Assembly: GCA_963820525.1 (NCBI GenBank) | Contig: CAWGAA010000001.1 | Coordinates: forward strand, 1,376,001 to 1,440,000 | DNA: 64,000 nt | Direction: 5' to 3' | Origin: an uncultured Spirochaetota bacterium | GTDB lineage: Bacteria > Spirochaetota > Spirochaetia > SZUA-6 > Fen-1364 | Shown: positions 1 through 64,000 of the stretch, one piece after another | How the letters are laid out: every line of letters starts with the position of its first letter | Position numbering within the stretch: position 1 is the first letter of the stretch | Notes under the pieces: generated by a model | What the model was told of the DNA's origin: nothing | Databases searched by the model: none | What the model saw: the letters and a program-made list of their open reading frames with translations, nothing else | Position numbers and translations under genes: made by a program

Positions 1-2
1 CC

Positions 3-3000
3 GCCGCCCAGATTCCAGGAATAGCTCAGCGGGTAGTCCCGGCTGTCGTCGGTCACCAAAACAAGCTGTTCAAGAGTGAGCACCGCACCCGGGGTTGTTG
101 TGACCGTAGTTCCCCCGCTACTGAGATAGACCGCAGGCGCAATATTGAATCGAAGCGAATCGACAACGGTCGTTTGATTGCCGTAGAGATCTGTTCCTGT
201 CACGCTCAGTGCTGCCGTTCCAGTTTCGGAAACCGTCACAATAGCGTGGGACTTGATGCCGACATCCTGACTCGCCTGAGGTTTGCCGTCTATTGTTGCC
301 GGCGGAGGGCTTTGAAGAACGCCATTCACGGAGAGGGCGAAAGTCGTACCTTCCTTCCCCGAGGTGAGGGTTACCGTCTCCGCTGGTTCATTGCTAACCT
401 TATTCCCGCTTGAATCCCTGGCGGCAAACACGGTGTTTGAGTAAACAAACCCGATCGCCGGCGGCGTCCAATTCACATCGACCGCCGTGCTCGCAACCGC
501 CGGACCCCAGTCCTCCGTGCCGTTCTGGATCCGAATGAATGCATAGTAGCTCTTCTGCTCGGTTGCGCCCGTAATGCCTATTCCCGATGCATTCCAACTA
601 AAAGCGGGCTGATTGTCGGCGATGCTGACGGTGGAGGCGCCGTTCCAATCCACTGAAGCTGGATTCGAGGAAAGTACAGTCTGGTATACGAGGATCCCGC
701 TCTGATTGTCCTGGCCCGTCAGGGTCCAACCGTCGATCGTTCCCGTATTGCCGGATGCGTTGCTGTGGGCGCCGCCTCTCGAAATCGTGATGCCTGTAGC
801 CGGAGTCTCGTCAACAAGAATTGTCTCGCTGGGCGTCGTGACGCTCCAGACTCCCGTTCTGCTCTGCGCCTTGATATCCAGGCACAGTGTCTGTCCGTCT
901 ATCGGAATCTTGTTCGCCTCCGAGATCAGCGCCGTGTATGGATCTTTCCATGAACGTATTGCCAAGCCGCTGTAGTCCGCGGTCCAGTCCTGAAGAATCT
1001 GCCCGGTTTGCGCGTCTTTCAACCGCCACTGAACCTGCTGAATCCCGCCGGACGCTATGCTGTAGCGAACCGACTCGACATTGAAATGGTTGCTGAAATA
1101 CCTGCTATAATCGAATGCGGCTAAAATCGGCACGGCAGTAGAGATTGTCAGAGATGCCGTTTTCGAGCCGCCCATTCCTAAGAAAGTGACGGGCGTCACC
1201 GTCACCTGGAACACGTCTCCTTCGTGGTAGCCCAACTCCTTCCAACTTCCGCTCCATAGTTTCTGGGTAAGCGTAATTGTCTCACCATCCCCGATACGCA
1301 GTTGGTAGCCCTGAATAAAGTCCGAATCATGATCCACTTGCCAGCTGAAGCTCACCGAGTTTTCAGTGAGGTTCCCCTGCAAGGCGGTTATCGTCGGGAA
1401 ATCTCCTTCAACCTTGAAGGCTGCGCTGTATGCCACGCTCTGATTGTCTGCATTGTCGATTGCGTGGCCTTTGATCATCCAAATCGAGCCCGCCTGTGCC
1501 GTCTCCGTGCCTGATCCCAGCTTGAGAGGATCGGAATAAAGCAGGGCGCCATTCGTCAGCCCAGAGCTTCCAACCGAATCCCCACGCGCAATAAATCCTG
1601 TACCGGGATTCCACGTTCCAACCTGCACCTCGAAGCTCTTCAACCCGCTTTCAAAGTCACCGCTGTTGAATTGCGCAAGCACAGAGGGTGGAACCCCTAA
1701 TGTGGAAAGTTGGACGTGGCCTTCGATTGGCGCCTTCCCGCTTGCCCCCTGGGAAACTGCTACAATCGTATTCACCCATGGAGCTTTGCTGTCCAGCATG
1801 ACTCCACTGCTATAGCCTACACTTTCAAGCCCAACCCCGTTCACCGTCTTGACCGCGAAGAACAGCACCGTCCCGTCAGAATAGGCCCCCGCAGAGGTCC
1901 CATACTTCGACAGTGAGAAGTCCAGATTGCTCACCGAGGTCTGGCCGATCACCTTCGTCCAGGCGTTTTCGGCAAGCTCACCGGCATTCGTGTAGGCTTT
2001 CCAGTAATACTCCACGGTCCCGCTTTCAGGATCCGGCGGGGTGAAAGTCCAATTAAAGCTCAGCTTCTGGTATCGAATGCCCAGAGGATCTCCGGCGACA
2101 CCGCTTGGCTTGTAGCGAACCGCATCTGCCATCGGGATTACTAACGGAGTCGGGGGAGCTGTGCCGTCCACAATCATGATCCCGCTTTCCTGCGTGGTGG
2201 TAAGCCCCGCACCATCCTCAACGGAGACTTCAACCACAATCCGATCTCCGGTGCCGACGCCCTCGGTGCCGCTCAAATCAACATCCAGGCGTTGTCCGTT
2301 TGTTTGCACGGAGGCAAAGTTCTCCTGCCTTACAAGCATCCATGACCAGCTCCCGTCCGATTGCAGGGCCGAACGCTTGACAAGGACTGATCCCCCCGTT
2401 GTTCCGGATTGAGGATCTTCTCCTGCAAACGATAGCCACACGTCGTTGGGCGCAACGAAGCTTGGAACCGAAAAAAGTGTCACAACCGGAGGCGTCGTGT
2501 CGACAACACTCCCCGTGCTTGTAACATCGGCCAGTATGCTTCCGTCTGCATCGAACGCCTTCACCTCAATCGCAACAACATCACCGTCGCTCAGATGCAC
2601 TCCCGTCGACTGTGCTGCAAAATCCAAATCAAGCGTTGCCGAGGTCGACTTTTGTACTTCACTCCAATCCCGAAGAACAACGCCGTCTCCCAGCCGAATC
2701 CACCGGTGTTCATAGCCGTCGGGACTGCCCCCCGCATAGTCCCACCGCGCGGCAATAGTCCCCTTTCCGGCATTGAAGTGTTGGTCGTTCACGAACAGCC
2801 CGATCCCGGCTATCGACACCATGATCGGCGATGCGCTTACCGTGATGCCCGAACCACTTGTTGCTAAAAATACGATGCTGAAAGTTCCCGCTGTGGGGAT
2901 GACGATCTCACTGCCCGGCCTATAGTCCTGGCTGACTACCGCCCCTGTTCCGCCGACATTCTGATATGACCACGTCCATTCCACAGGACCATAGGGATCC

Positions 3001-6000
3001 GTTGCTTGGGTATACGGCTGAATGCCTTGCCCCACGATGAAGCCTGTTACGCCTCCTACTATTGAGGCTGTAACGTCTTGAGGGCCTACCCCATCCTTGG
3101 TAAATACGGGGCTTGAAAGTACCGTACCTACAACCTCGTTAGCGTTTCTCACCTGAAGCTGGACACGGTAGGATTGCCCGTCCTCACTTATGCGGTTTCG
3201 CACAGCTTCGAATGACGTCCCCCAGCTGCTCCACTCATCCGCGTTCTCCGGGAGACTTCCGTCTTGATTGACAAGCTGTATGTTCCACCTGGCCCCTTGA
3301 ACCAGGTTGGTGCTATTGGCATCCGCTAAAGCATAGCTTGCCGCAAGATCCGATGCCTGTTTCACCCAATAGCGTCCGGTACAGCTTCTCATTCCGCCAA
3401 CCGACAGACTAACAACCGGTCCTGCCGCCTTATATGCTACGCCCCAAGTGCCGCCGCCTGCCGCCGGCCATTCCGAAGTATTACCGGCTTTGTCAATCAA
3501 CCTTATCTGGAGTTTTCGAACACCGTCTTGGGCGCCGCTCATGCTTAGCGTGTATGTGTCTATATCCGTATGAAAGACATCGAAAATCGCTCCGGGAACC
3601 GGAGCTACAGCGGCCGGCGTCCATTCACCAGCCGCCCCCTGACCGTCTACCCATCGGTAGGATGCTCCGGCAAGCCCGACACCACCGATCTCGTTCACCT
3701 CGATACTTGCCGTCACACTGCCGTCAGGACCGGCATACGTATTGCCCTCGGTGTCCGTCTCCGTCGTGGTGAAATGGAACGAATTGGCTACAAGAGCTGG
3801 GGCCGTCGTGTCAAATACCTTTATGCACGCGGGAAGGATTGCCTGGTTTCCGGCATTGTCCCATGCTTTCAGTTGGATGGAGTATTGCCCGTCCGTAACG
3901 GAGAGAAGCAGATCGAACTTCCCCGCCGAATCGCAAGTTACAGTTTGCTCACCGTGGATCTGTGCATTTCCGATCTTTTCCCACGTGATTTGCACATTCT
4001 TTTGCCCGCTCCCTCCAGCCTCTGTGACGGTCCCGGAGACCGTCTTTGAGTTCGTGGCGGCTATCGGGCTCGCCATCATCCCGGAAAGGGTGATCTGCGG
4101 CGCCTCCACATCCCAACTGATGTTTCCCTTTGACAGCTGAGCTGAAGTGTTGGGTATGGTCGGGTTGGCAAAAGTTGTCGGCTTTATTCCAATCCATTCG
4201 TCAATCGTCAAACGAATCTTCTTTGACTGGAGCGCCCCTTTGAGTTCACTCAAAGAGCTGCTCTCAGGATCCATCTTGCAGAGCTTCCACAGACTGTAGT
4301 CATACGTGGGGGGTATTCCCCCGCTTGACGCTATCAATTGCTTCTCATACGACGACGAGGTGTCGAATCCTCCGTGTCCGTCATCGATTCCCAGCTCGAA
4401 TTGATAGCTTATGTTGTTGCCGTCCGCAGTGCTCAGAGGGAAGCCGGTTGTGTCAAAGCTCCCACTCGCCGCCACCCATGATATCTCAAACGTCGGCTGC
4501 GCTAAGGTGGAGTAGGGCACTGTGTATGAGGGGGCGATTACTCCTTCAATTTTGATTTGTTGTGTGAAATCGGAAGCAACGGCCCCCGTTTCAGAGCTGA
4601 TATCCACAAAGGGCTTATAATAGACGGTTGCTCCCGCTTTCAGGCTGTCGGAAGCAGGCAGCGTGATCCCTGCGGAACCCTGCGCCTCCGAGGTTGTGTT
4701 TGTAATACAGCTGCTGTCAGTGCCGATTCCCCACTCTAGCCCTCGGGTGCCGTTTCCTATGGAAAGGTTTTGCCAGAGAACCCCACTGAGAGCACCGCTG
4801 GACGAATTCTGCCGTTGAGGAGGCTGGAAGGGCCCCGAGCCCCATTGAGGCTTGAAGATCCGTATCGTCTTCGAGACTGAAGGATTTCCCGTCTCGTTTT
4901 TCACCTGGACGGTCAAAAGACGGCTCTTCTCCGCGCCCCAAATGAAAGTGTAATTGTTCCCTTGATCAAGCTCTGTTGAAGGATGTGAAGTATTCGAGGG
5001 ATCCGATATCTCGATGTGGTAATTCGTGAGGTTCGGCAATAGCGCGGGAGCCAACGCTGAGTCCGTATATCCAATGGTCAAGGTGTCGCCGGCGAGAACG
5101 GAAGTCACCTTGTCGGCCGGCAAAGTCCAAGGCTCGTTTTCGGTATGGCTCCAAGCATTAGAATCTCCGTACTTTCGCCCAAACATAGAAAGATTGACAG
5201 GTGCAGGCTTGCTCCGATGAATGGAGAAGCTGATGGCGCCTGTACTATAAAGGCCTGAGGCGTCATACAGTTTGTAGCTGAGCGTACAGGGTCCGTCAGG
5301 CAGAAAAGCACATCCGTCAGCTATGGGAACACCATTTGGAGTGAAAGGAATCTCAGCGGTGTACTTCCCGCTGCTATCGGCCGTGAATGTGTAGTTCTTT
5401 GTGCTATTGAAAAATTCGGTTCCGCTGCACTTAAGAGAGGTAACGTCTACGCTTTGTGGAGGGGCATAGCAGGAGGAGCTCCCCGTTTTTGAATATGTAT
5501 TATCGGTGTTCTTGCTGAAAGAGAATGTCAAGCTGTCCGCATTGATCGGAATTAAGGCATAGAGAATCTTTTCTGCATTGTCGCTGGATTTGTCATAATA
5601 CTTGGCATTTGAACCACCGAGCGAAATAGCTGTCGTGTTGTAGATGATTGTGCAGGACAAGGGCGGCGTGGTGTTGCCTGCGTTATCAGTGGCGCTAAAT
5701 GTATAGTCGTGAACCCCAACCAAGGGTAGAAAGTTGCTGAGGGACATGGCCGAGTTTACCCCGGGTTGTCCACTAATTGTGTATGTAAACGTTGATACGC
5801 CACTTGTAGTATCTGCTTTCGAAATGCTTACTTGTTGGCTAACATAGTGCGTCTCGCCAGACTGCCAGTTTCCCCCAAGATTAATGGTAGGCGTAACTCG
5901 GTCAATTTTTATATATCTTGTATCAGTTATTGTGCCAACGGCATCCGTCGTTTTTAATTTAACTCTATTATCACCTTCTGACAGATGCGTATCAAGGGGC

Positions 6001-7214
6001 AATAAAGGATGGGCTGTATTCCCAATACCAAGTGAAATCCAGTCGCCGGGTGTCGGAGGTTCTTTTAATGTATAAAAAACCTCCAGAGGAACGCTCAAAG
6101 CATCAGCTGCAGTAACGTATATGTGTTGATTCGCTTCGAACCAGGCAATGTTGTACCAGTCAGATTTTGTATCACTTATCATAGGATCGTCAGCAAGAAT
6201 GGTCTGGTGAATCGTACGAGTAGCGGCCGAATTACCAGCATTATCTTTAACATCGAATGTGCATTGGAATTCACCTGTGGCTGTAAGAGGAAGCGTTTTT
6301 GTTTCCAGCCCTACTGCACTGCTATTCCCATTCACATTACAGGTAAATGTGCTGGTTTTTATCCCGCTTCCACCAGATTCGTCAACAGCGGTTACTGTGA
6401 TAGTGCGCGAACGCGCGGCAGGAAATCTTCCATCGGCGCCAAGAGTATACGAAGGATCTGATATAATTTTGAATGTGGGAAGGGTCTTATCAATGTGGGT
6501 AATAGAGCATTCAAGTGGAGTACCTATATTTCCCACATTATCAACGGCTCTGAATGATACATTGCAGTTTGCGTCAACTGTGCAGCTTGCACCATCTGAC
6601 CAATCAGAATCGCCTTCTTTCTTATATTGATACTTTGCAACGCCCGATCCATCACCATCATCACCTCCTGATGCGGTTAATGTAACTGAATCATTTGTCC
6701 AATCTGTCGAAAGCAATGTTTTGGTCGGATCTGATGCTGGGGATAGTGTAATATGAGGTTCTGAAGGTCCATCTGTATCTCCATAGAAAGCTAAATTAGC
6801 CCCTCCATAAGTGTAATACTCCCATCCTCCTGATTGGCCTCCGTTAAAGAATTGCTTTCCGCAAACGGTAATGCTTACATAATGGGCCCCTGCCCCATTT
6901 ATTGTAAACTGCACTGGAAAACCAGACCCAGAAAGGTCTCTGACTAAAGATCCATCTACTATTATAGGCCCATAAATTGAAAATTGATTCGCAAAAGCTT
7001 GATTTGAAATTGAAACTGAGAGAGTCAATCCAAGTGAACTCCCTTGATAGTAGTAAGTTGAGCCAATTTGTGTAACTGCAATATTTGTAACTAAGCGTAT
7101 ATGAGCTACTCCCCAGTAATAGGAGGTGAATGGACTATCATAGCTCCACACACTGTCCGCAAAGCTGGGAGCGCAAATTAAAACACAACAGATAGCTATC
7201 AATATTCTTTTCAT
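3..7214 (-). CDS. Giant secreted/surface protein with Ig-like/FN3/PKD-like repeats, >2,400 aa, 3' end beyond the window
   Basis: ATG at 7214 begins MKRILIAICCVLICAPSFA (signal peptide). Repeats such as SGVAKYQY..FRAVDNVGN, VKDNAGN, SATDNAGN, DPESGTVEYYW and DFESGLKSFEVQVG follow. The same frame reads LVTDDSRDYPLSYSWNLGG at the left edge. Its absence from the ORF track is consistent with no in-window stop. Confidence 0.85.
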   Translation of the reverse strand, partial: MKRILIAICCVLICAPSFADSVWSYDSPFTSYYWGVAHIRLVTNIAVTQIGSTYYYQGSSLGLTLSVSISNQAFANQFSIYGPIIVDGSLVRDLSGSGFPVQFTINGAGAHYVSITVCGKQFFNGGQSGGWEYYTYGGANLAFYGDTDGPSEPHITLSPASDPTKTLLSTDWTNDSVTLTASGGDDGDGSGVAKYQYKKEGDSDWSDGASCTVDANCNVSFRAVDNVGNIGTPLECSITHIDKTLPTFKIISDPSYTLGADGRFPAARSRTITVTAVDESGGSGIKTSTFTCNVNGNSSAVGLETKTLPLTATGEFQCTFDVKDNAGNSAATRTIHQTILADDPMISDTKSDWYNIAWFEANQHIYVTAADALSVPLEVFYTLKEPPTPGDWISLGIGNTAHPLLPLDTHLSEGDNRVKLKTTDAVGTITDTRYIKIDRVTPTINLGGNWQSGETHYVSQQVSISKADTTSGVSTFTYTISGQPGVNSAMSLSNFLPLVGVHDYTFSATDNAGNTTPPLSCTIIYNTTAISLGGSNAKYYDKSSDNAEKILYALIPINADSLTFSFSKNTDNTYSKTGSSSCYAPPQSVDVTSLKCSGTEFFNSTKNYTFTADSSGKYTAEIPFTPNGVPIADGCAFLPDGPCTLSYKLYDASGLYSTGAISFSIHRSKPAPVNLSMFGRKYGDSNAWSHTENEPWTLPADKVTSVLAGDTLTIGYTDSALAPALLPNLTNYHIEISDPSNTSHPSTELDQGNNYTFIWGAEKSRLLTVQVKNETGNPSVSKTIRIFKPQWGSGPFQPPQRQNSSSGALSGVLWQNLSIGNGTRGLEWGIGTDSSCITNTTSEAQGSAGITLPASDSLKAGATVYYKPFVDISSETGAVASDFTQQIKIEGVIAPSYTVPYSTLAQPTFEISWVAASGSFDTTGFPLSTADGNNISYQFELGIDDGHGGFDTSSSYEKQLIASSGGIPPTYDYSLWKLCKMDPESSSLSELKGALQSKKIRLTIDEWIGIKPTTFANPTIPNTSAQLSKGNISWDVEAPQITLSGMMASPIAATNSKTVSGTVTEAGGSGQKNVQITWEKIGNAQIHGEQTVTCDSAGKFDLLLSVTDGQYSIQLKAWDNAGNQAILPACIKVFDTTAPALVANSFHFTTTETDTEGNTYAGPDGSVTASIEVNEIGGVGLAGASYRWVDGQGAAGEWTPAAVAPVPGAIFDVFHTDIDTYTLSMSGAQDGVRKLQIRLIDKAGNTSEWPAAGGGTWGVAYKAAGPVVSLSVGGMRSCTGRYWVKQASDLAASYALADANSTNLVQGARWNIQLVNQDGSLPENADEWSSWGTSFEAVRNRISEDGQSYRVQLQVRNANEVVGTVLSSPVFTKDGVGPQDVTASIVGGVTGFIVGQGIQPYTQATDPYGPVEWTWSYQNVGGTGAVVSQDYRPGSEIVIPTAGTFSIVFLATSGSGITVSASPIMVSIAGIGLFVNDQHFNAGKGTIAARWDYAGGSPDGYEHRWIRLGDGVVLRDWSEVQKSTSATLDLDFAAQSTGVHLSDGDVVAIEVKAFDADGSILADVTSTGSVVDTTPPVVTLFSVPSFVAPNDVWLSFAGEDPQSGTTGGSVLVKRSALQSDGSWSWMLVRQENFASVQTNGQRLDVDLSGTEGVGTGDRIVVEVSVEDGAGLTTTQESGIMIVDGTAPPTPLVIPMADAVRYKPSGVAGDPLGIRYQKLSFNWTFTPPDPESGTVEYYWKAYTNAGELAENAWTKVIGQTSVSNLDFSLSKYGTSAGAYSDGTVLFFAVKTVNGVGLESVGYSSGVMLDSKAPWVNTIVAVSQGASGKAPIEGHVQLSTLGVPPSVLAQFNSGDFESGLKSFEVQVGTWNPGTGFIARGDSVGSSGLTNGALLYSDPLKLGSGTETAQAGSIWMIKGHAIDNADNQSVAYSAAFKVEGDFPTITALQGNLTENSVSFSWQVDHDSDFIQGYQLRIGDGETITLTQKLWSGSWKELGYHEGDVFQVTVTPVTFLGMGGSKTASLTISTAVPILAAFDYSRYFSNHFNVESVRYSIASGGIQQVQWRLKDAQTGQILQDWTADYSGLAIRSWKDPYTALISEANKIPIDGQTLCLDIKAQSRTGVWSVTTPSETILVDETPATGITISRGGAHSNASGNTGTIDGWTLTGQDNQSGILVYQTVLSSNPASVDWNGASTVSIADNQPAFSWNASGIGITGATEQKSYYAFIRIQNGTEDWGPAVASTAVDVNWTPPAIGFVYSNTVFAARDSSGNKVSNEPAETVTLTSGKEGTTFALSVNGVLQSPPPATIDGKPQASQDVGIKSHAIVTVSETGTAALSVTGTDLYGNQTTVVDSLRFNIAPAVYLSSGGTTVTTTPGAVLTLEQLVLVTDDSRDYPLSYSWNLGG

Positions 7215-7563
7215 ATTCCACTCATCCTGCGGCTTCGCCAAGAGTAATAGTCAATCGCTCAATATTTCTACAGAGTTGAGATTCTCAGCGTCTTCATCGG
7301 AAGAATGAACATCGGTTTTGCGCCGAACATGGCCTTGACCCCCTTTTAAATGCCGGATTGCTCCGGGGACTTTTAAAGCTCAGAGATGTTCTTGATAATA
7401 GTTATGCGTTTATAGCATAGAGTGCTTGTGGATGCAACAGAAATCTTCTGTCAGTATCATTATGATACTATCATACCATCTGCGGCGGCCGGAACTAGGC
7501 GGATGTTCCCTGCTCTCGCCAAACGCCGCCCGCTTTCGGACCGCATCCGTGACGCGCTCGACA

Positions 7564-8628
7564 CTATCTCTTGCCCTCACCCCTCATCACGTTTATCGCC
7601 GGGGGGAGCATTTTCATCACTAGGGGAAAATCCTTCTCCTGAAGCCAGGTGAGCTCGCCGTCGAGCTGCATCGGCATCTTCGCATGATAGTTTATCTCGA
7701 CATGGTCAGCGGAGTAGAACCTCACTTGGGGAAGAATGCCGTGCCTGCCCTCGTAGAAAAGCTTCTTGTTCTTGATCTTTGCAAAAAGGCTGAGGTGGTC
7801 CACAACGCATACGTTTTCCTGTCCTGGAAGAACATGCATATGACCGCCATAGGTCCTGTCTCCGCTTATGCCCACGACAACCATCGAAGGGACGATCCCG
7901 TCAATCGATATCTCGCCGCCTTTGGAGAATATCCGCACGTCCATAGGCAGGGGCTTGATGGCTTGCTCGTAGAAGAGGCTTCCCACGTCAACGAGTGCCT
8001 TGTAGGCGTGGCCGGGAATAGCGCGTTTGAAGCGGTTAGTGAGGTCTGCGATGAATGCATCAAGGCCGACGCTCGCGATATTGAAGGAGAAGCCCACCTG
8101 CTTCCCCGCCGCGGTCACCACCAGGGCTCCCGTCTTTAGGCTGTGCGGCGCTCCAAGGATGAGATCGTACGCCTCGCTGAACGTGTTGGTGTCCGCCATG
8201 TCGTTCCCCGAGCCCAGAGGAAGGCGGAGGAGCTTCAGGCGGCCCAGAAGGTCTCCATCGGCCTGGATAAGGGCGGTGCAGATCTCGTTGCTGGTGCCGT
8301 CGCCGCCGCAGCCTATGAGGAGGTGCTCAAGGCCGGAGCGCGCCTTCTCCTCCCGGGTGAGGATATCTTCCGTGATCTTTCGAGCGTGGCCCGCGTACTC
8401 CGTGAAGTGTACGAGGTTGATCTCGATCTTTCGCCGGGGATAGCGGCTTCGAAGCTCTTCCAGCCGCACCTCGAGCTCCATGATCATCTTCTCGAGAGTG
8501 GATTTTCGTTTGAAAAACCCGGCGTGGGGGTTTACGATGACATCGACAATCAGAGGCGCCGTATCTGCTTGGCGGGAAAACTCAGTCAACTTGGAGACGC
8601 CGTTCGCGTAGGTCGATATTAAGTCCAT
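7564..8628 (-). CDS. Diacylglycerol/lipid kinase family protein
   Basis: IVNPHAG, GGDGT, LPLGSGND and QLDGE motifs. Confidence 0.9.
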   Translation of the reverse strand: MDLISTYANGVSKLTEFSRQADTAPLIVDVIVNPHAGFFKRKSTLEKMIMELEVRLEELRSRYPRRKIEINLVHFTEYAGHARKITEDILTREEKARSGLEHLLIGCGGDGTSNEICTALIQADGDLLGRLKLLRLPLGSGNDMADTNTFSEAYDLILGAPHSLKTGALVVTAAGKQVGFSFNIASVGLDAFIADLTNRFKRAIPGHAYKALVDVGSLFYEQAIKPLPMDVRIFSKGGEISIDGIVPSMVVVGISGDRTYGGHMHVLPGQENVCVVDHLSLFAKIKNKKLFYEGRHGILPQVRFYSADHVEINYHAKMPMQLDGELTWLQEKDFPLVMKMLPPAINVMRGEGKR

Positions 8629-8652
8629 GGTTCACCTCCACGATGCAACGTT

Positions 8653-9240
8653 TCAGCCACTCTTTTCCAGCATCGACAGTATTCGCTGCGCTGCCCTGCC
8701 GCGGTGGGAGAGGCGATCTTTTTCCTCGTCGGGAAGCTCCGCGATGGTCTTCCCGGTATGCGGGACCAGGAACAAGGGGTCGTAGCCGAAGCCATGAACC
8801 CCACGAGGCGCGTGAGTGATCTGGCCGTTCACGGTTTCCTGGGCGATGAAGAATCTGCTTTCCTCGAGGACAAGAACGAGACAGCATACGAAGTATGCTC
8901 GCCTGTCCTCGATGCCCTCCATTTTAGATAGAAGATATGCATTTCGCGCGGGGGCCTCCAGAACGGGCCCGCCGTCCGAGCCATAGCGTGAAGAATAGAT
9001 CCCTGGCTTGCCGCCCAAAGCTGGCACACACAACCCTGAGTCGTCAGAGATTACCGGCCGCCTGGCAATCGAAAAAAGTGCCATCGCTTTTCCGAATGCG
9101 TTCTCCAGAAAGCTCTTCCCGTTCTCCTCGAAATCGAACTCGATGCCCGCCTCATGAGGCAGAAGGATTATGTGACCCGGAAAGAGGCGGGCAAACTCGT
9201 CGTGCTTGTGCCTGTTGTTCGAAGCGAGAATTATTTCCAT
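8653..9240 (-). CDS. rdgB: Non-canonical purine NTP pyrophosphatase (RdgB/HAM1)
   Basis: MEIILASNNRHK, DDSGLCV, PGIYSSRY, GFGYDP, SHRGRA. Start overlaps the upstream stop (TGATG). Confidence 0.93.
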   Translation of the reverse strand: MEIILASNNRHKHDEFARLFPGHIILLPHEAGIEFDFEENGKSFLENAFGKAMALFSIARRPVISDDSGLCVPALGGKPGIYSSRYGSDGGPVLEAPARNAYLLSKMEGIEDRRAYFVCCLVLVLEESRFFIAQETVNGQITHAPRGVHGFGYDPLFLVPHTGKTIAELPDEEKDRLSHRGRAAQRILSMLEKSG

Positions 9241-10091
9241 CAAGCGCTCTGCTGGCTTTCCTGATTGTATACCATGGCGATTTTTCTTTTCAACCAAAAA
9301 AGGCCGGAGTCCACGGTGCCTTTGGGGAGCCCCAACAGCTCGGCGATCTCCCGGTTTGTGGGATTGAGCATCACGCGGGACATCCGATTCATGGCGATTC
9401 TCATCCTTTTCCGAGCCTTCTCCAGGCGCACAAGGAGCGCTTCCCGACGCTCTGGCATGGCCTCCTCGGCAAGCTCGGTTTCCAGAAGCCGCGACTGCGA
9501 GAAAGCACGGTTTCGCCGGCCTCGAAAGCAATCAAACCTCCTCTCTCTCGGCTCGGCACGAGCCCTGAGGGTCGTCGCGTATCTCTCCAGCGTTTCCGCG
9601 GGCACTCCAGTGAGGGTCGAGAGCCCCGCTAATTTCTCCGGGGTCATCGAACGGATGCACTTCAACCCAAGGAGAAGGAGGTTTCTCCGATCCGCTTCAG
9701 TATCCAGAGACTTCATGATTCGAAAATCCGTAAAATCCGCGCACTCATTGCACTTTTCTTCCTCGGTCTCTTCATCACCGTTGTAGACGATCCTAAGAGC
9801 GACGTTCCAGCTCCGGTCAACCCTGCGCTTCTCTCGGGCGAAGTTTCGAAGCTGCCAGCTCAACACTGAGCAGAGGTATGACTCGAAGGGCTTCCCCTGG
9901 TCTCTGAAACGCGAGAGCAACCGAATGAGCCTGGGCTGGAAGTAGAGGTAAAAATCACCGCATGCATCCTCATCCCAGCCCAGCTTTCGCCGAGGGTATT
10001 GGTAGATTCGCGGCGATAGCTCTGTTACAAGCTCCTTCAGGCCGTCCCTCGTTTGTTGGAACGTGAGCACTTTTTGAGTGAGACTTTCCAT
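9240..10091 (-). CDS. Sigma-70/ECF-like factor with C-terminal HTH
   Basis: Region-2-like FRDQGKPFESYL and region-4-like TNREIAELLGLPKGTVDSGL. SD-like GGGGG upstream of ATG 10091. Confidence 0.65.
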   Translation of the reverse strand: MESLTQKVLTFQQTRDGLKELVTELSPRIYQYPRRKLGWDEDACGDFYLYFQPRLIRLLSRFRDQGKPFESYLCSVLSWQLRNFAREKRRVDRSWNVALRIVYNGDEETEEEKCNECADFTDFRIMKSLDTEADRRNLLLLGLKCIRSMTPEKLAGLSTLTGVPAETLERYATTLRARAEPRERRFDCFRGRRNRAFSQSRLLETELAEEAMPERREALLVRLEKARKRMRIAMNRMSRVMLNPTNREIAELLGLPKGTVDSGLFWLKRKIAMVYNQESQQSA

Positions 10092-10504
10092 AATCGACTT
10101 TCCCCCTTTTGTTTGGTGACGGAGGAAAAGCAAATAGCGTGCCATAAAAGGGGTCTAAAATGGGCACATTGGAGGGGTTTCTTTACATTCGTTTACATTC
10201 AGAGAGGTGGGACGCGAGGCGGCCCGCCCTTGTTGGCCTTGCGGGGCGCAAGTCGGGCGCGCCTGCTCTCGGGTGCAGGGCGGGTACGTTGTTCGGCTGC
10301 GGTGGGGTGCGCCCTGCGAGGAGCGCTTTTTGAGCGTCGCTTTACGGCCTTGCGTGGCGGTCGGCCTGCCGGCAACGCTGTTAGGCTAGCCCGGCCCGCT
10401 CACGGCGGCCGCAGCCGTGCGCCCTTTCTGTCGGCCTTCTCCGCCCGCCCCCTCGCCGGGCGCGCCCTTCCCAAGGCGCGAGCCGCGCCTGCTGGGCCCG
10501 CCTT

Positions 10505-11473
10505 CTACTTCTTCAATATCGGCCCCAGCACTTCTATCACTTTCTTCTTGATCGGCTCCAGGGAGCCGGTCATGTCGCAGCCCGCGGCCTGGCGATGTCC
10601 GCCGCCGCCAAAAGAGACCGCTACGGCGCCCACGTCCACGGTGCGGTTGGAGCGGAATCCTACGGAGAAACGCCCTTCGAATTCTTCCTTTATAAAGACC
10701 ACTACTTCGTTTCCCTTTACAGTCTGGAGGAGCCTGTAAAGCTCGTCCTCGCCGCGGAGGTAGCCCGCCATCCGCGCGCGGTCATCCATGGTCTGCCAGG
10801 TCAAAAGCAGCCTGTCCCCCCAGTAGCTTTCCGTGCGCTGGAGCATGAGGGCCAGGAGCTTGCGCGAGTGGAGGTCTCGCTTGCCGTAGACCATCTGGAA
10901 GATCTCTGCGGTGGAAGTGCCGGCCTCCACAAGGCGGGCAATCGTTCGAAAGGTTTCGCCCGTTCCCGGGCCGAGGTGGCGGAAGAAGCCGGTATCGGTG
11001 CACAGGCCGAAAAGAATCAGCCTGGCCTGTTCCGCAGATGGTGTCAGGCCGAAAGCGTCTGACAGGGCAAGCACGAGGAGCGTGGTCGCTGGGCAAGAGA
11101 TTACGACAAACCGGACGCTGCCAAAAGCCTCGCCCGAGGAGTGATGATCGATAACGAGCGTGGGCAGCCCTTGCACGCGTGCACCCACGCTGCCGGTGCG
11201 GTCCGCAGTGGAGCAGTCAAGGACCACGACGGCAGGATTTCCCTCCAGGTCGGAGGCGCGCACCTCGGAAGCAAACAGCCCCTCGAACTGGGAGATCTCC
11301 GGCCTATCGAAGGGGCCAACGGAGAAGAGGCGGTACTGCTTGCCCAGCGAATCGAGCAGCTCCCCGAACGCGATTTGGGAGGCGATGCAGTCGCCATCCG
11401 GCTCCTTATGCCCCAGGATGAGAAAGCGGGAATGGGAAGCGATGAAGTCGATTACGTCGTGAGGTACTTGCAT
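10505..11473 (-). CDS. nrnA: DHH/DHHA1 oligoribonuclease/PAP phosphatase
   Basis: GHKEPDGDC, IDHH, TDTGFF, GGGGHRQAAG. Confidence 0.9.
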   Translation of the reverse strand: MQVPHDVIDFIASHSRFLILGHKEPDGDCIASQIAFGELLDSLGKQYRLFSVGPFDRPEISQFEGLFASEVRASDLEGNPAVVVLDCSTADRTGSVGARVQGLPTLVIDHHSSGEAFGSVRFVVISCPATTLLVLALSDAFGLTPSAEQARLILFGLCTDTGFFRHLGPGTGETFRTIARLVEAGTSTAEIFQMVYGKRDLHSRKLLALMLQRTESYWGDRLLLTWQTMDDRARMAGYLRGEDELYRLLQTVKGNEVVVFIKEEFEGRFSVGFRSNRTVDVGAVAVSFGGGGHRQAAGCDMTGSLEPIKKKVIEVLGPILKK

Positions 11474-11478
11474 GGGAA

Positions 11479-12648
11479 TCAATCCAGGAGGAGGAGACGC
11501 CTCTGCCGCTCTCCTCCCGAAACCGTCAGCTTTCCATCGTGGATATACCCGTCGATCTCGCTTCGCATGCCGAAATCTTCCAGGTATATTCCCGGCTCGA
11601 TGGAGAAGCACGCGCCTTCACGAAGCGTGCGCTCATCGGGGAACTCCACGGAGTCGAGGTTGACCCCGAAGCCGTGCACGCGCCCCCCGATGGAGTGGCC
11701 TGTGCGATGTCGAATCCCCCGCGCGTACCCCGCATCGACGAGCTTCGCGCGCGCCGCCCGATCTACGTCGGCGCCGCTCAAGAGCTTGCCGGTACCCAGG
11801 CTCCCGCTGATGAGGTCCACCGCTGCCTCGCGGGCTTCCGCAACGGCGTCGAACGCTCGTTTGTATTCCGGCTTCGCCTCGCCATCCAGCACTCCAATCC
11901 AGGAGATATCGCCAAAGATGGAGCCCTCGACGCGCTCTTTCGCCCATATATCGAGCTGTATTACCAGCCCCCTCTCCAGAAGCGCACCGTCGCCGCGCGG
12001 CGAATAGTGCGGGTCGGCGCTCCCTGCGCCCGCTGCCACGATGGGAGGCTCGTCGCATTCAAGGCCGCGCTCAGAAATGAGGGCCTGCATCCACCCCTGG
12101 ACCTCGGCCTCGTGGAGGTGTTTCCCGGACGTCACTGCTTTCGCAATGCGCACCCAGACTATTCTCACGATATCGTAGAGCGTTTTTGCCGCCTTCTGGT
12201 GAGAGGCAATGCCGCGCTCGTCGATTGTCCCCAGGCAGCGTGCGAGGAGATTCTCCGATGATACCAGGCGGGCCCCGCCGCGTTCGAGAAGCATCGCCGT
12301 GCCATGATCGAGAAAGGAGCTCACGGGGAAGCGCGTGGAGAATTGGGCCGCCACGGGAGCGTTCCTCGGGAGGGCGTTTTCCAGGGCGCGTATAAACTCT
12401 TCGCGCGCGGAGTAAGCGGAGGACCTGCCGGGGACCTGGTCGAGGATGCCCGGCTCGATGGCATGGACCAGCTTGAAGGGGGGAAGATCGGGAAAGACCA
12501 CGCATGCCCAGGGCCTGGTATTGATGTGCCCCCTGGGCACCTGGAGGATCAAGTCCGAGATTTCGTCCCTGTGGAACACGTTATAAAAAAGCCACCCGCC
12601 GAGGTTCTCCTCGCGGATGGCCTTCTGTGCTGCATGAAGATCGATCAT
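11479..12648 (-). CDS. M24 Xaa-Pro aminopeptidase family (metal ligands intact)
   Basis: LDIWAK..GDISW, HRTGHSIG, SIEPG, RSE. Confidence 0.85.
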   Translation of the reverse strand: MIDLHAAQKAIREENLGGWLFYNVFHRDEISDLILQVPRGHINTRPWACVVFPDLPPFKLVHAIEPGILDQVPGRSSAYSAREEFIRALENALPRNAPVAAQFSTRFPVSSFLDHGTAMLLERGGARLVSSENLLARCLGTIDERGIASHQKAAKTLYDIVRIVWVRIAKAVTSGKHLHEAEVQGWMQALISERGLECDEPPIVAAGAGSADPHYSPRGDGALLERGLVIQLDIWAKERVEGSIFGDISWIGVLDGEAKPEYKRAFDAVAEAREAAVDLISGSLGTGKLLSGADVDRAARAKLVDAGYARGIRHRTGHSIGGRVHGFGVNLDSVEFPDERTLREGACFSIEPGIYLEDFGMRSEIDGYIHDGKLTVSGGERQRRLLLLD

Positions 12649-12654
12649 CAGCCG

Positions 12655-13065
12655 TTAAAAACTCAGCTTCGGTTCCTCAATGCTGAACTGCGAGGTCAGG
12701 TCTTCAGAGGTATTGAGCTCACCCCATATAGTGTTCTGCATGTTTGCGGGCACGTGCAGGACGATATGGTCGAATTTCCCATCCACCCAGAAGATGGAGA
12801 AATAGGACAGGGCGCCGTACTGGTCCCAGATGATCATGCCCTTTCCGGCCGCCTTTCCGAACCAGGTGAGGGGAAGGTAAATGGACCCTACCTCGAGGTT
12901 GCTCTTGACGTAGACAACCTTGTAGCCGAGCGCGTGGGTGTACACCTTCACGATGGGAACCGTCTTCACGAAGACGTCCGAGGGACTCGTGGACTGCGAC
13001 TGGGCGAAAGAGGAGATGGATACCAGGAATATCAGCCCTACCAGAATGAGAAGGGTCTTCTTCAT
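12655..13065 (-). CDS. Exported hypothetical protein (spirochete-like)
   Basis: Signal peptide MKKTLLILVGLIFLVSISSFA; ORF lies within the operon. Confidence 0.75.
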   Translation of the reverse strand: MKKTLLILVGLIFLVSISSFAQSQSTSPSDVFVKTVPIVKVYTHALGYKVVYVKSNLEVGSIYLPLTWFGKAAGKGMIIWDQYGALSYFSIFWVDGKFDHIVLHVPANMQNTIWGELNTSEDLTSQFSIEEPKLSF

Positions 13066-13128
13066 TTCCCGCGGCCTCCTGACCTGTATCAAGCTATATA
13101 ATAGTTGTTTTCGCGCTGCTTTCAAGCA

Positions 13129-14070
13129 TTAAATCAGCGTGGCCATCATGAGGGCCTTGATCGTGTGCTTGCGGTTCTCGGCCTGGTCCCAGACCCGCGA
13201 TCGCGGCCCCTCGATCACCTCAGCGGTGACCTCGTTGCCCTTCACGGCGGGCAGGCAGTGGAGGAAGATGGAATCCCCTCGTCCCGTCTTCTCCATGACA
13301 TCAGGAGTCACCCGATACGGGGTCAGCAGGCGGACTCGCTCGGCGCTCTTGGCTTCCTCTCCCATGGAGACCCAGACGTCGGTGTATATCGCGTCCGCGC
13401 CCTTCACCCCCTCCGCAACATCGCTTGTAACCAGAAGCTCGGCGCCCGTCTTCCTGCCTTCCTCCCGCCCGTAGGCCACCAGGTCTGCAGCCGGCGCGAG
13501 CTCGGGGGGAGCCACGATGGAATAGTGCACGCCCATCTTGGCGCAGCCCACGATCAGCGTGTTGGACACGTTGTTCCTGCCGTCTCCGACATAGGCAAGC
13601 CGCTTTCCGCGCAGGGGGCCAAAGGCCTCCTCCAGAGTCATGAGGTCTGCAAGGGCCTGGGTGGGGTGCCAATCGTCGGTGAGGCCGTTGTACACGGGAA
13701 TGCCGGACCATTTGGCGAGGGTTTCAACGGTATCCTGCTTGAAGCCCCGGAACTGGATGGCGTCGAACATGCGGCCAAGAACGCGCGCGGTATCCTCTAT
13801 GGCCTCCTTGGAGCCGAGGTGGATGTCGGTGGTGGAGAGGAACACGGGGTGGCCGCCCTCTTCGCCGAAGGCAGTCTCAAAGGCGCAGCGGGTTCGTGTG
13901 GAGCGCTTTTCGAACAGAAGGGCCAGTGACTTTCCCTGGAACCTCCGGCCTACTCTGCCTCCCTTCTTCTCCCGCTTCAGCCTGTGGGAAAGCTCAAGCG
14001 TGTAGCGGATCTCCTCCGGGGTGAAATCCTTGAGCGTGAGCAGGCTCCTTCCTTTCAGATTCACTGCCAT
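13129..14070 (-). CDS. argF: Ornithine carbamoyltransferase (probably catabolic, ArcB role)
   Basis: FEKRSTRTR, HPTQ, YTDVWVSMG, FLHCLP, QAENR. Confidence 0.95.
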   Translation of the reverse strand: MAVNLKGRSLLTLKDFTPEEIRYTLELSHRLKREKKGGRVGRRFQGKSLALLFEKRSTRTRCAFETAFGEEGGHPVFLSTTDIHLGSKEAIEDTARVLGRMFDAIQFRGFKQDTVETLAKWSGIPVYNGLTDDWHPTQALADLMTLEEAFGPLRGKRLAYVGDGRNNVSNTLIVGCAKMGVHYSIVAPPELAPAADLVAYGREEGRKTGAELLVTSDVAEGVKGADAIYTDVWVSMGEEAKSAERVRLLTPYRVTPDVMEKTGRGDSIFLHCLPAVKGNEVTAEVIEGPRSRVWDQAENRKHTIKALMMATLI

Positions 14071-14095
14071 GTCCTTCTCCTTGTCCTTGAGGCGT

Positions 14096-15433
14096 TTATC
14101 GAGAGGGCGTATTCAGGGAGGATAGCTTGTCTTTGATGATGTCTTCAAGGTCCGGCTTGCCGATCTCCTGAAGCTCGTAGCTGACACGAAGCATCGGCTT
14201 GTCGATTCTCACGATCCGCCTCAGGTCCACCGGTGTGGCAATGATCACGATGTCGCAGGGAACGCGGCGGATGGTTCTCTCCAGATCCCGCACCTGCTCA
14301 TCCCCATATCCCACCGCGGGAAGCAGGGGGCCGATTCCGGGGTAGCGGGAAAAGATCTCCGCGATCTTTCCCTGGGCGAAGGGCCTCGGGTTGACTATCT
14401 CGGCGGCGCCGAACTTGCGCGCGGTGACCATTCCTGCCCCGTACTGCATCTCCCCATGGGTGAGCGTGGGGCCGTCCTCCACAACGAGCACGCGCTTTCC
14501 CCTTATGGCATCCCCGCCTTCCACGGAGATGGGGCTGGCAGCGTCGACCACGATGGCGCGAGGGTTCACGGCGCGGATGCTGGATCGCACCTTCTCGATG
14601 TCCTCGGGCTCCGCCGTATCAACCTTGTTGATCACCACGACATCGGCAAGCATCAGGTTGATCCTGCCCGGGAAATAGGTGAGCTCATGGCCGGGCCTGT
14701 GAGGGTCCGCCACGGTGATATGGATGTCCGGCCTATAAAAAGGAAGATCGTTGTTGCCGCCGTCCCACAGGATCACGTCGCCTTCAGCCTGGGCCTGGGC
14801 AAGGATCTGGGCGTAGTCCACCCCCGCGTACACGACGAAACCTTCATTTATATGCGGCTCATACTCCTCCATCTCCTCGATGGTGCATCGGTGGCGCTTC
14901 ATGTCCTCCATGGTCCGGAACCTCTGGACCGCCTGGGATACGAGGTCACCGTAGGGCATGGGATGGCGGACGATGACGGGCTTCTTCCCCAGGGATTTGA
15001 GGGCGCGCGCCACACGGCGGGTCGTCTGGCTCTTGCCGCTTCCCGTTCGAACGGCGCAAACGGCGATCACGGGAACCGCCGCTTCCAGCATCGTCTCCAT
15101 GGCGCCCAGGAGGATGAAGCTCGCCCCCAGCGCAACCACGCGCGACGCTTGCTCCATCACGTGCTGGTGCGACACATCGGAGTAGGAGAAGATCACTTCG
15201 TCGATGCTCTCGGTCTTGAGAAGCTCCTCCAGTCTCTCCTCCCCCACGATGGGGATGCCCTGCGGATACAGGGGGCCCGAAAGCTGCGGGGGGTATCTCC
15301 TCCCCGCGATGTCGGGTATCTGGGTTGCGGTGAACGCCACGACCCGCGAGCCTTCGTCTCCTCTATAGACGAGATTGAAGTTGTGAAAATCGCGCCCCGC
15401 GGCGCCCATTATGACGATGGTCTTTCGTTTCAT
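14096..15433 (-). CDS. arcE: Arginine synthetase ArcE-like (cyclic 2,3-diphosphoglycerate synthetase-like P-loop family)
   Basis: GAAGRDFHNFN, VAFTATQIPDI, AVRTGSGKSQT, RHPMPYGDL, CTIEEMEEYEP, WDGGNND, VEDGPTLTHG; immediately upstream of OTCase. Confidence 0.8.
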   Translation of the reverse strand: MKRKTIVIMGAAGRDFHNFNLVYRGDEGSRVVAFTATQIPDIAGRRYPPQLSGPLYPQGIPIVGEERLEELLKTESIDEVIFSYSDVSHQHVMEQASRVVALGASFILLGAMETMLEAAVPVIAVCAVRTGSGKSQTTRRVARALKSLGKKPVIVRHPMPYGDLVSQAVQRFRTMEDMKRHRCTIEEMEEYEPHINEGFVVYAGVDYAQILAQAQAEGDVILWDGGNNDLPFYRPDIHITVADPHRPGHELTYFPGRINLMLADVVVINKVDTAEPEDIEKVRSSIRAVNPRAIVVDAASPISVEGGDAIRGKRVLVVEDGPTLTHGEMQYGAGMVTARKFGAAEIVNPRPFAQGKIAEIFSRYPGIGPLLPAVGYGDEQVRDLERTIRRVPCDIVIIATPVDLRRIVRIDKPMLRVSYELQEIGKPDLEDIIKDKLSSLNTPSR

Positions 15434-15496
15434 AGAATCCCTTTGGAAACGATTCGCCGAGGGCCTGTTTCCGGCAGGAAGCCGGCCGGGCCCGGA

Positions 15497-16309
15497 CTAC
15501 GAGCCGCTCTCAGCCTCGCCCCCGTCGCAGCAGCTGTCGTACACGATCAGCTTGCCGCCGTTTCCGGCCTGAACCTTCACGTGGCCGCCGAACGTGGCAA
15601 GAAGGAGCTCCGGGGTGAGCATTTCCGCCTTGCCCCCAAAGCCGATCAGCTTCCGATTCAGGAGCATGATGCGGGAAAAGCGCTCCGATGCGGTCTCCAG
15701 GTCGTGGGTGGAGACGAGGACCGTTATGCCGCGGGACACGAGGCTTCGAAGGATAGCGAAGATGTCGTTCTGGCTCTTCACGTCCAATCCCGTGAACGGC
15801 TCATCCAGAAGGACGATCTCCGCCTCCTGGGCGATAGCCCTTGCGAGAAACACCCTCTGCCGCTGCCCGCCGGAGAGCATTCCGATCTGTCGGTCCGCCA
15901 GGTCTGTCATATCTACCATTGAAAGGCACTGGCGCACGAGGTTTTTATCCTTGCGCTTTGGCTGGCGGAAGAGCCCGATCTTGCCCGTGCGGCCCATCAT
16001 GACAACGTCGAACACGGTGACGGGGAAGCTCCAGTCCACGCTGGTAGCCTGCGGCACATAGGCGATGCAGATGTGGCCCACCGGCTCGCTTCCGTACACG
16101 GTGATGGTGCCGGACTGGTAGGCCAGGACGCCAGACACGGCGCGAAAGAGCGTGCTCTTGCCGGCCCCGTTCGGCCCCACCACGGCCACCGAGTCTCCCC
16201 TTTGGAGCGAGAAGGAGACCCCGTCGATGACCTTCACGCTTCCCAGAAAAACCGTGAGGCCTGAAACATCGAGCACTGGCTGTGTGGTATCGTGCCGATC
16301 AAAGCTCAT
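15497..16309 (-). CDS. Zn/Mn ABC transporter ATP-binding subunit
   Basis: GPNGAGKST, YVPQ..VDWSFPVTV, LSGGQRQR, LLDEPF, STHDL. Confidence 0.9.
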   Translation of the reverse strand: MSFDRHDTTQPVLDVSGLTVFLGSVKVIDGVSFSLQRGDSVAVVGPNGAGKSTLFRAVSGVLAYQSGTITVYGSEPVGHICIAYVPQATSVDWSFPVTVFDVVMMGRTGKIGLFRQPKRKDKNLVRQCLSMVDMTDLADRQIGMLSGGQRQRVFLARAIAQEAEIVLLDEPFTGLDVKSQNDIFAILRSLVSRGITVLVSTHDLETASERFSRIMLLNRKLIGFGGKAEMLTPELLLATFGGHVKVQAGNGGKLIVYDSCCDGGEAESGS

Positions 16310-16541
16310 TTTACATAATCTACCGCCCAGACGAGGCCGTTGCAAGCGAAAGGGCCGATAGCGTGGCCGCCGGTCATTAGGGTTCTCATGACTACGCACG
16401 GCCGCTCGAGATAGTCAGACTTCAAAGCTCGCCGCCCGGCCGGCAGCTCAAGCGCATGGCGCCAAGCTAGGGGGCCCGGCGCTCGCAGGCTCGCCGTCCT
16501 GTCGCCGCCAAACCCAGTAGACCTCAAAAGACTGCCGATTC

Positions 16542-16570
16542 TTGACAGTTTTTTCACCGTTGGCTATAGT
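16542..16570 (+). promoter_or_regulatory. Sigma70 promoter of tRNA-Leu
   Basis: TTGACA-17 bp-TATAGT, 10 bp before the tRNA. Confidence 0.8.
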
Positions 16571-16580
16571 CAAACTTCCC

Positions 16581-16665
16581 GCTGCGGTGGTGGAATTTGG
16601 TAGACACGCTAGCTTGAGGGGCTAGTGCCCGAAAGGGTGTGCTGGTTCAAGTCCAGTCCGCAGCA
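16581..16665 (+). tRNA. tRNA-Leu(GAG)
   Basis: GCTGCGG/CCGCAGC acceptor stem, CTAGC-TTGAGGG-GCTAG anticodon arm, long variable arm, GGTTCAAGTCC; CCA not encoded. Confidence 0.97.
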
Positions 16666-16771
16666 AAACAAGTTATTTCTTAATAAGGAATTGCCGACTG
16701 TCCCTTAAAGTTATCGCAATCCGATTTTCCCAGCTGTTCTTTGCCGTTCATTCTCAGGATATACTCGGCCC

Positions 16772-17536
16772 ATGTTGACGCCCGCCCAGCGGTTCCTCGA
16801 CGCACTCTCCCAGTGGTTCCTGCCGGGAGCGGTGTACACGTTCGTCGGGGCCGGCGGAAAAACAACGGCCATGAAGCGGGTTGCGGCCTTCGTTGCGGAG
16901 ACCGGCGTGAAAGCCAGGCTGACGACGACGACGAAGGTCGGCATCGATGAACTCAACGACATTCCCGTGTCCCTGGTTCGCGGGCCCGAGGACCTGTCGC
17001 ACGCCCTCGTGGACGATGCTCCGGTGAGGCTTCTCGTCGGGGGTGTGATGCCCGACCAGGGAAAGTATGTGGGCCTCGACCCGCGCTTGATCGAGGACAT
17101 TTCTTTGAGCGTGGATACGGTGCTGCTGGTGGAAGGAGATGGGTCGAAAAGGCGTCCCATGAAGGTGCCCGAGAGCCGCGAGCCCGTCATTCCGGCCAAC
17201 ACCTCCACCGTGTTCGCGCTCATGGGCGCGGGCGCCTTCGACGAACCGATCGACGAAGTGCACTGCTACAACCACCAGAAGGCGCTGGTCCTGGTGGGAA
17301 GGACCGGCAGCTTCTTCGAGCCGCGGGTGATCGCCGCTCTTTCCGCGGACCCGGAGGGATGCTGCAAGGGAGTTCTGTCAGGGATGGCGTTCAGGCTTCT
17401 CATGAACCAGGGAGATCTCAAGCAGAAGCGCAAGTCAGCCGTCGAGGCGCTCAAGCTGGCGAGAGAGAGCTACGGGATCAAGGGAGCACTGGTATCTTTC
17501 CAGAAGGGGGTGCTGTACGACACGACAGATGACTGA
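16772..17536 (+). CDS. yqeC: Selenium cofactor biosynthesis protein YqeC
   Basis: VGAGGKTT, TTTTK, LVEGDGSKRRPMK..EPVIP. Confidence 0.85.
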   Translation: MLTPAQRFLDALSQWFLPGAVYTFVGAGGKTTAMKRVAAFVAETGVKARLTTTTKVGIDELNDIPVSLVRGPEDLSHALVDDAPVRLLVGGVMPDQGKYVGLDPRLIEDISLSVDTVLLVEGDGSKRRPMKVPESREPVIPANTSTVFALMGAGAFDEPIDEVHCYNHQKALVLVGRTGSFFEPRVIAALSADPEGCCKGVLSGMAFRLLMNQGDLKQKRKSAVEALKLARESYGIKGALVSFQKGVLYDTTDD

Positions 17537-18350
17537 CGGTGGACCCTTGGCCGTCGTGAAGGGCGCCGGTGACCTCGCCACCGGGGTGGCACTCTCCTTG
17601 CGGGCGGCAGGTTTCCGCGTGATCATGACAGAGCTGCCCCATCCTACCGCCATAAGGCTTACCGTCTCATTCGCTGAAGCGGTCTATGCCGGCAGCCATG
17701 ACGTGGAGGGAGTGCGTGCAGAGCTTGCCACGATGGAGAGCTGGCCGTCGGTCTTGGAAGCGGGCAACGTGGCGGTGCTCGTGGACCCTCGTGGTGCAGT
17801 ATTGGAGCGCGCTGGCGCCGCGGTGATCGTCGATGCGATCATGGCCAAGTCCAACACGGGAACGACAAGGAAGGACGGCCCTGTTGTCATCGCCCTTGGC
17901 CCCGGCTTCACGGCGGGCAGGGACGTCGATGCTGTGATCGAGACCATGAGGGGCCACGAGCTGGGGCGAATCATTCGCGAGGGATGCGCACGTCAGGACA
18001 CGGGCATCCCCGGAGAAATCGGCGGCAAGACGTCTGAGCGGGTCCTGAGGGCGCCACGGGATGGACGCGTGACTCACAACAAGCGCATCGGGGACACGGT
18101 GGCGCAGGGTGAAGCCGTGATGCATGTGGAAGACGAGCCGGTCAGCGCGCCGTTCAACGGCTGCCTGCGTGGAATGATTAATGACAGAGTTTTTGTGCAT
18201 ATGGGCATGAAGATCGGGGACGTGGACCCTCGCGTGGATGCGCGCTACGTGCACACGCTCTCTGACAAGGCGCGGGCGGTCGGAAGGGGCGCGTTGGAAG
18301 CGGCGCTCTTGATCGGCCGGGAGCGCGGCGTACTGCGAGTGCTCAGGTAA
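17529..18350 (+). CDS. yqeB: Selenium-dependent molybdenum hydroxylase system protein YqeB (EF2563 family)
   Basis: KGAGDLATG, VDAIMAKSN, LGPGFTAG, ETMRGHELG, KIGDVDPR, SDKARAVG. Confidence 0.93.
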   Translation: MTDGGPLAVVKGAGDLATGVALSLRAAGFRVIMTELPHPTAIRLTVSFAEAVYAGSHDVEGVRAELATMESWPSVLEAGNVAVLVDPRGAVLERAGAAVIVDAIMAKSNTGTTRKDGPVVIALGPGFTAGRDVDAVIETMRGHELGRIIREGCARQDTGIPGEIGGKTSERVLRAPRDGRVTHNKRIGDTVAQGEAVMHVEDEPVSAPFNGCLRGMINDRVFVHMGMKIGDVDPRVDARYVHTLSDKARAVGRGALEAALLIGRERGVLRVLR

Positions 18351-19368
18351 GCTCGATCAGCCCAGCACCTGGCAAGGTCTCCCCGATGATCGTGGCTGGC
18401 ACTCCGGCCTGCCTGAGAGCTGCCACGGCGGACTCTGCCTTCGCGGCCCTCACCGCCGCGAGCAGGCCTCCCGATGTCTGCGGGTCGAAGAGGATGTTCA
18501 CCAGGTCCTCGTCCGCGGTCTTCTTTCCCGTGATGAACTTCAGGCGGAAGCTCTTGTTCCGCTTCGTGCCGCCCGGAACCGTCTTCATGAGCGCGTAGTC
18601 GCCGGCGGAGGGAAGGAGAGGCACCGCGCTCGAGTCAATCCTGATGTTGCAGGAAGAGCCGGATGCCATCTCGCAGGTGTGCCCCAGCAGGCCGAAGCCC
18701 GTGACGTCGGTGCACGCGCTGACGGGGAATCTCCGAAGCACTTCGCACGCCTTGCGGTTGAGGGCGCTCATGCTCTCACATGCCGCGGCCAGCGCTTCTC
18801 CTGATGCCTTGCCCGCCTTGGCCGCCGTGGTGATGAGCCCCGTGCCGATCGGCTTGGTGAGGATGATCCTCTCGCCCCCCTTGATCGCGTTGTTCAGCCA
18901 GACCTTTGCGGGATGAACGATACCGGTGACCGCATAGCCGAGCTTCGGCTCAGCGTCATCGATGCTGTGCCCGCCGACGAGGGGGCAGTCTGCGTCGTCC
19001 AGCGCAGAGAGGCCGCCTTCCATCATCTTTACCAGGATGGCCATGTCCAGGGTCTCGACGGGAAAGCCCACGAGGCAGACGGCCGTGCTTGGGCTGCCGC
19101 CCATGGCGTACACGTCGGAAAGGGCGTTCGCCGCCGCGATCCGTCCAAAGGTGAAAGGGTCGTCCACGATCGGCGGGAAGAAGTCCACCGTGTGCACCAG
19201 CGCGCGCTCATCATCGAGGCGCAGAACCCCCGCGTCCTCGCTTCGTCTGAAGTCGGCGATGAGCTGGGGGTATGTGCGCTGAGAGAGGCCGCATAGTGCC
19301 TGGTCCAGGACGCCCGGCCCCAGCTTTGCCCCGCAACCGGCGAATCGAGAATACGATGTCAGACCCAT
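18343..19368 (-). CDS. selD: Selenophosphate synthetase (Cys type)
   Basis: AGCGAKL, TVDFFPPIVDDP, AANALSDVYAMG, GGHSI, TDVTGFGLLGH, DPQTSGGLL. Confidence 0.95.
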   Translation of the reverse strand: MGLTSYSRFAGCGAKLGPGVLDQALCGLSQRTYPQLIADFRRSEDAGVLRLDDERALVHTVDFFPPIVDDPFTFGRIAAANALSDVYAMGGSPSTAVCLVGFPVETLDMAILVKMMEGGLSALDDADCPLVGGHSIDDAEPKLGYAVTGIVHPAKVWLNNAIKGGERIILTKPIGTGLITTAAKAGKASGEALAAACESMSALNRKACEVLRRFPVSACTDVTGFGLLGHTCEMASGSSCNIRIDSSAVPLLPSAGDYALMKTVPGGTKRNKSFRLKFITGKKTADEDLVNILFDPQTSGGLLAAVRAAKAESAVAALRQAGVPATIIGETLPGAGLIELT

Positions 19369-19382
19369 CCTTTTGCCTCGAT

Positions 19383-20429
19383 CTATCGTTTCGACTTGGC
19401 GGGCCCCGGCACACCCCCAAGCCCGGCGTTCCGACGGACGGCCACGATCTCCCCGAGAATCGAAACAGCGATCTCAGCGGGAGTCTCGGCCGCGATGTCC
19501 AGCCCGATCGGCGCATGCAAGGCATCGACACGCGCCTTGTCGAAGCCGTCGCTAGCGGCCTGGGCACGGAGGAGCTTCGCCTTGCGCGCGCTGCCGATGA
19601 AGCCCGCGTAGCGATATGTCCTTGCCAGCACGCCGCGGATGCACTCCAGGTCGAAGAGGTGTCCCCGCGTGACGATGACGGTATAGGTGGCAGAGTCGAA
19701 GGGAAATGCCTTGATTGCATCGGTATAGCCGGCACAGACGGTCCTCACCGCGGGCGGAAATCGGCCCGGAGCGGCGAAATCCTGCCGGTCGTCCACCACC
19801 GTCACCTCGAAGTCGAGCCCTGCGGCAATCGCGGCGAGGGCCTGCCCCACGTGCCCGCCGCCGAGGATGAGGAGCTTCTCCTGGGGGAAGACCGGATCGT
19901 AGAAAAGCCCGTTCTCCTCCGAGAGCAGCGGCCTTCCAGTGGCCATGCAGAACGCCGCGGCTTGCTGATCGAGCTCGAATCCGCATGGCGGCGGGCCCGA
20001 TTCCTCCAGCACCGCCATGGACACGACGCCGGCGGCCCCTCCCGCCATGCCCTCCAGCTTCTTCACCAATACAGTACGGCGGCCGGCCTCCAGGGCCTGG
20101 TAGGCCGAGCTATAGGGCATGATATCGGGGACGTACTCCACGAGCATGGTGCCCGTGCCGCCGCACACCATGTTCGGACCCTCCGCCTCGACGCCCTGCA
20201 TCTCCACCGTGATGGTCCGGGAGCACTTTTCCTCGATGCTGCGCAACGCGGCATCGAGAGCCATGGCCTCGCCTCTGCCGCCGCCCACCGTTCCGACGAT
20301 CTCTCCCGTCCGCCGTACGAGCATCTTGGACCCCGCGTGGCGCGGGACCGAGCCCTGGGTGCCGATCACCGTGACAAGGGCGACTCCACCGCCGCTTCCG
20401 GCCGCTGCCCTGATGACCTCCACGCTCAT
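19383..20429 (-). CDS. xdhC: XdhC/CoxI Moco-insertion chaperone
   Basis: GSVPRHAGSKM, GTVGGG, MVCGG, GGGHVG, VTRGH, APIGLDIAAETPAEIAVSI. Confidence 0.9.
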   Translation of the reverse strand: MSVEVIRAAAGSGGGVALVTVIGTQGSVPRHAGSKMLVRRTGEIVGTVGGGRGEAMALDAALRSIEEKCSRTITVEMQGVEAEGPNMVCGGTGTMLVEYVPDIMPYSSAYQALEAGRRTVLVKKLEGMAGGAAGVVSMAVLEESGPPPCGFELDQQAAAFCMATGRPLLSEENGLFYDPVFPQEKLLILGGGHVGQALAAIAAGLDFEVTVVDDRQDFAAPGRFPPAVRTVCAGYTDAIKAFPFDSATYTVIVTRGHLFDLECIRGVLARTYRYAGFIGSARKAKLLRAQAASDGFDKARVDALHAPIGLDIAAETPAEIAVSILGEIVAVRRNAGLGGVPGPAKSKR

Positions 20430-20574
20430 GACGCCTTCCTCTTGCGTCCCGGGACGCTCATCCTGCTGCTCCCGTTCCGTCACCTCGCCGTCGCGAAGCT
20501 CGCAGATCCTTTTCCCAGCAGCTCCGCCTCGAAACGATCCTGCGTCACCGGGTATCAGGGACTAGGACATTCCC

Positions 20575-20760
20575 TCACGCCTTCTTTATTTCTATCTGCA
20601 GCTTTTTGAGGGTGGCCGCGCCGTAATACTTGCAGCCTCTCTGAACGTCATCCGGTTCGATCTTATGCTCCTCCAGGAGCTTCTTCACTTTACCCAGCGA
20701 CACTCCCAAAGCTTCCGCAAGTTTTGCCGCCGTATACAGTGAATCCTTCATTGGTGCCAT
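20575..20760 (-). CDS. Small basic HTH-like protein
   Basis: LYTAAKLAEALGVSLGKVKK; GGAG SD upstream. Confidence 0.55.
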   Translation of the reverse strand: MAPMKDSLYTAAKLAEALGVSLGKVKKLLEEHKIEPDDVQRGCKYYGAATLKKLQIEIKKA

Positions 20761-20891
20761 GACGCGACTCCTTCCGTATGTATCATGAATCATATTCCCT
20801 CTCGTACGGCAGTCAAGTCAGATAACCGGGGCAATCTCGAGTGAACCTGGATTGGCCGCCGCTGACAAAATGAGGGTTTGCGGTGCAATCG

Positions 20892-21212
20892 CTACTGGAG
20901 CACTGATTTCGGTGTGGGCAAGAGCGGATTGACGACGATCGAAGAGATATCCAGCATCGTTTCGACTTTTGGCTCGATTGTCTTCTTCCAATGCCCGCTC
21001 CCGTACACCTTTGTGTACAGCCTCTTGCGTTCCGCCTCGTCCTTGAACCTTCGAAGCCAAACATAGAGCGTGGGGTCCTCCAGCGCGGTGAAGCTCCCAG
21101 CAACTACCATACCTTTGGACACTTGAAATGGGATGATCTCCTCCTCCATGAGCTTCACCCATTGTTTCATTTTTCCTTTTTTTATTCGATACTGCCGAAG
21201 CTCGTAAATCAT
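20892..21212 (-). CDS. NIPSNAP family protein
   Basis: MIYELRQYRIKKG..YVWLRRF..LLPTPKS; AGGAGG SD. Confidence 0.85.
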   Translation of the reverse strand: MIYELRQYRIKKGKMKQWVKLMEEEIIPFQVSKGMVVAGSFTALEDPTLYVWLRRFKDEAERKRLYTKVYGSGHWKKTIEPKVETMLDISSIVVNPLLPTPKSVLQ

Positions 21213-21425
21213 CAAATCCTCCTTATGCCGTCCACTCATCGGGCCTGGGGCGTGTGCCCACGAGAGGGGCCCGCCAGTCGACCACTCTAAATATCGGTAC
21301 CATTTTCCTCTTGGCGACCACGATGGCCCACAGGGACTGTTGAATGCAAACGATCTCTCTTTTCAACTGCGCCGGGTTTTGCCCCGCAGGGCTGTCCAAT
21401 AGCTATGGAGGCGCTTTCCGCAGGC

Positions 21426-23522
21426 TTACACGTGGTAATCTTTGCGCAGCGCTTCCCGGACACAGTAGGTGCCGGCGGCGAACACCCAGCCCAGCGCTCC
21501 CCAGGTGTCGCCTTTCTTGATCAGCCCGTCATCGACTCCCTGGTGGCTGCAGGCAAAACCTTCCTCCTGCATGCCCTCACCACAGAGCCCATAGAGGCTG
21601 CCCGGCAAAGAGAGAAGCTGTTGCGTGCCATGGAGAATCAACTCCGACACATCGCGATAGACGCGCTCCCCTGTCTGGGCGGAAAGCTTCAGCCAGCCGG
21701 GAAGAAACCACAACGAGTAATTGTCCACCACCCCGGCCCCCCAGAGTATGCTGATGCCGCCCCACCCCCTCGATTTGAAGGAATAGGAGTGCAGGCGCGT
21801 GCCCTCCTCGAATGGAACGTCCCAGAGATGGTTCCACGTGAGGGCCATGCCGCCCGCGCGGGCGGCGCCGCTGAGGTAGTCACGTTCCCCCGTCAGATCG
21901 TACAGCCCCAAAAGAGCCATCATGGGATAGGCCATTCCTTCCTTATCCACAATATTGGGATTGTCCAGCGTGCCTCCGCAATAATTCACGCTCTGGATGA
22001 CTTCCTCCAGAAGCCAATCGCCGGCGCGCAGGGCTGCGTGAAGAAACGCCTTATCTCCGGTCAACCCATGGAGCCGCACAAGAAAAGGAATGACGGTCGA
22101 CGTAGAGGACTTGTTTGCACGCTCGCTTGCTCCAAACCATTCCGCCGGCGTCGTGATTGCAAGCCCGCTCTGCGAATATGCGCGGTACCAGGATCCATCC
22201 CCATTCTGCGTTCGCAAAAAGAATTGACCGAGCTCTGACGCTGCCGCCGGAACGCCGGGGTCCCTCAAAACCGAGGCGAGCAGGCACAGATCCTGACCCG
22301 CCTCCGCCATATTGCGCACATAGTTGCCTGCCGGAGCATCCTTCACGCCATAATGCAAGCAAGACCCGATCTCGTCGCCAAAGGGGGCAATGGCGCGATG
22401 CCGGGCAGCATCGTACAGGGTGTGGAGGAAGCCGCTCGGTGTTCTGCAGGCCTGGAGGAACGAGCGAGTGATCTGCGCAGCGGCACGCAGCCAATCATCC
22501 TTCCCCCAACTGGCCAGCATGAAGGCATTGTTGAGCTGGCGGCCGGTAAAGCCGTATTCCAGGATCCGGGGAAACACTTCGCTTTTCAGGGTGTTGAAGC
22601 CGGTCCCATAGCCGCTCGGCGCCGACTCCCTGCCTACACGGGGATCGAAGTTCAGCGCGAGCCCCGTATGGCCGTTCCAGTTCCGCACAAGCCCGGAAAG
22701 ACACGTTATCCGCGCTCGAACGCAATCAGCCGGATCGCGGTCGGACCTTACCGGCTCGGGCCTGCTGTGCTTATAGGCGCGAGCATAGGCTTCAAAGCAG
22801 GCTTTATCAAAGCCTTCGGCGCTAAAACCCTCGATGAGGTACGTTGCCACGATTCGACGAGTGGGATGGGGAGGCAAAAATGCCATGAAAGGTTTCAGGG
22901 ATCTGCCGTGCATCCTGCTGGATGGGAGCTCCGCATACGGGATGCACGCCGCCAGAGATGGCGACTGCTGCCTCCGGTCGAATCCGATGCCGCCGATTTC
23001 AGTCGAATGAAGGAACTCGCTTTCGCCCGGCTTGCGGTCGGCCGCCGCGCTCATCTGCGCCGGGACCAGGCGATTCAGCAGGATCGCCTCCCCCGTTCCT
23101 TCATTGTATGCCATGACCAACGGATACGATGTGCGCTCTTCCGACACGATCGCATGGCCCTTCGCGTCCTCGACGGGGCAATAGTCATAGCAGGCGCCGG
23201 GGATGAAAAACTTCCACGTCCCCTGCGCGATTGCGACGCTGAATCGAACGTTGACTCCCTGCCCTGAATCGGATCGGCCGCTCACCAGAATCTCGCGCGT
23301 CAGCCGCACGCCCCGGGGCGTTCTCTCCCACACATCGACCAGGTGAAGGTCCATGCCTCCGACTCTGACATCCGCGATTCCCCGGAACGCCTGCACACGC
23401 ACCTCTTCAAGGCCGTGGTAGCTCAGGGGGTGCGGGGATTCGTTTCTTATGGAGAACTGCGATTCAACGGCGCGTCCATCGAGGTTCACGGAGTTGTCGA
23501 TCTTCTCAAGAATAAATCGCAT
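21426..23522 (-). CDS. Uncharacterised cytoplasmic (alpha/alpha)-barrel glycoside hydrolase-like protein A
   Basis: 698 aa, last gene of a sugar ABC operon. Six-hairpin-like repeats (LHGLTGDKAFLHAA, LYDLTGERDYLSGA), QNGDGSWYRAY, GGTLDNP. Confidence 0.7.
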   Translation of the reverse strand: MRFILEKIDNSVNLDGRAVESQFSIRNESPHPLSYHGLEEVRVQAFRGIADVRVGGMDLHLVDVWERTPRGVRLTREILVSGRSDSGQGVNVRFSVAIAQGTWKFFIPGACYDYCPVEDAKGHAIVSEERTSYPLVMAYNEGTGEAILLNRLVPAQMSAAADRKPGESEFLHSTEIGGIGFDRRQQSPSLAACIPYAELPSSRMHGRSLKPFMAFLPPHPTRRIVATYLIEGFSAEGFDKACFEAYARAYKHSRPEPVRSDRDPADCVRARITCLSGLVRNWNGHTGLALNFDPRVGRESAPSGYGTGFNTLKSEVFPRILEYGFTGRQLNNAFMLASWGKDDWLRAAAQITRSFLQACRTPSGFLHTLYDAARHRAIAPFGDEIGSCLHYGVKDAPAGNYVRNMAEAGQDLCLLASVLRDPGVPAAASELGQFFLRTQNGDGSWYRAYSQSGLAITTPAEWFGASERANKSSTSTVIPFLVRLHGLTGDKAFLHAALRAGDWLLEEVIQSVNYCGGTLDNPNIVDKEGMAYPMMALLGLYDLTGERDYLSGAARAGGMALTWNHLWDVPFEEGTRLHSYSFKSRGWGGISILWGAGVVDNYSLWFLPGWLKLSAQTGERVYRDVSELILHGTQQLLSLPGSLYGLCGEGMQEEGFACSHQGVDDGLIKKGDTWGALGWVFAAGTYCVREALRKDYHV

Positions 23523-23535
23523 GCGGATCTCCCGC

Positions 23536-24354
23536 TTATTTCAACCCCGCGGCCATGCCGAGCCCGGCAACGATCCGCTTGTTCAGGAAGATGTAGATCA
23601 CGATCACCGGCAGGACCGCCAGTATCATCGCAGCGAACGCCTGGGTGAAATTGGCGGTATATGTGGCAACCAGAAAACTGATGGCAACCTGCACCGTGCG
23701 GCTGCCGTCTCCCTGGGAGAGGAGCAGGGCGTAGAGCAGCTCGTTCCAACCGATGATGACCAGGAAGATGGAGGCCGTGATCGCTCCGGGAAGCGCGAGG
23801 GGCGCCGCGATGTGAAGGAAGGTCTGATGCACCGAAGCGCCGTCAAGGAGGCTCGCCTCGATGAACTCGGCGTACACGGCCTCCCTCATGTGCGTGCTGA
23901 TGATGAGAAAGGCGGTAGGCACGGAAACCCCCGCATAGACGAGCGCGATTCCGATGTCGCTGTTGTAGAGACCGATGCGGCTTATCATCAGGAAATAGGG
24001 GATCATGAAAGCACTGGTCGGTACGAAGAGCCCGAAGACGAGAAGGGAATGGAAGATCCGCTTCAGCGGGAAGCGGAACAGGAAGGCGAAGGAGGCCAGG
24101 AGCGCGATCACGGTGCCCAGGAGCGTGGATGCAAGGGACACGAACAGTGAGTTCATCAGGTAGAGAACCATCGGCTGCTCGGTCAGGACGCTGGCATAGT
24201 TCTGGAGGCTCCAGCGGATCGAAGCGAATGCGAGGGGGCTGGAGAAAAACTCGCGGTTGGGCAGGAAGGAGGAAAAGAGCAGCCACACAAGGGGGAACAG
24301 GATCACGATAAGAAAAAGGAGCAGCGCGATCCAGCGCAGGATCCGGCCGATCAT
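23536..24354 (-). CDS. Carbohydrate ABC permease (MalG-like)
   Basis: EASLLDGAS EAA loop, WNELLYAL. Confidence 0.9.
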   Translation of the reverse strand: MIGRILRWIALLLFLIVILFPLVWLLFSSFLPNREFFSSPLAFASIRWSLQNYASVLTEQPMVLYLMNSLFVSLASTLLGTVIALLASFAFLFRFPLKRIFHSLLVFGLFVPTSAFMIPYFLMISRIGLYNSDIGIALVYAGVSVPTAFLIISTHMREAVYAEFIEASLLDGASVHQTFLHIAAPLALPGAITASIFLVIIGWNELLYALLLSQGDGSRTVQVAISFLVATYTANFTQAFAAMILAVLPVIVIYIFLNKRIVAGLGMAAGLK

Positions 24355-25229
24355 GACCACCTCCTGTCCGCGGCTCGCTGGAGGAGGGAGATGAGGCCCA
24401 TGAAACATGCCCCGCTTGCTATGGAAAAAAGCCCGGCTGACATCGTAAGCCCGAACTCACGCGCCCTCGTCATCTGGTAGAACATGAACAAAGGGAGCGT
24501 TATGGTGGCGTTGCCCGGTCCGCCCGAGGTCATGATGAGCGGATACTCGATCATCTTCAGGCAGAAAGAGGCGTTGAAGAGGATGTTGATGACGATCGCC
24601 CTCCTGATGAGAGGGAGCGTAATGAACAGGTCCTGTTGGGCCTTGTTCGCGCCGTCGATCTGGGCCGCCTCGTAGTATTCGCGCGGAATAACCGTCAACT
24701 GCGCGATGAAGATGAGCATCGTGAAGCCGACGTAAAGGACGAAGGGCAGCATGTTGGCTATCAGCGCGCTGCCTGTGCGGGAAAGCCATGAAAGGGCAAA
24801 ATGCGGCAAGCCGACAGCACGGAGGATCCCGTCTATCGGGCCGATCGTAGGGTTCAGCAGGAAGTACCACAAAAGGGCAAGCGAGGCGACCGAGAGCACG
24901 TTGGGAACGAAATAGACCGTGCGGAAAAAAGCCCAGCCCGGCGGCTTTCTGTACAGCACAAGCGCGATGAGCAGCCCCAGCGGCGTATGGATGAGGGTGC
25001 CCACGGAGATCCAGATCGCGGAGTTTGCCAGCGCTGTCATGAAGTCGGGGCGCCCAAGCAGGGCAGCGAAGTTCCTCGCGCCCACATACGCCATCGTGGT
25101 GATCCCATCCCATCGAAACAGGCTTACCGGGACGGTGTATGCAATGGGATAAAGATAGAATGCCGCGATCACGAGGAGGGCAGGCGAAAGGTACAGAAGC
25201 GCCGTGGAGAAGCGGATCTTGTTCTGCAT
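24351..25229 (-). CDS. Carbohydrate ABC permease (MalF-like)
   Basis: YYEAAQIDGAN, TSGGPG. Confidence 0.9.
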   Translation of the reverse strand: MQNKIRFSTALLYLSPALLVIAAFYLYPIAYTVPVSLFRWDGITTMAYVGARNFAALLGRPDFMTALANSAIWISVGTLIHTPLGLLIALVLYRKPPGWAFFRTVYFVPNVLSVASLALLWYFLLNPTIGPIDGILRAVGLPHFALSWLSRTGSALIANMLPFVLYVGFTMLIFIAQLTVIPREYYEAAQIDGANKAQQDLFITLPLIRRAIVINILFNASFCLKMIEYPLIMTSGGPGNATITLPLFMFYQMTRAREFGLTMSAGLFSIASGACFMGLISLLQRAADRRWS

Positions 25230-25282
25230 GTCCGAGCCCCGGCGGGCCGCGCCTCATCGGCGCGGCCGCACAGAAGCGGGGT

Positions 25283-26560
25283 TTACTGGCTGTTTGCTTG
25301 GTCCAGCGCCGCGGCAAACTCCGCCGGGGACATCTTGTTCAAGGCGAGCTGCTCGACGAGGCTCGGCAGCTGATTCATCGTGGGCGGCTTCAGAATGCGC
25401 GTGATCTGCACCATGCGCTGATCCGCGGTCGATGCAAGCTGGATGTTCGCCGCGAGCTTCGCGCCTGCCTGCGTCTGCTCGTCAGGCGTCAGGCTCAGCT
25501 TGCTCGCGAAGATGTCCTTCCCCTTGATCGCGAACTCTTTCATGATGGGCTCGGAGGTGTAGGTCTTCAGGAAGTCGACCACCGCGGTCTTTTGAGCGCT
25601 GCTCAGACGCGCACTTGCGGTCCAGGGCGTATTCGCATCTGTCACCACAAGGGACGGATCGCCCGCCTTTAGTCGGGGCGCGGGGGCCGCGACTGCCTGC
25701 GACGGGTCCTTCATCTGCCCCTCGAGGATGCCGATGAGCCAGGGTCCGTCTGCGATCACCGCGGTGCGGCCGGAAACGAAGTCCTGCACGCTCACGGCCC
25801 ATTTTCCTCCCACCGCGTCCGCCGCCGCGTACTTGAACAGCTTCTGCAGCATTGTCGCCGCCTGGACCATGGCGGGCGAGTTGAGGGACTTCGAGAATAC
25901 ATTCGGGCCGCCGGCCTCACCCGCGAAGTAGGTGAGGAGGTTGGTTGCGTGCCAGGCATCGTCAGCCGTGAACAGGGAAGCAGCGCCGACGCCGGCGCTC
26001 TTCAGCTTGTCCGCCATAGCGAAGAACTCGTCCCAGGTCTGCGGAGGGGAGGCGATACCGGCCTGCTGCAGCAGGGCTTTATTGAAATAAAAGATTACGG
26101 GACCCTGCTCCATCGGGATGGCGAGAAGCTGGCCGTTGTACGTCATGGTATCCAGATCGCTCTGATAGAAACGGCTCTTCCACTGCGCATCCATAGAGGG
26201 CGTGAAGTTCATGAGCTGGCCCGACTTGAACAGAGAAAGGTCGTTGGGGTTGAAGTTGAAGTAGAACACGTCAGGCGGCTCGTTCGCGGCGACCATGGTG
26301 CGGATCTTCTGCTGCATGGGCTGCCAGTCGGCGAAGTAGCTGAGCTGGATGTTTACCTTTCCGGCATGCTGGTCGTTGTACTGCTTCACAAAATCACGCA
26401 GCACCACTCCCCGCGCTTCCTGGGGGGTGAAGTGGAAATACACGGTGAAAGTCACCGCCTTGCCCTGAGCCGACTCCGTCTGTCCCGCCGAGAAGACCAA
26501 CGCGCTTGAAGCCAGAAAGAGGGCGGAAGCAAGGGCAATCCATTTGTTTCTCATGTTCAT
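25283..26560 (-). CDS. Carbohydrate ABC solute-binding protein
   Basis: Signal peptide ending FSAGQTE; PPDVF, FYFNKALL, PQTWDEF. Confidence 0.9.
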   Translation of the reverse strand: MNMRNKWIALASALFLASSALVFSAGQTESAQGKAVTFTVYFHFTPQEARGVVLRDFVKQYNDQHAGKVNIQLSYFADWQPMQQKIRTMVAANEPPDVFYFNFNPNDLSLFKSGQLMNFTPSMDAQWKSRFYQSDLDTMTYNGQLLAIPMEQGPVIFYFNKALLQQAGIASPPQTWDEFFAMADKLKSAGVGAASLFTADDAWHATNLLTYFAGEAGGPNVFSKSLNSPAMVQAATMLQKLFKYAAADAVGGKWAVSVQDFVSGRTAVIADGPWLIGILEGQMKDPSQAVAAPAPRLKAGDPSLVVTDANTPWTASARLSSAQKTAVVDFLKTYTSEPIMKEFAIKGKDIFASKLSLTPDEQTQAGAKLAANIQLASTADQRMVQITRILKPPTMNQLPSLVEQLALNKMSPAEFAAALDQANSQ

Positions 26561-26607
26561 ATCTGTCTCCTCCTCAACCTTTGATATTCCAGGCGATTCT
26601 GGAAGCG

Positions 26608-26652
26608 ATTGTAGAGGATACTACCATTTAAGTCAAGTGCCAATAACCATTA
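26608..26652 (-). promoter_or_regulatory. Promoter/operator of the left sugar operon
   Basis: TTGACT(26636-26631)-17 bp-TACAAT(26613-26608), with ATGGT boxes flanking the -35. Confidence 0.7.
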
Positions 26653-26732
26653 TACAAAATCAGGCTAAATATGATATAGTTGCCATTTTACAGGCTTTCT
26701 GAGTCTCTGGATTTGACGGTTGCGGAATTCCC

Positions 26733-27869
26733 TTACACCGCACGCGAGGGAGTAGAGCAGCTCTCTCGTATTTTCAACTCAGGCGAAAGGAGGACCTTGG
26801 TGACCGGCAGAGAGCGATTCCTGATGCGGCTGAGAATCTGCCTGCAAGCCTGCTTGCCGAGATCGAGCGTCGGGCTGTGAACGGTGGTGAGTGGCGGACT
26901 CGAGTGCAACGCGAGAGAAATGTCGTCGAATCCAACGATACTGAGTTCCTCGGGAATCCTTCGGAGATTCTTCAATCCGGCCGCGGCGCCAATCGCAAGG
27001 GTATCACTTGCGCAGAAGAGGGCGGTCATATCCGACGCCTGCTTCATGAGCGTCTGCGCCGCGATCGATCCATCGTCAACGGTCCAGCCGTCGACCTGAA
27101 TGACGAGGTCCTCCGCGAAAGAGACTCCGAACTCGGAGAGGGCCTTGAGATACCCCTCGAATCTGTCCCGGGCAGGGAGAGAGCTTCTTGGGCCGCGCAT
27201 GCAGCCGATCTTTCGATGGCCAAGCCCGAGGAGATATTTGGTGGCTTTGTGGGCTCCGCTCATGTTATTGACGCTCAGGGAATCGAACCGCTGATCGATG
27301 TCGTCGATACTCGGGTTGATGAGAACACAGGGAAGGCCGAGTTGCACTATCTGGTCCACGAGGTCGTTCGAGCTCGTTTCGGCTAGAAGGAACCCATCGA
27401 CCTTCCTGCCGAGGTCGGACACGATCTCCCCGTTCTCCCTCTCGTCATCATCAAGATAGGAGAAGATAAGGTGCCGCTTGGAGGCGCGGAGCTCAGCCTG
27501 AATGCCTTCCATGACCCTGTAGTAGTAAAAGTCGTCCTGAATGTTGCGCACCGGAACATGCTGTCTGCCTACCAGGAAACCGATGGTCCCGGTCTCCCGT
27601 GATTCCGCCTTATTTGCATCGAAATCCTTTGCTATATAGCTGCCGCTTCCCACCGTGCGGGTGACTACCCCCAGGTTGACAAGGCCGAGGATAGTGTTTC
27701 GCGCTGTGGTTCGGCTCACTTTGTAGAGCCTGGTGAGCTCCCGTTCGGAAGGGATCTTGTCTCCCGCCACCAGTTGTCCAGTCTTGATCTGGTCAAGGAG
27801 GATTTCCTTCAGCTGGTCTACGAGAGATTTATCCTGGCGTTTTATGAGTTGATCCATACATGACCCCAT
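26733..27869 (-). CDS. GntR-wHTH/LacI-sensor regulator (AraR-like)
   Basis: IPSERELTRLYKVSRTT..GSGSY N-terminus; LGHRKIG, SIVGFDD, PPLTTV C-terminus. Confidence 0.9.
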   Translation of the reverse strand: MGSCMDQLIKRQDKSLVDQLKEILLDQIKTGQLVAGDKIPSERELTRLYKVSRTTARNTILGLVNLGVVTRTVGSGSYIAKDFDANKAESRETGTIGFLVGRQHVPVRNIQDDFYYYRVMEGIQAELRASKRHLIFSYLDDDERENGEIVSDLGRKVDGFLLAETSSNDLVDQIVQLGLPCVLINPSIDDIDQRFDSLSVNNMSGAHKATKYLLGLGHRKIGCMRGPRSSLPARDRFEGYLKALSEFGVSFAEDLVIQVDGWTVDDGSIAAQTLMKQASDMTALFCASDTLAIGAAAGLKNLRRIPEELSIVGFDDISLALHSSPPLTTVHSPTLDLGKQACRQILSRIRNRSLPVTKVLLSPELKIRESCSTPSRAV

Positions 27870-27880
27870 GCCTTGTAATG

Positions 27881-27974
27881 GTTATATCCACTACTCCGCA
27901 TGATGTCAATGGAAAACGCTGAACTTAATTTATGGTTATAATCACTTGACAACAATGGTATCCTTATCTATGAT
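27881..27974. promoter_or_regulatory. Divergent promoters (regulator / right sugar operon)
   Basis: Minus strand: TTGACA(27909-27904)-17-TATAAC. Plus strand: TTGACA(27946)-17-TATGAT(27969). Several ATGGT boxes. Confidence 0.75.
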
Positions 27975-28025
27975 TAATGGTCATTTAGTGGACTGACCAT
28001 ATTTGAGATAGAGAGGAGGAGAGAC

Positions 28026-29246
28026 ATGAAGAGACTCATTTCCCTGATTTCCATTGTTTTTCTCATGGCGGCGCTCGGACTGCCGGTGATTGCCGCTGCG
28101 GCTCCTGCGCAGGTCAGTCTCGGCTACTCCGGCGGTGTCTGGATCGAGAAATACTTCGACCAGGTTGTCGCCAGCCTTGGACAAGCCATGCCCGCAGTCC
28201 AGGTTAAGAAGGTGGTCTATCCCACGTACGACGATCTTCTCAACGGACTTCCGACACAGGTTGCCGCAAAGACGAATCCCGACATCCTGTACTGGACCAA
28301 TGAACAACTCGCGGATTACGTCAACAACGGCGTGCTGGCTCCCCTCGATCAACTGGTTCCGCAGACTCACATCGATCTGGCGAGCTTCTACAAGGGCCTT
28401 GTGCAGGGCTGGACGATGAACGGCAGTCTCTACGGCATTCCCTTCAACGGGCAGAACTCCGCGATGGTCGTGAACCTCGATCTGTTGAAAAAGGCCGGAA
28501 TTTCGGGGTTGCCGAAAACGATCCAGGAACTGGGCAAGGATGCCTCTCAGATTGCAGCCAAGACCGGTGGAACGGGCCTGGTTATTCTGGACAACCTGTT
28601 CCATCTTTCCCAGTACGTCTATGCATTCGGCGGCGGCTGGGGAAACGGGAAGACCATCAATTCGCCGCAGAACGTTCAGGGACTGCAGTTCCTTGTGGAT
28701 CTCTTCACGAAACAGAAGGCCGCTGCAACCGCTAAACAACTCGGCGCCGGCTGGGACGGCGAGGCATTCGCCAAGGGAAACGTGGGCTTTTCAACGGGCG
28801 GACCCTGGTACATCGGCTACATGCAGCAGGCCGGCCCCAATGTGCGCTACCAGCTCATGCCGATCCCCACGAGCGCCGGTGGAACGGCGATGGTGACCTA
28901 CGGCGGAGGGCTCTCGATATTCGCGAACGTGCAGGACACGCAATCGTCCATCCGCGTCATCGAGTTTTTGACCAACGACGACAACATGCGGCTGATGGCC
29001 ACAAGCGCTTTGAAGTACCTGCCTGCCAAGACCAAGTACATGGATCTCTACGTGCAGATCGTTCCGGAGTTTGCGCCGCTCAAAGATGCATTTTTCAAAG
29101 GAACTGCGCTCGATTATCCCCCGGCTATCAAGGAGTTCGGAGACGAGCTGATAAAGGGATTCGAGCAGATGGCCTTCCAGTCCGGTGGCCAGCTGACGCC
29201 GCAGAGCCTGCTGGCGACGCTGCAGCAGAAATACGGATCCAAGTGA
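28026..29246 (+). CDS. Carbohydrate ABC solute-binding protein
   Basis: Signal peptide; PDILY, LYGIP, NLDLLKKAG, GPW. Confidence 0.9.
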   Translation: MKRLISLISIVFLMAALGLPVIAAAAPAQVSLGYSGGVWIEKYFDQVVASLGQAMPAVQVKKVVYPTYDDLLNGLPTQVAAKTNPDILYWTNEQLADYVNNGVLAPLDQLVPQTHIDLASFYKGLVQGWTMNGSLYGIPFNGQNSAMVVNLDLLKKAGISGLPKTIQELGKDASQIAAKTGGTGLVILDNLFHLSQYVYAFGGGWGNGKTINSPQNVQGLQFLVDLFTKQKAAATAKQLGAGWDGEAFAKGNVGFSTGGPWYIGYMQQAGPNVRYQLMPIPTSAGGTAMVTYGGGLSIFANVQDTQSSIRVIEFLTNDDNMRLMATSALKYLPAKTKYMDLYVQIVPEFAPLKDAFFKGTALDYPPAIKEFGDELIKGFEQMAFQSGGQLTPQSLLATLQQKYGSK

Positions 29247-29275
29247 ACAGGCGCTGAACGAAAGATTTCGCGAAG

Positions 29276-30205
29276 ATGCCTCCTGGCACGCTCTCATCGT
29301 CGGGATCGCATTGGCGGCGGCGGCACGCAGAAACGGCCGCCGCCTACATCCTGCTTGCGCCGGCATTGCTCCTCCTGGGGGTATGGTTTATCTATCCGAT
29401 TCTCTCTTCATTCGTCCTGAGCTTTCAGACGGTCAATATCTTCCATTACTCACAGAGACGTTTCATCGGTCTGGTCAACTTCCAGCAGCTCGCAAGCGAT
29501 CCTGTCTTTCGCTCTACGATCCGCATCACCTTCACGTTTGTTCTTTTGGTCGTGCCCGCCCAAACCTTTCTCGCGTTGCTCGCGGCGGTCGTCGTACAGA
29601 GCACGGGCAGGATGCGAACACTCTATCGCACGGTCTTTTTTGTTCCCTACGTCACCTCAACAGTTGCGGTGACGGCTGTCTTCATGGATCTTTTCACGCT
29701 TCATTCCGCACTGCCTGAGTTATTCAGCCACGTCGGTCTTCCTGACGTCAGCTGGTTCGCGGACGTTCGTCTCGCGCTTGTCTTTCTCGCCATGATCTAC
29801 GTCTGGATGAACCTGGGATTGTACATGGTGGTATTTCTGTCGGGGCTGCAGACGGTCCCCCCCGAGTTGTACGAGGCCGCCCGGGTGGACGGCGCGAACA
29901 AGCTTCACGAGTTCTTCTATATTACGGTTCCTTCCCTGCGACCGTTCGTGTTCTTCGTTTTCGTCTCGGGAATGATCGCGGCATTCCAGGTCTTCGATCA
30001 GGCATACGTCATTTCGGGGGGTACCGTGCTCGGCGGACCGGCCGGTGCCACCAGCACTATTGTGATCTTCATATTCGCGCAAGCATTCCGATACAACAAG
30101 CTCGGGTATGCAAGCGCCGCCGCGGTGCTCTTCCTCGTCATTGTCACCCTTGCGACAACCGTGCTGCGGCGGGCGTTCAGGGAGGAGACACGTGGAACGC
30201 GATAG
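29276..30205 (+). CDS. Carbohydrate ABC permease (MalF-like)
   Basis: GLQTVPPELYEAARVDGAN, LGYASA. Confidence 0.9.
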   Translation: MPPGTLSSSGSHWRRRHAETAAAYILLAPALLLLGVWFIYPILSSFVLSFQTVNIFHYSQRRFIGLVNFQQLASDPVFRSTIRITFTFVLLVVPAQTFLALLAAVVVQSTGRMRTLYRTVFFVPYVTSTVAVTAVFMDLFTLHSALPELFSHVGLPDVSWFADVRLALVFLAMIYVWMNLGLYMVVFLSGLQTVPPELYEAARVDGANKLHEFFYITVPSLRPFVFFVFVSGMIAAFQVFDQAYVISGGTVLGGPAGATSTIVIFIFAQAFRYNKLGYASAAAVLFLVIVTLATTVLRRAFREETRGTR

Positions 30206-31043
30206 GTTGCGCGCAGGGAGGACGCCCAAGCATACCCGCATGGTACTCGCTGTTCTTAAATATGTGGTCGTATCATTCGTGGGGGTCATGCTTCTGACCC
30301 CGCTGCTCTACGCAGTCTATTGTTCTCTTGAGCTGCCGAGGGATTACGGCCGCTTTGTGGGATTCGCAGGCCTGACGCTGTGGAATTACGGGCAAGTGAT
30401 CACTCTCGTCCCTATCCTCAGGTGGTACCTCAACACAATTGTGGTCACCGCCATCATCATGGTGGGCAATTTCGTCGTGAACACGCCCGCGGGTTACGCG
30501 CTGGCCCGCCTCGATTTCTGGGGCAAGCGCGCCGTCTTCATTCTCATTCTCTCCATCATGATGATCCCCCTGCAGGCGTACCTGATCCCCCTCTATCTGA
30601 TGGTGGCGAAGCTTCGATGGCTGAACAGCTATGCCTCCCTGACCATCCCCTTTATTGTGTACTGCTTTTTCATTTTCCTGATGCGCCAGTTTTTCCTCAC
30701 CATCCCCCGCGAATTCGACGATGCGGCCGAGGTAGACGGCCTGGGGAAAATCGGGACCTTCTTTCGCATAGCCCTGCCCCTGTCGCCTCCGGCGCTGGTA
30801 ACCCAGGCGGTCCTCGGATTCACAATGACGTGGAACAGCTTTCTCATCCCCGTCACGATGACCAACGATAAGAGCTTCTTTGTCCTTACCGTGGGATTGA
30901 ACACCCTCAAATCCCAATACTACGACTTTCCCACGGTTACCATGGCGGGCGTTATACTCCTGAGCGTTCCGGTGATCGCCGTCTTCATCGTTTTTCAAAG
31001 GTACATAGTTCCAAGCCTGGCTTCGAGCGGAATCAAGGGGTGA
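30192..31043 (+). CDS. Carbohydrate ABC permease (MalG-like)
   Basis: GTG start after GGAGG; AGYALARL, LMRQFFLTIP, DAAEVDG. Confidence 0.9.
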   Translation: MERDRLRAGRTPKHTRMVLAVLKYVVVSFVGVMLLTPLLYAVYCSLELPRDYGRFVGFAGLTLWNYGQVITLVPILRWYLNTIVVTAIIMVGNFVVNTPAGYALARLDFWGKRAVFILILSIMMIPLQAYLIPLYLMVAKLRWLNSYASLTIPFIVYCFFIFLMRQFFLTIPREFDDAAEVDGLGKIGTFFRIALPLSPPALVTQAVLGFTMTWNSFLIPVTMTNDKSFFVLTVGLNTLKSQYYDFPTVTMAGVILLSVPVIAVFIVFQRYIVPSLASSGIKG

Positions 31044-31068
31044 ACAACGGGAGGTTGAGCGGCATGAA

Positions 31069-33249
31069 TTGGCTGGCGCATCGGCGATGAGACACATTGT
31101 GCTGAGATTCGCGCGAGGAAGGCGTCTGCGATTCGACAGAAGCGGGATGGGTGAAGAATTCGGCCTGAGCATCGAGATCGGCCGAAAAACGGCAGCGCGG
31201 TGTGCCCAACCGCTCGCCGTGCAGCTTTTTTCCGGTTCCCACTTTGCGTGGTTTCGAGCGGGCTACCGCGGGCTTGAGCGCACGCGTGGCGGCGTCGTCC
31301 TCCGCGGAGATGTGGTCGTCGCTTCGTCGAAGGTGTCGTTTGTCGACGAGTTTTCCAGGCACGGCGATCATGTCGTGCTCTCGCGCCATGTGAAAGTCGA
31401 AGGCGATTCTCCCGGGTTCGGCTTTCTGACCGCGTTCGAATGGAACATCTCCGCGACGATGGACGATCCCTGGTTTGTACCCGGAGTCTGGTACGGGAAT
31501 AATCGGCACGTCCCGCCGTATGCAATCGGCGCGCCCGATTCACGCTCAGCTCAGAGCTACATTGTCTTTCGTGAAGACCGCCTCCCGCTGCCCCTGGTCA
31601 CGCACTTCGACGAGGAAAGCAGGACGCAGTTTTCAATGGCCCATCTGTCCGCCACTGCAAAGACGATTGCGGCCGATGACAACGACGCTCCCCTTGTAGA
31701 CGCGCATCTCGGATTCGGAGCGTTCGGCCTGTATAACGGCGGGGAAACCCTGGCATTCTGGTTTCCGGGCACGGAAGGAGAGACGACCTACCCTCCGATG
31801 TGGACTCTGGGACGGGGCAACAGCCAGTCCGAATCTCCGGTGAATCCTTTCGCCCTGAAGTCAGCGACAGCCGCGTCGCAGGCCTGGAGTTATCGCTATC
31901 ATCCGCTGCGGGATTCTTTTCAGCAGCGCTATATCCTGCGCCTGGACTGTGGACCTGTCGAAGGCTACGCGGCTGCATGCGATGAGGCATGGAGAAGGAT
32001 CTCCTCGGAATACCGCCCCGGTGTGGTGCAGACAGACCTCGATGGGATCGAACGCCTGAGCATCTCTCTGCTGGCGGACATGACAGTACAAAACGGAGAA
32101 GCCACCGGCATTCCGACCTGGATCGACTGTTTTACGGGCAAACCCGGGCGGCTTCAGAACACGTTCGGAATCGGCTTCGTGGCCAGAAATCTGGAAGCCG
32201 CCCTTCTCCTTCTCAAATATGGAGGCACGCGCGCAAACGAACATTACCGGCGGCTGGGCATTGAAATACTGGACTTCTGGGCTTCAAAGAGCGGAAAGGG
32301 GCTCTCTCACACGGAGTACGATCCCGTCTCGCGGACCTGGATTGATGCCGGAGTGGAAAACGGCGCCACTTTCGTGTTCTTGCGTGACCAGTCGGAGTCG
32401 CACCGTTCATGTCTCCAAGCCTGGTCCATTGAGCGGGCGGGGGGCGATGTTCACCCGCAGTGGTATTCATGGGCGCGAAGCTTTGGCGACTGGCTCCTTG
32501 CGAAGCAGAACCCTGATGGCTCGTTCTACCGTGCCTATCGTCTCGATGGAACCCCGACTTCGCGTTCGACCGTGGATTGCGCGCACGTCATACCCTTTCT
32601 CTTGGAGCTCGATCAGGCCAGCGGGACGACGACCTTCACGAGTGCGGCTTTGAGGGCAGCCGAGTACCTCTGGACGAACGTCCACAGGCATCGAGATTTC
32701 ATCGGGGGGACCCTCGACAACCCCACCTGCTATGACAAGGAAGGATCCGCGCTTGCATTCGAAGCCTACCTGGCTCTTTTCGAGGCGACGGGCGAAAGGA
32801 AATGGCTCGCAGCCGCAGAAACCGCCGCCCGAGTGTGCGAAACATGGATTTTCCAGTGGAATCTTCCGATGCCGTCCGACGATGAAAAGCGGTTTTTCGC
32901 AGCCGGGCGCACGACAGTAGGGTTTCAGCTCATAACCACTGGCTTCTCCGCGTTCGACATGTACCTTACCCGCCACGTGCGGGAGTATGCCCGTTTGGCC
33001 AAGTACACGCGAGACAGGCATTATCTGGAAGTCGCCGACATGCTGCTGCACAACACCAAATGCACAATCCAGCTGCAAAGCGAATATGGGTACGCCCGGC
33101 CGGGTTTTCAGATCGAGCACTGGTCCATGGGACGCGGGCGCGGATATGGCATCAATTCCGGCTGGCTCCCGTGGGTGACAACGAGCCACCTGCTCTCGAT
33201 CGATGCGGCGAGGAGGGAATTCCCCCCAAGTTACAGCCAGCGCTCGTAA
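31069..33249 (+). CDS. Uncharacterised cytoplasmic (alpha/alpha)-barrel glycoside hydrolase-like protein B (paralog of A)
   Basis: 726 aa (start may be ATG 31087); QNPDGSFYRAY, GGTLDNPTCYDKEG, LFEATGERKWLAAA. Confidence 0.7.
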   Translation: MAGASAMRHIVLRFARGRRLRFDRSGMGEEFGLSIEIGRKTAARCAQPLAVQLFSGSHFAWFRAGYRGLERTRGGVVLRGDVVVASSKVSFVDEFSRHGDHVVLSRHVKVEGDSPGFGFLTAFEWNISATMDDPWFVPGVWYGNNRHVPPYAIGAPDSRSAQSYIVFREDRLPLPLVTHFDEESRTQFSMAHLSATAKTIAADDNDAPLVDAHLGFGAFGLYNGGETLAFWFPGTEGETTYPPMWTLGRGNSQSESPVNPFALKSATAASQAWSYRYHPLRDSFQQRYILRLDCGPVEGYAAACDEAWRRISSEYRPGVVQTDLDGIERLSISLLADMTVQNGEATGIPTWIDCFTGKPGRLQNTFGIGFVARNLEAALLLLKYGGTRANEHYRRLGIEILDFWASKSGKGLSHTEYDPVSRTWIDAGVENGATFVFLRDQSESHRSCLQAWSIERAGGDVHPQWYSWARSFGDWLLAKQNPDGSFYRAYRLDGTPTSRSTVDCAHVIPFLLELDQASGTTTFTSAALRAAEYLWTNVHRHRDFIGGTLDNPTCYDKEGSALAFEAYLALFEATGERKWLAAAETAARVCETWIFQWNLPMPSDDEKRFFAAGRTTVGFQLITTGFSAFDMYLTRHVREYARLAKYTRDRHYLEVADMLLHNTKCTIQLQSEYGYARPGFQIEHWSMGRGRGYGINSGWLPWVTTSHLLSIDAARREFPPSYSQRS

Positions 33250-33370
33250 GGAATGTCGGCGCCCCTAGCCCTGACGTATGCACATGACACCTTGGAGGCG
33301 CTCCAGGTCACCCGCGGGTGAAATCAGGGTGCCTTTCTTGCGTGTATGCTCCAAAGACGGGACAAGGGAT

Positions 33371-33769
33371 ATGCGTGTACGGACGATCATGTGCGCGATC
33401 GCCACTGTATGCGGCATCGGTTGTGTTTCCTCACCTCCCGCGGGGCTGCCCGACTTCATGGAATCCAGGGATGTGCCCGCCGGCATGGGCGTACTGTGCG
33501 TCTATCGGCCGGCACAACACTTCGGCAGCGTCAATCCCATGCCCATTTTTCGGGAGCAGGATCTCGCGGCTGAATTGTCGAGCGGTACCTGCATAGAGCT
33601 CGCCGTATACCCCGGCAACAGGACAATCAGGGCTTCGCTCATGGGCGCGAAAAGCCCGGTCGTCGACGGAGCGCTCACGTTGGTCGTACGGGGCCGTCGA
33701 ACGGGATCGCCCCCGGTACCGGAGCGCCCATCGCCCCAAATGTTCCCAAAAAAATCAACCAGCTTCTAG
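33371..33769 (+). pseudogene. DUF2846-like lipoprotein, apparently truncated
   Basis: Lipobox-like GIGC; VLCVYRP..ELSSGTCIELAVYPGNRTI, then low-complexity tail. Confidence 0.45.
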
Positions 33770-33843
33770 GGGCTGGCGTCTCCGTCCGACTCATCGTTAT
33801 TCTTCCGGAGAGAGACGTCACGTATCACGGACCCGCGTTCGAG

Positions 33844-34176
33844 ATGGCCATGGCCGCGTGGCAGAAGAAAATGGCCGCGGAAATCGTGGCCATGGATACC
33901 GGCACGATCTTGAGCACGTACGCGGACGCGGCGGGCTTTTCCGTCGTCAATCGCGAGAGCTTCAAGGAGATCCTCGGAGAGTTCGAGCTGCAGGGCTCGG
34001 AGGCGTTCGACGAGAAGGAGACGGCGAAGATCGGACGCATGGTGGGCGCCAATTACATGCTGCTCATATCGTTCTCCCGTTCCCACATTGCCGGCGACCG
34101 TTTCCGGGACGTGCGGACGAACAAGTTGATCGACATGGAGCGCAACACCATCCTTGCGCTCGACGAGATCGCCTAG
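33844..34176 (+). pseudogene. CsgG/TolB-N-like domain fragment
   Basis: FSVVNRESFKEILGEFELQGS..AKIGRMVGANYM; no signal peptide or N-terminus. Confidence 0.55.
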
Positions 34177-34413
34177 GAATTCGCGGTCGACGCCATAACT
34201 CAGAATGCCAGGCTTCTGGAAAGCCGCCTCAATGGAAGGCGGTTCATCGTCGATACGTACACGGGACGCTCGTCGTACGCGGAGTAGGACAGGCGGAAGC
34301 GCCTTTGGGAGAGGAGCACAACGACCTGGTTTCAGGATGATTTTTAATGAGGCAATGCGCTGCGTTGCGGAACCGCTATCGGCCCGGGTTCATGCAAATT
34401 CCCAGACGTAGAA

Positions 34414-34625
34414 ATGCCGATCGAAAACAAAAAGGCGTTCCAGCCTAACGCGGACCTGAAGGCGCCGACTCCGCTTGTGGATGAGGTGAAGACGCTGACA
34501 GGAGCGAGCTCTACGGTCTTTCAACGCATGAACGATGCCGGCGATATGCTGCGGATCGCTACCAACGTTGTGGCAAACGGCGGGAAAAGGGCCATTGGAA
34601 CCTACATTCCCGCTATCGATCCCTC
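34414..34625 (+). pseudogene. Cache (Cache_3-Cache_2-like) chemoreceptor domain fragment
   Basis: LVDEVKTLTGASSTVFQRMNDAGDMLRIATNV..RAIGTYIPA; rest of receptor absent. Confidence 0.7.
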
Positions 34626-34732
34626 GAGCCCATTTCTCGAGGTAAACAGGTCGCCGGCAAGCAGCAGCCCATCCTGTTGGTGATTGTAGACGACATGGCC
34701 GGGAGAGTGACCGGGTGTAAAATATGCAGTCA
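34620..34732 (-). pseudogene. Metallo-beta-lactamase-fold fragment
   Basis: FTPGHSPGHVVY..LLAGDLF only. Confidence 0.65.
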
Positions 34733-34940
34733 TCTCGCTTTCAATCCCTCGAGCGGAGGAGCGGAAAGCTCCGAGAGCAAAGATTCCTTGTCTTTGAAGC
34801 ATAGATAGATCGCCGTGTGCGAGCAGCCGGACTCCAAGGCGATCCGCCGCATGGTGACTCCATCAAATCCGAAAACGGCGAACAGCCGCGCAGCCGCCTT
34901 CAGAATCGTACGTCGTGTCTCCAGGCCGCTCGGCCGCCGA
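34730..34940 (-). pseudogene. TetR N-terminal HTH fragment (not in ORF track)
   Basis: Manual translation: ETRRTILKAAARLFAVFGFDGVTMRRIALESGCSHTAIYLCFKDKESLL..*. Confidence 0.7.
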
Positions 34941-34986
34941 TAGCCCCGCCGGTTTGCAGCCGATGTCTTGTCGACCTTTTTTCTCC

Positions 34987-35865
34987 CTACGCCTGACCGG
35001 CGTGGAGACCCAGGTTCCCGGCGATTATGCGATCCAGGAAGCGCTTGGACATCAGGTGCTGTGACGCCCAGATCATCGGGTTGGCCGCGGTGAGGGAGTA
35101 GCGGACCCGGGGTTTTCCCGCGCTCAGGGCTTCAAGGACGAGCCTGCCGACACGCTCGGGCCGCGCCCCCCTCCGTCCCGAGGACACCATCGAGTCCCTC
35201 AGGCGGATCAGCGGTTTCAGGTACAGAGACCGCGCGTAGGCCGATAGGTCGATCGCGTTGGCTTTGTCCTAGATGGCGGTTGCCACGCTTCCCGGATCGA
35301 TCACGATCACGTCGACGCCGTACGGCATGCACTCGCGGCGCAGGCTGTCCGACAATCCCTCCAGTCCGTGCTTGGCAGCCGCGTAAGCTCCCAGAAAAGG
35401 CATGGCCAGCTTTCCCGCTATGGAGCTGATGTTGACGATGCGCGCGGGCCCGTCCGCTTCCCCGCCGCGCGGGCGCAGCAGCGGGAAAAAGGCCTGGGTG
35501 ACGGTGAGCACGCTCACCAGATTCACCTCGAGCTGCCTGCGAAATTCGGAAACGGGCAGCTCCAGAAGCGGACCGGGCACGGCAATCCCCGCATTGTTCA
35601 CCAGGCCGAAAAGCCTTCCGCCGTCGAGCGCCTCCCGTGTTACCGCCGCCGCTCTCTCCACGGCTACGGCGTCCGTCACGTCGAAGATCAGGGGAGTGAA
35701 GGCGCCGCCCAGCTCTCTGGAAAGCCTTTCCGCGTCTCCGGGCTTGCGTACGCTGCCGAAGACCCGGTAGCCGTGCGACGCGAGCACTCGCGCCGTCCCG
35801 TTTCCGATCCCGCTGGAGACTCCCGTGACCACGACGGCCCGCCCGCTCCGATTTCCTGGATCCAT
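34987..35865 (-). pseudogene. SDR oxidoreductase interrupted by an in-frame TAG
   Basis: TGVSSGIG, NNAG, YAAAK; VATAI*DKANA continues in frame to 34987. Confidence 0.8.
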
Positions 35866-35940
35866 TGGTTTTCCTCTCGAGATGGAATGTAGGCAAAAAC
35901 GCGGCGGGGAGCCATCCCGAATGGGAGCGTGATCGGTCGG

Positions 35941-36932
35941 CTACTGCTTGAGCACTTCCTCCCACGTCGTCACGGGCCAGGCGGTCCTGAACAGCTCCGC
36001 GATCGCGGGCTTCGCCTTCTCTCGAATGGCGGCAGCGTCGGGAGCGGTCACCGTCATGCCCTGGGACTCGAGCTGCGCGAGCAGCTCTCCCTCGCCGGTC
36101 TTGATCTTCTGGGTTGCCCACTCGCAGGCCTTGCCCATGACGCTCATGACCCGGCTGCGGTCCGACGAGGACAGTTGTTTATAGGAGTCCCCGTTCATCA
36201 TCACCCATCCTATCGCCACGAGGTGGTTGGTGATGCTCAGGTGCGACTGCACCTCGGACAGCTTGAAGGACACCACCTGGGGAAGGTGCCCCTCGGAGGC
36301 TTCCGCCCTGCCGTCCTTCAGGGCCTGGTAGAGCTCCGTCAATGGGACCGGCACGGGCTGCGTACCGAGGGACTGCCACACTGCGATCCATGTCTGGACG
36401 ACGGGCAGGCGGAGCTTCAAGCCCATGAGATCCTCGGGACCCCTGATCGGCTTGTTGGACGTCGTCTGCCGAAGCCCGCGATACACGGTGCCCATGTCGA
36501 CCATGTTTCCGTTGGCCAGCACGAGGTCACTTCGCTTTCTTGCCCAGAGGGACCTTTCCAGACCCGCACGAAGTGCTCGTAATCCTTGATGACGTAGGGG
36601 GCGTTGAAGAAGAAATACTGCGGGGAGAAGACCTCCAGGGGGCGGCCGCCGGTGAGCTGGATGTCGACGACGCCCTGCGAGCACTGGATGTTGACGTCCT
36701 CTTCCGACGCCGCTCCGGCGATGAGGAGCACGGAGATCCGCCCGTCGGTCTCTTCCTCGATCATGGATTTGAACTTTTCCGCAGCATCGACGAGGATGTG
36801 GCCGGCTTTGAAGGGAGACGCCACCCTCAGCACGACACGCTCCTGGGCTCCTTCGGCAAAGCACAGGGAGCCCGAAAGTATGAGCAACGCCACGGCGAGC
36901 ATCCATACGCGTCGAATCGTGGATACTTTCAT
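35941..36932 (-). pseudogene. TRAP DctP solute-binding protein, frameshifted near 36530-36555
   Basis: N-terminal half in ORF 36417..36974; C-terminal half (DLMGLKLRLP, ELYQALKDG) in ORF 35941..37065. Confidence 0.8.
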
Positions 36933-36982
36933 ACCATCCTCCTTCGTTCGGCCGCTCCTTGGAGGGACCGACACAAACCGGT

Positions 36983-37133
36983 ATACTATGACGTAAGACG
37001 TCTGTTGTCAAGAGAATCCCGCCTGTATGGCGCCGCGCCGCGGAGTTGGGGCGCGGCGGTTCCACCTCGTATCGCCGGCGTTCCCGAAAGGCACTTCTTT
37101 TTCCTTGACACCTGACGTCTTACGTCTTAGAAT
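36983..37133. promoter_or_regulatory. Divergent promoters sharing a GACGTCTTACGTC operator in their spacers
   Basis: Minus: TTGACA(37011-37006)-17-TAGTAT. Plus: TTGACA(37105)-17-TAGAAT(37128). Identical 13-mer in both spacers. Confidence 0.8.
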
Positions 37134-37139
37134 GAGGCC

Positions 37140-38243
37140 ATGAACCTCCTTGAAGAAATCAGGGAGAAAAAGGGGCGGCTGCGCGCCCTCATGCGGGAGC
37201 AGAAGCTCGACGCCGTCTACCTCAAGCGCCAACCCAACTTCGCCTGGCTCACCGCGGGCGGTTCGAACGTGGTGGGCATCACGCTCGAGCTGGGCGTCGC
37301 CGGCCTCCTTCTCACCGCCGAGCGCGAGTACGTGGTTTGCAACAATATCGAGGCGCCCCGCATTTGCAAGGAAGAGCGCCTGGAGTGGCAGGGCTACGAG
37401 ATCCGGCAGTTCCCCTGGTACGAAGAGTGCGAGCGTGAAACCATCGCGTCCCTGGCGGGCGGGGGAAAGATAGGCGCCGATCACGCATTGCCGGACACCG
37501 TGGACATCAGCCTCATGATCAACCCCCTGCGCTACGCTCTCACGCCAGCGGAGGTGGAACGTTACCGCCGGATGGGGCAGCTCACCGCACGGGCTATCGA
37601 GGAGACGGCGCTCTCCGTGCGGCCGGGCGACCGTGAATGCGCAATCGTCGGCCGCCTTGCGGCCAGGCTGTGGGAGAACAGCCTGGATTACATCACGGTA
37701 TTCTGCGCCGCCGACGAGCGCATCGACATGTTCCGTCACCCCATTCCCACGGAGAACCGGGTTCGAAAGCGCGTAATGCTCTGTGTGAACTCCCGATTCC
37801 ACGGGCTCATTGTCTCCCTCACCCGCTTTGTCAGCTTCGGCCCGATCACGCCCGAGCTTCGCCGCCGCTACGACTCGAACGTCCTCATCGACTGCACCCT
37901 GATGGCCCACACCGTGCCCGGAAAGCCTGTGGTGGAGGCCTTCCGCAAGGGCGTGGAAGCGTATGCCCGGGAGGGATTCCCGGAGGAGTACAAGCTCCAC
38001 CACCAGGGAGGAGCCATCGGCTACCTGGGTCGTGATTATAAGGTCGATTTCCGCACGCAGGAGATCGTGCGCGATAACCAGGCGTTTGCCTGGAACCCGT
38101 CGATAACCGGATCGAAGAGCGAGGATACGATGATCGCCAGGGCGGAGGGGCCGCTGATCGTCTCCCCGCCCATTGTGTTTCCAAGCGTGAAACGGGAAGT
38201 AGCCGGCCGTATATTCATGCGGCCGGATATCCTGGAGCTGTAA
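37140..38243 (+). CDS. M24 (pita-bread) fold hydrolase lacking canonical metal ligands
   Basis: Creatinase-like N-terminus; [23 protein letters not shown]. Confidence 0.8.
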
Positions 38244-38280
38244 AACGGTTCCGCAATCAGTTGGTTCTGTGAGGAGGCGT

Positions 38281-39267
38281 ATGAATATGGAAAAGAAGGT
38301 CGTTCTGCTTCTCGCGCTTTTAGCCGCCGTCGGGGGCATTGCTGCCTTCGCCGAAGGCAAAGGGGAGGAGGTGTACCCCTCGCGGGAAATCGAGCTCATG
38401 GTACCCTGGTCGATCGGGGGCAGCACGGACGTGGTGTTCAGAACCTTCCAGATGGTGCTGCCGAAATACCTCAAGGCTCCGGTGATCGTGGTCAACCGCC
38501 CCGGCGGGGGAGCGGTTCCCGGATACGCCGAGGCGATGACCAAGAAGCCTGATGGATACTACATCGTGGCGTGGGCGACGGCCGCCATCACGAAGGTCCA
38601 CATGAGCGAGTGCCCCTACGACGCGAACACTTTCGTGCCGGTCATCAACCTGGTCGACGCGCCCTGCTGGGTGCTTGTTCCCGCCAACTCTCCCTACCAG
38701 ACCCTGGCGGACCTCCTGGCCGACGCGAAGAAGAGGCCCGGACAGGTGAACATGGGCAACGCAGGGGCGGGCGGGGGAACCCACATGATCATCCTGGCGT
38801 TCGAGAAGAAAGCGGGCGTCACGTTCAACCACGTTCCCTTCGCCGGAGGCGGCCCCATGGTGGTTGCGGCCGTGGGAGGCCACGTCGACGCGGTGGTCGG
38901 AAGCCCGCCGGAGGGCGTGCCCCAGCTCGAGAGCGGCCAGCTTCGCGGGCTCGCCGTGTTCGCCAAGCAGCGCCTGAATCAGTTCCCCAAAGTGCCCACG
39001 GCGGCCGAACAGGGCGTCGATTTCTCCCTGGGCCAGTGGCGAGGCATCGCGGCGATCAAGGGAACGGATCCCAAGAAGATCAAGTACCTTCATGACGTGT
39101 TCCACGCCTGCATGCAGGACGAGGACTTCAAGGCGCTGGCGAAGACCGCGGGCATCATGGTGAACTACATGGGAACCGAGGACTTCACCAAGTTCGTCGC
39201 GGAGCAGGACAAGCTCTACGAGGAGATCGTCAAGAGCAACAAGCTCGGAGACCGCTACAAGTACTGA
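38281..39267 (+). CDS. tctC: Tripartite tricarboxylate transporter binding protein
   Basis: [38 protein letters not shown]. Confidence 0.92.
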
Positions 39268-39346
39268 AGTCCCACCGCAGACAGAAAACTTTCACGCGCC
39301 GCGCGCGCAGTCTCTTCGCGCGCGGCGTAGAGGGAGAGTGAGAGGT

Positions 39347-39817
39347 ATGGGAACAAGCGATATCGTTTTCGGGGGACTCTTCGGGCTTTTGTCGATCGTA
39401 CTCTTCGCGCTGACCCTCGGCTTTCCGACGCTCACTGTGGCGCTGTCTCCCACGGTGTTTCCGAGGTTCGTGAGCACAGGCATGTTCCTTTTTTCCGCGA
39501 TCCTGACCGTTCAGGGGATCCGTAAACGGGCCAAGGCGGCGAGGCGCATGGATGCGGAAAAGGTTCGCCTGCGGATGGATTGGCCTTTCGTCCTTCGATT
39601 CATCCTGCTCGCCGCCGACTCCCTGCTGTACCTCGTTCTGCTGGAGCCAATCGGATACATCCTGACAACCCCGCCGTGCATCGCCGCGGCAATGCTCGTC
39701 TTCGGGGAGCGGCGCTGGCTTCGGATCGTGCTCGCTTCCGTGGCCGGCACGGCGATCATGTACGCGGTGTTTCGCATGCTCTTCCGGGTGCCTCTGCCCC
39801 GCTCGCCCCTTTGGTGA
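39347..39817 (+). CDS. tctB: Tripartite tricarboxylate transporter small subunit
   Basis: Four TM segments, PTVFP, LFRVPLP. Confidence 0.85.
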   Translation: MGTSDIVFGGLFGLLSIVLFALTLGFPTLTVALSPTVFPRFVSTGMFLFSAILTVQGIRKRAKAARRMDAEKVRLRMDWPFVLRFILLAADSLLYLVLLEPIGYILTTPPCIAAAMLVFGERRWLRIVLASVAGTAIMYAVFRMLFRVPLPRSPLW

Positions 39818-39830
39818 AAGGGAGATTCAT

Positions 39831-41315
39831 ATGGATGCGATTCTCCAGGCGTTCGCGTACGTATTCGCGCCCCAGCATTTCCTGTTCCTGGTCATCGGGA
39901 CCGCCGCCGGCATCCTGGTGGGGGCGATCCCCGGCCTAAGCGGATCGACGGGTATCGTTCTCGTGCTTCCCTTCCTTCCCTCCATGGCGCCCGCGGACGC
40001 GCTTCTCATCATGAGCGGCATCTTCTGCGGCTCGATGTTCGGGGGCTCGATCGCTTCCATTCTGATCTCCACGCCGGGAACGCCCTCCGCCGCGGCCACC
40101 GTGCTCGACGGCTACCCCATGGGACAGAGAGGAGAGGCGGGCAAGGCCATCGGGATCGCGCTGGTCGCCTCCACCATAGGGGGGACGATCTCCGCGCTGA
40201 GCATGATCTTCATCTCCTGGCCTCTGGCGACGGTGGCCCTGCAGTTCGGGCCGGAGGAGTACTTCGCCCTGATGGTCTTCGGCCTGACCATCATCGCGAG
40301 CGTTTCCGGGGATTCCCTGGTCAAAGGGCTTGTCTCGGGATTTTTCGGGCTCGCGGTCGGCCTCATCGGCATGGATGAGGTATCCGGCTACTCCCGACTG
40401 TCCTTCAACATGCCCAGCCTGATGGCGGGTCTTCCGATGCTTCCCGTTCTGGTGGGGGTCTTCGCGATCTCCCAGGTTTTCATTGAGCTTCAGCGGATCG
40501 GCGCGAAGGTGGTGCGCTTCAAGCAGAAGATCGCGAGGGTCCTTCCCACCTGGAAGGAGTTCACGCACCTCCTGCCGGTGATCCTGCCGTCTTCGTTCAT
40601 AGGAGTGTTCATTGGTGTGGTTCCGGGAACGGGAGGCTCCATCGCCTCCTGGATCGCCTACAATGAGACCAAGCGGTTCTCCAAGGACCCCGACAGCTTC
40701 GGCAAGGGGAACCCCCGCGGCATCGCGGCGCCGGAAGCGGCGAACAACGGGACCACGGGCGGGGCCATGGTGCCGATGCTCACCCTGGGGATTCCAGGAG
40801 ACGTGATCACCGCCGTGATGCTGGGCGCTCTGGTGCTCATTGGCGTGCGGCCGGGACCGCTCCTCTTCGCCCAACACCCCGACATCATCAACTCCCTGTA
40901 CGTCGGGTTCGTCATGGCCCAGCTCATCATGTTCGCTCTGGGGGTCCTCACGGTGAGGATCTGGCCGAAGGTGCTTTCGGCACCCTCCCAGGTGCTTTTC
41001 CCTCTGATTCTGGCCACCTGCTTCATCGGCACCTTTTCCTCGAACAACAGCATCTTCGACATGTTCGTGGCGCTGGCGTTCGGAGTGATCGGCTTTTTCG
41101 TACACAAGTTCGGATTCTCCTCGGCGGCTCTCATCCTGGGGGTCATCCTCGGGCCTCTTGCGGAGCGCGAGCTGGGCACGGCCCTCATTATCTCGCACGG
41201 GAACTGGGGGGCGCTTTTCCGCTCGCCCCTGGCCCTGGTCTTCCACGGCCTTTCGGTTTTGTCGGTGGCGTATGCGCTCGTGCGGCAGTATAAACGGAAG
41301 CCCGTGAAGGGCTGA
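39831..41315 (+). CDS. tctA: Tripartite tricarboxylate transporter large subunit
   Basis: GAIPGL, PGTPSAAATVLDGYPM, APEAANN, LTLGIPG. Confidence 0.95.
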   Translation: MDAILQAFAYVFAPQHFLFLVIGTAAGILVGAIPGLSGSTGIVLVLPFLPSMAPADALLIMSGIFCGSMFGGSIASILISTPGTPSAAATVLDGYPMGQRGEAGKAIGIALVASTIGGTISALSMIFISWPLATVALQFGPEEYFALMVFGLTIIASVSGDSLVKGLVSGFFGLAVGLIGMDEVSGYSRLSFNMPSLMAGLPMLPVLVGVFAISQVFIELQRIGAKVVRFKQKIARVLPTWKEFTHLLPVILPSSFIGVFIGVVPGTGGSIASWIAYNETKRFSKDPDSFGKGNPRGIAAPEAANNGTTGGAMVPMLTLGIPGDVITAVMLGALVLIGVRPGPLLFAQHPDIINSLYVGFVMAQLIMFALGVLTVRIWPKVLSAPSQVLFPLILATCFIGTFSSNNSIFDMFVALAFGVIGFFVHKFGFSSAALILGVILGPLAERELGTALIISHGNWGALFRSPLALVFHGLSVLSVAYALVRQYKRKPVKG

Positions 41316-41327
41316 GGGAGTTTCGAG

Positions 41328-42371
41328 ATGGAGTTTGGAATCGGCATCGTGGGGACCGGGCTCATTGCCGACATGCAGGCGCGTGCCATAGTGGAGGCGG
41401 CCGGCGTGCGGCTGGTGTCAGTGCTCAGCCGCACCCAGGATCGGGCCGCCGCCTTCGCGGCCAGGAACCGCTGCGCGCCGTACTGGGACATGTCCGCGTT
41501 CCTGCGCGATCCCAAGCTGGACATCGTCTCCATCTGCACGCCGCCGAGCCTCCACCGCGAACCCGCCCTGCGGGCCATCGAGGCGGGCAAGCACGTGATG
41601 GTGGAGAAGCCGCTGGAGATCACGCTGGCGGGCTGTGATGCCATCATCGAGGCCGCGGAGCGCAAGGGCGTGCGCGCGGGGTGCATCTTCCAGTCCCGCT
41701 TCCACGAGGCCGCGCGTGTTCTCAAGCGCGCGGTGGAAGAGAGGAGGTTCGGCCGGCTGGTGCTGGGTGAGGCCAGCGTGAAGTGGTACAGGTCCCAGAC
41801 CTACTACGACGAGGGCGGGTGGAAGAGCAGAAAGACCTTCGAGGCCGGAGCCGCCATGAACCAGGCCATCCACGCCATCGACCTATTGTTGTGGTACATG
41901 GGTCCCGTGCGCAGCGTGTTCGCCTTCGCCGATACCCTCGGTCACGAGCAGCTGGAGGTCGAGGATACCGCGGTCGCCGCCCTGAGGTTCGCCGACGGAA
42001 GCTTCGGGGCGATTCAGGCTTCCACGGCCGTGTCGCCGGGATTCAAGAAGAGGATCGAGATCTGCGGAACCGCGGGCTCGGCGATCCTCGAGGAGGAGGA
42101 CCTGAAGTTCTGGCAGTTCGATCCGCCGCGGCCCGAGGACGAGCAGATCCGCGCAGCGTACGGGCGGAAGACGCGGACGGGCGGGGGCGCCGCGGATCCC
42201 GCCGCCATTGGAACCCACGGGCATCGGGCGCAGTTCGAGGAGTTCGCATCGGCGCTGAGCGGAAACCTGCCGCTCACGGTGGACGCGGCGGAGGCGCGCA
42301 AATCCGTGGCAATCATACTGGCGATGTACAAGAGCGCGCGGACGGGCAAACCCGTCGATCCGAGGGGATGA
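41328..42371 (+). CDS. Gfo/Idh/MocA oxidoreductase
   Basis: GIVGTGLI, GKHVMVEKP, NQAIHAID. Confidence 0.92.
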   Translation: MEFGIGIVGTGLIADMQARAIVEAAGVRLVSVLSRTQDRAAAFAARNRCAPYWDMSAFLRDPKLDIVSICTPPSLHREPALRAIEAGKHVMVEKPLEITLAGCDAIIEAAERKGVRAGCIFQSRFHEAARVLKRAVEERRFGRLVLGEASVKWYRSQTYYDEGGWKSRKTFEAGAAMNQAIHAIDLLLWYMGPVRSVFAFADTLGHEQLEVEDTAVAALRFADGSFGAIQASTAVSPGFKKRIEICGTAGSAILEEEDLKFWQFDPPRPEDEQIRAAYGRKTRTGGGAADPAAIGTHGHRAQFEEFASALSGNLPLTVDAAEARKSVAIILAMYKSARTGKPVDPRG

Positions 42372-42411
42372 TCCCGAATATGGCCGGGATGACGGCGCGC
42401 CCGCGTTCGCT

Positions 42412-43113
42412 TTACGGTTTCCCGGATCCGATCGAGACCGTGCGCTTGTAGCTGGCCTCCATATGCGCGCGCATGGCGCGAAACGCCATTTCAGGATTTT
42501 TCTCCCGGATCGCCTTGAGGATCTGGGAATGCTCCCTGAACGCCTTTCGGTGATCCTCGATTGTGCGGGGGGCGTAGCGGAGAGTCTTGACGATGGCTTC
42601 CACGATGACGGGCATGATTCTCATGATGACGGGGTTCCTTGTCGCCCTTGCGATGCTCCCGTGAAACTCCAGCTCGACGTCCACCCAGCGCTCGTCCCGG
42701 GTCATGATGCCCGCCATCTTCTCCAAAAGCGCCTCCAGTCTCTCCACGTCGCCCTTGACCGCGCGCTCGGCGGCCAGGCGGGCCACCTCCGGCTCCAGGA
42801 TTCGTCGCGCCTCCATGAGGGACAGCGGCAGATCGCGCTCCGGGAGAAAGTCCAGCCCGAGGGGATCGTTGGCGACCCCGGGATTCTTCATGACGAAGGT
42901 TCCCTTGCCCCGTACGATCTCCACGATATTCTGGGAGACGAGGCTCTTGACCGCCTCCCGGACGGTCGGCCTGCTCACTCCAAAGAGTTCGGCGAGCTGC
43001 ATCTCATTGGGCAGCTTATCCCCGGCCTTCAGCTTCTGGCCTCGGATCAACGCCTTGATGTGGTTGGCGGCTTCGCGCGAGAGGTGACTCTGAGTGGTGA
43101 GTTTCTTGTACAT
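42412..43113 (-). CDS. FadR/GntR family regulator
   Basis: LPNEMQLAELFGVSRPTVREA; FCD domain FHGSIARATRN. Confidence 0.92.
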   Translation of the reverse strand: MYKKLTTQSHLSREAANHIKALIRGQKLKAGDKLPNEMQLAELFGVSRPTVREAVKSLVSQNIVEIVRGKGTFVMKNPGVANDPLGLDFLPERDLPLSLMEARRILEPEVARLAAERAVKGDVERLEALLEKMAGIMTRDERWVDVELEFHGSIARATRNPVIMRIMPVIVEAIVKTLRYAPRTIEDHRKAFREHSQILKAIREKNPEMAFRAMRAHMEASYKRTVSIGSGKP

Positions 43114-43186
43114 GGTGCTACCCTACCGGGGGCCTTTCCGGCGGCCGGGCCGCCCATATTTCCGCCGCTGTCCACGGCGGCCAGGT

Positions 43187-43214
43187 TTGACAACAGACGA
43201 CAAACGAGTATGAT
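43187..43214 (+). promoter_or_regulatory. Promoter of kdgK-eda
   Basis: TTGACA-16-TATGAT; spacer ACAGACGAC resembles the 36989-37005 spacer. Confidence 0.6.
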
Positions 43215-43269
43215 AGGACGCCAGTCCCATGACGGCTGATCTTCCCTTCACTGAATATGGAGGTTAAAC

Positions 43270-44400
43270 ATGGACGATCTAAAAATCAAGAAGGTAGAGG
43301 ACTGCCGCTATGACGGGGTTTCCCTGGGCGAGGTGATGATGCGGATCGATCCGGGAGACGTGCCGACGGCGCGGGCGCGCAGCGCCCGCATCTGGCACGG
43401 AGGCGGGGAGACCAATGTGGCCGAGGGGTTGTCCTCCTGCTTCGGGCTGCGGACCGCCGTGGTGACGGCCCTCGTCGACGACGGCGTTGGGCGAAACATC
43501 GAGTGCCAGCTCCGGGAGGCCGGGGTCGACACCTCGCACATCATCTGGTATGCCACGAAGGGCTCCGGCAAGCTCGTCACCGACGGCAAGGGCACTCTCC
43601 ACAATGGCATCAACTTCACCTGGAAGGGCAAGGGGGTTCTGCCGTCGATCACCGAGTACTACCGCGCACACACCCCGATCCGTGAGATCGAACCCGGGGA
43701 CGTGGACTGGAAGGGTCTCTTCGCGCAGGGGGTTCGCTGGTTCAATACCGGGGGAATCTACAACTGCATCTCGCCGTCCTCCACGCTCGTCGCGCGGGAG
43801 GCGCTGAAAGCGGCGAAGGATGCGGGCACCGTCACCGCCTACGATCTGAACTACCGCTCGAAGGTCGAGCCGAACAAGGAAAAGGCGCGGGAGAACAATC
43901 GCGGAGTGGTTCCGTTCGTCGATTTCCTGGCGGGCAACCAGAGTGACTTCGAGGACTCTCTCGGCGAGGAATGCAGGAAAGTGGGAAAGGATCAACCCTT
44001 CGAGCATTGGCTGGATGCGTACTCCGAGATGCTGCGGCGGGTGGCCAAGAAATACCCCAACCTCAAGCTGATAGGAACCCAGCTGCGCGCGGCGTTGAGC
44101 GCGGACAGGATCAACTGGGGCGCCGTGCTCTACGACCCTTCCGAAGACAAGATCCACCTGGCGGCGGTCCGCGAAGGGGTGGAGATAATGGACAGGACGG
44201 GCGGCGGGGATTCGTTCGCCTCCGGCGTTGCGGCCGCCCTGATGAAGGGGAAATCCCTCGCCGACGCGGTGCAGTGGGGCGCCGCACACGGCATCTGCGT
44301 GCAGGAAACGCCGGGAGACGTCTCTCTGGTGAGGCAGGGGGACGTGGAGGCGGAGGTCGCCCGCGCGCTGAAGGGCGGCGGTGTGAGCGCCCTTCGGTAG
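43270..44400 (+). CDS. kdgK: 2-keto-3-deoxy sugar acid kinase (PfkB, KdgK-like)
   Basis: LGEVMMR, GGGETNVA, YDLNYR, DRTGGGDSFASG, ETPGD. Confidence 0.8.
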   Translation: MDDLKIKKVEDCRYDGVSLGEVMMRIDPGDVPTARARSARIWHGGGETNVAEGLSSCFGLRTAVVTALVDDGVGRNIECQLREAGVDTSHIIWYATKGSGKLVTDGKGTLHNGINFTWKGKGVLPSITEYYRAHTPIREIEPGDVDWKGLFAQGVRWFNTGGIYNCISPSSTLVAREALKAAKDAGTVTAYDLNYRSKVEPNKEKARENNRGVVPFVDFLAGNQSDFEDSLGEECRKVGKDQPFEHWLDAYSEMLRRVAKKYPNLKLIGTQLRAALSADRINWGAVLYDPSEDKIHLAAVREGVEIMDRTGGGDSFASGVAAALMKGKSLADAVQWGAAHGICVQETPGDVSLVRQGDVEAEVARALKGGGVSALR

Positions 44401-44428
44401 GCGGAGCGGAGTCGAGAGGAGAAAAACC

Positions 44429-45193
44429 ATGGCGGGATACAGAAGGGACCGGAAGCGGGTGGATGCCGCGATGCGGAAGAGCGGAGTGTGCGTCGTGATG
44501 AACAAGAACCACGTCACGAAGCCCGAGCACCTCGTGACGACAATGCAGGCAGTATACGAGGCCGGGTACGTTGCGGAATGCACTTTCCGCATTGACGCGG
44601 CCCTCATCCGTGAGGCGATGCAAGAGCTTACGAAAATCCGTGACAGGATGAGCGGCGAGCGGCCGTTCGTTCTCGGCGTTGGAAGCGTGATCAACCCCCG
44701 GGAGCTTGAGTCTGCCATCGATATGGGCTTCGACATGATCGTAGCGCCGGCGAACGTGATGGGGGGATGCGGAACCGGGGCGGATTTCGTGCGAATCGGG
44801 CACAAGGCCGGGGTATTCTGCGCACCCGCGGTGTTCACCCCGACGGAGCTCAACTACTTCATCGAAAGGGACGACGGCCTGGAGCCCGACGCGATCAAGA
44901 TCTTCCCCGCGGGCTCCCACGGGCCGAAGGGCGTGGCGGACCTCCTGGCTCCGTTCGTTCGCGACAGGCACAAGGGACGCATCGTCATGCCCACGGGCGC
45001 GGTCGACTTCGTCACCGGTCCCCAGTACATCAAGGCAATATCCGAGCGCGGCTATTTCCCCGTGCTGGGAATGTCGGCTCCTCTGAAGCTGGTGGAGACG
45101 GAGAAAAAACCCGGGGACGCAGACGTGGTGCGGAGATCCCTGGAGGATTTCACCAAGAAGCTGGCGGCGGCGAAGGCCGAGCTGGGCATGTAG
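44429..45193 (+). CDS. KDPG/KHG aldolase-like
   Basis: ECTFR, GVGSV, FTPTE, IKIFPA (Schiff-base Lys), MPTGAV. Confidence 0.8.
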   Translation: MAGYRRDRKRVDAAMRKSGVCVVMNKNHVTKPEHLVTTMQAVYEAGYVAECTFRIDAALIREAMQELTKIRDRMSGERPFVLGVGSVINPRELESAIDMGFDMIVAPANVMGGCGTGADFVRIGHKAGVFCAPAVFTPTELNYFIERDDGLEPDAIKIFPAGSHGPKGVADLLAPFVRDRHKGRIVMPTGAVDFVTGPQYIKAISERGYFPVLGMSAPLKLVETEKKPGDADVVRRSLEDFTKKLAAAKAELGM

Positions 45194-45204
45194 ATACGGA
45201 AACG

Positions 45205-45230
45205 GGGAGGCGGCCGTCTGCCTCTCCGCG
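45205..45230. terminator. Hairpin between convergent genes
   Basis: CGGGGAGGCGG-CCGT-CTGCCTCTCCG. Confidence 0.45.
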
Positions 45231-45239
45231 GCTTCAATT

Positions 45240-46214
45240 TCAACGCGCGAGCACGCTCGGATTCACGCAGGACAAGGGCGGTTTACCCGAAAGCACCAGC
45301 ACCGCGTTTCGCGCGGTGGAGCGCTGAAGCTCCGCTTGAGATTCCTCGCTGTACCACGCCATGTGATCGGTCAACACCACATTTGTCAGCTTGAAAAGCG
45401 CGCAATTCTTCTTCGGGGGTTCGGGCTCGTAGACATCGATGCCCACAGCCGCGATCTGGCCCGTCTCGAGCGCGGTGACCAGCGCGTCGGGATCCACAAC
45501 CTTGCCGCGGGAGGTGTTGACCAGAATCGCGGTGGGCTTCATCCGTGCGAACTGGCCCGGTCCGATCATGTGGAGGGTCTGATCGTTGAGGGGCGCGTGC
45601 ACGGATATGAAATCCGCCTGGGCGCACAACTCGTCCAGCTCCACGCGGCGAACCCCGTGCGCCGCCGCCTCCGCGTCCGTGACGTAGGGATCGAAGATCA
45701 ACACCTCCGCAAGGCCGAACCCGCTTACTTTGCGGCGAAGCGTCCGGGGAATCGCCCCGAAGCCGACAAGGCCCAAAGTCTTTCCCGCGATGCGGTGGAC
45801 CGGCTCCTTGGACCCGATGTCCCACAGGCCGCTTCGCACCTGGCGGTCACGGCTCGCCGTGCGGCGGACGCAGCTCAACAGAAGCGCGAGGGCGTGATCG
45901 GAAACCTCCTCGTTGCAGTACCCACGGACATTGCACACCGGGATCCCCCTCTCGGTCGCCGCGGGGACGTTCACGTTGTCCACGCCGACGCCGTAGCGGG
46001 AGATGACCTTGCAGCGGCTCATCGCGGCTATCGCCTCTTTGCCAACGGGCGCCATCCGCGTGATGACCCCGTCGGCTTCGCGGCACGCCTCCGCCACGTC
46101 GGCTTCGGTCTTGCATTCGCTGAGGATGAGCTCGACTTCCCCCAGCGCGGCAAGCTCCTTGCGCTCCGGCTCATACGTCGCGTAGCCAAGATCGGTGACT
46201 ACAATCCGCAGCAT
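45240..46214 (-). CDS. D-2-hydroxyacid dehydrogenase (CtBP/SerA-like)
   Basis: RYGVGVDNV, GLVGFGAI, VNTSRG, DVYEPEP, TDHMAWYSEES. Confidence 0.9.
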   Translation of the reverse strand: MLRIVVTDLGYATYEPERKELAALGEVELILSECKTEADVAEACREADGVITRMAPVGKEAIAAMSRCKVISRYGVGVDNVNVPAATERGIPVCNVRGYCNEEVSDHALALLLSCVRRTASRDRQVRSGLWDIGSKEPVHRIAGKTLGLVGFGAIPRTLRRKVSGFGLAEVLIFDPYVTDAEAAAHGVRRVELDELCAQADFISVHAPLNDQTLHMIGPGQFARMKPTAILVNTSRGKVVDPDALVTALETGQIAAVGIDVYEPEPPKKNCALFKLTNVVLTDHMAWYSEESQAELQRSTARNAVLVLSGKPPLSCVNPSVLAR

Positions 46215-46601
46215 GTCGGCACCCTCTCTCCGCGCCGCTTGCAGGCGCATCGCCCGGCTTAAGCGGCGGCTGGAATCCTTGCGCGCCTCTCTATCGCTCT
46301 TTCTTCTATGATGTCAGATATCTGACGTCTCGAATAGAGGGCCCATGGGTGACCACGAGCCACCTGCTTTCCATTGATGCGGCCAGGAGGGAATTACCCC
46401 AAATCGCGGCTCGAGGGCGGCGCCCCCGCCGGTGAGACAAATCCGATGAAGCGCATCCCCAGCCCTCCAATGAAGCAAGCACACCGTTGTGCAGCGCGAG
46501 CCGCCGGGCGAGGCGCAGCATCCGTTGTGCGATGGAAAATCATCGACTATAATGAAAGGCGCTATCGACTCACCGCCGTTCTTATCCGGAAAGGAGTGCC
46601 G

Positions 46602-47270
46602 ATGCAGCCCATAAGCTTCAACCTCGCCGACCTGGGACTGGGACAGTGGATTGTCATCGGCTTGAGCGTTCTGGTGGGAGTCTGGTTCGTCGCGGGAATC
46701 GCGGTCAACAGGAGAGTGGGGCGAAGGGCGAGCGCCTGGCTCGCCTCAGGCCTGGATGGGTACACGTGCGGCCAGCCGAGCTGGGTGGACCTGGCCACCG
46801 CCGCGGTAGTGACGAAAGCCGCGCGTCCGGCACTTCCCCTGGAAAGGATTGAGGCGATTTTAGCATTGGAGAGGAGAGAGAACCTTCCTCTCTGGCTTTT
46901 CCAGCACGCGGCTGGAAAACGGGACAGCGTGATCCTGCGCGCGAATCTGAAGAAAAAGCCGGTTTTCGAGGCGCATCTGATTCCTTCAAGTGAATATGCG
47001 CAGATTGCCGCGTATAGTCACCGCGAGCCGCCGCTTCAGAGGGGTGAAGATCGAGATGGATTCACGCTATTCGTCGGCGGAGATGCGAGCGCGCCGGCCA
47101 TCCAGGCCCTTGAAGCGCTCAAGGAGCGTTTCAAAGGATCGCTCATCAGGGTGAGCGTGCGCGGCGAAAGCCCGCACCTGCTTTTGCACGTGAGGCTCGT
47201 CGCGCTGCGCGATGCCTCACCGGCTGTCGCGTTGGCACTGGACGAGATAGCCCGAAAGAGTCAAGCGTAG
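46602..47270 (+). CDS. Hypothetical protein with N-terminal TM helix
   Basis: AAGGAG SD; WIVIGLSVLVGVWFVAGIAV. Confidence 0.65.
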   Translation: MQPISFNLADLGLGQWIVIGLSVLVGVWFVAGIAVNRRVGRRASAWLASGLDGYTCGQPSWVDLATAAVVTKAARPALPLERIEAILALERRENLPLWLFQHAAGKRDSVILRANLKKKPVFEAHLIPSSEYAQIAAYSHREPPLQRGEDRDGFTLFVGGDASAPAIQALEALKERFKGSLIRVSVRGESPHLLLHVRLVALRDASPAVALALDEIARKSQA

Positions 47271-47297
47271 AAGGTGCTCGCGGCAGCGGGCGGGCCG

Positions 47298-48275
47298 TTA
47301 TCCGAACAGAAGCCCGGCGGTGCGCTCCAGCATGGGGATGCCCCTGATCTCCGTTTCGAACAGCGGGAGGACTGCCCGCACCCTTTCGTCGAAGAGGCTG
47401 TCGATCTGCTTCATGTACTCTTCCTGCATGGCGACCCTGTTCTTCACGAAATCGGGGATGCCGGCGCCCAGGTCCGTGCGGTCGATCTTCATGTTGACGA
47501 TCACTCCGCCCACGGGGATCCCGAAATCCTTGAACCAGTTGATGAAACGGGTCACCACTGCGATGGGCAGGGCTTCCGGCAGGGTGATGAAAAAGAACGA
47601 GGTGAGCGCTTCGTCCGTGAGGAGCTTCTTCGCGTTGCCCATCCTCTCCCGCAGGCTCACCAGGTATTCCATCAGGGGATCCTTCTCCTTCTTCTTCCTG
47701 CTGTAGGAGAGAAGGTCCTTCAGGCTCATGGCCTCCTCGCGGCTCTTGACCATCTTGTTGACCCACATGGCGTAGACTCCCGACATTCCAAGGAGCCGCC
47801 GGGCATTGGCGGTGGGAGCCGTGTCGAACACATAGGCCTCGTACTTGTCCTCGAACATGAGGTCGATCATGTTCTCGAACATGGCCGACTCCTCGAACGA
47901 AGGGTTCATGGTCGCGGACTCGACGAACTCGTCGGCCTTGGTCTTGAGCTCGGCGTACTTGAGGAACCACTCGATCTTCTCCCGTATCTCCTTTTTGGAT
48001 TTTTCTATCGTGTCGTGCGTGTCGATTTCATAGGCGGACAGGTTGGGATGGCCCGGTATCTGCGTGGGTTTGCCGAACACGTCGAGGTCGAGCATGCCCG
48101 ACAGCGAGTGCACGGGGTTCGTGGAGGCGAGCAGGGTCCTCTTGCCCTGCTGTGCGCACCACAGGGCCGCGGCGCCGGCGAGCACGGTCTTCCCCACCCC
48201 TCCCTTGCCGCCGAAAAACAGGTACTTCAATCCCTTATTTGCAGCCAGGTACTGGCGCATGGTTTTTCCCGTCAT
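47298..48275 (-). CDS. ArsA/Get3(TRC40)-family ATPase 2 (switch I Asp->Asn)
   Basis: GGKGGVGKT, STNPVHSL, FDTAPTAN, TLPEALP; ATGA-coupled to ATPase 1. Confidence 0.9.
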   Translation of the reverse strand: MTGKTMRQYLAANKGLKYLFFGGKGGVGKTVLAGAAALWCAQQGKRTLLASTNPVHSLSGMLDLDVFGKPTQIPGHPNLSAYEIDTHDTIEKSKKEIREKIEWFLKYAELKTKADEFVESATMNPSFEESAMFENMIDLMFEDKYEAYVFDTAPTANARRLLGMSGVYAMWVNKMVKSREEAMSLKDLLSYSRKKKEKDPLMEYLVSLRERMGNAKKLLTDEALTSFFFITLPEALPIAVVTRFINWFKDFGIPVGGVIVNMKIDRTDLGAGIPDFVKNRVAMQEEYMKQIDSLFDERVRAVLPLFETEIRGIPMLERTAGLLFG

Positions 48276-49251
48276 TGCTTGCCTCCGAACAGCGTTTCCG
48301 CCATCTTCTCGATCATCGGCAGCCCCGTGATGTCCCGCTCGAACTCCGGCACCTGGGCGAGGACTTCCCGACCGAACATCAAGTCTATCTGCTCCAAGTG
48401 GCCCTTCTGCATCCGCAGGCGGTTTCTCAGGTACACCGGGATATCCTGGTTGGCCAGCTCCCGCGGGATCACCCGGTTGACGATGTACCCCGACAGCGGA
48501 ACGTTGTATTTTGCGAACATCCCCGCGGCCTTCTTGGTGTCGATGATGATCATCTCCTCGGGAATGAGGACAAAGAAGAAAGCGGTCTTCTGCTTGTCGG
48601 TGAGGATGCCGGACGACATGTTGATCCGGCGCTTGATGAACTGGAGCTCTTTCAGGATCTGGTCCTCCTCGCTTTCCTTTTCCCGCTTCATTACCGCGGC
48701 AACCTGGGAATACTCCTTCATCTCCGCGCGCAATGCGGTAATCTTGTCTATCCACTCGTCGTAGACCGACGCCATGCTGAGGTAGTACAGGGCGTGCCCC
48801 AGGGGCACGAGGTCGTAGATGTAGTAGTCGTATTGGCCGCCCACAACGATGTCGACCACCGCATCGAAGATGGCGCTTTCCTCCATGGCGGGCTCGGCGG
48901 CCGCGGCCTGGATATAGTTCTCGATGTCTTCGGGGACCTTGTCCAGGCCGTACATGTCGAGGATCTTCTTTCTGATCTCATCCTGGTAGTCCTTAATGCG
49001 CTTGTCCGCGTCGATCTCCTGCGCATAGAGGTTGGGGATGATCTCCACGGGCCCTTTCCGAAGATGTCCTTCTGGAAGATGTCGGAGAGGCTCGCCTGCG
49101 GATCCACGGAGAATACCAGCACCTTTTTGCCCTGCTTGGCCAGCCAGTATGCGGTGGTGGCGCTGAAGGTGGTCTTGCCCAGCCCGCCCTTGCCGCCGAA
49201 CATGAGGTAACGGCGGTCGGGGTAGGTTTCAAAGAATTTGCGCAGCGACAT
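48272..49251 (-). CDS. ArsA/Get3-family ATPase 1, split by a -1 frameshift at ~49050
   Basis: MSLRKFF..GGKGGLGKTT..SVDPQASL..FGKGP in one frame; VEIIPNLYAQEID..YDLVPLGH in the -1 frame. Confidence 0.85.
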
Positions 49252-49272
49252 CGTGATGACTCCTGCAGCTTT

Positions 49273-49572
49273 TCAGGCCAATGCGTCGGTGAGGTCTTTC
49301 TCCCTCAGCATGCGCCGCTTCCAGGTGGAAATCTGGGGCACCACGTAAGGCAGGAGGCGCAGACTGTAGTATGGGGGAAGGATGGGAACGCCCAGCAGGT
49401 CTCCCATGGTGATGAGGATGAATAGATGCTCCATGCTGCCGCGGGTCTTGAGGGCGAAGCGGGCCATGTCGTGCCCGGCCATGCCGTACAGCACGTTCTT
49501 GACCCCCTCCATCAGCTTGCCCTTCTTTTTTTCTTCAGGCTTCTCCTGCGATTTCTCTTCCGGCATGGTCAC
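49273..49572 (-). CDS. Small CstA/ArsA-associated protein 1
   Basis: LFILITMGDLLGVPILPPYYSLRLLPY. Confidence 0.8.
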   Translation of the reverse strand: MTMPEEKSQEKPEEKKKGKLMEGVKNVLYGMAGHDMARFALKTRGSMEHLFILITMGDLLGVPILPPYYSLRLLPYVVPQISTWKRRMLREKDLTDALA

Positions 49573-49580
49573 TCCTTATT

Positions 49581-49913
49581 CTATGTTATTTCCTGGTCGC
49601 ACAGATCCGTCAGATCCCGCGGGCGTGAGAGGCTGGTCCGCCAGTCTTCGAGGCGGAACGCAACGTAGGGCAAAAGCCGCAGCGTGTAGTACGACGGGAG
49701 CACCGGAACGCCCAGGAGGTCTCCAAAAACGAGCAGGATGAAGAGCTTCTCCCTCTGCCCCCGTTCCTTCTGGACGTCGCGCACCATCTCCCAGATCGTG
49801 GCGCCGTAGAGCATCTGCCAAACGGTGCGGACCGCTTTTTTCAGAAGAGAGCGGAGGCTCCGCAGCCTCCGCCCCCGTCGATCCGTCTTTCCCTCCCTCT
49901 CCCCCTGTCTCAC
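49581..49913 (-). CDS. Small CstA/ArsA-associated protein 2 (paralog)
   Basis: LFILLVFGDLLGVPVLPSYYTLRLLPY; GTGA overlap with the cstA stop (start inferred). Confidence 0.75.
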   Translation of the reverse strand: MRQGEREGKTDRRGRRLRSLRSLLKKAVRTVWQMLYGATIWEMVRDVQKERGQREKLFILLVFGDLLGVPVLPSYYTLRLLPYVAFRLEDWRTSLSRPRDLTDLCDQEIT

Positions 49914-51679
49914 GCGGGCTTCACGGAGGCTGACGCCTGCGCGCGATATTTCCTGAAAACCTTCAAGGCATCCCAGGCCAGGATGAGGCTCGCGGCGATC
50001 AGCACGAGGCACACGGCGCCGATGATGATGTTCGCCGCCATCACCTGACCCACGGCCTGCTTCTGCGCCGCCGCCAGCGCAGCAGCCTTCGGCAGGTTCA
50101 TGAACAGGGCCTCATAGGCCTTGTAGAGCAGGGCGCCGATGGTGGTGATGAACATGAAAACGAATGGCCAGAGCGTCCACTGGTATTTCTTGCCCTTCGA
50201 CATGAGCCATATGGTTGCCAGGAGGAGCGCAAGGGAAGCCATGAGCTGGTTGGCGGCTCCGAACACGACCCAGATCTGCAGGAAAGGCACGATCCAGATC
50301 AAAACGAGCGTCAGAACCAGTGCGAGCAGCGTTCCGACGTGCGCGTTCTTGAGCAGGGGAATCCTGTCTCCCAGCGCCTCGGCGCTGGCCACCCTCATGA
50401 ACCGCGCAACCAGGTACATGATTGTCAGAGCCATGATCGTGAGGAATACCGAGCCATAGGCGGTTCCGAAGCCGGCGCCCAGGATCTTGTCCAGCCCCCA
50501 CTGGTTCATGAAAGCCGACAGGCCCTTGGAGAACACCGCAGCCGCCGCGCCGGCGTTTTTGTAGCCCTGGAAGCTTCCGAATGCCACGGTCGCGGTGAGG
50601 AAGGCAATGATGGCGAAGAACATCTCGAAGAACATCGCCCCGCCGCCCACGAACAGGGCGTCGCTCTCCTTCTCGATCTGGCGCGCCGTTCCCGATGAGG
50701 ACACAAGGCTGTGCCAGCCGGAAACGGCCCCGCAGGCGATGGTGACGAAGAGGATGGGCCACAGGGGCCCCAGCCCGGGCACGGTGAAGGAGGTGAACGC
50801 GGGGAAATCCCCCATGCCCGGCCTCCAGATGAACAGCCCGATCAGGCCGCCGAGCACGCCCAGGGAGACGATCCAGAAGGACACGTAGTTGATGGGTTGG
50901 GCCCAGCGCCAGATGGGAAGCACGGCGCCAAAGTAGCAGATGACGATGACCATCAGGCTTCCGAGGAGCTTGGCCTGCGTGACGGAGAGGAAGACCCCCG
51001 GCCCGGTGGGAAGCTCCTTCGTGATGCCGAAGAGCCCCGTAAAGAAGGTCTTGACACCAGGCAGCGTCCCGACCCAGATGGCCACGAATGCCAGGACCAC
51101 CGTGATGACGGTGGTAAACAGGATGTCGACTTTCCACCGATAGGTCATCTGCCCGGCCAGCAATCCCACAATGATCACGAGGATAACCCCCAGGGGCACG
51201 GCGGGATTGATCAAGAGGCCGAAGCCCACCTGGGTGCCGAAGGCCCCCATGATCAGGAGCAGGTAGAAATAAATGAACATGATCAGGATTCCCCGGGAGC
51301 GCGGCGAGATGAGCTTGTAGCTGAGCGCCCCAAAGCTCTGCCCTTCTTCCCGGAGGCCAAGGATGATGCTGCTGTAGTCCTGAACCCAGCCAATGAAGAA
51401 AGTCCCGAAGATCACCCACAAAAGCGCAGGCACCCATCCCCACAGGACCGCCGTGATGGGCCCGATGATCGGTCCCAGGGCCGCGATGGACTTGAACTGG
51501 TAGCCGAAAAGGACATTGCGGTTGGCCGGCGTGAAGTCGACCCCGTCCATGAACATCTTCGCGGGTGTCGCCTTCTTGTCGTCCGGCTTGATGACCCTCC
51601 TGTCTATCGACTTCGCGTAGACAAAGTACCCGATGGCGATGAACGCCAATCCACATGCCAGGATCACCAATGCATTCAT
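49910..51679 (-). CDS. cstA: Carbon starvation protein A family transporter
   Basis: TPA..DGVDF, LFGYQFKSIAALGPIIGP, FVTIACGAVSGWHSLVSSSGT, FGAANQLMA. Confidence 0.9.
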   Translation of the reverse strand: MNALVILACGLAFIAIGYFVYAKSIDRRVIKPDDKKATPAKMFMDGVDFTPANRNVLFGYQFKSIAALGPIIGPITAVLWGWVPALLWVIFGTFFIGWVQDYSSIILGLREEGQSFGALSYKLISPRSRGILIMFIYFYLLLIMGAFGTQVGFGLLINPAVPLGVILVIIVGLLAGQMTYRWKVDILFTTVITVVLAFVAIWVGTLPGVKTFFTGLFGITKELPTGPGVFLSVTQAKLLGSLMVIVICYFGAVLPIWRWAQPINYVSFWIVSLGVLGGLIGLFIWRPGMGDFPAFTSFTVPGLGPLWPILFVTIACGAVSGWHSLVSSSGTARQIEKESDALFVGGGAMFFEMFFAIIAFLTATVAFGSFQGYKNAGAAAAVFSKGLSAFMNQWGLDKILGAGFGTAYGSVFLTIMALTIMYLVARFMRVASAEALGDRIPLLKNAHVGTLLALVLTLVLIWIVPFLQIWVVFGAANQLMASLALLLATIWLMSKGKKYQWTLWPFVFMFITTIGALLYKAYEALFMNLPKAAALAAAQKQAVGQVMAANIIIGAVCLVLIAASLILAWDALKVFRKYRAQASASVKPA

Positions 51680-51907
51680 GATGCCCTCCTTTTTCCCATG
51701 TACTTCACGTATCGATGGCCAGGAACTATGCTTAAGCGGAGTATGTAGGGGATCTTCTTTTGAGGTTTTCACCTCCTGAAGTTTTGCTTGGGGGAACTCT
51801 ATCCCCATGTCAAGAAATGTGTATGATAATTCGTTTGTCGGGGAATAGTACCCCGGCTCCGGCCGTATTGCAAGTGCATTTTCTCGAGCAGGATACAGGA
51901 GCCATCA

Positions 51908-52504
51908 ATGAAAGAATCCTTGATCCTCCTTCTCACCGCGCTTCTCTTCGCGACCCTCTTCAATCTCCTGTGCATCCTGCGCCGGGAGGGAATCTCCCGG
52001 CGTTTTCTCCTGGAAACGGCTGCGATCACGATCGTTTTCGGGCTCCTGCCGATGTTCGGCGTGGCTCTTCACCCCATTGCGTTTCTAGCGATTCTCTACG
52101 TGCTCACGATGCGCGTGCGGCTTTTCATCGATTTGGGCAGCACCCTGGCGCGCCGGGGAAACCTCACCGCCGCAGGCAGGGCTTTTTCCCTTGCCGGGCG
52201 GCTCTGGCCCGACCCCGCCGGGGTTTTGATGGTGCGCCTCAATCAAGGGGCGTGCGCCCTTCAGCGCCAAGCTCCCGAAGAAGCGATTCCCCTGCTCCAG
52301 GGAGTGCTCGAGGCAGCCGAATCGGCGCGGCTTGGCATCAAGTACCGCTCCGCCTGTCATTACAACCTGGGCATCGCCTTCTGGCGGAAAGGCATGAGAC
52401 CGGAGGCCGAGCGGGAGCTGGAAGCGGTCCAGGATCTGTGGCCGGCCTCCACGTATGCTCGTAAGGCGGAAAAAACCCTGGAGAGGCTCCGCGAGGGCGG
52501 ATAA
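51908..52504 (+). CDS. Membrane protein with C-terminal TPR repeats
   Basis: Hydrophobic N-terminus; ACHYNLGIAFWRKG. Confidence 0.75.
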   Translation: MKESLILLLTALLFATLFNLLCILRREGISRRFLLETAAITIVFGLLPMFGVALHPIAFLAILYVLTMRVRLFIDLGSTLARRGNLTAAGRAFSLAGRLWPDPAGVLMVRLNQGACALQRQAPEEAIPLLQGVLEAAESARLGIKYRSACHYNLGIAFWRKGMRPEAERELEAVQDLWPASTYARKAEKTLERLREGG

Positions 52505-52555
52505 GACCGGTCTGACCGGAAAGGCGCGCGAATGGAGCGCCGAAAGGGGAGAATC

Positions 52556-53071
52556 ATGTCAACTTCAGTTCTTGTGGCTTATGCCACGCGCTACGGCTCG
52601 ACGCAGGAAGTTGCAGGGGCAGTCGCGGAGAGGCTGCGAGAAAGCGGACTGGAGGCGGATATTCAGCCCCTGCGAAAAGTACGGGCCCTCGAAGGATACC
52701 GCGCGGTCGTGCTGGGGGCGCCGCTTTTCATGTTCCATTGGCACAAGGACGCACTCGCTTTCCTGTCTCGGCACCGGGAAGCCCTCACGAGGCGGCCGGT
52801 GGCCATTTTCGCGCTCGGCCCATTCCATGATGACGAGAAGGAGTGGCATGAAGTACGCGCACAGCTCGACAAAGAGCTTGCGAAGTTCCCCTGGCTTTCC
52901 CCAGTCGCTCATGAAGTATTTGGTGGAAAGTTCGATCCGGCGAGACTCCACTTCCCCTTGAATCTTCTGCCTGCCCTTAAAAAGATGCCGCAAAGCGATA
53001 TACGGGATTGGGCGGCGATTAAAACCTGGGCAGCCAATCTGGCCGCGACGCTTCAGCCTGATGCGCCATAG
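52556..53071 (+). CDS. Flavodoxin-domain protein (HemG-like)
   Basis: VAYATRYGSTQEVA, VVLGAP, FGGK, DIRDWAAI. Confidence 0.85.
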   Translation: MSTSVLVAYATRYGSTQEVAGAVAERLRESGLEADIQPLRKVRALEGYRAVVLGAPLFMFHWHKDALAFLSRHREALTRRPVAIFALGPFHDDEKEWHEVRAQLDKELAKFPWLSPVAHEVFGGKFDPARLHFPLNLLPALKKMPQSDIRDWAAIKTWAANLAATLQPDAP

Positions 53072-53177
53072 AGTCCGAGCGCGCGGCAATGCCCAGTCAT
53101 GCGTAACGGTCATTCAGGGAGGGTTTGACGCCCCCGACCGCGAAGAGATCAGCGGCCAGGGCTGACTGGCCGGCAGA

Positions 53178-54104
53178 CTATTTCAGGTAGTCGGATACCT
53201 TGTATTCCACGCTCGCTGTCAGTGAAGCGGGAGAAAGATCGCTCACGAGCTTGTAGCTCATCTGCCCGTTCAAGCGCTGAACATCCCAATTCGGACAGAA
53301 TATGCTCGAGTCGCGCTCGTCGAGCTTCACCCTGTCGACCTCCCATCCCCTGTCGAACGGATAGAGGGGATTTGACTCGATATCGTAGAGCAGATCGATG
53401 CGCTTGAGATCCTGGAAGATAAAATCCGTGGAGATCGTCGGATCCAACGGGTGCCAGTATTTTTCGTCGTCGAAGAACTCGACCCACTCGTGGTGATAAT
53501 AGTTACCGTTGTCTCCAAGGATCGCGCCGGAGATAGTCCTCGCCGCTATCCCCGCCGCCCGGCAGAGAGCGACGAAAAGCCGGGAATGGTTCACGCAAAT
53601 GCCATATCCCCTCGCCAGGGTGGCCGAGGCAGTGTCGTAATGCATCCCGCGGTACGTCTTGAATTGGATCTGCCGAACCACGAAGAGGAGGATACTGCGG
53701 GCTTTTTCATCTCCCCCCGTGCGGCCCCCGGCGATTTCATTCGATTTTGAGACGATGGCGGGATTGTCGGAATCGATCAGGCGGTCGGGAGAGGTCCATC
53801 TCTTCATGTCGATGATGTCCTGGATGCGGGTGCTGGAGTTCGTCTTCGTGATTGTGAGCCCGATCTTGACCCGACCTCGAATCTCTTGAGCGGGTATCTC
53901 AAACCATGCCCCACCGCTGTCGTCACTGCGCATCTCCGGAGTGTAATTCTTTGAATCTATCGATACCACGACGTCATTCCCGTTCGCCAGAAGCCTGCCG
54001 ATCGGAATGAGCAGCCTGCTATCATCCGCGGAGGCACACTCTGGGGAAAGGACGGCAACGAGGAATAAGAGCACGACGGGGATGATCTTTCTGATCCGAT
54101 GCAT
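53178..54104 (-). CDS. Exported transglutaminase-like protein
   Basis: GICVNHSRLFVALCRAAGIAAR, HEWVEF, WHPLDPT (Cys-His-Asp triad). Confidence 0.85.
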   Translation of the reverse strand: MHRIRKIIPVVLLFLVAVLSPECASADDSRLLIPIGRLLANGNDVVVSIDSKNYTPEMRSDDSGGAWFEIPAQEIRGRVKIGLTITKTNSSTRIQDIIDMKRWTSPDRLIDSDNPAIVSKSNEIAGGRTGGDEKARSILLFVVRQIQFKTYRGMHYDTASATLARGYGICVNHSRLFVALCRAAGIAARTISGAILGDNGNYYHHEWVEFFDDEKYWHPLDPTISTDFIFQDLKRIDLLYDIESNPLYPFDRGWEVDRVKLDERDSSIFCPNWDVQRLNGQMSYKLVSDLSPASLTASVEYKVSDYLK

Positions 54105-54118
54105 CGTATTGCTCTTTC

Positions 54119-54481
54119 CTATTTCGAGTGCTGCAAAGAAAGCTCGGTGTGTCCGATCAGGAAGGTGTCGCCCTCTTTCAGGGGAACGTACTTCCCCGGA
54201 GGGATGGGCTTTCCCCAGAGGTGGGTTCCGTTCGTACTGCGCAAATCCTTTATGAGGTAATCGTTCTTCACCCTGCGGATGACCGCATGTCTGCGGGAGA
54301 CCAGGGGATCCTCGAGCACTATGGAATTCGTCGGGTCCCGACCGATGAAGATCCGGCGCACGATCGGGATGCGGCCGCCCTGGAAAACGACGTACATCGA
54401 TTCGCGCACCTTCGACAGTTGCCTGCCCACGGTGCTCTCGGAGTTGAGTGTCTTGCTGGAATCTTCGGCGTCTCGCGACAC
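54119..54481 (-). CDS. FHA domain protein
   Basis: IGRD..VSRRHA..DLRSTNGT; GTG start after GAGGGG (inferred). Confidence 0.85.
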   Translation of the reverse strand: MSRDAEDSSKTLNSESTVGRQLSKVRESMYVVFQGGRIPIVRRIFIGRDPTNSIVLEDPLVSRRHAVIRRVKNDYLIKDLRSTNGTHLWGKPIPPGKYVPLKEGDTFLIGHTELSLQHSK

Positions 54482-54726
54482 TCGGCCCCTCTGCAGACTC
54501 GCCCGCTCGGCGCCCCTCGGCGTGAGCACCGACCTATGGGGCGTGGCGTCCGCACGAGCAGTATATTCCTCGTCCTACGGGCCATCAATCGTCAGGACGG
54601 GGCGCTGAGGCGCTTTCCTGAGGCGCCGCCACATTCCGGTCGCCTGCTCGGCGGCCTTCCAGTCGCCCATTATTGCGAACCTTGTCAAACGCGGCGGGGC
54701 CGGGGTACGCTGTCGTCGAGGCGGAC

Positions 54727-54935
54727 GTGATCCACCTGTTTTTCGTTTTCTACCTGCTTGCTCTCGTTGCCGGCACGGCCGCGTGGTCGAGGGCGCCGGC
54801 ACGAAGAAGATCGCCGGCACGATCTCCATTTCACAGAAGACCGTCGAGAATCACGTGTACAACATCTACCAGAAGCTGAAGGTGAGAAACAGGGTCCAGC
54901 TTTTCCAGCTCATAAAAGCCAACACGCTCGAATAG
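54727..54935 (+). pseudogene. Internally deleted membrane-anchored LuxR regulator
   Basis: VIHLFFVFYLLALVAG joined out of frame to ISISQKTVENHVYNIYQKLKVRNRVQL*. Confidence 0.7.
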
Positions 54936-55074
54936 CGGCATTCGGCGCGTCTCCCGCCCGGCGTCTTGAGTAGTTTTCCTTAGAAGAATCCCGTCCCCGA
55001 TGCGCGGTTTGAGGGATTTTCCCCATGGCGTCCGCGGATCTCCGCCTCTATGGTGTGCTGGCGAGGAGGAATCG

Positions 55075-55517
55075 ATGAAAACGCGCCAGAAGGTTCGCTC
55101 CTTCAGGCAGGCGGGGTGAAAGGAATCGATCTGTTCTATCAGACGAAAAACGGCATTTCGGTCACCGACATGCCCGGGCTCATCGCGTATGTCTCGGTCA
55201 TAGCTGTTTTCTTCGTCCTGGCCCTCACGGTCGGCAGGCGGGCCGGATGTCACACGATCTGCTGGATGTCTCCCTTCATGGTGATCGGCCGCTCTATCAG
55301 AAACGCTTTTGGCTGGCCGTCGCTGCGGCTTCTCGGGAACAGGCAGAGGTGCGCCGGATGCGGAAAGTGCAGCAGGGAATGCCCCATGAGCATCGACATG
55401 ATGGAGCGCGTGCAGGAGGAGCGGCTGGAAACCCGGGACTGCATCTTCTGCGGCTCCTGCGTCGACGCGCGCCCCCGGCACGTGATCCGCTACTCGTTCA
55501 GCGCGGGAAAGCAGTAG
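55075..55517 (+). pseudogene. Internally deleted 4Fe-4S-binding membrane protein
   Basis: GGAGG-ATG MKTRQKVR is out of frame with a C-terminus carrying CAGCGKCSRECP and CIFCGSCVDARP. Confidence 0.65.
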
Positions 55518-55525
55518 TGGCGCCG

Positions 55526-56557
55526 CTACGCCTCGCGGAACGCCTGAAAAGATTCCAGGGCGTTGCCATCGAAGTCGAACAGGGAAAGGTAGTCCCAATC
55601 CTGCTCGCCGGTGGGCTTTCTCTTCCAACTCCTGGATGAAAACCACTCCGGCGCCCAGTAGAAGACACCCGTGCCCCTCCCACGGGCTGCGCCCTTCACG
55701 ATACCGATGAGGTCCCGCAGGTAGAGGTGCTGCCCCAGAGGGGTCGGCACGTAGCCCTCCAGGACCCACTTCGGGTCCCTCACCCTTCCCGAGCCGTCGC
55801 TGTACTCCAGCGTGAAGGGGTACGCGCACTCCACCACGACGATGTCTTTTCCGTACCTGACGGCGAGGTCATCGAGATTTGCCTTCAGGGCTCCCAGAGT
55901 TCCATGCCAGAGGGGATAGAAGGAAAGACCCAGCACGTCGAACTCGACACCGCGCGATGAAAGCTTGTCGAGAAAATATCTGCTGCCCTCGTTGTCCCCG
56001 CCCCTGTCGATGTGGATCATAACCTCGGAGTTTTTAACCGCGGCGACCCCCGCCTTGATCAGGACAGCGAGCCTGTCCCATTGAGCCTCCGTGTCGAAGG
56101 CGCCGTCCACCTTGCCGTCGTCCCAGAGCATCCCATGGATGATCTCGTTTCCCACCTGCACCATATCGGGAGACGTCTTCTGCAGCGCCAGATCGCGGAG
56201 GAAGCCCTTAGTGAAATCATGGACGGCGGTTTCGAGCTGGGTGAAAGAGAAGGTTCTCCATGCCTTCGGCTTGGTCTGCTTGGCGGGATCCGCCCACCAA
56301 TCTGAATAGTGAAAATCGAGCAGAAGGCCGAAACCCAGCTCCTTGATCCGCCGGGCCATCTCGAGGGTCTTTTCCCTGCCGCAGTATCCGTCGGTCGGAT
56401 CGTTCCACACCCTCAAGCGCATGAAGTCGAACCCATTATCCCTGAAGATCCTCAGGCAGTCCTTTTTCAGGCCGCCCTCGCGAAACTCACCGCCGTGATC
56501 CTCGATCATGGGAATGAAGGATACGTCGGCGCCTTTCAAAAATCCGCCCGTCGCCAT
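55526..56557 (-). CDS. GH53 endo-beta-1,4-galactanase
   Basis: GADVS, RLRVWNDP, LDFHYSDWWADP, VQVGNEI, GLSFYP, GVFYWAP. Confidence 0.93.
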   Translation of the reverse strand: MATGGFLKGADVSFIPMIEDHGGEFREGGLKKDCLRIFRDNGFDFMRLRVWNDPTDGYCGREKTLEMARRIKELGFGLLLDFHYSDWWADPAKQTKPKAWRTFSFTQLETAVHDFTKGFLRDLALQKTSPDMVQVGNEIIHGMLWDDGKVDGAFDTEAQWDRLAVLIKAGVAAVKNSEVMIHIDRGGDNEGSRYFLDKLSSRGVEFDVLGLSFYPLWHGTLGALKANLDDLAVRYGKDIVVVECAYPFTLEYSDGSGRVRDPKWVLEGYVPTPLGQHLYLRDLIGIVKGAARGRGTGVFYWAPEWFSSRSWKRKPTGEQDWDYLSLFDFDGNALESFQAFREA

Positions 56558-56784
56558 GGTGCATCTCCTCACTTTCGCAAACATCATCTTACACCACCGC
56601 TCTTCGGCGGAGCCAGCCGGAAGCAGCCCCCTCAGGCAGCACGATATTGCTACTTATGAAACAGAAAAAACACAATTGTACCAAAAATAGCAGCTTTATC
56701 GGGTTTGCCGGCGCGCCGGCAATCCATACGCTCCTGTCCATGGAGCAGCGACACGCGTCGCTTGCGGCAGACGGTATGGAGACT

Positions 56785-59310
56785 ATGACTGACACGAAAT
56801 GGACGATCGAGCTGGATCAATCCGATTTCCAGGGCTGCCGAGGCGCCGAGAAAAAACGGGCGGGCAGAAACCACCTGCTTCTCATTGCCAACGGCTATGT
56901 CGGTGTTCGGGGATGCCTGACCGAGCTCTTCGAGGCGAAAGAGGATTCCTCCATTCACTGCCTCGGCATCTACGACCAGGCGGACCACGACAATCCGAAA
57001 CCGGGTTCATGGAAAGAAATCGTCAATCTCCCGGATTTCATGTCGGCCGACATCACATTCGAGTCCGAGCGGGTCTTCCTGAACCCGGACAAGAGCAACG
57101 TCTGTGAATTCAGGATATGGCTGGACTTGCAGCACGCCATCCTGCACCTGCAATACGTCTGGAAATCCAGCACGGGCAATCGCCTGCGGGTGGATCTCAG
57201 CCGCTTCTGCTCTTTTCACGACAAAAACCTCGTCTTCAACCGCGTGCAGCTGGCAAGCCTTGATGCCGACGCGGCCCTCGAATACTCTCCCTCGATCGCC
57301 GCCGACGTCTACGACTCCCACGGCGCCCACCTCCGGGATTTTTGCATGGGCGAGCATGAGGGAGGCTGCTTCTTCACGGCGAAGACGCTCCAGCACGACT
57401 ACGAGGTTGCCATCAGCTCCAACCACGAGCTTTCCACCGCCGCCGAGAGGCGGATCACGAGAGGTGAAAAGGCGATTTCCCAAAGCTTCAGCTGCCGGCT
57501 CGCCAAGGGGAAACCCCTCACCGTGACGAGCCGGCACGCGCTTTTCACCAGCCGCGACTCGGTCGATCCCCTGGCGGACGCCCTTTCCAGCTCATCCGAC
57601 TATGACTCGGAGCTTGGCAGACACATCGCGGAAATGGAGCGGCATTGGCAGGCGGCCAACGTGGAGATCGATGTGGACAAAGTCTATATCAATGACCACA
57701 TGAAAAAGAGAATAGAGAGAATCGCTGAAGAGAAGGTGAGAAGCGAGCTCCGCCATGGATTGATTCCTGATGGTGAGAGAGAGAAGAGAGTGAACGAAGA
57801 AGTGCAGCGGGAGATCCACGGCCTGGAGAACTCGGATCTCTACCTGAGATACTGCCTGTATATCGTAATCGTTTCCGTTCCAAGAGACCTCGATTATGCA
57901 TCCATCCCATCCCGCTCCCTCTCCTCCTCCACGTACAAGGGGGCGATCTTCTGGGAAGTGGATACGTACGCGTTCCCCTTCTACGCCTCCGTGTTCCCGG
58001 CCTACGCCAGGAACCTGCTCCTCTATCGCTTCAAGACGCTCGAATACGCGCTGAAGAAAGCGTCGGACCTCGGCTTCCAGGGGGCCTTCTACGCGTGGGA
58101 ATCCCTGGATACGGGAGAAGAGGCCACCCGGGAGTTCGTCTGGGAGGACATCCACAGCGGGCGCATGATGAGGAACCACTTCGGAGACCGGCAATGGCAC
58201 ATCTCCGGAGACGTCATCTACGCCGTATGGCTCTACTACACGCTCACGGGGGACTGGGATTTCATCGAGCGCAACGGCGCCGAGATGATTTTTCTTACCG
58301 CGCGATTCGTGGGATCTTTGGTATACTACCGGCCGTCGAAGGATCGCTACGAGATCCTCCACACCTGCTGCCCCGACGAGTATCACGAGGAGGTGGACAA
58401 CAATGCCTTTACGAACCGGATCCTGCGCTTCGTTCTGGAGAAGGCCGTCGAGCTCGTCGCGCTGATGGAAAGCGCAAATCCGGAAAGGCTTCGGGAGATC
58501 AGGCTTACACGGCGGATCTCGGACGATGAGATCTCCTTCTGGAGGCAGGTGATAGAGAAGCTGTATATCACGGAACCGGATCCTCGAACGAGGGTGATCG
58601 AGCAGCACGACGGCTATTTCAAGCTCGAGGACATTTGCCTGGATGAGTTTCGGAGCAGGATCATGGGCGATGAGTATCCCGGCTACCCCATCGGGCCGGC
58701 CGTCCATACGCAGATAGTCAAACAGGCCGATGTTGTTCAGCTTCTGGCGATGTTTAAAAACGAGTACCACCCCATCGTGCGGCTTGCAAGCTTCGACTAC
58801 TACGACGCTCGCACCGAGCACGGCTCAAGCGACAGCCCTAATGCGTACGCAATCGTGGCGGCGCAGGTCGGGCGCATCGATCGGGCCATCTCCTATTTCC
58901 TGCGCTCGGCGCGGATCGACCTCGAATCCACAAACCCCTCCTCCAAGGCCAACTTCAAGCTCGGCGGGGTGCACATCGCCTCAAGCGGCGCCACGTGGCA
59001 GATCGTCCATTACGGATTCGCCGGCTTCCAGGCGGAGAAACGGACGATCAGCTTCAACCCCGTCATCCCGCCGTGTTGGAAGCGCCTCCGCTACTCCTTC
59101 ACCCACCTGGGCCAGAGGATCACAGTCGCCATCGACGGACGCGCGATCACGGTCAGCTCAGCCCAGGAGAACGACCTGGTGCTCACCGTCAAAGTGAACG
59201 ACGCCAGAGCGGCCACCCTGGAGCCTTCACGAGAGGTCAGGCGCGACTATAAAAAGATGGGAAACCACTACTTCACATACGCGAAGGCCTCCTCGGCGTA
59301 CATGAAATGA
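56785..59310 (+). CDS. GH65 glycoside phosphorylase/hydrolase (divergent)
   Basis: ANGYVGVRG, YKGAIFW, GAFYAWES, HISGDV, PDEYHE, KQADV, EHGSS. Confidence 0.88.
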   Translation: MTDTKWTIELDQSDFQGCRGAEKKRAGRNHLLLIANGYVGVRGCLTELFEAKEDSSIHCLGIYDQADHDNPKPGSWKEIVNLPDFMSADITFESERVFLNPDKSNVCEFRIWLDLQHAILHLQYVWKSSTGNRLRVDLSRFCSFHDKNLVFNRVQLASLDADAALEYSPSIAADVYDSHGAHLRDFCMGEHEGGCFFTAKTLQHDYEVAISSNHELSTAAERRITRGEKAISQSFSCRLAKGKPLTVTSRHALFTSRDSVDPLADALSSSSDYDSELGRHIAEMERHWQAANVEIDVDKVYINDHMKKRIERIAEEKVRSELRHGLIPDGEREKRVNEEVQREIHGLENSDLYLRYCLYIVIVSVPRDLDYASIPSRSLSSSTYKGAIFWEVDTYAFPFYASVFPAYARNLLLYRFKTLEYALKKASDLGFQGAFYAWESLDTGEEATREFVWEDIHSGRMMRNHFGDRQWHISGDVIYAVWLYYTLTGDWDFIERNGAEMIFLTARFVGSLVYYRPSKDRYEILHTCCPDEYHEEVDNNAFTNRILRFVLEKAVELVALMESANPERLREIRLTRRISDDEISFWRQVIEKLYITEPDPRTRVIEQHDGYFKLEDICLDEFRSRIMGDEYPGYPIGPAVHTQIVKQADVVQLLAMFKNEYHPIVRLASFDYYDARTEHGSSDSPNAYAIVAAQVGRIDRAISYFLRSARIDLESTNPSSKANFKLGGVHIASSGATWQIVHYGFAGFQAEKRTISFNPVIPPCWKRLRYSFTHLGQRITVAIDGRAITVSSAQENDLVLTVKVNDARAATLEPSREVRRDYKKMGNHYFTYAKASSAYMK

Positions 59311-60221
59311 GCGTATACGACATCGCGTTCGTCGGTCACGTCTGCTGGGACGAGATCGTGCCGTTCAGCGGAGAGGCGCGCGTCTCACCGGGGAGCGCCG
59401 TGCTCCAGGGCGCAATTGCGGCCGCGCGCGTGGGAATGAAGACCGCCGTCATCACGAAACGGGCGCCGGGAGACGACGAGGTGGTTCAGGAGCTTGCCGG
59501 AGCCGGCGTCGCGGTCTTCGCTGCCGATGCCGCCCAGACGAGCCGGATGCGCGTGCTCCACCCCAGCGCCAATCCCGATGAAAGGAAGATGGTGCTCCTG
59601 AAAAGCGCCGGCCCCTTCTCCGCAGCGGAAACCCCCGCGGTGGATGCGGTCTGGATGCACCTTGCCGGCATCTCGGATCAGGAGTTCAGCCTCCCGTTTA
59701 TCGAGGCAATGAAGGGCAGGGGATACGATCTCTCTATAGATCTCCAGAGCGTGGTGCGCCAGGTGGACCCCGCCACGAAAGAAGTCTGCTTTGCGGGAAG
59801 CTCGGCGGCTCGGCGAATCGTGTCGCGCATGGAGCAGGTGAAGCTGGACGGCGTGGAAGCCGAGGTGCTCACGGGTCTTGCCGACGTACGCGCCGCGTGC
59901 CGGCTCATCCTGTGCTGGGGATGCCCCGAGGTGATGGCGACAACCTCCCAGGGAGTGCTCGTGAACCGGCAGGGACGAGAGCTTTGGGAGCCCTTCACCA
60001 ACAGGTCAATCGTTGGACGGACGGGAAGGGGAGATACCGTGTTCGCCGCCTATCTGGCACGGAGATTCACGCATTCTCCTGAAGAGGCGCTGAAGTTCGC
60101 GGCAAGCCTTGTATCGATCAAGATGGAGACTCCCGGGCCCTTCCGGGGCACCGTCATGGACGTTGAAAAAAGAATGCGGCAAGACGGGCGGACGGCGATG
60201 AGCGCGCGGCAGAGCCGTTGA
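59307..60221 (+). CDS. PfkB family carbohydrate kinase
   Basis: GRTGRGDT anion-hole motif; ATGA-coupled to GH65. Confidence 0.85.
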   Translation: MSVYDIAFVGHVCWDEIVPFSGEARVSPGSAVLQGAIAAARVGMKTAVITKRAPGDDEVVQELAGAGVAVFAADAAQTSRMRVLHPSANPDERKMVLLKSAGPFSAAETPAVDAVWMHLAGISDQEFSLPFIEAMKGRGYDLSIDLQSVVRQVDPATKEVCFAGSSAARRIVSRMEQVKLDGVEAEVLTGLADVRAACRLILCWGCPEVMATTSQGVLVNRQGRELWEPFTNRSIVGRTGRGDTVFAAYLARRFTHSPEEALKFAASLVSIKMETPGPFRGTVMDVEKRMRQDGRTAMSARQSR

Positions 60222-60262
60222 AGGCTGGGGCCGGCGGCGCGCCGCGCGAATCATGCCCGCGG

Positions 60263-61132
60263 CTAGTATCCCCTCTTTCGGAAGGTATTCGGCGTGACCC
60301 CGATCAGCTTCTGAAACGCCTTGCAGAAGTAGTTCACGTCCTTGTACCCGCAGCGCCAGGCCACCTCCTTGATCATCAGGCTCTCCGAGAGAAGTATCTC
60401 GCAGGCCTTGTTGATGCGCAGGTGCTCGAGGTAGTCGTGAGGAGACATGTCGACCGCCTCCTTGAACAGCCTGCTGAAGTGGTAGCGGCTGTACCCTACG
60501 GCGCTGGCGATATCGCTCACCTGGATTGCATGGTCGTAGTTCTGCCTGCAGAAATCCTTGGCTTTCTCTATGAAGGCGGGCTCCACGGCTCCCTGGAACC
60601 TGGGCTGCATCTCCATGAGCAGGTCCATGGCGAACTCGTACGCGAGACAGGACAGGGTATAGGGTGAATGGGTGTCGAGGTGGGATGCAAGGTTGTGGAT
60701 CTGCAGGAAGACCTTGAAGAGGGGGGAGGTGTCTCGAATGCTCACCATGGGCACGCACTTCTCCTCGATGGAGTGGAAGACCCGAAGGACTTCGGCCCCC
60801 GCGAGGCAGACGTAGATAAAGCGCCATTCCCGGGATTCCTCGGGCAGGAAGTAGCGATGATTGTGGGGGATGTGCAGCAGCATGGCCTTGCCCTTGTCCA
60901 CCTTGTACTGGCTGTTCTCGTACTGGAGCATTCCCCAGCCGGAGATGGTGTACTGGAACAGGGCGATGCCGCGATCTCCCCTTTTCATGCCGTCCCAATC
61001 GTAGCTTCTCTCGGTCTCGATCCCGTAGCCGCAGCTCACGACAAGGGAGTGCAGCGGATACTCCTCTTTCTTTGGAAGGACGCGGAAATCCCGTACGGGA
61101 AGGCTCTCGATCTTCTTCCAAACCGACTCCAC
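60263..61132 (-). CDS. AraC family regulator
   Basis: Cupin N-terminus; YSRYHFSRLFK, IKEVAWRCGYKDVNYF. Confidence 0.93.
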   Translation of the reverse strand: MESVWKKIESLPVRDFRVLPKKEEYPLHSLVVSCGYGIETERSYDWDGMKRGDRGIALFQYTISGWGMLQYENSQYKVDKGKAMLLHIPHNHRYFLPEESREWRFIYVCLAGAEVLRVFHSIEEKCVPMVSIRDTSPLFKVFLQIHNLASHLDTHSPYTLSCLAYEFAMDLLMEMQPRFQGAVEPAFIEKAKDFCRQNYDHAIQVSDIASAVGYSRYHFSRLFKEAVDMSPHDYLEHLRINKACEILLSESLMIKEVAWRCGYKDVNYFCKAFQKLIGVTPNTFRKRGY

Positions 61133-61354
61133 GGCTCGAGGATAGCACGAATTTGCTATGAATGAAACACGAAAAACACAAATGTCCGCGAAATAGCAAA
61201 TTTGTGTGATTTACAGGCAGGGGAATCGGAAGAAAATGGCATGCGTGTATCCTGTTGAGGCTCGCAGTCCGGAGAGCGTCGTTTGAAAAACAGGGCGTTC
61301 AGGCTATCCTAAGCACTGTTAGTGCTTTTTGACATCTTCAAAGGGGGAAGGTTT

Positions 61355-62617
61355 ATGAAGATAAGGACATGCGTTTTTCTGCTTCTCGCCGTCCTGCTTG
61401 TGTCCGCCAACTCATTTGCCTCGGGCCAGGGAGAGGCGAAGGGCCAGAAGGTCACCGTGTCGATTCTCGCGGGTCAGTCCACCACCGACGCGGGAATAGA
61501 GGATATGATCGACAAGGCCATGGCGGTCAAGTATCCCAACATCACGCTGCAGTGGGAAACCGTGGACTGGGGCAAGGATTTCCAGCCCAAGATGCAGCAG
61601 TACATCCAGTCCGGCCTGCCCGACATCATGGTTGGCAAGGCCCAGGACATTGCCACCTACGGCTCGATGGGCAAGCTTGCCGACCTGACGGGAAAGCCGT
61701 ACCTGACCAGGGTGCTGGACGCGGCCATTCCCGGCGTCACCATCAAGGGCAAGACGTACGGCCTGGTCTACAACGCGTTTTGCCAGGGCGTGTACTACAA
61801 CAGGAAGCTCTTCAACGACAACGGCATCAAGGTCCCCACTACTCTCACCGAGCTTCAGACCGTCATCAACAAGTTCAAGGCGCTGGGCATCACACCCTTC
61901 GCCACCCACTTTGTGGACACCTGGAGCATCGGAAACATCACGATGCAGTTCGCCATCAACGACGTGTTCAACAAGACCCCGGACTGGGGAGACCAGCTTC
62001 GCGCGGGAAAGGCGTCCTTCGCCAAGTCCGCCGCGTACAGGAACGTCTACGGCTACAACAAGCTCATCTACGATAATACGTGGAAGGGCGAGACCTTCTC
62101 CCTGGCCCAGACCGACTGCGACGCGCGGCTGGTGCAGGGCAAGGCGGCCATGAAGGTCTCCGGCTCGTGGTCCATCCAGAACTTCCTCAACGTGGACCCT
62201 GACTTCGATTTCGGCGTGTTCCCCTTCCCCAACCAGACCGGGGATGCCAAGCTCATCTTCGAGCCCAACATGACATGGATGAAGAGCGCGACCACGAAGA
62301 ACTCCGACGCCGTCGACGCGGTGTTCGACGTCATCACGAGCGACAAGGCGCTGGCCCTCGAGATCTACAACTTCACGAAGACCGCCTCCATGCTCAAGGG
62401 CGTGAGCCCCACCTTCAAGAACCCCAGCCAGAAGGATATTGACAAGTACGCCGCAGCCGGTATGATGATCGACGCCAACATCGGCAACAACCAGCTGAAA
62501 TGGGGCGGCTTTCAGGAGGAGAACGCCAAGGACATCGCGATGTGGCTCCAGGGCAAGGCGAGCCTCGATGACGCTCTTTCGGCCTCCGACGACAGAAGGG
62601 CAGCGAGCAAGCCGTAA
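61355..62617 (+). CDS. Carbohydrate ABC solute-binding protein
   Basis: FASGQGE signal; LPDIM, YYNRKLF, GSW. Confidence 0.9.
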   Translation: MKIRTCVFLLLAVLLVSANSFASGQGEAKGQKVTVSILAGQSTTDAGIEDMIDKAMAVKYPNITLQWETVDWGKDFQPKMQQYIQSGLPDIMVGKAQDIATYGSMGKLADLTGKPYLTRVLDAAIPGVTIKGKTYGLVYNAFCQGVYYNRKLFNDNGIKVPTTLTELQTVINKFKALGITPFATHFVDTWSIGNITMQFAINDVFNKTPDWGDQLRAGKASFAKSAAYRNVYGYNKLIYDNTWKGETFSLAQTDCDARLVQGKAAMKVSGSWSIQNFLNVDPDFDFGVFPFPNQTGDAKLIFEPNMTWMKSATTKNSDAVDAVFDVITSDKALALEIYNFTKTASMLKGVSPTFKNPSQKDIDKYAAAGMMIDANIGNNQLKWGGFQEENAKDIAMWLQGKASLDDALSASDDRRAASKP

Positions 62618-62652
62618 GGGCCTCGCGCCGACGAGCTGGAGAATCGAAAAAT

Positions 62653-62689
62653 GCAGGGGGATGAGGCCTCTCGTTCCCCTGCTTTTTCT
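62653..62689 (+). terminator. Intra-operon stem-loop with U-tract after the SBP gene
   Basis: GCAGGGG...CCCCTGC-TTTTT. Confidence 0.6.
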
Positions 62690-62707
62690 TGAGCGGAGAC
62701 TGAAGCC

Positions 62708-63589
62708 ATGTATCAAAAATCGATCAAGCGCACGGAGCTTCTCCAGTACACTTCATTGGTCCTGCCGGGGCTCATCGTATTCACCGTCGGCCTGATCGTC
62801 CCCATGATTCTCGCCTTCGGCTACTCTCTCACGAGCTGGAATGGGATGAGCGCGGAGAAGCCCTTCGTGGGATTGCGCAACTACATCGGCCTGTTCACGG
62901 ACAAGCTCGCCCGCGATGCATGGCTCTTCACCATCAAGTTCACTCTCACCAACACGATAATTCAGAATGTCTTCGCCCTGGCATTTGCCGTCGCTTTGGA
63001 CAGCGCCATCAAGTGGAAAAAGCTCTACAGGACCGTGTTCTTCATGCCGTGCCTCATCAGCTCCGTCATCGTGGGTTTCATCTGGCTTCGCATGTTCTCG
63101 ACCTTCCTTCCCGCACTCAACAATCTCCTTGGCCTGGACATCAATTTCCTGCTCTTCGGCTCGAGCGATACCGTTCTTTCAGGGCTCCTGATCGCCAACA
63201 ACTGGCAGTGGATAGGCTACTGGATGCTTATCTACCTGGCGGGGCTTCAATCGGTGCCGACCGAGCTGTACGAATCCGCCACCATCGACGGGGCGTCCCC
63301 ATTCGAGAAGTTCCGGCATGTAACGGCCCCCCTTCTCATCCCTGCCTTCACGATATGCTTTGTCGGAATAACGGTCGGGTCCCTGAAGGTCTACGAGCTC
63401 CTCGTCTCTTCGACCGGAGGCGGGCCCGGACGCGCCTCCACCTCTATCATCTATAACATCTATCTCACCGCCATCAGCGGACGGCAGTACGGGTACGGGT
63501 GCGCCATGTCGATCACCCTTGTCGCAGCGCTCCTGCTGGTGGCCCTCGTCCAGCTCAGGTTCTTCCGAAAGAGAGAGGTCCAGTTCTGA
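62708..63589 (+). CDS. Carbohydrate ABC permease (MalF-like)
   Basis: YLAGLQSVPTELYESATIDGAS. Confidence 0.92.
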   Translation: MYQKSIKRTELLQYTSLVLPGLIVFTVGLIVPMILAFGYSLTSWNGMSAEKPFVGLRNYIGLFTDKLARDAWLFTIKFTLTNTIIQNVFALAFAVALDSAIKWKKLYRTVFFMPCLISSVIVGFIWLRMFSTFLPALNNLLGLDINFLLFGSSDTVLSGLLIANNWQWIGYWMLIYLAGLQSVPTELYESATIDGASPFEKFRHVTAPLLIPAFTICFVGITVGSLKVYELLVSSTGGGPGRASTSIIYNIYLTAISGRQYGYGCAMSITLVAALLLVALVQLRFFRKREVQF

Positions 63590-64000
63590 TGACCACGACG
63601 ATACGCAAGCGCTCGCCCGCCACGCTCCTCACGCAGGCCCTGATGACGATCATCGCGATAGTTTTCGCGGCGCCCATCCTGATCATCGTCAACTACTCAT
63701 TCAAGACGACCAGGGAGCTGTACCTCAGCAATCCCCTCGCCCTGCCGCAGAGCTTCAATAGTGAGAATTATCTGAGCGCGTACAGAAAGCTCGACCTGGG
63801 CGTGACCTATTTCAATACCGTGCTCTATACCGTAGTGTCGGTCGCCCTACTGGCTCTGCTCTGCGGGGCGGCCGCCTGGGCCATTGCCAGATGCAAGGCC
63901 AGGTTCTTCAAGTTCGCCTATGGCTATTTCCTCCTGGGAATCCTCATCCCCTTCCAGGCGCTCTTCCTCCCCATCTACATAATCGGGTTTCGCACGGGCC
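63589..64000 (+). CDS. Carbohydrate ABC permease (MalG-like), partial
   Basis: TGATG-coupled start MTTTIRK; YSFKTT..NPLALP, AAWAIAR; runs off the window. Confidence 0.85.
   Translation, partial: MTTTIRKRSPATLLTQALMTIIAIVFAAPILIIVNYSFKTTRELYLSNPLALPQSFNSENYLSAYRKLDLGVTYFNTVLYTVVSVALLALLCGAAAWAIARCKARFFKFAYGYFLLGILIPFQALFLPIYIIGFRTG

Follow-up and report, generated by a model that had tools for sequence, protein, structure and literature searches.

Gene Organization of the cstA Locus

The window analyzed in this study is a 64,000-nucleotide stretch of a contig from an uncultured Spirochaetota bacterium. It contains five genes on the minus strand in the order cstA, small-1, small-2, arsA-1, and arsA-2. 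The first, cstA (49910..51679), encodes a CstA-family permease of 589 aa (PF02554, E = 1.8e-113) and is the sole CstA locus in the genome. It is followed by small-1 (CstX-1; 49581..49913, minus strand), which encodes a DUF7990-type protein of 110 aa when read from a GTG codon (NF041419, E = 4.1e-10), and small-2 (CstX-2; 49273..49566, minus strand), which encodes a DUF7990 protein of 97 aa (PF25952). The last two genes encode single-domain ATPases of the Get3/ArsA fold: arsA-1 (48272..49251, minus strand), whose frame is broken near 49051 in the assembly and which matches PF02374 on both pieces, and arsA-2 (47298..48275, minus strand), with a product of 325 aa (PF02374, E = 1.6e-65). The tight packing described in the first-pass annotation was present: the GTG start of small-1 overlaps the TGA of cstA (GTGA), the ATG of arsA-2 overlaps the TGA of arsA-1 (ATGA), and the remaining gaps are 14 and 21 nt. 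An AAGGAG ribosome-binding site precedes small-2. For small-1, the GTG start is favored because the region upstream of an internal ATG is conserved in the orthologues.

Two membrane-protein genes flank the cluster on the plus strand. A membrane-anchored TPR protein of 198 aa (51908..52504; TPR_12, E = 1.3e-9) is encoded divergently from cstA, and a single-pass membrane protein of 222 aa (46602..47270), in whose AlphaFold2 model the cytoplasmic domain matches the CCDC47/TtfA fold, is encoded convergently with arsA-2. No ars gene occurred among the open reading frames scanned from 42.4 to 56.6 kb of the window, which agrees with the earlier remark that arsB, arsC, arsD, and arsR are absent. The cluster almost certainly belongs to the cstA-cstX-arsA-homologue operon family, as a member of the form with two small proteins and two ATPases (2+2). 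It had been put forward as a candidate undescribed machine, but the operon was published in 2010, in a comparative genomic study that reported it from 26 SEED genomes (Castillo and Saier, 2010, Int J Microbiol 2010:187373; PMC2963123).

The break in arsA-1 had been overlooked. In the window, its two pieces fall in different frames (48748..49251 and 48272..49048), and one base is absent from GGGCCCG near 49051 in comparison with four intact orthologues. Because near-identical bridging contigs from three of the four public runs carry an extra base behind 49051, the break most likely reflects faulty assembly or a rare variant. These contigs (records 4, 20, and 27) otherwise differ from the window at 3, 5, and 0 positions, and the fourth run has almost no depth there. 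If the deletion seen in the window sequence were real, the only hydrolytic subunit would be lost and the module would be inactive in this organism. We consider this improbable, given the frame-restoring base in three runs, although these are contigs rather than reads and a deleted form could coexist; moreover, the rest of arsA-1 shows no decay (72–90% identity to intact orthologues).

Conservation of the Cluster

The genes of the cluster are also tightly linked elsewhere. Of 55 related loci in which the contig extends far enough in both directions, 49 had all five genes in a fixed order and strand (cstA, X1, X2, arsA-1, arsA-2). Both arsA-1 and arsA-2 were found in all 71 loci with room downstream, and cstA was found in 60 of the 63 with room upstream. 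In related genomes, the five-gene cluster was present in 4 of 40, and two more had a 1+1 form. A second clade comprised 62 metagenome loci, with cstA upstream in 51 (the other 11 had < 750 nt of upstream contig) and a single arsA downstream in 59 (the remaining three contigs stop there); a second arsA occurred in none of the 62, and two X genes occurred in 14. The fixed 1:2:2 stoichiometry suggested at first is not universal, and 1+1, 2+1, and 1+2 combinations of small proteins and ATPases exist. Based on these counts, the arrangement is far beyond chance. Fusions may provide weak Rosetta-stone hints: CstX2 and ArsA1 are cleanly fused once (P0302), and in a single fragment (P0196) the C-terminus of CstA is joined to CstX. 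Both are singletons, and three of the five ArsA fusions inspected resemble frameshift artefacts.

These data bear on the idea that the ATPases serve as a pair of general stress holdases or chaperones, next to cstA by position only and without a functional tie to it. Get3 does have an ATP-independent holdase activity as well (PMC6593721; PMC3613179). However, with overlapping genes and a near-invariant linkage to cstA and CstX in two clades, such an accidental neighborhood is very hard to credit.

Small CstX Proteins

The two small proteins are paralogues, as had been proposed (52% identity over 73 aa, E = 2e-25), with the common core LFIL..GDLLGVP.LP.YY.LRLLPY. The orthologues of small-1 are 48–69% identical (80 loci), and conservation within the cluster is highest for small-2, whose orthologues are 75–90% identical across phyla. 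At least 6,094 clusters (90% identity) match small-2 at E ≤ 0.001, and each of the small-2 matches listed carries the precomputed annotation PF25952 (DUF7990). The only library model that detected the small proteins was NF041419 (“cory-CC-star protein”), which is matched by 95 of 96 family members. It scores small-1 at 39.5 bits and the small proteins in general at 33–40 bits, under its cut-off of 80, and the small proteins lack the Cys-Cys C-terminus; judged by these features, they are a sister branch of NF041419 rather than members.

In the AlphaFold2 model of small-2 (pLDDT 78), a helix (residues 13–58) is followed by a loop (59–64, GVPILPP) and a second helix (65–87). The Kyte–Doolittle 19-residue maximum of small-2 is 1.59 (residues 48–66). 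For the CstX proteins, the maxima are 1.59–1.89 within residues 48–75 of 97, and the hydrophobic core is short and interrupted by Gly-Asp and Pro. Such a core, which leaves a C-terminal stretch of about 22 residues behind it and in this resembles that of tail-anchored proteins, is consistent with a biogenesis or targeting module, in which a Get3-like heterodimer would capture the CstX hairpin after translation and deliver it to the membrane or to CstA, with ATP being spent on insertion or assembly and not on transport. We regard this explanation as less likely than coupling to transport, but as a serious rival to it. Against it, small-2 is conserved at 75–90% over its full length, more than a mere client needs; this conservation would fit a part with several binding surfaces.

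Asymmetry of the Two ATPases

Archaeal Get3 (PDB 3ug6) aligns end to end with both ATPases (E = 3.3e-60 for an orthologue of arsA-1, G034; E = 3.8e-50 for arsA-2), and at the C-D-F-C position of 3ug6 the two proteins have PDYL and PDFV, so the earlier observation that they lack the CxxC of Get3 is borne out. The arsA-2 product scores 209.8 bits with TIGR00345, above the cut-off of 135. ArsA-1 and ArsA-2 are 32% identical, and their motifs differ consistently among orthologues. ArsA-1 has the P-loop GGKGGLGKTT (81/83), switch I SVDPQAS (82/83), and switch II YDLVPLGHA (79/81), whereas ArsA-2 has switch I STNPVHS (78/78) and switch II FDTAPTANA (75/77). The catalytic position of switch I is therefore Asp in 82 of 83 ArsA-1 orthologues and Asn in all 78 of ArsA-2. 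The single ATPases of the second clade keep the Asp (xDPAHN in 58/58). In Get3, D57 is catalytic, and the D57N variant binds ATP without hydrolysis (PMC12506534). ArsA-2 would likewise bind but not hydrolyze ATP, and the two proteins most likely form an asymmetric heterodimer.

Part of this evidence is also compatible with biogenesis. Among solved structures, the archaeal Get3 proteins 3ug6 and 3zq6 are nearest to both ATPases, at least one archaeal homologue without CxxC dimerizes and binds tail-anchored proteins (PMC6593721), and a hydrolysis-dead subunit recalls the trapping state of Get3 D57N (PMC12506534). An arsenite or antimonite resistance ATPase working with ArsB or Acr3 encoded elsewhere, which the Pfam ArsA_ATPase matches might suggest, is extremely unlikely, as the first-pass annotation implied. 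The proteins are single-domain, and their TIGR04291 scores of 53–97 bits fall short of the cut-off of 650. As read from the window, ArsA-1 contains no Cys; ArsA-2 contains a single one, whose position is not constant in the orthologues. In addition to the lack of ars genes in the region scanned, a separate two-domain ArsA is encoded elsewhere in the genome.

Flanking Membrane Proteins

Both flanking genes had been suspected of belonging to the cluster, and both travel with it, to different extents. Of the 55 loci with sufficient sequence at both ends, 45 contain a homologue of the TPR protein, in 24 cases upstream of and divergent from cstA and in 21 immediately downstream of arsA-2; each of the four close relatives with the cluster has the protein as well. 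Its N-terminus is hydrophobic (19-residue Kyte–Doolittle value of 2.63, residues 6–24). The profile of the 46602 protein family matches an open reading frame directly adjoining the operon in 19 of 80 loci. Pfam and NCBIfam gave no match for this protein. Its AlphaFold2 model (pLDDT 90, pTM 0.82) was aligned by VIA-align with the translocon chains 7tm3_4 (Z = 16.7, rmsd 2.6, 208 aa), 9i78_4 (Z = 15.1), and 6w6l_7 (Z = 11.0) and with TtfA (6t84; Z = 10.7). A Foldseek comparison of the model gave E = 1.3e-7. From the residue ranges and PMC7505659, we infer that the chains 7tm3_4 and 6w6l_7 are CCDC47. The 46602 protein has no sequence similarity to mycobacterial TtfA or to CCDC47, a component of the ER multipass translocon/PAT complex, but its layout is the same: a membrane helix at the N-terminus and, after it, a cytoplasmic domain of mixed alpha/beta structure. 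The C-terminal coiled-coil of CCDC47 is missing. The 46602 protein is thus an occasional companion and, by size and topology, a candidate for the archaeal single-TMS “CstY” of about 210 aa in PMC2963123, beside which it is set by description.

In a biogenesis module, these two proteins would act as receptors or assembly factors, and their eukaryotic membrane-biogenesis fold and repeats are in its favor. However, only 19 of 80 loci have the CCDC47-fold gene next to the operon, and TtfA, which is bacterial and has the same fold, is titled a transport factor, so an accessory role at a working transporter fits equally.

Possible ATP Control of CstA

CstA is 47–80% identical among orthologues, and a sequence search gave no solved-structure relative for it. 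Its 155.5 bits with NF011590 (“pyruvate/proton symporter CstA”) are far under the cut-off of 1,188, so we assign it no substrate. Seven of the 14 control genomes gave CstA-family matches, among them E. coli, whose CstA relatives are not known to depend on CstX- or ArsA-type partners. Since CstA proteins exist so widely without partners, a dedicated insertion system is not generally needed, which is a further argument against biogenesis.

We tentatively propose, with a little less than even confidence, an ATP-controlled accessory module that acts on CstA through the hairpins and is coupled to transport. The ATPase dimer would sit at the cytoplasmic face of CstA, held by the CstX proteins, whose hydrophobic hairpin tips would lodge in or at the membrane part while their conserved polar helices touch the ATPases. 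Closing and opening driven by ATP, as in Get3/ArsA-type proteins, could then be passed via CstX to CstA to energize or gate uptake. Gene content, order, conservation, and motif asymmetry are observed; the contacts, the direction of coupling, and the substrate we infer. This idea is not new, for CstX was proposed in PMC2963123 to link CstA to ATP hydrolysis by the ArsA homologue, and the CstA, CstX, and ArsA trees were reported there to co-evolve. That proposal and those trees support coupling, together with the linkage of cstA to the cluster, the gene overlaps, the conservation of small-2, the Asp/Asn asymmetry, the two-domain ArsA elsewhere, the lack of ars genes in the region scanned, and the weak fusion hints. 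On the other hand, a single hydrolytic site per dimer would suit a switch or chaperone better than a pump motor, and the TPR and CCDC47/TtfA-fold companions and the archaeal Get3 relatives point towards membrane-protein handling. The E. coli relatives, an ArsA not known to need an adaptor, the break of arsA-1 in the assembly, the low score of CstA with the pyruvate symporter model, and the singleton status of the fusions also count against it.

Comparison With Known Systems

The heterodimeric BagA/BagB of Mycobacterium tuberculosis (NF053622, NF053621; PDB 6bs3) are likewise two adjacent single-domain Get3-fold ATPases, but with scores of only 40.4 and 28.6 bits (cut-offs 400 and 521) and E = 2.2e-6 for 6bs3, the similarity is weak. 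The Get3/TRC40 pathway of tail-anchor targeting, with Get1/Get2 and the TPR protein Sgt2, offers another comparison: archaeal Get3 provides the best solved-structure sequence matches (3ug6 and 3zq6), TIGR00345 is passed, and the neighboring genes include those for a TPR protein and a small hydrophobic partner protein. In contrast to Get3, the ATPases lack the CxxC and are predicted to pair as a heterodimer in which one catalytic residue is dead; no gene resembling Get1/Get2 was recognized here, and the module is tied to one transporter gene instead of many clients.

ArsA makes the ArsB carrier an ATP-driven pump, and is not known to need an adaptor for this. The proposed coupling to transport would parallel this case, in that an ATPase of the same fold acts on a secondary carrier and the two unequal nucleotide sites of ArsA are mirrored by two genes. 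Unlike the arsenite pump, the cluster lacks metalloid-binding cysteines, ArsB, Acr3, and ArsD, its halves are separate proteins, hairpin proteins are added, and the scores are far under the ArsA equivalog cut-off.

The operons of Castillo and Saier are the nearest counterpart. They combine a CstA permease with single-domain ArsA homologues (about 330 aa) and a protein of about 90 aa that has one hydrophobic segment, and they contain no ars genes; their CstX and CstY are set beside the proteins here by description, not by sequence. In that study, Pyrobaculum arsenaticum has two adjacent ArsA homologues and two paralogous CstX proteins, and the ArsA homologue is doubled in Symbiobacterium thermophilum too. 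The operon family and the coupling idea are therefore already known from the 2010 genome comparison (PMC2963123). Without mention in the accessible part of that paper, three features are added here: the asymmetry between Asn in ArsA-2 and Asp in ArsA-1, the TPR companion, and the CCDC47/TtfA-like fold of the protein encoded at 46602.

Gene organization and the reading frame of arsA-1

The first-pass annotation had described five tightly packed genes with GTGA and ATGA overlaps, and these genes are real and all lie on the minus strand. The gene cstA (49910..51679; 589 aa; PF02554, E = 1.8e-113) is the only CstA gene in this genome, and its product had no match among solved structures in a sequence search. 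It is followed by the genes of two small proteins, small-1 (49581..49913; 110 aa), whose GTG start overlaps the TGA of cstA, and small-2 (49273..49566; 97 aa), which has an AAGGAG site in front, and by the genes of two single-domain Get3/ArsA-fold ATPases, arsA-1 (48272..49251; approximately 326 aa after reading through a frame break) and arsA-2 (47298..48275; 325 aa), the ATG of the latter overlapping the TGA of arsA-1. A scan of the region from 46.9 to 52.1 kb found no sigma-70 promoter sites, and the terminator-like sites in it were all located inside genes.

The first-pass annotation had overlooked that arsA-1 is split across two reading frames in the window sequence. Alignment with four intact orthologs (orthologs are 323 aa) indicated that the window is one base short in GGGCCCG near 49051. 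Contigs from four public runs were placed on 48600–49500, and near-identical bridging contigs in three of the four runs (records 4, 20, and 27, with 3, 5, and 0 other differences from the window, respectively) had an extra base behind 49051; in the fourth run, depth at this position was close to nil. Because the near-identical contigs of three runs carry the missing base, the break most likely reflects an error in the assembly or a rare variant rather than a decayed or recoded gene; this evidence comes from assembled contigs, beside which the deleted form may coexist. A programmed frameshift in arsA-1 was ruled out, since the orthologs are in frame and the missing base is present in the near-identical contigs.

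Beside the cluster, positions 42412–46250 encode a GntR/FCD regulator, a PfkB kinase, a KDPG/KHG aldolase, and a D-2-hydroxyacid dehydrogenase, a set that can yield pyruvate; some CstA proteins carry pyruvate. The other neighbors among the ORFs between 42.4 and 56.6 kb encode a flavodoxin-like protein, a transglutaminase-like protein, an FHA protein, and a GH53 hydrolase, and no ars genes were found among the ORFs of this interval.

Conservation of the cluster across genomes

A match to DUF7990, the probable type of the two small proteins, was found in 7 of the 41 genomes from the family and order of the window. Five of these seven, including that of the window, had the 2+2 cluster (two small proteins and two ATPases beside cstA), and the other two had cstA with a single small gene and a single arsA. 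Relatives of small-2 were encoded at 581 or more loci in one-per-species genomes, and the counts that follow use the best 80 of these at least 581 loci, which are the closest relatives of small-2 and hence one clade. In this set, arsA-1 and arsA-2 were downstream in all 71 loci with ≥ 2.2 kb of downstream sequence, cstA was upstream in 60 of the 63 loci with ≥ 2.6 kb upstream, and 58 of 63 had a second small gene. The complete set of five genes occurred in 49 of the 55 loci with room on both sides, and 4 of these 55 had the 1+2 form, i.e., one small gene and two ATPases. Identity to the window across the best 80 loci was 75–90% for small-2, 63–84% for the C-terminal part of ArsA-1, 60–81% for ArsA-2, 47–80% for CstA, and 48–69% for small-1; for the products of the two flanking genes described below, it was 34–51% (TPR protein) and 21–34% (46602 family).

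A second clade of 62 metagenome loci was fetched with the divergent 1+1 type. Here, cstA was upstream in 51 loci (the remaining 11 had < 750 nt upstream) and one arsA was downstream in 59 (the remaining three contigs end there), 14 of the 62 loci had two small genes, and a second arsA was found in none of the 62. This survey of 2+2 versus 1+1 neighborhoods, which had been suggested as a check on the first-pass annotation, confirmed that the genes co-occur elsewhere and that the second clade has a single ATPase.

We also observed a variant in which a single small gene of the small-2 type precedes arsA-1 and arsA-2 (loci L054, L067, L075, L077, L083, L087, L090, L095, and L097). The metagenome-assembled genomes concerned are labeled Deltaproteobacteria, Syntrophaceae, Desulfomonilaceae, Thermodesulfobacteriota, Spirochaetes, and one unclassified bacterium, and their CstA proteins have 47–50% identity to that of the window.

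The two small proteins

Small-1 and small-2 are paralogs (52% identity over 73 aa, E = 2e-25), and the shared core LFIL..GDLLGVP.LP.YY.LRLLPY was as previously quoted. PF25952 (DUF7990) was precomputed on 120 of 120 small-2 homologs among the matches listed (76–95% identity), and the nearest Atlas clusters, with scores of 0.95–0.96, were also DUF7990. A Pfam search at E ≤ 10 gave no match for small-2 or for the long small-1 form in a relative's genome (G034). The only model of the local library that saw the small proteins was NF041419 ("cory-CC-star"), which matched 95 of 96 family members at E ≤ 0.001 and, among 14 control genomes searched, also matched in Haloferax volcanii; the two proteins of the window scored 39.5 and 33.3 bits, below the curated cut-off of 80 bits. 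The family is large, with at least 6,094 clusters at 90% identity and 560 at 50% identity (E ≤ 0.001), and the source cluster names of 10 divergent members were all "hypothetical protein." A plasmid collection searched with small-2 gave no match.

An AlphaFold2 model of small-2 built from 96 diverse sequences (pLDDT 78) consists of a helix at residues 13–58, a proline-rich turn (GVPILPP), and a helix at residues 65–87. The hydrophobic stretch LFILITMGDLLGVPILPPY of small-2 has a Kyte-Doolittle maximum (KD19) of 1.59, the value for small-1 being 1.89. Prolines and a near-invariant Gly-Asp break up this stretch, which is followed by about 22 conserved, basic residues and may form either a marginal membrane helix or the tip of a re-entrant hairpin. 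A Foldseek search of the model against the PDB gave no match at E ≤ 0.001, and the best hit in the VIA wide search (Z = 4.9) aligned the long helix alone.

Several variants of the small proteins were observed. Two same-order relatives (L013:5308-5964, minus strand; L014:3617-4324, plus strand) and several family representatives (P0122, P0155, and P0131) have an additional domain of about 110 aa at the N-terminus, which is absent from small-1 of the window. This domain has a C-x-x-C and a pattern of thioredoxin-like appearance; Pfam gives DUF1525 alone (E = 0.051), and the scan lent no support to an ArsD-like identity. One DUF7990 branch (P0247, P0254, P0183, P0197, and P0266) ends in a histidine-rich tail, ...SDHEHHLHG(L/V), and NF041419 is named for a Cys-Cys C-terminus. 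Metal-binding tails may be recurrent; the two proteins of the window have neither ending. Three members of 180–213 aa (P0293, P0295, and P0296) carry tandem DUF7990 units, the His-tail type followed by the small-2 type, which indicates that the two paralogs can be naturally fused.

An asymmetric pair of Get3-fold ATPases

The products of arsA-1 and arsA-2 have 32% identity to each other, and both could be aligned along their entire sequence with 3ug6, an archaeal Get3 structure (E = 3.3e-60 for ArsA-1, represented by the G034 ortholog, and 3.8e-50 for ArsA-2). The CxxC motif, which holds zinc at the dimer interface of Get3, is absent from both, as had been noted from the sequence: PDYL and PDFV occupy the position of CDFC in 3ug6. 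The cut-off of TIGR00345 (TRC40/GET3/ArsA subfamily; 135 bits) was exceeded by ArsA-2 (209.8 bits) and by the C-terminal piece of ArsA-1 alone (152.6 bits). The scores against TIGR04291 (arsenical pump-driving ATPase ArsA) were 97.1, 53.4, and 34.1 bits, short of its cut-off of 650 bits, and the best scores against the BagA/BagB models NF053622 and NF053621 were 40.4 and 28.6 bits versus cut-offs of 400 and 521. As for metalloid cysteines, ArsA-1 lacks Cys altogether, and the single Cys of ArsA-2 is not at a fixed position; both proteins are single-domain. A separate two-domain ArsA-type ATPase lies outside the window, about 190 kb from the cluster (G000:C1:1234695-1236566 in the same genome), where a single open frame of 650 aa contains three PF02374 stretches. 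This protein is probably the true arsenical ATPase of this genome, which counts against an arsenic role for the pair, and we are confident that the five-gene cluster is not an arsenic system.

The nucleotide-binding motifs of the two ATPases differ consistently. ArsA-1 orthologs have the P-loop GGKGGLGKTT (81 of 83), switch I SVDPQAS (82 of 83), and switch II YDLVPLGHA (79 of 81), and ArsA-2 orthologs have GGKGGVGKTV (76 of 77), STNPVHS (78 of 78), and FDTAPTANA (75 of 77). The switch-I position is thus Asp in 82 of 83 ArsA-1 orthologs versus Asn in 78 of 78 ArsA-2 orthologs; the corresponding stretch of 3ug6 is STDPAHS, and the single ATPases of the second clade have xDPAHN in 58 of 58. We provisionally take this position to correspond to D57 of yeast Get3, through the alignment with STDPAHS of 3ug6 and the yeast residue numbering. 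According to a study of the yeast protein, D57 is the catalytic switch-I Asp, and the D57N protein binds ATP without hydrolysis (PMC12506534). The asymmetry of the pair is firmly supported. Given this Asp/Asn difference and the behavior of D57N, the paired ATPases look like a subfunctionalized heterodimer with a hydrolytic site in ArsA-1 and an ATP-binding-only site in ArsA-2.

Companion membrane proteins

Two genes flank the operon. The TPR protein (51908..52504, plus strand) is divergent from cstA and has a hydrophobic N-terminus; a homolog was present in 45 of 55 loci, in 24 divergent from cstA as in the window and in 21 just after arsA-2. The 46602 protein (46602..47270, plus strand) had no sequence-family match in Pfam (to E ≤ 10) or NCBIfam, and its family profile gave chance matches alone (E ≥ 1) against solved structures. 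An ORF of this family directly adjoined the operon in 19 of the best 80 loci in a profile search. Its model (pLDDT 90, pTM 0.82), with a membrane helix at the N-terminus and an alpha/beta domain, aligned with chain 4 of 7tm3, a rabbit multipass translocon (Z = 16.7, rmsd 2.6, 208 of 222 residues), chain 4 of 9i78 (Z = 15.1), chain 7 of 6w6l, a TMCO1 translocon (Z = 11.0), and mycobacterial TtfA, 6t84 (Z = 10.7). The residue ranges of the matched translocon chains, together with the large globular cytosolic domain ascribed to CCDC47 in PMC7505659, lead us to infer that these chains are CCDC47, and the 46602 protein is accordingly predicted to have the CCDC47/TtfA fold, a likeness at the level of the fold only. 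Our literature search found no paper tying CCDC47 and TtfA to bacterial Get3.

Possible roles of the module

Judging from the sequences, we are confident that the five genes act together. Tentatively, we favor an accessory module in which the ATP cycle of the Get3-fold dimer would be coupled via the CstX-type hairpins to transport by CstA, and would either energize or gate it. This reading is favored by the precedent of ArsA-ArsB, by the invariant association with cstA, by the extreme conservation along the whole of small-2, and by the co-evolution reported in the 2010 study discussed below (PMC2963123). Rare natural fusions hint weakly at proximity: one family member (P0302) is a clean small-2-ArsA-1 fusion, another (P0196) is a fragment in which the C-terminus of CstA is fused to CstX, and three of five inspected ArsA fusions had the appearance of frameshift artifacts. 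A complex prediction from the ArsA-1 (G034 ortholog) and ArsA-2 alignments with small-2 as partner gave a median of 0.35, versus 0.50 for a control with ArsA-2 replaced, an outcome that speaks neither in favor of binding nor against it.

A role in biogenesis is a less probable but serious alternative: the ATPases would bind the hydrophobic hairpin of CstX, which resembles a tail anchor, and hand it over to the membrane or to CstA. The archaeal Get3 proteins as closest solved relatives of the ATPases, the companions with TPR and CCDC47-like folds, and the single hydrolytic site in the ATPase pair are in its favor. It is improbable, in our estimation, that the cluster is a prokaryotic machine for handling membrane proteins with parts parallel to eukaryotic ER systems. 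These parts would be a Get3-type dimer locked into an asymmetric state with one site, a TPR co-factor in the membrane, and a protein with the CCDC47 fold, and the DUF7990 hairpins would be subunits inserted post-translationally or plugs that the ATPase pulls from or pushes into the CstA permease. If true, this would show what prokaryotic Get3 homologs are for, and CCDC47 would gain a bacterial counterpart whose genetic context is defined.

For the roles of prokaryotic Get3/ArsA homologs without arsenic partners, this operon is among the clearest genetic contexts. It is very common and compact, with five to seven genes and one defined membrane partner, and the natural 1+1, 2+1, 1+2, and 2+2 variants make it a tractable system in which to ask whether a Get3-fold ATPase drives or gates a secondary transporter or inserts small hairpin subunits.

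Comparison with the published operon family

The first-pass annotation presented the cluster as a candidate undescribed machine, but the same kind of operon was published in 2010. In that paper (Castillo and Saier, 2010; PMC2963123), cstA lies beside an ArsA homolog in 26 genomes, CstX (~90 aa, a single TMS) is present in 24 of these 26, and CstY (~210 aa, a single TMS) occurs in five archaea. Two adjacent ArsA homologs are reported there for Pyrobaculum arsenaticum and Symbiobacterium thermophilum, two paralogous CstX proteins for P. arsenaticum and Thermococcus kodakarensis, and haloarchaeal operons in Cluster 17. The paper also put forward CstX as the link between transport by CstA and ATP hydrolysis by the ArsA homolog; the earlier interpretation of ATPase-to-CstA coupling through the small proteins restates this proposal. 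It was the sole paper on a bacterial "CstX" that we found, and our searches found no later papers on the cstA-cstX-arsA-homolog operon and nothing relevant on DUF7990/PF25952/NF041419 or on a carbon starvation protein with Get3.

The cluster has a CstA-family permease gene (PF02554, E = 1.8e-113), two proteins of the ~90-aa class with one hydrophobic segment (110 and 97 aa) between cstA and arsA, and single-domain ArsA homologs (325 and approximately 326 aa, compared with about 330 aa in the published operons) with no ars gene within 42.4–56.6 kb. The small proteins were set beside the published CstX by size, hydrophobic segment, and gene position. Their probable homology to CstX is supported indirectly: NF041419, the one model that saw the family, also matched in Haloferax volcanii, and haloarchaeal operons belong to Cluster 17 of the paper. 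By size and topology, the 46602 protein is a candidate CstY. The cluster of the window, which adds little beyond the probable assembly frameshift, is very probably a further member of the operon family described in 2010.
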